Source: Fonticula alba ATCC 38817
Lineage: Eukaryota; Protista; Nucleariida
Length of the DNA stretch: 41,716 nucleotides
Direction: 5' to 3' (one strand)
Assembly (NCBI GenBank): GCA_000388065.2
Contig: KB932212.1
Both the position numbers and the translations under genes were made by a program. Shown here piece by piece: positions 1-41,716 of the stretch (positions are counted from its first letter, which is position 1; the number at the start of each line of letters is the position of its first letter). A model generated the notes under the pieces. It ran no database searches. It was not told the origin of the DNA and saw nothing but the letters and a program-made list of their open reading frames with translations.

Positions 1-3000
1 CCCGCAACATAAGGGCGCCCCATGGGTCGCTTCACACCGATTCCCCTTTCCGGACAGCGCCCCCGCCGAGGATCGCGTACACATACCTGGTTCTTCGGCT
101 GCCGCGACCCACCCCATATCCGGCAAATGGTGCTGCTCACGGTGCGCCGCCACAAGACACCTCGAGCAACTCCATGGCCCATGGCAGCCATTCCCCAGGC
201 GAGTGCTCAATCACCCACACACCCGTGGACCCAGTCCGAACAGACCCCCCACGCCCGGCCCTCGGGACTCGCCTCACACATTCCCACCCATCCACAGAGC
301 CGGCTCCATGAATGACCACCGCTCGAGAATCCCCCACCGTGGCAAGCAGACGAGCCCGCCCCCCCACCCATCTCACCTCTCCGCAGGCCGATGGAGCCCG
401 CTCGCCATGGCATGCACGTTCCACCCCTCGACCCATAGGCGCATGTCCAGTCACCCATCACAAGGCACAGAGCACCGGGCCGCCAAAGTGTCCACCTCAG
501 CTGTCACCACTGCTCATGGGGCACCCCGCTGCGCAGGTGCCCGCCAGAGCACTCCCTTGTCCACGCCTCGCGCACATCGCCACCAGACCCTCTCCCGGCA
601 GGCTATCCACTTGGCCCAGGGGGGCGGACGCTCTTTCCGGGCCAGGCGAGGCCTCGGTGCTGGCACGGCTTCTCGGGCCTGACTCCATCCGGCACTCAAG
701 CCGCCGAGTGCTACCCAGGCGCGCCCGTGCCTTCTCCCGAGAGTCGTCTCGACCAAGTCAGTGCCCGGCACCCGACCCATCCCCACCACCAGGCCGAGGG
801 CCCGAAAGCCTGCCACTCCATGGCAGCAAGCCGCCATGGCACAGGGGCAGCCGGAGACGACCCATGCACTCGCCGCCGCAGCAGCACATCCCCGACTTCA
901 AGGCCCTGCCAACCGCAGGGGCCCGGTGCCTCCCTCGACTCACTGGCTGACGTTCCTCCTGCCATGCCTTGCCCCTGCCGGGACAGGCCGAGCCCCTCGC
1001 TACTGGCCGGCCAAATGCACCAGCACCCGCGAGCACCCCCACTGCCAGGGGGGCCAACCTTCACATGTGGTGTGCCTAATGCCCCGCTCCCCCGATCACC
1101 GGCCGGCCATGCCGTTTTCCCGATGGCCAGCCCCCCTCGATCCTGGGGCCTCTTCGGGAGCAATTAGTGTCGCTAGCACCAACACAAGAAGCCGAGCAGG
1201 CAGCCCCGGGGAGTGATGTAGGACACACGGGGATCTTGGCGCATTGCCTCTCCTCAAGCCCGGAGGCATTGCTTCCCAGGCCCAGCCGACACGGCGGCCG
1301 CATGCGCGCGTTAGATGTACGCCATCCGCCCCGGCGCGCGCCTCGAACCTCCCCCCCCCCCTCCCCCCCTAGAGGCCGCCTCTTACACGGCCACAGCTCC
1401 CAGCCAGAGCGGGATTCCCCTGAGACCAGGCAATGGCTGCTCAAGACCCCGGCAGGCCCCTCGTCGCACCTCAGAGAGAACAGACGAGCACCCCCCCCCC
1501 CCCCTCCCGTCCACAAGTCACACAGAAGTCTCACACATTCCCTGCCCAAGGACCCATCGCCCGTCCGCCGAGCGCATTCCTGCAAGCCCAAGGTCCCCCG
1601 AGGGCGCCTCCCGAGGCGCGCCGGTCGGTCATGCCCACAATGGACCACCACATCACACCCCCCTCCCCGCGGCATGGCCCGCCGTCTGTAAACCCATCCC
1701 CCTCTCCTTCAGACCAAGGGGAGCCCCGGGCCCAGGCAGGTCGGTGCGTGTGGAGTCAACACCGGACCCGAGACCGGACAGACACACACACATGCACACA
1801 GGCCCTTTGGTGGGGCTCCCCGCATTCTCTTAACATTTTCCAGGATGATGCATCACCCGCATCCCTGCTTGCCCGGTGACAAGCTGGGCACGCCCCGCCA
1901 CGGCTGGGCCGGCCATCGGGCGCAGGGCTTGTTCCCCCGTGCCCCGCCCTCGCCCGACCGGACGAGGGAAATATCCGCCAGCTCGGCCGGCGAGAGGAGA
2001 CCCTGGCACAGGCACGGGCAGACCGTGCGGCGGCGCAGCGGCGGCGAGCCCCCACAAAGGCAGCGCAACTTCCCGGCCCACACGTCACCATGAAAGGCTC
2101 CCCGCCACCCGCGGACACCGGCAGCGCCGGCCTCCTGGACGGGAGCCGCGGCCTTGACGCCTCCCCCGCCCCCGGCCGCTAGATGGCTGACATGGCGGCA
2201 GGAGGGGCAAGGCAGCCAACACCCCCAGATCGACATCGGCCCACCGCAGAAGGTGGTCCTGGAGTGGGGCCAAAAGTCAGTGCCACTGGCGAGCGGTTGC
2301 TGCACAGTAGGCCCGCGACCCAGCACCAAAAGCCACCGGGGAGCTCACCGCGAGAGGCAAGGAAGGAGGGATGGCGCGGTTCGCCCAGAGAATAGATCAC
2401 AGCCCACCCCGCCCTCCCTGAGCGCAAACACACCGTGCCTGCCCCGAGGAGGGGATCGACGCGAGTCCCCCCCCACACACAGACCGGGCACCGGGCTGTG
2501 GTACCGGCAATCGCGGAGGGGGCTCGCGGGAAGGAGCATCCTCGCCCGCACGCAGGTGCATCATCCAACCAATACAAGCAGGGGAAAGCACCTCGCCAGG
2601 GAGGGCCCCACACGTAAGCTGCACCTAAGGGCCATACGAGAAACTTTGACCCCCAGGGACAACGCCTCGCCGGCAGGACAGGGGCCCGGTGGCCCTGGGA
2701 GGCATGGTGTGTGGGTGTGTGGACGCATACGGAGGGGCTGAGAGGAGGGGGGACGAGGAGGGCGAGGAAAAAAAAGGGCGGACAGGAGAAAGGGCGGGCG
2801 AGAAAAGCGCGCGCGACACCCAGTGGCCACGGCTGGGGCACGCGTGGGGCTTCGGAGGGAAAAAAAAAAGGAGAAACGGAATGAAGAGGGTCTGGATGAT
2901 TCGGCCCCCCGGCCACCACATGGACTCGGGCGTCTCAAGAAGAAAGGGACCACACGGACACACCATATATGCTGGTCTTTTTTAATCTCTCTTTTATCAG

Positions 3001-4442
3001 TGGGCAGCCCCTCTCGGGGCTATACGTAAAATGCCCGAGGTCATCTCACAAAAAACTGCCCACGCATCGGCTGGCCACTCTGCACGCCCTGTTGCCGGGC
3101 CCGGAAGGAGGCCACACCTCCAGGCTGCCGACGGCAGGTCCATGCCTCCCCGTCTGTTCGCCTGTCCCCCGGACTGCCGATGGTGTCATCACCGCCCCCC
3201 CCCCGCACCGCCGGCCAAGCGGTTGCTCTAGTTCCCCCACACCCGCTCGAACCATAGCACTCCACCCACGTCGTGCCAGCCCCCGTATCCTATGCGCGAC
3301 TTCCGCCTCCAGGCGACTCGACGGCCGCTGCGTCCAACCCATCCAGGCCGCCTATTCAGCTGAGCAACCACAGCGGAGCCAAAGGGGACCCAGCTCTATA
3401 CGGACGTGGGGACTACCACAGGTATCGCCGGCCGGGGACCAGACACACATGCCTGGCTAGGTGACTCGGCCGCCCTCCATACGACAAACCATGCGGTCCA
3501 CGCCAACCAAAAGCCGCACGGCCACATTGCCCTGCCACAGAAAGAGCAGCCCTTGCGCGAAATCGCCAGCCAGCAACCCAAAAAGCACTCGCGCGGCTCA
3601 TCCCTCCCCAGAGATGTTCAACCCCCCCCCCCGGCCGGCGTTCATCCCTCGAGACAGGGATCGGTGACAGGCGCACTGGTCGCACCTTGTCCCCGTCCCA
3701 CCTCCGCGAGTGGGTGACTCAGTTCCTTTTTAGATCCCATCTTCCCGGTGAACCACCATGTGGCGTAGAGCCGGCACACCCATCGTCGTGGGGATCGGCA
3801 TCCACTCGTTCGGTGCTCGCTGCCTGCCTGCTGGCCTTCATGCCTCCAGGCCACCAGCCACCGCCATTCTCGCACAATCAACCCACAACAACATTAACTG
3901 AATACCGACACGAGTCACGAGCTCAGCCACGTCGAACATGTGGCCACATGGATCTGACTCCATCCATGCTACATTCCTACCGTCGGGAATGCCCAGCATT
4001 TTACCCGGCTCGAATTGCCAGGCCGACATGGCCAAGTCCGGAGAACACACTCCACCCAAGAGATCCCCTCCAAGGGGGCCCTTCCTGGGCTGTCTCCGCT
4101 TTTGTCTTTTTCGCGGACTTTCCTTTTGCCGGCTCCTCGGCATTTTGGACAATCGCACCCCCCCCCCCCCCCCCCCCCCCTCCCGAGCCCTCAAGCACGC
4201 AGACCGCAGGATGGCTTCCTCGCCCGGGCCACGCTCGCACACCCCCCTCCGGTCGCCCGAGGCCCGCAGCAGGGCCCGCGGTCTTCGCCCATCATACGGC
4301 GATCAAAGAAAAAAAAAAAAAAAGACCTCTTCAAGTGCGGCTGTCTGGTCAAACCCCCTCTCTGACAGCCGGCCGGATGAGAAATATCTCGCCGGCACCG
4401 CGCGGCGATCCTTCCCTCCGCGCCGGGCGCCACCAAAAAGTC

Positions 4443-4515
4443 TGGAGGCGGAGGGTATCGATCCCCCTGCCTGCCGCATGCTAAGCGGCCGCTCTACCAT
4501 TTGAGCTACGCCCCC
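4443..4515 (-). tRNA. tRNA-Ala: tRNA-Ala(AGC)
   Basis: Reverse complement folds as a 73-nt cloverleaf GGGGGCG...CGCCTCC-A with the G3:U70 Ala identity pair, anticodon loop TTAGCAT and T-loop ATCGATA. T5 Pol III terminator follows (plus-strand A5 at 4435-4439). Confidence 0.97.
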
Positions 4516-4593
4516 GGATCCTTGGACATCCGCAGGGCAGGCAGCCATTTATTCCAACGAAAGTCGCTTCGGTGCGAAACAAAAAGAGAGGCG

Positions 4594-4665
4594 AGGGCCC
4601 ACCCGGGGTTGATCCGGGGACCTGTCGATCTGCAGTCGACCGCTCTACCACTGAGCTATAGACCC
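4594..4665 (-). tRNA. tRNA-Cys: tRNA-Cys(GCA)
   Basis: 72-nt cloverleaf GGGTCTA/TGGGCCC, anticodon stem GTCGA/TCGAC, loop CTGCAGA, U73 discriminator. T5 terminator at plus-strand A5 4581-4585. T-loop reads ATCAACC. Confidence 0.95.
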
Positions 4666-4744
4666 TTCAGTTGGGGGACACCCCGCGCATTGGGATTTTA
4701 TACTTTCGGCTCGGGGCCCCGACGCGGCACCCGCACGACCGCGT

Positions 4745-6366
4745 CTATTCCGGAGACATGTCCGAGGAGGCGCCCTGGCCGGCCGCACTCTTGGCCGATG
4801 AAAGAGCCACATGTCGAAGGCTGGGGCCGCGCACGGGCACACACCCACACACCATGGCAGTCGAGGAGTCAGTCGAGCTGATGGCCGGATGGCCGGAGGC
4901 CAGCACCGAGAACAGGGTAGCGGGAAGGAACGAAAAAAAGGAAAGGAAAGAAGGAGCTGCGGCATCCCGCTCGACTCCCCTGGCCCCCACCCGACAGGTC
5001 CGACGCACTTGGACAGCAGATCCGTCGTCACGGCAATGAAGGCCTCGTATTCGGCCTGGCCAATTTCCCCGCCCAATGCCGGGCCGTGGCTGGCCGAATG
5101 GCCCGGGCGCCCTGGACCCGGCTCGGCGGCCGCCTGCGCCGCCAGCAGCGCCACGCGCGAGGGCACCAACCCGGCCGGCGGGTTGCCATAGCTGGCCCGT
5201 TCGTAGAGCTCCACAAAGCGCCGAGCCGCCGCCATGTCCATGCCGGACGCCGGGCTGTCCGGGGGCGCCATCGCCGCCGGCAGCAGTTCCAGCAAGTACC
5301 GGCGGACGGTGCAGTGCCCCGGCCGGCCGGGGAAGCCCAGCTCCATGGCGAATTGCTCTGTCACCCGGGCGCACGCGGCCAAGCGGCAGGCCACAGCATG
5401 GCCACAAGGGGACACAAAAGGGGAGGGGAGAGGGGCGCTTGGTGTCAGCCGCCGTCGCCAAAAAAAAAAAAAAAAAAAAAAAAGAACACCCCCGCTCGTG
5501 CCACGAGAGACGCACCAACCAGCTGGAAGGACATGGCCAGCGAGGTGGGGAAATGGATGGGATCCAAGTCCGCCGGATCTGTCGAGGTATGTCAGCGGTG
5601 GCGCGAGGTGACATGGGGGCTCATCTGCCGCGTGGGGCAGGCACCATCTCGCCCCGTGCCCCGCACTGCGGCCCGCCCCCCCCTCCCCCCCCCCCCCCTA
5701 CCACCCCACCAGCACCGAAAAGGGCGAGGACAGCATGACACAAGCACATGGCGCACCCAGAAGACCCCACTGGCCCGGGAGCGAGCCATCCACCGGGCCA
5801 ATCAGGGTTTGCACATTCCGATGGATGCTTTGGTGAATGTAGTCCAGCATCGGCTGCACCGGCAACAGGCGGGCAAAGCGAACGCGTCAGACAACAACCG
5901 GCAGAAGCCCCCCCCCACCCTCTCGGGCGGCAGGCCAAAAGACAATGCACACGCACCCGCGCAATGTGGTACTTCTGCAAGGGAAGGTAGTCGCGTGGGA
6001 TATCCTTCTTGGTCAGGCGCGTCGTCCGAAGCCGGTCCGCGATGATGATCAGGGTGGCAATGACCTGCAGGCGAGCCGCGCCGCCCGACCCGGCAGCCAC
6101 AAGGCCCCCCACCCCCCGGCGGCGGTGTCAGCGTCGATCAAGCGGGAGGGGCGAAAAGCAAAGCGACACATCTCCCGGCCCGGACGCACGAAAGTCCCAT
6201 AGCCCACCAGCAGCAGCGGCACATTCGGCACATTGCCAAACAGATCGTATGCCGTGTAAAACAACGACCCAGCAAGCGTCAGCAGCACCACGGCCACCGT
6301 CAAAAAGAAGAGAGCCGACCGGAGGCGTGACCGCCGGCGGTAGGGCGGCCGGTGGGTCAGGCGCAT
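4745..6366 (-). CDS. DLT1/NICE-3 (C1orf43)-like membrane protein, about 6 exons; last exon uncertain
   Basis: GT-AG exons join in frame: MRLTHR...two hydrophobic helices (FFLTVAVVLLTLAGSLFYTAY; VIATLIIIA), DRLRTTRLTKKDIPRDYLPLQK, MLDYIHQSIHRN, IHFPTSLAMSFQLVEQFA, RPGHCTVRRYLLEL, ARRFVELYERASYG...IGQAEYEAF. This matches the recalled Dlt1/NICE-3 pattern ending in a DUF4129-like FxxLYExAxYG motif. Confidence 0.72.
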
Positions 6367-6848
6367 GGCCGGGCTCGGAAAGGAGAAGGAATCGGCGCAG
6401 TAGGCCGGCCGGGAAGCGAGGCAGGAGGGCGGGGGGGGGGGAGGGCAAGGGCAGAGGAAAAGGCGAGGGGGGGGGGGGGGCTTGCCTCCCGCCTCCGCCC
6501 GAGGCCCCCTGGGGCAGGCCGGCCGAAAAAAAAGAGCAGCCATCCTGCGCACCGGCCCCCAGGCATGCATCCCGTGGCATGCCTTCCACAAGGGCCATAC
6601 ACCGCGATCGGCCGGCGCTTGCGCACACCCGTGCCAGCTGCCACCGCTCCGGCCGCCAGACTTTCTCCCATCCCGGACGGGTGGGCCAAAAGATCGCGCG
6701 CCGGGCCGCGGCCCCCCGTCCCCGGGCACAGGCACCGCCAGCCTCGCTCCCTCCACTCGCTCCCTCCCACCCATCGCCCCCCCCCCCCTCCTTCACGCCG
6801 CCGACCCATCGCCTGTAGCCCCTTCCCCCGGATCCCCTCCCTCCCGCC
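6367..6848. promoter_or_regulatory. Probable bidirectional promoter (DLT1-like / CDC23); similar head-to-head spacers at 17801-18513 and 24247-25071
   Basis: Divergent start codons 482, 713 and 825 nt apart. Inferred from geometry only; no motif identified. Confidence 0.55.
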
Positions 6849-7670
6849 ATGGCTGCCACCGTTAATGGCACCCCGCTGGTCGAGGGCTCGCCGCTGGCCG
6901 TGGCATCTATCGCCACGGTGCTTCTGAATGCCTCGGAGGCGGCCCTCGCCCGGCGGGACGCCGTGTCGGCCGAGTGGGCCGCCGAAATGGCCGCCTGGCT
7001 GGCGGACTCGCCTCTGGCCTCCGGCCAGAGCGCCATCCCCGGGCCGCCTCGCAGCGCCGCCACCCCCCCGGGCATGGTCCCCTGGCTGGTGGCCGGGCTC
7101 CACCACCCGGACGAGTACCACCCCGGCGGCGGCGGCGCCGCGATCGATCCCGCCCGGCTGACCCGGATCCAGACGCTGCTGGCGGCGTCCGACCCGCTGG
7201 GCGCCCTGCGCCTGGTGGATGCCCTTGTGCTGGGCTGGAGCGCGGCCGGCCGCCGGCCGGCCCTCGGCCCCCCGGCCGACCTGGCCACGCCGCGCCTGAT
7301 GCAGGACGCCCTGGACCCGGAGGACCCGGAGGGCGATGCCCGGCCGGCCGGCCCGCTGGACCCCCTGCAATTCCGCCTGGCCGTCCTGCGCCTGGCCGTG
7401 GCCCTGGAGCTGTATGAGTCCCTGCGCGGCACCCCGGGCGAGCTGATCCTCGAGCAGATGTGCCCCCCGGCCGGCAGCCTGCCCGAGCCCGGCCCCGGGC
7501 CCTGGCGGCGCTTCCACGCCCGTTGCCCTGCCTGGCTGGCGTGCATCGGCCGGCTGGCCACCGGCCTCCGCCGGACGCCGGTGGCCCCGGGCCCGGGGCC
7601 CGGCCCCGGAGCCCGGCCCGCCGACATGGCAGCCCTGCTGGCCCTGCGTAGCCGGCTCCTCATGCACATG

Positions 7671-7702
<32 letters not shown>

Positions 7703-9446
7703 TGGGTCCGACGGCCCGGGCCCGGACCCGGACCCGGACCACCACCAGGCCCCCGTCGAGGGCATGTCCCGGCAGGCCCTCGATGACCAAACCCGGCGCG
7801 AGGTGGTTTCCCTGGCCTGCCGGTCCATCCGCGCCTACCCCTTCTTCTGGTCTGTCTGGCTGCACCTGGTCGACCGTCTGGTCGACTCGCCCAATTCCGC
7901 CGAGGTGTGTTGCTTGCGCTTCCCTGCTCCCATGTGGTGGCGGTGCCCCCGGCCGCCCTCCGCCGCCCCCCACCCCGGACTGACCATCGGCCGGCCGATC
8001 GGGCTCACCTCGGTCGTCGGAAGGCGGAATTGGTCTTTCTGTCGCTCCACCGGGACTTCCGCCGCGATGTGCAGGGCGCCCATGCCACCGGCCGGTCCGC
8101 CGGGTCCGCCGGGTCCGGCGACGCCGGCGACGCCGACTCGGCCATGGCCTGCGGCGAGGCGCCGGCCATGTCGGCCTCGGCCGTCGGCCTGGCCTGCGCT
8201 CTGGTGGCCCTCTGCGCGCGGGCCCTCTTTTACCAGCGCACGTACCAGCCCCTGCGGGCCCTGGCCGTGCACTCGCACTTCGACCACCTCCTACACTTGT
8301 ACACCTCCGGCGACCGGGGCGCCCCGGACCTCGGCCTCGCCAGCCCGGACATGTGCCTGGTCCTGGCCCAGGTGGCCCTCCGGTCGCCCTTCCTCGATGG
8401 CCAGCGTCTCCGGTGTCTGACCGCCGTCGGCGGTGTGTTCCCTGCTCACCCGGCACTGCTCCTTCCATTCCCCCCCCCCCCAGCCCCTCCCTCCCTCCCC
8501 TGACTTTCCTCCGCTTCCATGGCCTTGCCCAGAGCTCGAGCAGGCGCTCGTCGGCTTCCGACACCATGTCTCGCGGGACCCCTTCCGCCTGCATGATCTG
8601 GACGCCTACGGGGATGCGCTGTTCATGCAGCGCGATGTGCCGGAGCTGGCGCGCGCGGCGGCCGCCGCGCGGGACCTCGACCGCCGTGCCCCCAGACCCA
8701 CGCCCTGGTGGGCAATCTCCACTCCCTGCGGGGCAATCATGCGGCCGCCTTCTTCGCCTTCCAGCGGTGCCTCTCCTCGGCGGCCGGGGCCCGGCCCGTG
8801 CACACTCCCATCTCCCCTCGGTCGCCGCTCCCCTATGTCCAGGGCGACTGGAGCGGCGCCTGGGCCCTGCTCGGGCATGAGTGCATCGAGATGCACCGCA
8901 TCAATGATGCCATTCGTGCTTTCCGCCGCGCCGTCGGTGCGTTGCCGCCGCCGCCGCCGCCGCCATGGCCGGCTCTCCCGGCACCGCAATCGTCCTGACC
9001 CTCGATGCTTCTTTCCCGCCTTGCGGATATGCCCTCGCCATGTTCCCGGGCCAAACTCCCCCGCCCGGGTCTCCCCGGTCTCCTGCGGGATCTCCCCCTC
9101 CCCCCTTGCTCTGGCCGAAACCCCCGCGCCGCAGAGATCAATCCCCGCGACCACCGCGGGTGGTATGGCCTCGGCGAGGTGCATGAGATGCTCCGTCTGC
9201 ACTCGTATGCCTTGCCATATTACGAGAAGGCCGTCTTCTACAAGTGCGCCCGACATCCTGCCACTAGCTACCTGCCCGCCGGTTGGTTGACTCATCAATT
9301 CGATGCACGCATGCTTATTTCCTCTCACTCCTGGGCTGCACACGCACACGCACGCGCACGCGCACACGTACGCGCACACGTACGCGCACACGTACGCGCA
9401 CACGTACGCGCACACGTACGCGCACCCGCACCCGCACCCGCACCCG

Positions 9447-9477
<31 letters not shown>

Positions 9478-9713
9478 CCGCACCCGCACCCGCACACACA
9501 CACGCACCCGCACACACACACGCACCCGCACCCGCACGCACATGTGCATACCCGCTCTCTGGCCACAGAGGTCGCGATCCGCGGCTCTGGGAGGCTCTGG
9601 CCCGGTGCTACGACCGGCTGGGGCTCGATCGCGAAGCGCGCACAAGCCGCGAGAACTCCGAGCGTTCGATGTCGACCGACGCCGGGGAGATGGAGCTTCC
9701 GGATTTCGTGTGA
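6849..9713 (+). CDS. CDC23: Anaphase-promoting complex subunit 8 (Cdc23), TPR protein, 5-6 exons
   Basis: SAEWAAEM near the N-terminus, then RDPFRLHDLDAYGDALFM, VGNLHSLRGNH..FQRCL, AWALLGHECIEM, EINPRDHRGWYGLGEVHEML..YALPYYEKA and RDPRLWEALARCYDRL. These are collinear with Cdc23 TPRs and the checked splice phases are consistent. Confidence 0.9.
9338..9540. repeat. Compound microsatellite in the last CDC23 intron
   Basis: GCACAC/GCACGC units, five exact CGCACACGTACG 12-mers (9361-9420), then CGCACC units and (CA)n. Confidence 0.95.
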
Positions 9714-10025
9714 CCCCATCACATGATCAAACAGGAACGCGCCCGCCGGTCGTCCGTCCACCCCGTCCCATGACTTGCGCCCCGGCGTCCGGCCCGCCCC
9801 TGCCCCTGGTTAGCTTCACGCGCGCCAGGCGAAGGGGGGATACCGACCGCAGGGGCTGCGGGGCCGAAGAAGAATAAAGAATAAGCCATACACACCTGCC
9901 CGAGTGTACGGTGCCCCCCCCCCCCCCCCCGGCCGTCGCCCGTTCTCGGCGCCCTCTGCCCGGACCGGCGGTTAAAGGGGGGTTACCTGTGCCATGTCGC
10001 CGCGGGGGCGGCCCGNNNNNNNNNN

Positions 10026-10571
10026 CACACGCACCCGCACCCGCACCCGCACACACACACGCACCCGCACACACACACGCACCCGCACCCGCACGCACAT
10101 GTGCATACCCGCTCTCTGGCCACAGAGGTCGCGATCCGCGGCTCTGGGAGGCTCTGGCCCGGTGCTACGACCGGCTGGGGCTCGATCGCGAAGCGCGCAC
10201 AAGCCGCGAGAACTCCGAGCGTTCGATGTCGACCGACGCCGGGGAGATGGAGCTTCCGGATTTCGTGTGACCCCATCACATGATCAAACAGGAACGCGCC
10301 CGCCGGTCGTCCGTCCACCCCGTCCCATGACTTGCGCCCCGGCGTCCGGCCCGCCCCTGCCCCTGGTTAGCTTCACGCGCGCCAGGCGAAGGGGGGATAC
10401 CGACCGCAGGGGCTGCGGGGCCGAAGAAGAATAAAGAATAAGCCATACACACCTGCCCGAGTGTACGGTGCCCCCCCCCCCCCCCCGGCCGTCGCCCGTT
10501 CTCGGCGCCCTCTGCCCGGACCGGCGGTTAAAGGGGGGTTACCTGTGCCATGTCGCCGCGGGGGCGGCCCG
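10026..10571. repeat. Direct duplicate of 9469-10015 across a 10-N gap (contains a second copy of the last CDC23 exon); probable assembly artefact
   Basis: Identical apart from one base in a poly-C run (17 vs 16 C). The copies abut the gap at 10016-10025. Confidence 0.85.
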
Positions 10572-11461
10572 GGTAACCAGGGACGAGGAGCCCAATGGTT
10601 GGCCACAGGTGAACGGTGCGATGATGCCGATCGAGCGGCCTATCTCCCCCAGGTGCGACCGCGGCCCCGGGCGCTCCCGGGACCAGGCCGCCAGTGTCCT
10701 CGGCTCGTCCTGGGGGGGGGGGGGGGGCGTCCCCATCCGCAGTGGAGGGGGACAGAGGGCTGCTGCGCCGGGCCCCTCTCAGGCCGGCTGTTTGGAGATG
10801 TTCCCATCCCCCGGCCGGTGTGACAATGGTCCGGGGGCGGCGCGATTGTGGGGTCCGGACCGGCGCGCGCCGCCGGAACCCCCTCGAGATCGCGCGAACA
10901 CCGCGCCCCCGAGCCATGACTGGCGCCCGTCGATGATGCCCGCCTGACCGCTCGATCGGCCCAATCTGGTGTACATTCCTGATCTCCGGCCTCCCCGCCC
11001 GGGGGGGGGGGGGGGGCTAGCACCGGGGCACGGGGTCACCCGAGGGCAATTACGCGAGGGCCTCGCCTCTATGGCCTGTGTGTGTGTGTTGTGTACGGGG
11101 GTCGCAGGTCCCGGGGGTGGCCCCTCCCGGCGCCTCGCCCGCACGGGCGCCTGCTTGACTCCGGCCACCCCCGCCCGCCGCGAGGGGAATATAAGAAGAA
11201 AGGCGGGCGTGACCCCCGGGGCCCTTGCTCGCACCGCTGCACCACCCCTCCCTCCCCCCCCTGACCCCCACCTTAGCCCGTCCTTGCACATATTCCAGCC
11301 CTGGACGTCTGCTCTAGTGTCCCTTCGCGCCCCTCTCCTCTGCCTCCCCCCCCCCCTCTTGCACGTGCGCCTTGCTTGTCCTGCTCCGCGCCTCCCCCCC
11401 CCACGGATGCGCGCCCACCTGCAAGCGATCTTGTCACCCTCCACCCCCCGCCCCGACCAGC

Positions 11462-12555
11462 ATGTACTCTCGAAACCTTGCCTCAATCGCCTCGCGCGTG
11501 TGGCCCGGACGTTATGACTCCATACGGCCGGCTGGCCAAATGGCCGCCCTCAGCCTCGGCCTCTGCCAGGGGCCCGACCGGGAGCACCCCCGGCCGGCCG
11601 GGCTCGCCGGTCTCCCCGTCCGCCGGCATCACACCCTGCTGGACCGGTGGCCGGGCTTCGGGCAGTTCGCCCCGGAGGCCAGTCGCCCCGGCGCCCGGCC
11701 CTACTCGGCGGCCACCGCCTCGTCCCCCAAGGTCGGGGCCGTCCTGCCGGTCGACACCATTCCGGCCCCCTGTGTGGCCGCCCCGATTGAGGGGCGGTCC
11801 ACCACCACCCGCCAGGGGCCCGCTTCGTCCTCATCTTCACATTCCTCCGCCGACTCCTCCGGCTCCTCGAGCGCCGACTCCTCCGGCCCCGAGGACCTGG
11901 CCTCCGACCCGACGCTCTATGTGCCCACCGACCCGCACGACAAGTACGAGCACCTGGTCAAGGCCGACCCCTTCGCCAATCACCCGCGCCTGGAGCTTCC
12001 GCTCTCATCGTCGGCCGATGACCCGGTCGGCGTGGCCAGTCGCCTGCGCTCGCATGGGGTGAGCTTCGCCGGGCCGGCGGCCGCTGCGGCGGCGGCCGCC
12101 GCCGGCGTCACCCCCCACCGGCGCCCGGCATCCGCCCACTCGGTGGTCACCGGCCACCAGGAGGTCACCAATGCCAAGCAGATGCCGCACTTCGGCAACC
12201 GCGCCTGGTCGGTGTCGCCCTCGCCGTTGCACGTCTACGGTGGCGGCTATGGGGCCTCCCTCGGCGGCGGGGCTTCGTCTGCCACGCCGGACAGTGCCTC
12301 CGACTCGGAGTCCGACTCGGACGTCACCTTCATCCAGGGCGATGTCGACCCGGAGAAGGCCGTCCGCCGGATCCGCCGCCGCCTGCGCGCCCTCCGCCTG
12401 GCGGACATCGACCCGGTCCTGGCCGACAAGATCCGCCACTATGCCTCCTTCCCCCAGCGCAGCGTCACCCTGCGGCAAATGGCCGAGTTCGGTGCGTGGT
12501 CTTTCTTGATCCTCTCGGCGTTTGTCCCGTTGGCTCTTTGTCCATTCATTTCTCT

Positions 12556-12587
<32 letters not shown>

Positions 12588-14443
12588 TCGTCTCTCTCTC
12601 TCTCTTCGTCTCTCTCTCTCTCTCTNNNNNNNNNNNNNNNNNNNNNNNNNNNNNNNNNNNNNNNNNNNNNNNNNNNNNNNNNNNNNNNNNNNNNNNNNNN
12701 NNNNNNNNNNNNNNNNNNNNNNNNNNNNNNNNNNNNNNNNNNNNNNNNNNNNNNNNNNNNNNNNNNNNNNNNNNNNNNNNNNNNNNNNNNNNNNNNNNNN
12801 NNNNNNNNNNNNNNNNNNNNNNNNNNNNNNNNNNNNNNNNNNNNNNNNNNNNNNNNNNNNNNNNNNNNNNNNNNNNNNNNNNNNNNNNNNNNNNNNNNNN
12901 NNNNNNNNNNNNNNNNNNNNNNNNNNNNNNNNNNNNNNNNNNNNNNNNNNNNNNNNNNNNNNNNNNNNNNCCGCTCGCAGGTCCCAAGCTCCGAAAATGG
13001 CGAGGCCCTCTACAGCGAGACCCTGCATGATCTGTCGCACGACTGCCTGCCGGACAATGTGGCCGAGGTCAATGACCGCTTCGTCGAGCTGATCGACAAA
13101 ATCAAAAACCGCCACAATCTGGTGATGACGTCCATCGGTGCGCACCGTTCCTGGGCCCTGCCCTCCCTCCGAGCCCGCGCCCATGTCCTTCCCTGCGCCA
13201 CGCCGCCACCCCGCCAGCCGCCTGACTGACGCCCCCCCCCCCCCCGCCCCATGCCTTGCTTCTCTCGCGCCTGCCCATCGTCCCCACAAACAGCCGAGGG
13301 CATCATCGAGTGGAAGCGCAGCCACCGGCAGCCGATCATCAACTCGGCCATCCAATCCTTCCTGGACCAGTTCTTCATGGCCCGCATCGGCATTCGCTTC
13401 CTCATCGGCCAGCACATCGCCCTCAGTCGGCCGGAGAGCCTGCCCGCCGCGCATGGGGGCCCCGGCGGCGGCCGGCGCTTCGTTGGCATGATCATGCCCC
13501 ACATGCGGGTGTCAGAAATCAGTGCGTCCTCCCCCCCCTGTGCCCCCTGTGCCCCCTGTGCCCCCGTCCCACCATCGTGCATGATCGCGCCCCGCCCCAG
13601 CCTGCCCGGGCCCACCGCTGACCGCATTGTGCGTCCATTCCCTCGCAGTCGACCAGGCCATCTCCGACGCGCAGAACATTTGCGAGGCCCACTTCGACCT
13701 GTTCACCGCCCCGCCGATCGTGCTCTCCTGCGACCCGGACCTCACGCTCACCTATGTCCCGTCGCACCTGCACTACATGATCTTCGAGATCCTGAAGAAC
13801 AGCCTGCGCGCGGTGGTCGAGCGCCACGGCGGCCCGGAGCCCTGGCGCCTGACCTCCGACCAGTTCCCCCCGATCACCATCACCGTGGTCCGCGGCCAGG
13901 AGGATGTCACCATCCGCGTGTCCGACCAGGGGGGCGGCATCCCCCGGAGTGGCCTTCGCCGGGTGTGGACATACCTCTACACCACGGCCGCCGAGCCCCC
14001 GGCCCCCGGGCGCGGCTACTATCGCCAGGCCGGCGACGGGTCCAGCTCCTCCAGCGAAGGGGCCGACAGTGGCTCCGACGAGGACCCGGCCCTGCTCCAG
14101 CATCACGACCGTCTCTTGAGCAGCCTCGACCCGGCGGCGGCCGCCGCCGACGGGGTGGATGCCTCCGGCGCCGGCCAGAAGACCCCGATGGCGGGCTTCG
14201 GCTACGGCCTCCCGCTGGCCCGTTTGGTGCGCACCATATCTCCCCACGGCCACCGTGGCCCCCCCCCCCCCCCCCGCCCCCCTGCGCCTCCCTTTTATTG
14301 ACACTTCGGCCATTCTCCACGCACCACACCAGTACTCGCGCTATCTCAATGGCGACCTGCGCATCGTGTCCATGGACGGCGAGGGCACAGACATCTACAT
14401 CCATCTGCCGCTCAAGGCCACCGGGCTCGAGCCCCTGCCTTGA
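11462..14443 (+). CDS. PDK: Pyruvate dehydrogenase kinase (PDK family), multi-exon; at least one exon lies in the gap 12626-12970
   Basis: KIRHYASFPQRSVTLRQMAEF, FLDQFFMARIGIRFLIGQHIAL, YVPSHLHYMIFEILKNSLRAVVE (N box), IRVSDQGGGI (G1), PMAGFGYGLPLARLYSRY (G2), DLRIVSMDGEGTDIYIHL. These motifs fit PDK better than BCKDK. The Arg/Ser-rich N-terminus resembles a mitochondrial presequence. Confidence 0.92.
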
Positions 14444-15347
14444 TGGAGCCCGGGGGGGGGGGGGGGGGCACGCAGCCAGCAGCACCCGCCCCGAGGGGGG
14501 GCGCCCGCGTGCGCGCCCTCCCACGCCACGGCGCTTTGCCGCTGGGAGCGCCTGATCTCCGCCTGCGGCGCCCCCCTGCCCCCCCCCTTTAAACGCACGC
14601 GCCGCGGGAGGCTGTGTATCGGTGCACAAGGCGCGCGATCGTGCACCCTCTCCATGGCCTGGCTAGTGGCCGAGCCTGGGCGCCGCCTCGCTCTGCTTTG
14701 GTCCCGTCGCCGCCCTTGAGCTGCCCCCCCCCAACCCCGGCGAAGGGAGCGCATGTGCCCCTCCCCCGCCCTCCTGGTCTACCTCTCCTCAATACCATTG
14801 TGTCCCCCCCCCCCCTCCTCAAGCCTTGTGCCCGGCACTCGCCCCGCTATTTTTTTTTTTACTGGTTGTGTCCCCCCGGAGAGCGCATGTGCCTTTTTGT
14901 GTGCACGTCCGCGCGGTCCGTGTTTAATCGCCGCAAAGAAACGAAATAAAATAATCCCACCCCCAAGAAGACGCGGCCTCTGGTGTCTCTCCCTCTCTCT
15001 CTTCCGGGGCCCCCCATCACATATCCCCGCACGCCCCCCCCCCTATTTGCGTTGTGTGGTCCCCCCCCCGCCCCCTGGAACGCGAGGGCATCCAGCCGCG
15101 GGCGCGGACAAAAAAGAAGCGGAGGCGCGAATTGAGCTCGTCGTGGTTTACTTCATCCTTTAGATTCAGAAGTTCTCTCAACCCGTTGAGACATTCCACT
15201 GTTGATTTCATTGCTCGAGGTAATTGGTCCCCCCCGCGGCATATATACCCTCGGTTTCCGGCTCGCCCGACCCCGCGGTGGCACCTCCCCCGCCGCCCCC
15301 AGGGTCGGCGGTCCCCCGCGGCCCGTCCTCCCGGCAAGGCCCACCCC

Positions 15348-15383
<36 letters not shown>

Positions 15384-15509
15384 GATTGACGCGGGGGGTA
15401 TTTCGGCCGGCCGCACGGAGATCCGCCCCGCAGTGCCCCGGGACCCACCTTCTTTTCGTGTCCCCCTTCAGCCTCTCTTCTTTTCCTCCCTCTCGCCCCG
15501 CCTTTCACC

Positions 15510-16907
15510 ATGTCCGATTCCTCGGACGACACCGGCAGCTCCAGCGCCCCCGCCAAGCCCAATCCCGCCGCCAAGCTGGCCCTGCTCCGGTCCCGGCGCC
15601 TGGAGGCACGCAAGGCCAACTCCCAGGCCACCCGCGAGGAGGTTGCCCGGCGGGCGATCGACCCGCGCGCGGCCGCCCGCGCCGCCCGCGACATCCAAGC
15701 CGCCCAGGAGTCCCTCTCCAAACAAGTATGACCCCCCTCCCCCCCNNNNNNNNNNNNNNNNNNNNNNNNNNNNNNNNNNNNNNNNNNNNNNNNNNNNNNN
15801 NNNNNNNNNNNNNNNNNNNNNNNNNNNNNNNNNNNNNNNNNNNNNNNNNNNNNNNNNNNNNNNNNNNNNNNNNNNNNNNNNNNNNNNNNNNNNNNNNNNN
15901 NNNNNNNNNNNNNNNNNNNNNNNNNNNNNNNNNNNNNNNNNNNNNNNNNNNNNNNNNNNNNNNNNNNNNNNNNNNNNNNNNNNNNNNNNNNNNNNNNNNN
16001 NNNNNNNNNNNNNNNNNNNNNNNNNNNNNNNNNNNNNNNNNNNNNNNNNNNNNNNNNNNNNNNNNNNNNNNNNNNNNNNNNNNNNNNNNNNNNNNNNNNN
16101 NNNNNNNNNNNNNNNNNNNNNNNNNNNNNNNNNNNNNNNNNNNNNNNNNNNNNNNNNNNNNNNNNNNNNNNNNNNNNNNNNNNNNNNNNNNNNNNNNNNN
16201 NNNNNNNNNNNNNNNNNNNNNNNNNNNNNNNNNNNNNNNNNNNNNNNNNNNNNNNNNNNNNNNNNNNNNNNNNNNNNNNNNNNNNNNNNNNNNNNNNNNN
16301 NNNNNNNNNNNNNNNNNNNNNNNNNNNNNNNNNNNNNNNNNNNNNNNNNNNNNNNNNNNNNNNNNNNNNNNNNNNNNNNNNNNNNNNNNNNNNNNNNNNN
16401 NNNNNNNNNNNNNNNNNNNNNNNNNNNNNNNNNNNNNNNNNNNNNNNNNNNNNNNNNNNNNNNNNNNNNNNNNNNNNNNNNNNNNNNNNNNNNNNNNNNN
16501 NNNNNNNNNNNNNNNNNNNNNNNNNNNNNNNNNNNNNNNNNNNNNNNNNNNNNNNNNNNNNNNNNNNNNNNNNNNNNNNNNNNNNNNNNNNNNNNNNNNN
16601 NNNNNNNNNNNNNNNNNNNNNNNNNNNNNNNNNNNNNNNNNNNNNNNNNNNNNNNNNNNNNNNNNNNNNNNNNNNNNNNNNNNNNNNNNNNNNNNNNNNN
16701 NNCCCCGCTCCCCCCCCTCCCCCCCCCCCCCCCTTCAGGATCGCCAAGCGCGAGGAGTCCTCCCGGCCCCGGGTCGTGGACCCCAGCACCGCCACCATCT
16801 CCCACATCAACGATCGCAATGCCCTGTACAACGCGGCCCTCGAGCGCGCCTACGGCAAGCACACCAAGACCACCAAGGAGAACCTCGAGCGCGGGACCGC
16901 CATCTGA
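15510..16907 (+). CDS. SYF2: Pre-mRNA splicing factor SYF2; middle exon(s) hidden in the 957-N gap
   Basis: Exon 15510-15725 (KLALLRSRRLEARKANSQATREE). Exon 16739-16907 ends in the SYF2 hallmark HINDRNALYNAALERAYGKHTKTTKENLERGTAI*. Confidence 0.9.
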
Positions 16908-17214
16908 TCGGGCGCGATGCGGTGCATCCGGGAGGGCCCCCTCCCCCTGTTTTCACACCTCCCTTCCCCCTGGCGCATCCGGGCGTTCGCGCAGGGCTCT
17001 TTCCCAAAGACACCAAAGCAAATACAACAGAAAAGTGCACCCCCTCCCCGCCTCTCTCTCTCTCTCTCTGACTCCCAGCTGCCTCGATCCATGGCGCGAC
17101 CGGTGTCCTTGCAGGACAAGGGGGAGCTCGCAAACTAGAGGGGATGTATTTTTCGCACGGGCGGGCCGAGACACAGGCGATGGGGGAAAGTCCATGCGTG
17201 CTTGCTGGAGCGGC

Positions 17215-17800
17215 CTACTCCTCGAGGCTGATGTAGTACACTGTGTCATAGGGGGGGGGGGGGGAGGAGAACATGCGCCCAGTCAGCACAGGTGAGGATG
17301 CCCCCATTGGCGGCCGGGCAAAAGGCGGAAGGGGGACAGCAAAAGCGCACCGTTGTTCCCGCGAATGAGCGCATCACCGAAGGTCCCAATGACACCGGTT
17401 CCTTCGGAGTTCCACTCCTCGGTCTGCTCGAGAGCAATGTTCAGGTACCCGTCCAGCGAGGCAAGGTAGCCTGCATGGCATGTACGCAGAAAAGGGAGGA
17501 AGAAGAGGCGGGGCTTCGGTCAGGGCCGGCTATATGCATGCGCGTGTATGTGTGTGCATGCCCGCCCTCGCCCCTCCTGCCCCCTGGCCAGCTGCAGGAG
17601 CTGGCCTCCGGCGGGGGAAGAGACAAAGAAAAAGAAGAAGCAGCAACACGAGGAGGCCCCAGCAAACGCGCACCCTTGAAAATCGACCCGCCAATCAGCT
17701 TGACAATGACCTTCTTCCCGCGCATCGAGGCAACATACTCGGAGGGGGATTTCCGCGAGCCGGCCAGGGGAACAGAGGCGACAGCGTCCTCGGGGGACAT
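17215..17800 (-). CDS. LSM6: U6 snRNP Sm-like protein LSm6, 3 exons, 90 aa
   Basis: Exons 17800-17674, 17470-17351 and 17240-17215 total 273 nt. They give KSPSEYVASMRGKKVIVKLIGGSIFKGYLASLDGYLNIALEQTEE...FGDALIRGNNVYYIS, the Sm1/Sm2 motifs with LSm6-specific residues. Confidence 0.95.
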
Positions 17801-18210
17801 GGTGCACGACAGGGAGGCGAGGGCAAGCACGCGCGAGGGAGGCGCGGCAAAGGGAGGAGGGGAGGCGAGGGAGGTGGAGGAGAGCGGAAGGGGGGGGGGG
17901 ATGCCAGGGCGCCGGCGCGCGGTCCCCCCGCCAGGCACCCGGCCGAAGGGGCTGATCGCCGGGCCCTGGCTGTTGTCCAGCATGCTCGGCGGTCCGCCGG
18001 CCCGCCGGCCGGCGCCGACAGACGGGAACCGCCGCGGCGATGGCCCCACTTGCCACCGGATGGGCCCCGGCGTTGGCAGCTTGCGCAACACCCGCCGCCC
18101 GCCCCGGGCATGTCCGCGCGTCCGGCCAGGCGCGCTCCCAGGTGGGGGGAGGGGGGCGGGCGGGGCACGTCCTCGTGCATGTCCTCGCGTCGGCCCGCCC
18201 CGGGCCCTTT

Positions 18211-18226
18211 CGCGCGCGCGCGCGCG
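18211..18226. repeat. (CG)8 tract in the LSM6/ABC-F head-to-head spacer
   Basis: Seen directly. Alternating CG has Z-DNA potential; any function is not shown. Confidence 0.6.
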
Positions 18227-18513
18227 TGCGCGGCTCGGATGCTCCCTGCTCCGGCCCTACTGGCAGGCCGCGACCTCCGCCGCCGGGGCTAACTCGGCGG
18301 GGGCAGATCCGGCGGCCCCGCGCCCGTATGACGGCCGAAGACCCCCTTTGCACCGGTCCCAGGCATCACCGGCCCTCAAGGCGCACCACGCTGCCCGGGC
18401 AGCACGCCCCAAAGTGTTGGCCACCTTTCCCCGCCGAACGCCCCTCCCCTCCCCGATTTTGCGATTCCCCCCCCTCCCCCCCCCCCCCTGCCCATCCACG
18501 CACCGCGCTCAAC

Positions 18514-21500
18514 ATGGCCACCACGCATGACATTCCCGCCCTCCTGAGCGGCGCCCTGGCCAACCCGCCGGCCGACATCAAGGTCCGCCCGGAGCTGGTC
18601 CGCGACATGGACCAGCTCATCGTCGACTACCTGGTCCATGTGCTGTCTCACATTGAGGACCTGTCCGAGGCGGAGCTCGTCGACACCATCTCCCCCTTCG
18701 TGGAGGACCTTCTCCATGACCGCAGTGCGTGTGCCTCCTCGCTCCCCAGGCACCACCCCCTGTGCTTTGGCTGACACGCTTCTACCTCCGCGCCCTCCCC
18801 GTCTCCGTTCCCCCCCCCATCCCCTGCGTGCCCCCCCCCCCCCCCCCCGTTGCCCGTCCTCCCTTTGCCAATGCTTTCGGCGACATCTCGCGCCCATGTT
18901 GCTGATCCCCCCCCCCCCTGGTCCATCCGGCCCACGTGCCGCCCGCAGGAGAGTAAGGTCATCATGCTGGAGAAGGCCGTCGAGTTCGAGAAGGACATCG
19001 CCGCCCGCCTGCGCAAGGAGCTCAACCTCAAGGACGACGTGTACAACAACCCCCTCATCGACCGGAGCAAGTCCGGTGCTGCCGAGAGCGAGGAGCAGAT
19101 CAGGGCCCGCGCCAAGCTTGGTACGCTGTCACCCCGAGGAGCCGGGCAGGAGGGGGGGGGGGGGGGGCTTCCTTCGCATCTTTCCTTGCCACATCTTCTC
19201 ACCATCTTCCCATGCCGTCGGCCCTGCCACTCGGGGTGTGCCTCCCTCAGAGAAGCGCCAGGAGAAGGCCGACCGCCGGACCATCCAGCGCGAGCGCACC
19301 TCGGCCAAGTCCCGTGCCGATGTGCGTATCCTCCTTCGCCGTGCTTTCTTCCTGCCCCCTTTCCCCTCGTCCTGCCTCTCCCTCTGTTTCGCTCCCCCCG
19401 CCCTCGCCTCTTACAGTCCGACACTCACCCCCCCATGCCCGCCTCTCCGCAACCAGCTCTTGGCCCAGCTCACCAAGGCCCCGGTCCTCATTCACAAGAA
19501 GGGCCAGTTTTCGGACCTGCTGTCCAGCTCCGGCTCCACCGATGTCCAGCTTAACAACGTTCATCTGGACATCAACGGCATCGTCATGCTGGAGGTGCGT
19601 CCGCACGCGTGCACACACATACACAAACGCCCCGTCCTCCCGCCTGACCAATACATCCCCACCTCCCGCCCGGCGCCACGCAGGATGCCACCATCAACAT
19701 CGTTTCCGGGCGCCGCTACGGCCTGATCGGCCGCAACGGTGTCGGTAAGACCACCTTCCTCAAGCATCTGGCCGCCAAGGCCTTCCCCCGCATGCCGGAG
19801 CACGTGCAGATCGTGCACATCGAGCAGGAGGCCCCCTCCAGCCAGATGTCCGTGCTGCAGACCATCCTCGGGACGGATATCGAGCGTGAGTCGCTCCTGG
19901 CCGAGGAGCGCGAGCTCCTGGCCGAGAGCGAGAAGCATGACGCCATGAACGCCCAGCGCCAGGCCGAGGGCCTGCCCCCCATCACCACGTCGCAGATGGA
20001 CGACATCGGGACCCGCCTCGAGCAGGTCTACGTCCGCCTCGGGGAGATCGACGCCGACAGCGCGGTCGCTCGGGCTTCGGAGATTCTCAACGGTGCGCGC
20101 GACCGTCCCTCTTGGCGCCCCCTTCCTCATCTCTTCATCTTTCTCTTCATCTCTTCATCTCTTCATCTCTTCATCTCTTCATCTCTTCATCTCTTCATCT
20201 CTTCATCTCTTCATCTCTTCATCTTTCTCTTCATCTCTTCATCTCTTCATCTCTTCATCTCTTCATCTTTCTCTTCACCCCCCTCTCTTCCCCCCCCCCC
20301 TCTCTTCCCGTCTCTCTTTCTCCCTCCNNNNNNNNNNNNNNNNNNNNNNNNNNNNNNNNNNNNNNNNNNNNNNNNNNNNNNNNNNCCCTCCCCTCATCTC
20401 CCCCTCCTCATCCACTCACCCTCCCCATGCTCCTCATATTCATCACCCACCACCCTCTCCACCCGTCCCTGCGCCCCCCTGCTGGCTCCCAGGTCTCGGC
20501 TTCTCCAACGAGGACATGCTCCGGCCCACCTCCTCCTTCTCCGGTGGCTGGCGCATGCGCATTTCCCTGGCCATGGCCCTGTTCATTTCCCCGGACCTGC
20601 TGCTGCTTGATGAGCCGACCAACCACCTGGACCTGCACGCGGTCATCTGGCTGGAGGAGTATCTCCGCAACTGGACCAAGTCCCTGATCATCGTGTCGCA
20701 CTCGCGCGACTTCCTGGACACCGTGGTCACGGATATCCTGCACTTCCAGAACAAGAAGCTCACCCGCTACCGCGGCAACTACACCACCTTCGAGCACACC
20801 CTCGCCATCGAGCAGCAGGTCCAGGAGCGCGAGAATGCCTCCATCGAGATGAAGCGCAAGCACATGCAGTCCTTCGTCGATCGCTTCCGGTACAAGGCCT
20901 CGCTGGCCTCCATGGCCCAGTCCCGCCTCAAGGCCCTGGACAAGATGAAGACCGTCAGCGAGCTGTACGCCGACCCGGAGGTTCAGTTCCGCTTCCCGGA
21001 CCCCCCGCCGGTGGACAGCGCCCAGATCCAGCTCACGGGCGTCACCTTCCACTACCCCGGCACCGATCGCATCCTCTTCTCCGATGTCGACCTCACCATC
21101 AGCCCCACCAGCCGCATCGGCCTGGTCGGCCCCAATGGTGCTGGTAAGTCCACCCTCATGAAGATCATCTACGGCGCCCTGGAGCCCACCTCCGGTGTGG
21201 CGCTCATCAGCAACAAGGTACGTGCCTGCCTCCCGAGGGGGGAGGGCAGGGGGCTCCTTTTCGCCGTTCCCCTCCCCCGGCTCCCTGCCCGTGCATGCCC
21301 CTCATCGCTAATGCCTCGTCTCCTGGGCCCGCGCGCCTGTTCTTCTTCTTTCTTTCTCCTTCCCTCGCCCCTCCCGCCGGCCATAGCTTCGCGTTGCCCG
21401 GTTCACCCAGCATCACTCGGATCTGCTCAATCTCCGCCTCTCGCCGCTGGAGCTCTTCCGCCAGGCCTTCCCCTCGGACCCGGTCCAGCAGATCCGCTCG

Positions 21501-21989
21501 CACCTCGGCTCCTTCGGGATCACCGGCAAGCTGGCCCTCCAGCCCATCAGCTCGGTGCGCGCTCCCCAAGCATGCCCCCTATTTCCCTTCTGCTCCCCTT
21601 CTCTCGGCGCCCTTCTCCCGCTAACCCCCCCCCNNNNNNNNNNNNNNNNNNNNNNNNNNNNNNNNNNNNNNNNNNNNNNNNNNNNNNNNNNNNNNNNNNN
21701 NNNNNNNNNNNNNNNNNNNNNNNNNNNNNNNNNCCCCCCCCCCCCCCTCTCCAGCTGCCTCTCTGCCGCTGCCCCCTCTCTGACCCCGGCATGCTCACAC
21801 ACACACGCACACGCCTGCACGCGCGCGCGCGCGCACTCGCACGCACAGCTCTTCGTCATTTCTCACGACCAGTACATGGTCTCGGCCGTGTGTGACGAGC
21901 TCCTCTCCCTGGAGGACGGCAACCTGACCTCCTTCCATGGTGACTTCAATGACTACAAGCGCTACATCCGCAACAAGGGCCGCCGCTAA
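18514..21989 (+). CDS. GCN20: ABC-F ATPase, GCN20/ABCF3-like; the exon with the second signature/Walker B lies in gap 21634-21733
   Basis: N-terminal MDQLIVDYLVHVL domain; NBD1 GRRYGLIGRNGVGKTT, FSGGWRMR, LLLLDEPTNHLD; linker EMKRKHMQSFVDRFRYKAS..AQSRLK; NBD2 GLVGPNGAGKST and VISHD. No transmembrane segments. Confidence 0.9.
20127..20277. repeat. Intronic 8-bp tandem repeat (CTCTTCAT)n
   Basis: Many near-exact units inside the ABC-F intron next to a gap. Confidence 0.95.
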
Positions 21990-22413
21990 GTCACCCATGG
22001 CCGCCCACCACCAACGGCACACATGGGACCTGGCACATGGAGCGGGATCAGCCCATCTTCGACCCATAGAGGATAACTGCTTCCTGAGAGGCCGAGCATG
22101 CCGAGCATCCCCTGCTTCCCTTCAAGCCGACCCCACTGTGCAGCAAGAACAAAATACATCTCATAGACATCCATCGCCACTTGCCGTTGTACACGCCCTC
22201 CCCACCGCCAGCAGGCCATGTCCTCGCGGCGCCTGTCCGCTTGGGCGACCCTCCCCCTCCCCTCTCTCGGGCAGGAAGGGCACCTCCAAAGCTCGCGGAA
22301 AGCACATATGCTCGTCTATACATGCCGGGAATGGGCACACACACACACACACGCATGCACATCGTCCCACACAGTGCCACGCGCGGCCACATGTGCGCAG
22401 GCCGAGGGCCCTG

Positions 22414-24246
22414 TCAATGGCGCGGCGCCGCCGGGCCCGATGCCAGCAGGGCATCCGGAAGATACACCCTCGACCAGTACCGAACCAGGCGCTTGGCCAG
22501 GAATTCCCAGGCCTCCTCGGCCGATTGGCACTCGCCCAGCTGGTCGGATGGGCTGTCGGTCGCCGCATGGGCCTCCGGCACAAAGTGAATGACCACGCAA
22601 TCCGTGCGCAGGAGGGCGGCGTCGCTCGGGCGCCGGCGCCAGCCCCCGCGTCCGCCGGTCCCGCGCAGGGCCGCCCGGACCAAGTGGCCGCGCTCATCCA
22701 GCAGCTCGTCGCACAACTCGCCCACCGAGCCGACAACCACGGCTGCGGTGGACCGGCGAAAGAGGGGGGGGGAGAGAGAGCACACACGTGCGCACATGCG
22801 CATGGGGCCATGTGAGTGGAGAAGGCAAACCGGCAAGGGTCGGGCACAGGAGGGCAGACTGGGGCGGGAACAAAAAAAAGGTCCAACAACATGGGCCCGC
22901 AGCCAGAGGCCAAAAAAAAAGAGGCATGGGGGGGGGGGGGCGGGGACAACCACCACCTGCCCAGCACGCACTGTAGGGGATGCCGAGCGCGCGCCGGACC
23001 AGCTTTTGCAAGTTCACACGGTGGGAGCCAAGCTGCCGGTGGACCAATGTCCCATCACAGCAGAGGGATACCGCGGAAACCCGGGGGGGGGGGGGGGCGA
23101 AAGAAAGCAAAAGAGAAAGGCATTCAGAGCCACACCCGTCAGTGAATCGACCAAAGGAGAGAGGCAAAGAGAGAGAGAGAGAGAGAGGCACAACCATGGC
23201 ACGCCCCATGCTCGCACCTGGTCAATGATGTACACCAGCTGCATGCTTTCCCGTGGGTCCGGGCTCCCGGCCAACAGGGCCGCCGTCCCCCGAGGGCCAA
23301 CCAGCCCGAGAGACCCGCCATCCGGCGACAGGGGCCCCATGCTGTCATCGCTGTCGGTGTCCACCGTCGGCAGGGTCAGGTCGGCCAGCGTGGCCGCCGA
23401 CGGGGACAGGCTCTCGGCCGAGGGGGGCCCCTGCCGGAGGAGATCCCCGGACGGGATGGCCGCAAGGGAGGCCGACACGGCCTCCGCACACCGGGGGAAC
23501 CCCGGTGCCGGGGCAAAAGCCCGGAACTGGCCCAGCGCAAAGAGCAGCTCCCCCTCGCGCACCCGGGCCCCATATGGCCGGCCATGTGCCCCGCCGGCGG
23601 CCCGAAAGATCGCCAGAGTCATCGGGTCCACCGCGGCCAGGGTGCTATTGCCGGCGCCATCGCGCCCGGCCCCGCACAGGATCAGGCTCAGCACCCGCAG
23701 CGCATAGAAACAGCCCACGGCCACGGCCCGCGGGTCCAGTGTCACCTGGTGGAAGGTGTCCACCAGGCCCCCGGCCCCGGTGGCCGGCCGCTCCAGCACC
23801 GTGTCCATGGCCGGGACGTCGGTGGGAAAGGCCCCCGCCAGTCGGCCGGTGGTGGCCAGCCTGCATGCCAAAGGGACGAGGGGGGCATAAGCCAGGAAAA
23901 GAAAGCCATCAGCAACACCATTCACCACGCCAACGCCCCCAGCTCAAGGGGGCCCGCCTCCGTTCGGTCGGCGCCCCTCTCTCTCTCTCTCTCTCGCTGG
24001 TACGCACGCTTGTAGTGGGAATCGCCGGGCCAGGCGCAGGAAAGTCCGGGCCTTGGGGGTCAGCAGCCAGGCCGGCACGGCTGCCGGCTCCGGCCGCACG
24101 CCCGGCTCCGGGGCCGGAAACTGACCGACAGAGGGCGCCAAAGAAAGTGTCAGCAATGGCGCGCGCCCGCCCGGCGTCGGGAAGGACGAAGCCAAACGCA
24201 CCCCGAAATAGAGATCAAAGTAGTCGATGTCGCGCAGCTCGGACAT
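22414..24246 (-). CDS. Multi-exon protein, probably a divergent DENN-domain (Rab GEF-like) protein
   Basis: GTGCGN donors and AG acceptors delimit the exons. DENN-like motifs appear in order: FP...AVPAWLLTP, FLFLAYAPLVPLACRL, LAAVDPMTLAIFRA, LVYIIDQ, AWEFLAKRLVRYW. One junction near 23936-23942 needs a 1-nt shift. The coding call is fairly safe; the family call is tentative. Confidence 0.5.
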
Positions 24247-25071
24247 GCTGGGGGGGGGGGGGGGGGTTGCGGCACACGGCCCGCTCAGACGCGCTCTGTA
24301 CGGAGGGCCTCGAAAGGAGTGGGAAAAGAAGGTGCGGGGGAAAGGGGCACGCGAGCGAGCGAGCGGGCGGGCGGGCAGGGGAGAGGAAGAGGGCGAGGAA
24401 GGGTGGCTGGCGTGGGACCGAAAAGCCGGGGAAGGATGATGGTGCGGTGGAGATCTCCGCCTCCACAGCCCAGGGGCGCCCCCCGACGAAGGTCCCCCGC
24501 CCGGCCTCGCATGCCCGCGCCCGCGCCCCCCCTCCCCCCCAGTACCGGCGTGCAGGCCACCCGCCGCTCGCGGCCGGGGCAGATCGCACCCAGAGGCCGG
24601 GTCCGTTGGCAGACCAGCGGCCCTGCCGCGATCCGCGCTAGTCCCCGCCGAGGCCCGGCAGGCAACGCGCCCCCCTCGCGAACGCCAGGCACCGGAAGCT
24701 CCCGCCCCGCCGCCCGCCGCACGTACACCGCCCCCGGATGCGCACGCGCTCGCACACACATGAAGGCCAGTGGGGCCGTTCGAAATTACCCGCGTACCGT
24801 GGACAGCCCCCTGCGCCCCCCCCCCCTTCCACTGTCTCCTCCTCCTCCCCCTTTTCCGCCTCCCCCCTTCCCGCCGAAAAAGCGCTCCCTGCACGCGCGT
24901 GCGCCTGTGCGCTCTCCTCGCCGACCCCCTGTCCCCGCTCCCCGCGCCCCGCCCCTCCCCCTCCTCTCCCTCCTCCTCCTCTCCTTCCGCCCCTCCACCC
25001 GACCCCCGGTCCCGAGGAAGAAGGCCCCAACAAGGGCGAGGCTGCCCGCCAGTGAGAGACGCCCAGCGGCC

Positions 25072-26967
25072 ATGAGCAACATGAACGAGCCCTATCGCGA
25101 GAGCGACCTCTCGAAGATCCGCTGGTCAAACCCGATGTTCTTCCGCGAGCACGAGCCCCTGCCGCCGCCCGGGCCACCGCCCCCCGTGTCCACGGACATG
25201 CCATCGTCGAATGTGGTGCTGACGAACTTCCGCTTCGACACCGGCGCGGCCGCGGCCCCGGGCGCCATGCCGGAGGCCGGCATGCTCAACCCCGACGTGG
25301 CCGCTGCCCTGCCCACCCTCCCCCGGAACCTGGTCATGCCCTACTTCCAAACCTCCCCCTTCTATGACGCCGGCTGCCGCAATGAACAGATCCGCAACCA
25401 GCGCATTGGCGACCCGCTGGCCCAGGCCGCCATGCGCCGGCTCCCCAACGGCCGAGTCAACGTCCCGGCCGTCATGGAGCTGGACCAGGTCATTTCCACT
25501 GACCTGGAGTGCGTCCTGCTGCCATATCCCCCTCTCCGCCTTTTCCCCTCTCTCTCCCTCTGGCCTCCTGGCTCCCGGCCCCGCTGGGCTCGCCATGCTT
25601 CCTCACCGGCGCTGACCCCCCCCCCCCNNNNNNNNNNNNNNNNNNNNNNNNNNNNNNNNNNNNNNNNNNNNNCCCCCCCCCCTGGCCCTGAACCCCTTGC
25701 TCACCCCTCCGTCTCTCCCTCTCCCGCTCCTTCCTTGCGCATGGTCAGTCGTCCCTCTGTCCTATTTCTACATCATCGGGGCCGACATCTACCCAGCGCC
25801 CTCGCTGAAGGCCGTCATCCAGATGCGTGTTGTGCGTGTGCTCCTCCCCCGGCCTCTCGTCCCCCCTTCGTCGACGACCCTCGCTCACACGGCTCTCCCC
25901 TCCCCCACGCCGCCGGCCACTTCACAAAGAGCTCCGCGATCAATGCCTTCTCCGAGGCCCACCGTCGGGCGTCGGCCTACGTGGGCTTCACCCCGGAGCG
26001 CGGCACCTTCTGGGCCCCGCCCTTCATGCTGTCCAAGCGCCTGCCGGCCACCGCCGACACGGAGGGCGCCGGCCGGCCCGGGATCGGCGCCAGCTACAGC
26101 GATATGGACTCCGACTCCGACTCCGACTCCGACTCCGACTCCGACTCCGACTCCGATGCCGCTTCTGGACCCGCCTCCGACTCCGGCGGGCCATCCAGTG
26201 ATGCTCGCGACTCGGATGCTGGCGCCGGCCCCGACCAGGACAAGCCCAGTACGCTCATGGCCCTTCGCCCACCCGCCTCCCCGGACATCACCCATGTTCC
26301 CCTGCCCCGGCTGCCTGTGCCCGGCACTGACACCCCCCCCCCCCCCCCTTGCCCCCACGCGCACACAACCAAACCAGCTCCCACGGGCACCGAGGAGCCT
26401 TCCAAGCCCGACATCGAGCCCGCCAGCCCGGAAAAGCCCCCCGGCTCGGAGTCCGACGACTCGGACACCGACGTCGGCTTCGCCCCGCACGACATCACCC
26501 TCCCCTATCCGGACCTGTCGTTCACCCTCTACTCGATGATCGTGCCCGAGCTGAATACCCCCGCCGCGCCGACGGCCTTCGGCGACTGGCTCCGATCATC
26601 GGTGATCACCTCTTCACAATCGCTGGCCGGCAACTTGCCCGACGGCTCGGGCAGCAGCGCCGGCGGCAGCACCGCCGTCGGGACGCCGCATCTCTCGACA
26701 GCCGGGTCGCCGATCCTCGGCACCGGTGGCCCCGCCTCGGTGGCCGCCAGCTCGTCGCTCCCCTCGCCGGTGGTCCTCTCGTCGCCCCTGTCCCGAAGCG
26801 CGCCCCCGATGCCGGCCCCATCTGCCGGGCCGTCCTCCGCCCCCGGGACTGGGCCCGCCTCGCCGGGGCTCGGCTCTGCTGCGGGCCCGGCCTCGGCCTC
26901 GGCCTCGGCCGCCATGCCCCCGATGCCGCCCATGCCGCCGCATTTGCAACTCCCACCCATGCCCCCG

Positions 26968-27008
<41 letters not shown>

Positions 27009-27258
27009 ACCGATCGCCCGGTCCCCGTCCCATGCCGACCCGGGCTCCGCCCCGGCCGACGCGGGCCTCTCCCTCGGCGACCTGCCGCCGCCGCCGTCCT
27101 TCGACCTCCCCCCCCTGCCGGCCAGCCTGTCAGACCCGGCCAGCCGCGGGTCCTTCTCCGTCCCCTCCAGTGTGCCCGCCTCCCCGTCCAAGCGTCGGCT
27201 TGACAGCGACGGCCACCTGCCCGAGGGGTCGCCCAGCCCGAAGTTCCCCCGGCTCTGA
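25072..27258 (+). CDS. MED6: Mediator subunit 6 with a long low-complexity C-terminal tail
   Basis: DLSKIRWSNP, NLVMPYFQTSPFYDAGCRNEQ, PLSYFYIIGADIYPAPSLKAVIQMR and FTPERGTFW are MED6 motifs in order. The last exon is 25930-27258. Confidence 0.9.
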
Positions 27259-27627
27259 GGCAGTCTCCCAGCCGGCCGGCCGGCCGGCCCGCCCGTCCGC
27301 CCGGACACAGGACACACGGCACCGCGCCGGACCGGGACAAATAGCCACACCCCACCAACACATGACCCTTCTTCTTTCCGTGTCTTTTTTCCCCACCCCC
27401 TCCTCCGTCGCATACACGACCGGCCTCGCGGGCAAGGGGCCCTCTCTGCTTCGGGTCTGCTTCGGGTGTGCCCCCCACGGCCGCACCTCTGGCCCGATTG
27501 CCTCCTCCGCCTCCTCCGCCCCCTCCGCCCCCTCCGCCTCCTCCGCCTCCTCCGCCTCCTCCTTGCCCTCACCCCGTGGCAAACCAACAACACTTGTTCC
27601 CCAGACGGCCCGCCTCCCCCAAGAGAC

Positions 27628-27699
27628 GTGGATATCGTATAGTGGTTAGTATAAGTGGTTGTGGCCCACTCGGCCCCAGTTCGATTCTGGGTATCCACA
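27628..27699 (+). tRNA. tRNA-His: tRNA-His(GTG)
   Basis: 72-nt cloverleaf GTGGATA/TATCCAC, anticodon stem AGTGG/CCACT, loop TTGTGGC, T-loop TTCGATT, T4 at 27706-27709. G-1 is not encoded, as is normal for eukaryotes (added by Thg1). Confidence 0.96.
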
Positions 27700-28053
27700 C
27701 TTGCATTTTGCGCCCCGGCCAAACGCCAAGTGGCGTCTCCGCCCGCCGAGGCTTTCCTCCGCGCGCGCCCCCCCCCCCCTCCTCTTGTACCCCCTTTTGC
27801 TCACCGACATGCAAAGATCCTTCATGAAGTGTATTGTCCCTCACAGAGGGACGCGCCCGGGAGGCAGGCCTCCCCATAACCATAACCTCCCCAGCAGGGG
27901 CACATATAGGGAAAGGACCCAGCTGGAGGGGGGGGGGAGGAACAAGCAACAAGGGGAAAGAGGCACCGAGCCATGCTCCGGTGTGGAGAGGAGTGGGGAG
28001 AAAAAAAGCCCGGGACACGGGACGAGAGAAGGCGGCGCCACCGTCGGCAGCAC

Positions 28054-31000
28054 TCACTGGGGCACCACAGCGGACTGGCTGGCCGCCACCAGACGACGCA
28101 GGTCGTCCAAGTTCTGCGGCGACAGGGCCTCCGCGCCGACGGTGTCAGCCCCGCCCCCGGCCGTGGACCCGGCCGAGAAGCTGGTACACAAGACCGACAC
28201 GGTCGGCTGGTCCTGGTGAATGTCCAACAACCCGCGGCCATAGATGCCGGCGATGGCGGCCACCGCCGCGCCCACACCCCGGGCCAGGTCGGCACATGTA
28301 TCGGCGATGACCCGCTCGGCCGCCGGCATCCGCCGGGGGTGAGCCCGCGCCACCGCCCGGGTCAGCTGCACCAAGCCGCGCTGCAGATCCATCAACGCAT
28401 TCAGCATGGGGATGAGCTGCCCGGCACGGACGCTGGCTCCGCGAGGGTCCTCCTCGCGCGCATGCGTCACACCCAACTGCAGGATCTCGGCGCCCAGCTG
28501 CACGAAGGCCGCATGGTGGTACAGCGCCTCGATGAGTTCCAGCGCCGCGGCCGGCGACCCGCCGCCGGCGCCACCCGCCCCGCGCGGGCCCAGGTGCCGC
28601 CGGAGCTCGCCCACCGCCGCCGCCACCGGGCTCTGGCCGGACGACAGCCCAGCCAGCCGGTCCAGGGCCATAGTCTGCCCGAGAGCGTCGACCACCGGGC
28701 ACATACCCCGCCCCGTCCCGCGCCCCCCCCCCGAGCAAAGTCAGCATCCGATGCACAGGCAGCCCCACGGAACAAAGGCCCATGGAAGAAGGGGAAAGGG
28801 AAGAACACGCACCAGCAACTCGACATAGGTGATGGGAGGGCGCGGCGCCGTGCTCACGACCTTCGGAGCCGCGGCCGTCGACGACGACATCGGCCCGGCC
28901 GAATCCGCCCCCGGGCCCGAGCCGGCCAGGCTGGCCGCCTTGCCCGACAGGATGGACGGCACAGCGAGCGGCCGGTCGCCCTGCCGGGAGGCGGCCCCAG
29001 GCACGGCCGCCGCCCCGGCCGCCACCATGCCCACGTCGGCCGCCTCGCCGAAGTCGGCGGCCGTCGGCGGGATGAAGGCCCAGCGAAGGGCCGCACGCAG
29101 GGCCCCCACCAGGCTGTCGGCCGCGCGGCTCAGCCGCCCAACGTGATCCGCCAGATCCGGATCCACCGGCTGCCCGGTCGCCGCCGGGCCACTCGCCAGG
29201 GCGCCGCCACCGGCGGCCCGGCGACGGGGCCCCCCGCGCGCGCTCGCATGCGAGTCCAACACCGCCCGGCGGCTCTCCGGGAAGAGCCGATTCAGGCCAC
29301 CGGCCGCCGGGGCGCCGGACGCCCCGAAGCCCATGGCCGGCAGCTCGGCCGCAAGATGGCCCCCACGCCCGGCAGCCTGGTAGAAAGCCGCATAGGGACC
29401 CAGCTCCTGGGTCACCTCCCGCAGGTACGCCAACAACGGCCGCACCACGCCCACCGTCCACAAAGTGGCCACCGTGGAGGGAGCATGAGCCGAGGCGGCG
29501 CCGGTCACCGCGCCCGGGCCGGCGGTCCCCTCCGGCAGCAGCAGCTGCGAGAAGAGGGCCGCCCGCCGGGGCCCGGCCACCCGCAGGAGATTGCGCAGCT
29601 CCAGCAGCGACGTCCGCCGGACCGTGGCCGAGGGATGCTGCAGCGCCGCCACCAGACTCTCATTGCGGCGGGGCGCGCCAGCCGGACAAGACACCAATTG
29701 GGTGCCGGCCGCGGCCGACAGCCGCCCCGGCCGCGACAGCCCGCGGCCCACGCCAAACAGCCCGCCCACCGCCTGTGACACCCGATGGGCCAGGTCGCGC
29801 GGCGCGTCGGTCACCCAGCTGGACAGGGCCGTGTAGGTGGGCGTCAGCCGGCGATCATGCCGCACCGAGCCCGACCCCCCGAGGCCGCGATACCCCAGCC
29901 CGCCGCCATACAGGCCGCTCGGCTGGTGGAAGCCCCGGTGATGGGAGAACGCCCCATACCCCGGGGACATGGCGTGCGACCCGGCCCCCGGAGCCCCGCC
30001 GACCCAGCCGCCGGACGACATTCCGTACCGCGGCCCGGCCGCCTGCGAAGAGGCCGCCAGCGAGAAGGCCCCGCCGCCGGGGAAGTCCCCAAGCCCGGGC
30101 CCGGCCCCGAAGGCCGACGGGAGGGATCCCGATCCGACCCCCGGCCGAACGGCCCCGGCCCCGGGGGCCGTCGCATTCGCCGATGCCGTGGCCACGGCCG
30201 CGCTCGCTGCCGCCGGCCGGCCCATCTCCACCGAGGAAATCCCCGGCGCCAGGCCGAACAAATGCTCCAGCAGGAAGAGCGGCCCCCAGCGGGTGCCCAG
30301 CCACACGGCAAAGAGAATCACCGACACCCGTGCCACGAAGCCGGTCACGAGGGCCGCATCGCCCAGGAAGGTGGACCTGCTCATGGTTCAGGCCGCCCAT
30401 GGGGGAAAGAGACCGGGAGGGGGGGGGGGGGGGGGGAGGGGGGGTTGGGGCCGAATCAACGTCAGGACAAAGAAGCCCGCCGGGACGACCGGAACAAGTG
30501 CCCAATCCGACAGACATGCCACAGCTCCATGCCAGTCGGGAGGCCGGCGATCGGCCTGCCCATGCCCTTTCAAGCGCACAGGAGAGGGAGACAGGGGGAG
30601 AGGGGGGGGGGAGGGGAGAAGCAAAAAGAAGACACCCTGGACGCACTCATCCGAATTGATGTGATAGAACCAGGCAAAGAGCAGCAGCGGCGCCAGCAGC
30701 CCGAGACCCAGGCGCCCGGCAGACCAGAAGGCCTGCAGGGCCCCACGCTGGGCCGCCGAACGCAGGGCACACAGGAAGGGAGTCGAGGCATCAGCCCCGG
30801 CCGGCAGGACGGACGGCACCAAAGTCAACGAGTGCGACGCGTCATCGGCGCCCGGGGCGCCGGACGGCATGGCGCCATCCCGGCCAGCAGGGCACCCGCC
30901 GGCCGGGCCGGGCGGCTGCAGGTTGATCAGACGCCCGGCCGCGCACAGCCACCCAAGTGCCCAGGAACCCAAGCACTTACAAGGNNNNNNNNNNNNNNNN

Positions 31001-32849
31001 NNNNNNNNNNNNNNNNNCCGGCCGGCAGGACGGACGGCACCAAAGTCAACGAGTGCGACGCGTCATCGGCGCCCGGGGCGCCGGACGGCATGGCGCCATC
31101 CCGGCCAGCAGGGCACCCGCCGGCCGGGCCGGGCGGCTGCAGGTTGATCAGACGCCCGGCCGCGCACAGCCACCCAAGTGCCCAGGAACCCAAGCACCGG
31201 GTGGGGGCCTTCTTGCCGGGCCCAGAAGACTTGAGCCCCACGCCGAACCCCAGCGAGGGGGCCATATTCAGCGGCGACCGCAACGTCCGCACCAGCGGCA
31301 TGATGACCAGCGCGTCGGAGGCCGACGCGAGATCGGAAGAGCGTCGTGCACGCCGAACCCCAGCGAGGGGGCCATATTCAGCGGCGACCGCAACGTCCGC
31401 ACCAGCGGCATGATGACCAGCGCGTCGGAGGCCGACGCGCCCACCGGGGCACTGGGCACCGTCGGCAACAGGCGCCCATCGGCCCCGGGCCCGGCCGGCC
31501 AGGCGAAGGCCGGCGGCAGGAAGGCCGACACCGCGCCGCATGCGATGGCCGCCGCGGCCATGACCACGGCCGAGAAGCTGGCCACCACGGCGAGCGCCAA
31601 AGTGGCAAGGGGATATGAGTGTCAGGGGGGGGGGGGGGAGGCGCAGGGCAAGCATCAGGAGACCCGGCAAATCGGCCAGGCCCAGGGAGGTGGGGAACGC
31701 ACTCGGCGAGAATCGCAATGCTGGCCGCCAGAATCGAGGCCCAAAAGAGGCGAGCCATCCAGGAATTCAGCTTGCGGTGGGTGTATGCTGTGTGTGTTGC
31801 CGGGAGGGGGGAAGAGGCGGAGGGGGGAGCAGCAACAGAGACCGAGGAAGAGTGGGCGGAGAGACCAGCAGGATGGAGGGCGAGCCGCGGGGCAAACGCA
31901 AACAGGCGCAGAGACCAGGACAGAACCCATGAAAGGCAGGGGCGAGGGAGAGAGAGAGAGAAAGAGAGAGGGTCAGACGGGAGGAGGGGCGGCGGAAAAA
32001 AAAACACCGACCAGACGCACCAGACACATTGCTCCGCGTGACCGAGGTGCTGCTCGGGATCGCGCACAACAGGTGCGTCAGGATGCGCGCCGCGATCGAC
32101 GCCAGTGCGGCGGTCGTCAACAGCAGAGCCGCCAGCCCCGGCATGCCGGCCAGAGCCCGCGCCCAGGCCAGGAGCGGGTTGTCCAGCGACCGTGGCGCCA
32201 GTGCGAGCACCGCCGCGGCGCCCGGGTCAAGCCCCTCGGGCCCCGCGCCGGTCGGCAGATGGCAGACCACCGACAGCAGCGCCAGCCCGAAGGAGCCCAC
32301 CGCCGCCAGGTACCCCGCCTGCCGGGATACCGTGCGCACATACTTCCGCCGGACGGCCTTCAGCACCAGGGCATATTCGGCGCCAGGGTCGGCCGGGGGC
32401 ATTGCCGGCACGGGAGCCACCCCGCCGGACCCAGCGGCCGAGCGCATCCCGGGCCCTGACGACGCCCCGAGCGCATAGCCCCCTGGGCGGTAGTCCGTGG
32501 CGCCGGCACCCGAGGAGGCCGATGCTCGCGGTACGTCGTATGCGCCGCCGCCGCCGCCGCCGGTGCTACCACCGCCGGTGTTGGACATCGGGCCGCTCGA
32601 GCCGTAGTATGACCCGCCAGCCGTCGACGGAAGGGGCGAGTGCGAGTAGCCGCCGAAGCCCGGCCCGGAGGACAGGCTGCCACCGCTGCCGCCGCCGCCG
32701 CCGCCGCCGCCACCGCCGCCAGAGCCATAAAAGAAGCCCTGGCCGCTGACCGGCTGGGAAGAACCGAAACCGGAGGAGACTCCCAGCGATGCGGGGTACC
32801 CCGAAGGCGACAGCAGCCGGTCGGCATGCGGGAACCCGGACGTGGCCAT
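28054..32849 (-). CDS. NDC1: Transmembrane nucleoporin NDC1, 5 coding exons, about 1232 aa once artefactual duplications are removed
   Basis: Exons 32849-32021, 31787-31703, 31577-30647 (minus 331 duplicated nt), 30376-28813 and 28674-28054 total 3699 nt with consistent phases. N-terminal TM helices, then ESLVAALQ...RTSLLELRNL...RRAALFS and AREEDPRGASV..IPMLNALMDL, matching recalled NDC1 C-domain motifs. Confidence 0.8.
31018..31197. repeat. Duplicate of 30797-30976 across a 33-N gap; probable assembly artefact
   Basis: Exact 180-bp copy flanking the gap 30985-31017. Removing it restores the NDC1 frame. Confidence 0.85.
31330..31348 (+). other. Illumina TruSeq adapter remnant between two 91-bp direct copies (31239-31329 and 31349-31439)
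   Basis: AGATCGGAAGAGCGTCGTG is the start of the TruSeq read-2 adapter. It yields the adapter peptides RRSSDL and HDALPI in the ORF track. Confidence 0.95.
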
Positions 32850-33851
32850 TGCCGTGGACCTGCCGAAGACGGGGGGGGGGGGGGGGGAGAGCGGCGGCGA
32901 AGACCAAAGGAGGTGAGGAGACACCCTCCGGAAGCCGAGAAAGCGAGGGGAGGAGGGGCAGGGGGCCGCGGAGAAGCCAGCAAACGCGCGCGATGGGGGG
33001 AGGGGGGAGGCAGGAGCGAGAGAAAGAGAGGGAGAGGAAGACAGGCGAGGAGGAGGAGGAGGAGGAGAGAGTAGGGAGATCGATGCTGGGTGGGTCTCCG
33101 GTACTCGGGGGAGGCGGCACGCCTCTATGGTCTGGGGGTCCGGCGGAAAAATCAGCCCGCATCCCTGCGCGCAGGTTTAGAGCCTAAATCCCCCCTCCCG
33201 CGAGTGTGAAGAGGGAATGCCAAACCCGGCGGGAGGGCGCAGCGCCAGCCGCGAGGGGAGGCACCAAGGAGGGGAACACGGCCCGGGATGTGGCCAGAGC
33301 CCCCCCGGGCGGGGTGGATCACCGTCGCCCGCGCGCGCGCGCATGAGCGCACGGCTCCCCCCACCCGGCCTCGCGAACAGGCCAGAAGGGAGACCCGCCG
33401 CCGGACGCGCCAGTGGACAAGCCCCGAGAGTGGGCAGTTCGGCCTGGGCGCGCAGCCACCTTTTCCGCCGAGACGCCGCCGCGCGGGGCCAGGCCAGCGC
33501 GGCAGGAGGAGGCCAAGAAGCCGACGCGCCGCCAAATGTCCGGGCTCCTGTGCCGTGCGAAAACCCACGGAATCGGATCGTCTCCCGGGCCTCGCGCCAC
33601 CGGCCCGGAGAGAACGGCCGCCCCACGCCCGGCAACACCGCCCGACGATGGAGCGCCGGGCGTGCTAGATCGCGAAGCGCTGGCACATCGATGCCGCGTC
33701 TTGTTTTGTAGAACGCTAGAAGTGGCATTCCGTTCTGGAACTGCCACACCGTTGACGGACGGAGATCCGCCGCCATTTGTCCCGGCTCCCAGGGCCAGGG
33801 CAGCCCCGTTGGGCGTGTCGGCTGTCTTCCACGGTGGGCGCGCGGGAGGGT

Positions 33852-33885
<34 letters not shown>

Positions 33886-33915
33886 CGGGGGGGGGGGGCG
33901 GGGGGGGCCAGGGGG

Positions 33916-33965
<50 letters not shown>

Positions 33966-33997
33966 GGCGGGGGGGGCGGGGGGGGGGGGGGGGGGGG

Positions 33998-34048
<51 letters not shown>
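33852..34048. repeat. About 200-nt near-pure poly-G tract (poly-C on the minus strand)
   Basis: Seen directly, with few interruptions. Its length may be unreliable. Confidence 0.9.
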
Positions 34049-34051
<3 letters not shown>

Positions 34052-34664
34052 GCACGTCCACCTGGCCGTGGGTTTGGGGGGGGGGCTGTGTTGCCTGGGT
34101 GCCTTTGGCGCGGGCAGGGCCCCGAGACACCCCTGGACCTCAAGGGGAGGGGCGGGGGGGGGCTGCGCTGGACATCCGGAAGGGGGTGCAGCGCGCGCCG
34201 CGTGCCGGCCCTTGGCGCAATCACCCCGCTCGTGCGATCTCCCACCTCAGCACGTCCACCCCCGGGGCTGGCAGAGGTGCGGCGCCGCAGACGCGCGGAT
34301 GCCCCCCCCCCCTTGCTGCGGAGATCGTCCTGGCCTCCCTGCTTTTTGCCTCTCTACTTCCCCCACTTCTCGGGCCGATCTCCATGCTCCCCAGCACGCC
34401 CCCGCGGCCGGCGGCCGGTGCCCCCTTTTTCGGCCAGCGATCCTACGCCCCGAGGCGACCGCCGGGGCGCCCTTCCGCCGAGCCCAGTCCCACCGATCAA
34501 GCATCGTACGACCAGGCGTTCCTCCTCCTCCTCCTCCTCCTCCTCCTCCTCCTCCTCAGCCTCCTCACTTCCGCCCCCCACGCACACACTCACTCACTCC
34601 CCTCCCCCCCCCACACACACCCACACACACAAACACACAGGACGCTGCCAGCTCCAAGAACATC

Positions 34665-36377
34665 ATGACCGACACCACTACCCCCGTCGCCGCCACCGAG
34701 CCCGTGGTCGCCGCCACCGCGGAGACCCCCGCCGCCACCCCCGCCGCCACCCCCGCCGCCAAGCCCAAGAAGGAGAAGCCCGCCAAGAAGGACAAGGCCC
34801 CGGCCGCCGGCAAGGACAAGGCCGCCGGCAAGGACAAGGGCCAGACCGCCGTGGCCGGCGGCGTGGACGCCGACAAGACCACCGCCTTCAACGACTGGTA
34901 CCAGCAGGTCATCACCCGCGGCGAGCTCATCGACTACTACGACATCTCCGGGTGCTACATCCTCCGCCCCAACGCCTTCGCCATCTGGGCCGCCATCCAG
35001 AAGTGGTTCGGCGGCGAGATCGCCAAGCTCGGCGTCGAGGATGCCTACTTCCCGATGTTCGTCTCCAAGGCCCGCCTGGAGCTGGAGAAGGACCACATCG
35101 AGGGCTTCGCCCCGGAGGTGGCCTGGGTCACCAAGTCCGGCGACTCGGACCTGGCCGAGCCGATCGCCGTCCGCCCCACCTCCGAGACCGTCATGTACCC
35201 GGCCTACGCCAACTGGATCCAGTCCCACCGCGACCTGCCCCTGCGGCTGAACCAGTGGTGCAATGTCGTCCGCTGGGAGTTCAAGCATCCCCAGCCCTTC
35301 ATCCGCACGCGCGAGTTCCTCTGGCAGGAGGGCCACACCGCCTTCGCCACGCTGGAGGAGGCCGCCGCCGAGGTCCTCCAGATTCTGGACCTCTACGGTC
35401 GGGTGTACACCGACCTGCTGGCCGTGCCCGTGGTCCCGGGCAAGAAGTCCGAGAAGGAGAAGTTCGCCGGTGGCTACTACACCACCACCGTCGAGGCGTT
35501 CATCCCCACCACCGGCCGCGCCGTTCAGGGCGCCACTTCCCACTGCCTTGGGCAGAACTTCGCCAAGATGTTCGACATCACCTTCCAGGACCCGGCCAAC
35601 CCGACCGGCGACAAGCTCCACGCTTGGCAGAACTCCTGGGGCCTGACCACCCGCACCATCGGTGTCATGATCATGGTCCACGGTGACAACAAGGGCCTGG
35701 TCCTGCCCCCGCGCGTGGCCTCCACCCAGGTCGTGGTCATCCCCTGTGGCCTGACCGCTCGGACGTCCGAGGAGGACCGGCAGAAGCTCCTGGCCAAGGT
35801 GGCCGAGGTCCAGGCCGCCCTGGCCGACGCCGGTGTCCGTGTCAAGACCGACGTCCGTGACAACTACACCGTCGGCTGGAAGTTCAACAACTGGGAGATG
35901 AAGGGCACCCCGGTGCGCATTGAGATCGGCCCGCGCGATCTGGCCAACGGCCAGTGCGTCGCCGCTCGTCGTGACACCGGCGACAAGGCCACCCTCTCGC
36001 TGGACACCCTGGCCACCGAGATCCCGGCCCTGCTGGACACCATCCACAATGACATGCTGGCCCGCGCCACCGCCGAGCGCGATGCCCACATCCTGACCAC
36101 CATCACCTGGGCCGACTTCACCGCCGCCCTGGCCAAGAAGTCCATGGCCCTGGCCCCCTGGTGCGAGGAGGTTGCCTGCGAGGAGGAGGTCCGCCGTCGG
36201 TCGGCCATCACCGCCGCCGCCGAGAGCGCCGAGTCCGACGAGAAGGCCCCCAGCATGGGCGCCAAGTCCCTGTGCATCCCCTTCGCCCAGCCCGCCGACC
36301 AGGACATCTCCAAGCATGTGTGCTTCCAGTGCGGTGCCGCCGCCAAGAGCTTCACCCTCTTCGGTCGCAGCTACTAA
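34665..36377 (+). CDS. ProRS: Cytosolic (eukaryote/archaea-type) prolyl-tRNA synthetase, 570 aa, no intron in the CDS
   Basis: [25 protein letters not shown], motif 2 [29 protein letters not shown], motif 3 [12 protein letters not shown]...[10 protein letters not shown], anticodon-binding domain, and a C-terminal Zn domain ending FGRSY*. Probable 5-prime UTR intron 34507-34640. Confidence 0.97.
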
Positions 36378-37379
36378 ATTCACACGCCCGACACGCCCAA
36401 ACCGCCGCCACATGGGGGCAGGGCCGGCGAGCGAGGCCCGGGAGCGGCACGCGGGGGGGGGGGGGCCCTCTCTGATGCCCGGGGTGGGGATGTGACTCCA
36501 GCCCTCTGTCCCCCCCCCCCCAGGGATGCGTTTTCTGCCGACCGAGGTCGATGGGGATGCCGGTCAGGGCAGGCGTGCCCCGCCTGGGAACGCAGAAAAT
36601 GTGCTCCCTCCTGCGGCTCGCGCGTCCCTGTTTCGGGCGCGAGCAAAAAGATCTATGGCTGAGTTTTTGGGGGCTGGGCGAACACGCCATTCGATCCCCC
36701 CCATGCTTGCCTGTTTGTGGGCAGCCTTGTGTTTTTGTCTAGATGCCTGCCTGTTGGTCAGCATGCGTGCCTCTTTGACTCCATGCGTGCGCGCCTGTCT
36801 GCTTGCCAGCCGCTCCGGGGGCCGAGTGGGGAGGGGGCGGGGGGGGCCCCAAAACCCCTGGCCGGCCTGCGCCCGCCTGGTTCCCGGGCATGCACCCCCC
36901 CCCCCTCCCCTCCCCCCCGTTCCTCTTCCCTTGTCTGTTGGATGGGGAGGGGCGCTCTGTTCACACCGCGCCAGGGGGGGGGAATGTCCCTTCCTCTGTC
37001 CCCGTCCCTCTGCCCGAAGCTGCGGCAAAACACGCCAGTCAAACAAGAATACACTGTGTCCCCCCCCCATCGTTTCTCTCCTTCCTCCCCCACTTGTCTC
37101 GGATGCAATGCCCCACCCGACGCGCCCCAGGCGAAGAGGAGGCACGCCTACACCGGATGCCCGGCAGCCACTTTACCCGCGCGTCGAAGGGGGCAGAGAC
37201 CCATCGGGGAATGTATTGCTCGACATATTGCCCCCCCCCCCCGCCGGGATGGACGTTCGCCCATTGGGGTACCATTCATGGACGGCAGAGGGCGGCACGA
37301 GCGACGAGGGGGGGGGGGCGCGCTTGCCGAGCGAGCGAGGGGTGGCGAGGAGAAGCCAGACCGACGCGCGCACACACAC

Positions 37380-37412
<33 letters not shown>

Positions 37413-37666
37413 CGTAGACAGGGAAAAGCCAAGGAAAGGAGGACATTGTGGTGACGGGGAAAAGGAGGGGCAAGTACACCACCACGATCCCCGAGAAGGG
37501 GGAGGGGGAGGATGGCCGTGATGGCAAGGAGGGAGCAGGGGCGGGGCGGGGCGGCTCTCGCACTGCGCTCGCAAGCACACACACACGCACACACATACAC
37601 ACATACACCCCCCCCCCCCCCTTTGCCCCGGTGCTTTTTCCCGCCCACACCAGGCAACTGGGCCTT

Positions 37667-39578
37667 TCACCGGAACTGCGACGGGCCACGCGGCTTGAGC
37701 GAGGCACCAAACATGCTGGCCGCCGCCGACACCGAGGTCACGCCGCTGCTGGTGTCAATCTCATGGCCGGAGTCCTGCGACGAGCCGGAGGCCGCCTCGG
37801 GCGTCGACGACGAGGAGGCCGCAGCCGCCGGGGGCGGCGGCCGCGCGAACCCCGCCCGCGGCCCGAAGTTCGGCCCACCGCCGGCAGTGGGCTTCTCCGG
37901 CAGTGGGGGCTGCGGCCGAGCCATGGGCTTCGGCGGGGGAGCCATCGCCGCCTCGCTGCCCCCACCGAAGGCCGGACGCGGCTTCGGCGGAGGAGCCATC
38001 GCCGCCTCGCTGCCCCCGCCGAAGGCCGGACGCGGCTTGACCGGCGGCGCGGCCAGCTCGCTGACCGCCGTCGATGGCGCCGACGCGAACACCGGCGAGG
38101 AAGGCTTGTTCGGTGGCACCGGCGGCGGCGAGCCGGCCGGCGAGCCGGGGGGCGAGGTGAACGGCGACCCACCCCCGCCCGGCATGGTGGTGGTCTTCAC
38201 CGGCGGCGGGACAAAGCCCCCGGTGGCGTAGGCCGGCTTGGCCGGCACCGAGGGCTTCGGCGGGGGGGCCGGCCCGCCGCCAAAGGCCGACACCGGCTTC
38301 TCCCCGCCGGCCGCCGATGATGACACCGCCGCCGCAAACGGCGAAGCGGGCTTCCCTGGCCCCGGGCCCGGCGCCGCATCACCCGGCGCCGGGCCAGCCA
38401 GGGCCAGAATGGCCGCCATCACATCGGACGGCGCCTCGGTCGACAGACCGGTGGGCTTGGCCGGCTTGGCCGGCTTCTTCGGCGGCGGCACCGGCGGCGT
38501 GGAAGGGGTCGTCACGGCCCCCGGCTCGCTCGGCGGCAAGTCCCCCGTGGAGATGGTGGCCACGCTGGCCTTCATCGGCCCCGGGGCGAAGGAGCTCACA
38601 TCCTCCGCCACGACCGCCGTGTAGATGGACTCGCGATGGCTGGGCCGCGGCTTGGGCGGCACGGCCCCAGGACCCGACTCGGACCCGGTCGCCACGGCCG
38701 CCGGAGCAGCCGCAATCTCATTGGCATACTCTTCCTCCTCCTTGCGCTTCTGCTGCTGGATCTCCTGCTCCTTCTCCACGAGCTTCTTGAACCCGGAGGT
38801 ACCCCCACGCATGACCTCCTCGAAGGCCTTGCGCCCGGCGGCCTCGGCGTCGGCCTTGGACGCGCCGGCGGCCGTGGCCTCGCGAATGGCCACCCGCTGG
38901 GCACGCTTGGCCTGCATGCACATGCACATGCACATGCACAGCAGCCCAGTGGCGACAGCACCGGCCGGCGACCGGGACCCGCAAGCCGATGGTCAATACG
39001 ATGCAACCGCCAAAGCGAATACCACGACCAGGCAAAACACCATCGCCCGCCCCCTCCCCGAAGCCCGGGAGACCACAGGCGCGCGGGCGAGAAAAACCCA
39101 GGCCCACAACAGCCACAGGCAGCAGAGCATGGGACAGCAGCACGCACCTCGGCGTCCAGCTGCGCGGCATTCAGCTCGCGCAGGGCCCGGCGATCGCCAT
39201 CCATGCGCAGCAGACGCTGGTCCACGCGATCCGGGTTGGCCACCACGAAGCGCCGGTTGTGCGCGTCATTCATGGTCTTGGCCCAGAGGTCAATCTCATC
39301 CTGCGAATCGGCGCTGAAATAGATCAACGCCGGCGGCACGATGTCGGCATTGGTGGCCGCGCTGTTGCTGTTCACCGGCCGCGGCTTGGAGGGGATCGGC
39401 GCCCAGGCATCACCGAGCGACAGGCGCGACCGGTGGCGCAGCGCAAACCCGAAGTTGGTCGGCTGCTTCGAGCGACGAACCGAGAAGTGGTACAGCTCGT
39501 AGTCGGTCCAGTCACAGAGGAAGGTCTCGCCAGCGAGCTGGACCCCCCCCCCCGCACACAGGCCAGGCACGGGTTCCC

Positions 39579-39611
<33 letters not shown>

Positions 39612-41539
39612 GGAGAGGGGGAGGGAGGGAGAAAGAGGAAAGGCAGCCGCGGCAAGCCGGGACAGGGGAAGGGGGCAAGGTCATGAGGGGATCAGTGGCC
39701 GAAGTCCGGGCAAAGTCCAAAGTGGCACGCGCATCAGAGGCACACGAGGCGGCCGCAGCGGCCGGGACGCACGCGCGTGTCCGAGAAGTGGTACAGGCCG
39801 GCCTGGCGGAGCTCGAAATACCGGCGAGCCCACTTGCCGGTGCCGGAGTTCGGCGGCAGCGGCGTCGGGTCCGGGCCGTCCGACGGATGCAGGGCCGGCA
39901 CCTGGGTGCCGGTCTCAAAGTGGAAGGTCCCGTTGACCATGCTGAATTCCGGGATGTAGCCCGTGATCGGGCCGGCCCCCTTCGGCGTCGGCCGCAGGGC
40001 AATGTAATTCGAAGAGTACCGCTCCCAGCTGTCCATCACGCTGAGAACACACTCAAAGGGCCGGAGGGGGCGCTCTGTCGGCCCACATGTGTGCACGGCC
40101 ACGCGGGCCGGGAGAGACAGAGAGAGAGGGGGGGGGGGGAGGGAGAGAGGGCCCCGCACAACGGGCAGACCCCCGCAAGCAAACGGACAACCCGGCATGT
40201 TAGACCTCAGGCGGCTTGACAGGGTGCGCGCACGCGCGAACCGCAACCCGGCACATGATGGGAGGACCCCCCGGGAGGGGGGGGGGGGGGGCGGATCGGC
40301 TCCCAGGGCGCGAGGCCCACGCACCGATGCCATAATCGGCGCACACCTCAAAGAGGACATACGCGCCGCGAGTGTACTCCAGCAGGTGACGCTCGCAGGC
40401 GTGGCGAATGGCCTTCAAAGGCGGGGAGGAAGAGCGGGGACAGGACGAAAAGAAGAAAGAGAGAACCGACCGATGTTAGAACGGCATGGCGGGGGCGGCA
40501 GGGCAGGTAAGGGGGGGGGGGGGGGGGGGGGGGGCCCCCGGCGCGAGTCGCTCCGTCGCGCGTGTCCCCCCTGCCTCCCCCGGGCCCTGGTGCAGCATAC
40601 CTCCTCCATGGACATCTCCGAGGTCAGGGTGCAGGTCTTGTACTCGCCGCCTTCGGTCTGGAGCAGGGCGCTCGAGGCGCCTCGGCGGAAGGAAGACAGC
40701 AGCCCGCCGCTGCTGGGGGCGGGCGCGGCCGCGGCGTCGCCCTCGGCCGGGCGGCGATAGAACACACGGATGTGGGACTTCCGCACGCTGGCGGCCTTCA
40801 TGCGCTCCAGGGCCGCCTCGATCTCCGCGTCGCGGACCTTGGCCCGGGCCTCCGGATCGTGGTCCTTGGCGATGTCATCGACAATCTTGTCCAGCCCGGA
40901 CAGGATGTCATCCTGGGGGGGAGGAAGACACCGAGCCGAGGGCATACTGGTTAGATGGGGCAATGGGGTGGCGGAGGGAGCGGGCGCTCCCGCTCGCCCT
41001 CCCAAGGCAAAGGATCCGGCAGCGCACCATGTTGCCGGTGATGTCGATGACGATGTCCTCCTCGGGCTCGAGGGGAGGCGTGGCCGAGGGGGGGAGGCCG
41101 CCGGCGGCGGCACGCGCCGCCGCAGTCTCGGCGCGCGAGAGCACGCGCACGCCCGGCGCCGCAGCCGCGGCCAGCGTCGCCAACGAGGACTCGGCCGGCG
41201 CCGCGGCCGGTGCCGGAGCCGCGGCAGGGGTCGGGTCGGCGGGGAGCTATGGCCAAGCGAGAGGGGAGAGAGAGAGAGAGGGGGGGGGGGCGGTGTCAGC
41301 ACGAGACACAGGGCGAGGCACTGAGTGGGGGAGAGGGAGAGAGGGCAGGGGTGGGACACACCATGTCGGCGAATTCCTGGTTCCGGCAAAGGGGCAAAGA
41401 TGTGTTAGTGATCATGCCGAGAGGAAGGCCACCAAGAGTCAGCCAGCCAAGCGCAGGAGGGGAGACACACCAGGTCCAGAGAGGCAAGCTGCTCGGCCAG
41501 ACTGCCCATCAGGGCATCGAGCTCATCAACACCGGCCAT
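37667..41539 (-). CDS. RA-PH adaptor with MRL-family (RIAM/lamellipodin/MIG-10) architecture, 8 exons, about 879 aa
   Basis: Exons 41539-41471, 41376-41362, 41246-41028, 40912-40601, 40412-40325, 40074-39773, 39537-39148 and 38911-37667 total 2640 nt in phase. Pre-RA helix AEIEAALERMKAASVRKSHIRVF; RA YVLFEVCADYGIERPLRPFECVLSVMDSW; PH KWARRYFELRQAGLYHF...KQPTNFGFALRH...EIDLWAK; Pro-rich tail. Confidence 0.8.
37926..38038. repeat. 54-bp in-frame tandem duplication in the adaptor tail (APPPKPRPAFGGGSEAAM x2)
   Basis: Period of 54 (37926 vs 37980) with two substitutions, so not an exact-copy artefact. Confidence 0.9.
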
Positions 41540-41627
41540 GGCTGTGGGCGGACTTCAGGAAAGGCGGCAGGCGAGGAGAAGGAGGAGAGAGACGGGCGGG
41601 GGGGGGAGGGGGGGGGGGGGGGGCGCA

Positions 41628-41662
<35 letters not shown>

Positions 41663-41716
41663 GGAAGGGGGGGGGGGGGGGGGGGGGGGGGGAATTGTCG
41701 CGGCAACCCGCGACGG

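Follow-up and report, generated by a model that had tools for sequence, protein, structure and literature searches.

Introduction

The described proteins closest to the one analyzed here are the MRL adaptors (RIAM, lamellipodin, MIG-10, and Pico), which the literature examined describes from animals only, namely C. elegans, Drosophila, and vertebrates, and whose proline-rich C-terminus carries EVH1 motifs of the (F/L/W/Y)PPPP type and profilin motifs of the XPPPPP type (PMC9250098). The RA-PH unit of RIAM behaves as a proximity detector for Rap1 and PI(4,5)P2, its residue R333 being required (PMC3471229). LD motifs, for their part, follow the consensus I/LDxOOxOO and bind to talin rod bundles (PMC10281804, PMC11166458). 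Regarding the age of this module, one review considers that RIAM possibly evolved later than the direct binding of Rap1 to talin, and we found no paper that mentions unicellular relatives of animals or fungi alongside lamellipodin or RIAM, an automatic grouping in databases being possible.

Here, a gene of Fonticula alba ATCC 38817 is compared with these systems. It is contained in a window of 41,716 nucleotides of contig KB932212.1, this being the whole stretch of DNA that was analyzed. A previous sequence-only reading of the window had proposed a RIAM/lamellipodin-like adaptor with an N-terminal LD motif at 39148-41539 and, from it, a Rap-MRL-talin axis older than animals.

Gene Model and Transcription

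The RA-PH adaptor gene lies on the minus strand, as do all the features given below, and its eight exons (41539..37667), separated by GT..AG introns, encode a product of 879 aa. All exon junctions, including those of a 15-nt micro-exon 2, are reproduced by intron-less transcript contigs from four public RNA runs, which represent two samples of a single study. Each run provided one contig of ~2746 nt that maps to 37613..41583 with exactly these junctions, thus also delimiting the transcribed 5' UTR (41540..41583) and a 3' UTR (37613..37666) that runs up to the contig end. All peptides quoted in the sequence-only reading were found in the sequence, and all of them belong to this one gene; the extent given for it was right for exons 1-7 and missed exon 8 (38911-37667).

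Exon 1 (41471..41539, aa 1-23) encodes an N-terminal amphipathic LD-type helix with LDALMGSL at aa 7-14, and the micro-exon (41362..41376, aa 24-28), recognized by its AG/GT flanks and by the transcripts, adds EFADM and completes this helix. In the transcript contigs, positions 41246 and 41471 are separated by 15 letters, as many as the EFADM micro-exon has, so that exons 1 and 2 are present in the mRNA, the point that had been proposed for a check against RNA-seq. In-frame translation of the transcribed 5' UTR (41540..41583) shows a TGA five codons upstream of the ATG, and this UTR contains no ATG. The upstream stop therefore makes the LD-type helix the true N-terminus of the protein. Exon 3 (41028..41246, aa 29-101), also delimited by the transcripts, encodes an Ala/Pro-rich linker with a conserved IVIDI at its end.

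Homologs in Other Eukaryotes

A clear homolog of 675 aa, found in a metagenomic eukaryote, hereafter organism B (BLASTP 2.5e-46), has its parts in the order of the F. alba protein, shares intron positions with it, and shows VVIDL at the place of the IVIDI of exon 3. Together with partial copies in two further organisms, this indicates that the family is not peculiar to F. alba. A phase-1 intron before ERP and a phase-0 intron after DTR, on either side of F. alba exon 6, are shared with organisms B, C, and D. The metagenome scan retrieved six loci, from two organisms only, and a phmmer search with exon 6 against 1.84 billion representatives retrieved two true fragments (P0002 and P0003) and no self match; a third sequence, P0001, was rejected as a repeat artefact. 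Word-based searches retrieved organism B fragments only, whether the query was exon 7 within its open frame of 479 aa, the last organism B exon, or an alignment, and Atlas look-ups provided just generic PH or RA-PH leads.

The sequence-only reading had cautioned that fungi have RA-PH proteins, leaving the LD helix and the full architecture as what would be new; this caution is borne out, since at least one further eukaryote outside the animals has the whole architecture along with the first helix. Judged from the aligned homologs, the MRL-type layout with its first helix is a family trait and not an oddity of the F. alba genome.

The Proline-Rich Tail

Exon 8 (37667..38911, aa 466-879 and stop codon), which the transcripts connect to exon 7, encodes a charged helical stretch followed by a tail of 344 aa with 23% Pro. 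Six PxxPx[KR] sites are found in the tail, whose motifs include PxxPxK sites, two APPPKPRPAFGGGSEAAM repeats, and KP(V/A)S(A/P)F, with KP(V/I)S(A/P)F being its conserved repeat. Neither the Ena/VASP motif [FLWY]PPPP nor a five-proline run for profilin occurs in the tail, where the longest run is PPPP, present once; it thus lacks the ligands of Ena/VASP and profilin that are given for MRL proteins (PMC9250098). A Pfam scan of the 414 aa of exon 8 detected no SH2, BPS, or other Pfam domain, and the lack of an SH2/BPS part indicates that the F. alba protein is not Grb7-like.

The RA-PH Core

The transcripts place the central part of the protein in four exons. Exon 4 (40601..40912, aa 102-205) contains two helices, the second LD-like one (MDDILSGL) and the pre-RA helix (EIEAALERMKAASVRK), along with RA strands 1-2, which carry an insertion of 33 aa, and exon 5 (40325..40412, aa 206-234) the middle of the RA domain. 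Exon 6 (39773..40074, aa 235-335), also delineated by profile A1 below, comprises the RA end (ERPLR...), the linker between RA and PH, and PH strands 1-2, GKWARRYFELRQAGLY, which carry a loop insertion of 22 aa. Exon 7 (39148..39537, aa 336-465), assigned with profile A3, comprises the remaining PH part, KQPTNFGFALRH, which likewise carries a loop insertion, as well as the C-terminal helix of PH, and opens the charged helical region. Pfam gave no significant match for any single exon of the window, because introns split the domains. The organism B exon orthologous to exon 5 does match Pfam RA (PF00788) with 23.9 bits for a cut-off of 21, and organism D shows a weak Pfam PH match.

Profiles built from single exons or domain pieces, with two to four rows each, were searched against 177,635 PDB sequences. 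The pre-RA helix profile (A6), of two rows and modest significance, retrieved the lamellipodin coiled-coil-RA-PH chain 4gmv with E 0.003 and RIAM with E 0.16, in register with RA strand 1. The profile of the RA end and PH start (A1) retrieved RIAM (5.5e-7), Grb14 (1.6e-5), lamellipodin (1.4e-4), and Grb10 (1.1), and that of the PH C-terminal half with its following helix (A3) RIAM (2e-6 to 6e-6) and lamellipodin (1.5e-4). Neither the pre-RA helix nor the PH C-terminal half retrieved a Grb chain at E <= 10, and the RA N-terminal half (A4) matched generic RA domains only (RGL/RalGDS, E 0.07-1). Of the four profile segments that span the pre-RA helix, RA, and PH, three consequently have RIAM or lamellipodin as their top solved-structure match. 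When searched alone against the PDB, F. alba exon 6 retrieved RIAM chains only, and weakly (E ~2), and exon 7 the PH domain of PLEKHA7 (E 0.02). The Arg aligned with RIAM R333, R319 in F. alba, is kept in all relatives; the position equivalent to RIAM K331 is an Ala in the F. alba protein.

These ordered matches to RIAM and lamellipodin uphold the collinearity of pre-RA helix, RA, and PH that had been claimed. Regarding the RIAM strings then quoted, those for the pre-RA helix and for strand 1 of PH were reproduced by alignments, in which the PH string KAPTDYCFVLKH proved to be one letter off with respect to the aligned chain, KAPTDHCFVLKH. On the basis of the profiles, the pre-RA helix, the RA end, and the PH domain are homologous to those of RIAM/lamellipodin.

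Bit scores summed over blocks for solved chains are ~80 for RIAM, ~71 for lamellipodin, ~28 for Grb14, and ~13 for Grb10, and such higher MRL than Grb scores could stem from a faster change in Grb proteins instead of closer kinship.

Alternatively, the family might descend from an ancestor shared by the MRL and Grb7/10/14 proteins and be orthologous to neither, the MRL look being then the ancestral state, and the helix and the tail motifs having arisen independently of the RIAM talin-binding and Ena/VASP sites. This origin appears somewhat doubtful, although several observations agree with it: Grb14 is the second-best match for the block of the RA end and PH start, the tail motifs are unlike those of animal MRL proteins, the first helix is unlike the talin-binding peptides of RIAM (see below), and the literature examined describes MRL members from animals only (PMC9250098). 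What speaks against it is that only MRL chains match the pre-RA helix and the C-terminal half of PH, despite the presence of Grb10 and Grb14 RA-PH chains in the library, and that the order of parts is identical, namely N-terminal helix, helix, RA, PH, and proline-rich tail.

The N-Terminal LD-Type Helix

The first helix conforms to the LD consensus as had been claimed, LDALMGSL fitting LDxL[LMIV]xxL in a peptide that is N-terminal, expressed, and conserved in organism B. Of shuffled versions of the protein, 0.11% contain such a match at any position and 0.005% (5e-5) have one within the first 30 residues. The counterpart in organism B is LDDILGDL, and the EF pair of EFADM aligns with an EF that is there contiguous with the helix; the ungapped local score of 56 compares with 21.2 ± 4.3 for shuffles, none of 5000 reaching that value. 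Animal MRL proteins may carry a DLDALMADL-type motif, to which no weight is given here, as a search of papers for the string LDALMADL gave no match.

A likeness to the talin-binding helix of RIAM had also been proposed; an LD-type helix is indeed present at the N-terminus, and at the level of sequence no RIAM talin-binding peptide among the PDB sequences matched it at E <= 10. Exon 1 alone retrieved nothing relevant from the PDB, and the nearest meaningful match to the first-helix profile was paxillin LD1, with a non-significant E of 0.29. For the second LD-like helix, MDDILSGL is present as reported and its DDIL..L is identical in organism B, but conservation of this region alone is not significant by the shuffle test (P 0.07). 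A KANK KN motif was also considered, given LDLEF vs LDLDF and IVDDI vs YVDDI, and was set aside because the KN beta-hairpin context is missing and 75 residues separate both pieces.

The first helix might alternatively not be a partner-docking LD motif at all, acting instead as an autoinhibitory segment on the RA domain, a self-association helix, or a nuclear export signal, with the rest of the protein still being of the MRL type. In favor of this possibility, (i) RIAM is autoinhibited by its N-terminus, which binds the RA domain (PMC9250098), (ii) LD motifs have been described as related to export signals (PMC10281804), (iii) aa 14-23, LAEQLASLDL, fit by eye the classical export pattern, and (iv) the helix has a modest hydrophobic moment (0.29) and its match to paxillin LD1 is not significant; yet we regard it as unlikely. 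The LDxLLxxL core is kept between two distant organisms beyond the hydrophobic spacing, while the export-type spacing is not kept in organism B; moreover, autoinhibition and docking are compatible, the RIAM N-terminus doing both.

Finally, a convergent fusion of unrelated RA and PH domains, in which the RIAM likeness would reflect generic features of both, is very improbable, since, even though the RA N-terminal half matches generic RA domains only and single exons of the window are not significant in Pfam, three separate collinear blocks rank RIAM or lamellipodin first among the 177,635 PDB sequences, and the RA-PH junction and the helix abutting RA strand 1 lie outside the generic domains.

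Proposed Mechanism and Significance

With a probability of about 0.65, we consider the gene to encode an expressed, non-animal member of the RA-PH superfamily (MRL plus Grb7/10/14) with an MRL-type layout, an assignment drawn from sequence comparison that includes the following mode of action. The fused RA-PH unit would, as in RIAM, detect a GTP-bound Ras/Rap-type GTPase and acidic phosphoinositides together, and this coincidence detection would recruit the protein to the plasma membrane. Two copies might be paired through the pre-RA helix, as is reportedly proposed for lamellipodin. Once at the membrane, the N-terminal LD-type helix, perhaps along with the second DDIL helix, would dock a helical-bundle protein, for which a talin rod, vinculin, or a FAT/GIT-type bundle are candidates. 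The proline-rich tail would recruit SH3-domain actin regulators as well as a putative protein that reads the KP(V/I)S(A/P)F repeats. Overall, Ras/Rap signalling would thereby be linked to the way in which the amoeba forms actin-based protrusions or attaches to its substrate.

Taken together, the comparisons suggest that the RIAM/lamellipodin adaptor type is older than animals; the talin axis proposed by the sequence-only reading is kept as a hypothesis. Its fullest form, a Ras/Rap-MRL-talin/vinculin axis in the opisthokont ancestor that is active in an integrin-less holomycotan amoeba, with the LD helix recruiting a talin/vinculin-type bundle to a non-integrin receptor and KP(V/I)S(A/P)F being an undescribed ligand of an actin regulator, is speculative and, in our opinion, quite improbable. 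If an MRL-type gene is indeed present in a fungal relative and in non-animal eukaryotes, the module would date to at least the opisthokont ancestor, and F. alba would offer a simple system for its role before integrins, including which GTPase, LD receptor, and tail ligands it used.

Comparison with Known Systems

Grb7, Grb10, and Grb14 share with the F. alba protein a homologous RA-PH core, and differ from it in the BPS and SH2 parts that follow their PH domain. Paxillin LD1 resembles its first helix, as the helix profile DdLDdllGdL aligns with MDDLDALLADL, the second-best match among the PDB sequences (2vzd_C), and the F. alba helix fits I/LDxOOxOO equally well as LD1; the host is here an RA-PH adaptor rather than a LIM protein, and the partner of the helix is putative.

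Lamellipodin (RAPH1), with MIG-10 and Pico, ranks first among PDB sequences for the pre-RA helix (4gmv), and a long proline-rich tail with SH3-ligand-type sites is present in both, lamellipodin being reported to bind the Abi SH3 domain (Law et al. 2013, as cited in PMC11166458). The F. alba tail has PxxPxK and KP(V/I)S(A/P)F in place of Ena/VASP sites.

RIAM (APBB1IP) differs from the F. alba protein in its talin-binding peptides, which have no detectable similarity to the F. alba helix, in its FPPPP/profilin motifs, and in K331, replaced by Ala; the F. alba protein has, in addition, large loop insertions in RA and PH, and belongs to a non-animal lineage in which integrins are reportedly missing. 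On the other hand, RIAM is the top PDB match for both the RA end with the PH start and the PH C-terminal half, and in both proteins a helix directly precedes RA strand 1 (KIKLALEKLKEAKVKK in RIAM), the PH domain displays WxRRYF, KxPT..F.L+H, and a helix after it, an N-terminal amphipathic helix stands ahead of a linker, and the C-terminus is proline-rich.

Gene structure and transcription

The adaptor gene lies on the minus strand of the window, which has a GC content of 67% and is eukaryotic, and reading of the reverse complement with inspection of splice signals yielded an 879-codon open frame distributed over eight exons with GT..AG introns. Splice signals and transcript contigs concur in placing these minus-strand exons at 41539-41471 (exon 1), 41376-41362 (exon 2, a micro-exon of 15 nt), 41246-41028 (exon 3), 40912-40601 (exon 4), 40412-40325 (exon 5), 40074-39773 (exon 6), 39537-39148 (exon 7) and 38911-37667 (exon 8, 414 aa). 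The gene extent of 39148-41539 proposed by the sequence-only reading thus holds for exons 1-7 and misses exon 8.

The adaptor gene is real and expressed. In each of four public runs (two samples of a single 2012 study, their nature as RNA or DNA being a guess) ~0.6 of the sampled words of the stretch were present, and one contig of ~2746 nt per run spanned 37613-41583, its junctions being exactly those predicted in all four cases; 15 letters, matching the micro-exon in length, separate exon 3 from exon 1. Since these contigs are intron-less, with gaps bounded by GT..AG, they reflect cDNA; the gene is therefore transcribed, and exons 1 and 2, from which the N-terminal motif had been read, form part of the mRNA. 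Their absence from it, named beforehand as a refuting outcome, is not observed. An in-frame TGA five codons 5' of the ATG, within the transcribed leader, fixes the start codon.

Runs of (GA)n, poly-G/poly-C and (CATG)n fill the introns and 5' flank of the gene (38909-38947, 39560-39640, 40100-40160, 40270-40300, 40505-40535, 41255-41290 and 41600-41700). At its 3' end, intron 7 has a (CATG)n run that causes the ORF listing to prolong exon 8 upstream as MCMCMCM. Immediately upstream of the transcript 5' end, where the contigs stop, the plus strand reads almost pure G for ~100 nt. The surroundings are ordinary nuclear genes, with no adhesion genes adjoining; neighboring long ORFs, all on the plus strand, encode prolyl-tRNA synthetase domains (33777-36374), an ABC-F type ATPase (20093-21892) and a Med6 piece (24319-27255). 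The window's own protein was returned neither from a library of 1.84 billion representatives (phmmer, exon 6 query) nor from a word-indexed collection (exon 7 query), suggesting that this transcribed gene may be missing or mis-modelled in public protein sets.

Protein layout and relatives in uncultured eukaryotes

The protein begins with an acidic Leu-rich helix carrying LDALMGSL (aa 1-28), followed by an Ala/Pro linker with IVIDI at its end (aa 29-101), a second acidic helix, MDDILSGLDKIVDDI (aa 101-118), and a pre-RA helix, EIEAALERMKAASVRK (aa 128-146), continuous with RA strand 1. RA (~aa 147-262) and PH (~aa 283-440) domains come next, and then a charged helical stretch (aa 441-535) and a tail of 23% Pro, 17% Ala, 13% Ser and 12% Gly (aa 536-879). 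Single window exons gave no Pfam match, the exons alone being too short.

Word-based searches found no full relative, and phmmer, run exhaustively with exon 6, returned two true fragments only (P0002 and P0003). Their contigs, together with a metagenome scan, add three uncultured eukaryotes whose genes contain introns. For organism B, represented by L001 and several further JGI contigs from soil or bog, a 675-aa model with 6 exons was built; organism C (L003-L006) supplied partial copies and organism D (L012) a single partial copy. Organism B matches the window protein with a BLASTP E of 2.5e-46 over ~520 columns and has its parts in identical order, namely a first helix LDDLDDILGDLDDTLRGLEDEF, VVIDL, ADDILMQL, KIAEAMERLREANIKR abutting RA, then RA, PH, charged helix and proline-rich tail. 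Relative to it, the window protein contains three low-complexity loop insertions (exons 4, 6 and 7): one of 33 aa lies between the first two RA strands, and two, of 22 and ~22 aa, fall in PH loops. The mRNA contigs contain all three. Three intron positions are common to both genes, one before the DDIL helix, a phase-1 intron at GI/ERP and a phase-0 intron after DT(R/K), the latter two being also visible in organisms C and D.

Family placement of the RA-PH module

Small profiles built from orthologous exons were compared with every PDB sequence. That covering the RA end and PH start (A1) matched RIAM (5.5e-7), Grb14 (1.6e-5), lamellipodin (1.4e-4) and Grb10 (1.1), while that of the PH C-terminal half and following helix (A3) retrieved RIAM (2e-6 to 6e-6) and lamellipodin (1.5e-4), with Grb chains absent at E <= 10. 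The pre-RA helix (A6), aligned in register with RA strand 1, matched a lamellipodin coiled-coil-RA-PH construct (0.003) and RIAM (0.16). The RA N-terminal half (A4) retrieved generic RA domains only (RGL, RalGDS; 0.07-1), and the corresponding exon of organism B scored 23.9 bits against Pfam RA (cut-off 21). Matches to RIAM and lamellipodin are collinear and extend to two elements that generic RA and PH domains do not have, namely the helix next to RA and the junction of RA with PH. At the level of sequence, this establishes homology to the MRL/Grb7 RA-PH superfamily and an MRL-type layout, so that the MRL-like architecture envisaged beforehand is well supported. Higher scores to MRL chains, the sole evidence on this point, make the protein a candidate MRL ortholog, and it may instead descend from the MRL/Grb common ancestor.

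N-terminal helices

LDALMGSL fits both the paxillin-type pattern and the published LD consensus I/LDxOOxOO, a match of a kind rare by chance in a shuffle test. The first helices of the window protein and organism B align ungapped over 26 residues (score 56 versus 21 +/- 4, with 0 of 5000 shuffles reaching 56), and this alignment crosses the micro-exon junction, providing independent support for the micro-exon. RIAM, DLC1, CDK1 and paxillin bind talin rod bundles through LD motifs (PMC10281804, PMC11166458). When the two-row helix profile was run against PDB, paxillin LD1, which shares the pattern, ranked second among all chains but at E 0.29, and no RIAM talin-binding peptide was retrieved at E <= 10; exon 1 alone retrieved nothing relevant there. 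Thus, "LD-type" is a fair description, while "talin-binding-type" is hypothetical. As for the second helix, DDIL..L is common to organism B, though not significantly so by itself (P 0.07, shuffles).

Upstream of the Met that opens the LD helix in organism B, ~190 codons are free of stops (L001 8591-9160) and include a further Met that precedes a Pro/Gln-rich stretch; the helix of organism B may, from sequence, be internal rather than terminal, with a proline-rich N-terminal extension. A likeness to the KANK KN signature, in LDLEF versus LDLDF (aa 20-25, 41465-41482 plus the micro-exon) and KIVDDI versus YVDDI (aa 108-116; KANK peptide printed in PMC10281804), is probably coincidental, the pieces being 75 residues apart and devoid of the KN beta-hairpin.

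Proline-rich tail

The motif [KQP]P[VITA]S[AP]F occurs in two or three copies in the tails of the window protein (37667-38700, minus strand, model aa 652-793), organism B (L001 11480-11560) and organism D (L012 1450-1530), a count reached by 0 of 5000 shuffles in each of the three. Copies in the window tail are KPASPF and KPVSAF, KPRPAF appearing additionally twice. Homer-type ligands have the form PPxxF, to which the motif is slightly alike without fitting it.

Proposed function and comparison with MRL and Grb proteins

RA-PH of RIAM acts as a low-affinity proximity detector for Rap1-GTP and PI(4,5)P2, and needs K213 and K327/K331/R333 (PMC3471229). By homology, the RA-PH unit described here would detect a GTP-bound Ras/Rap GTPase and acidic lipid at the plasma membrane, and helices and tail might then assemble partners. 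Holomycota are reported to lack integrins, and a talin/integrin-type function is hypothetical. Fonticula alba is an opisthokont of the order Rotosphaerida. The protein would represent a pre-animal member of a family otherwise described, in the MRL papers covered here, only from animals.

Compared with Grb7/10/14, the window protein lacks SH2 and BPS, neither being detected in exon 8 by a Pfam scan. All four organisms retain the Arg aligned with RIAM R333, whereas the K331 position is occupied by Ala in the window protein. According to reviews, MRL tails bind Ena/VASP through (F/L/W/Y)PPPP and profilin through XPPPPP (PMC9250098); a motif count found none of either in the tail of the window protein, which instead displays PxxPx[KR] six times and RxxPxxP once.
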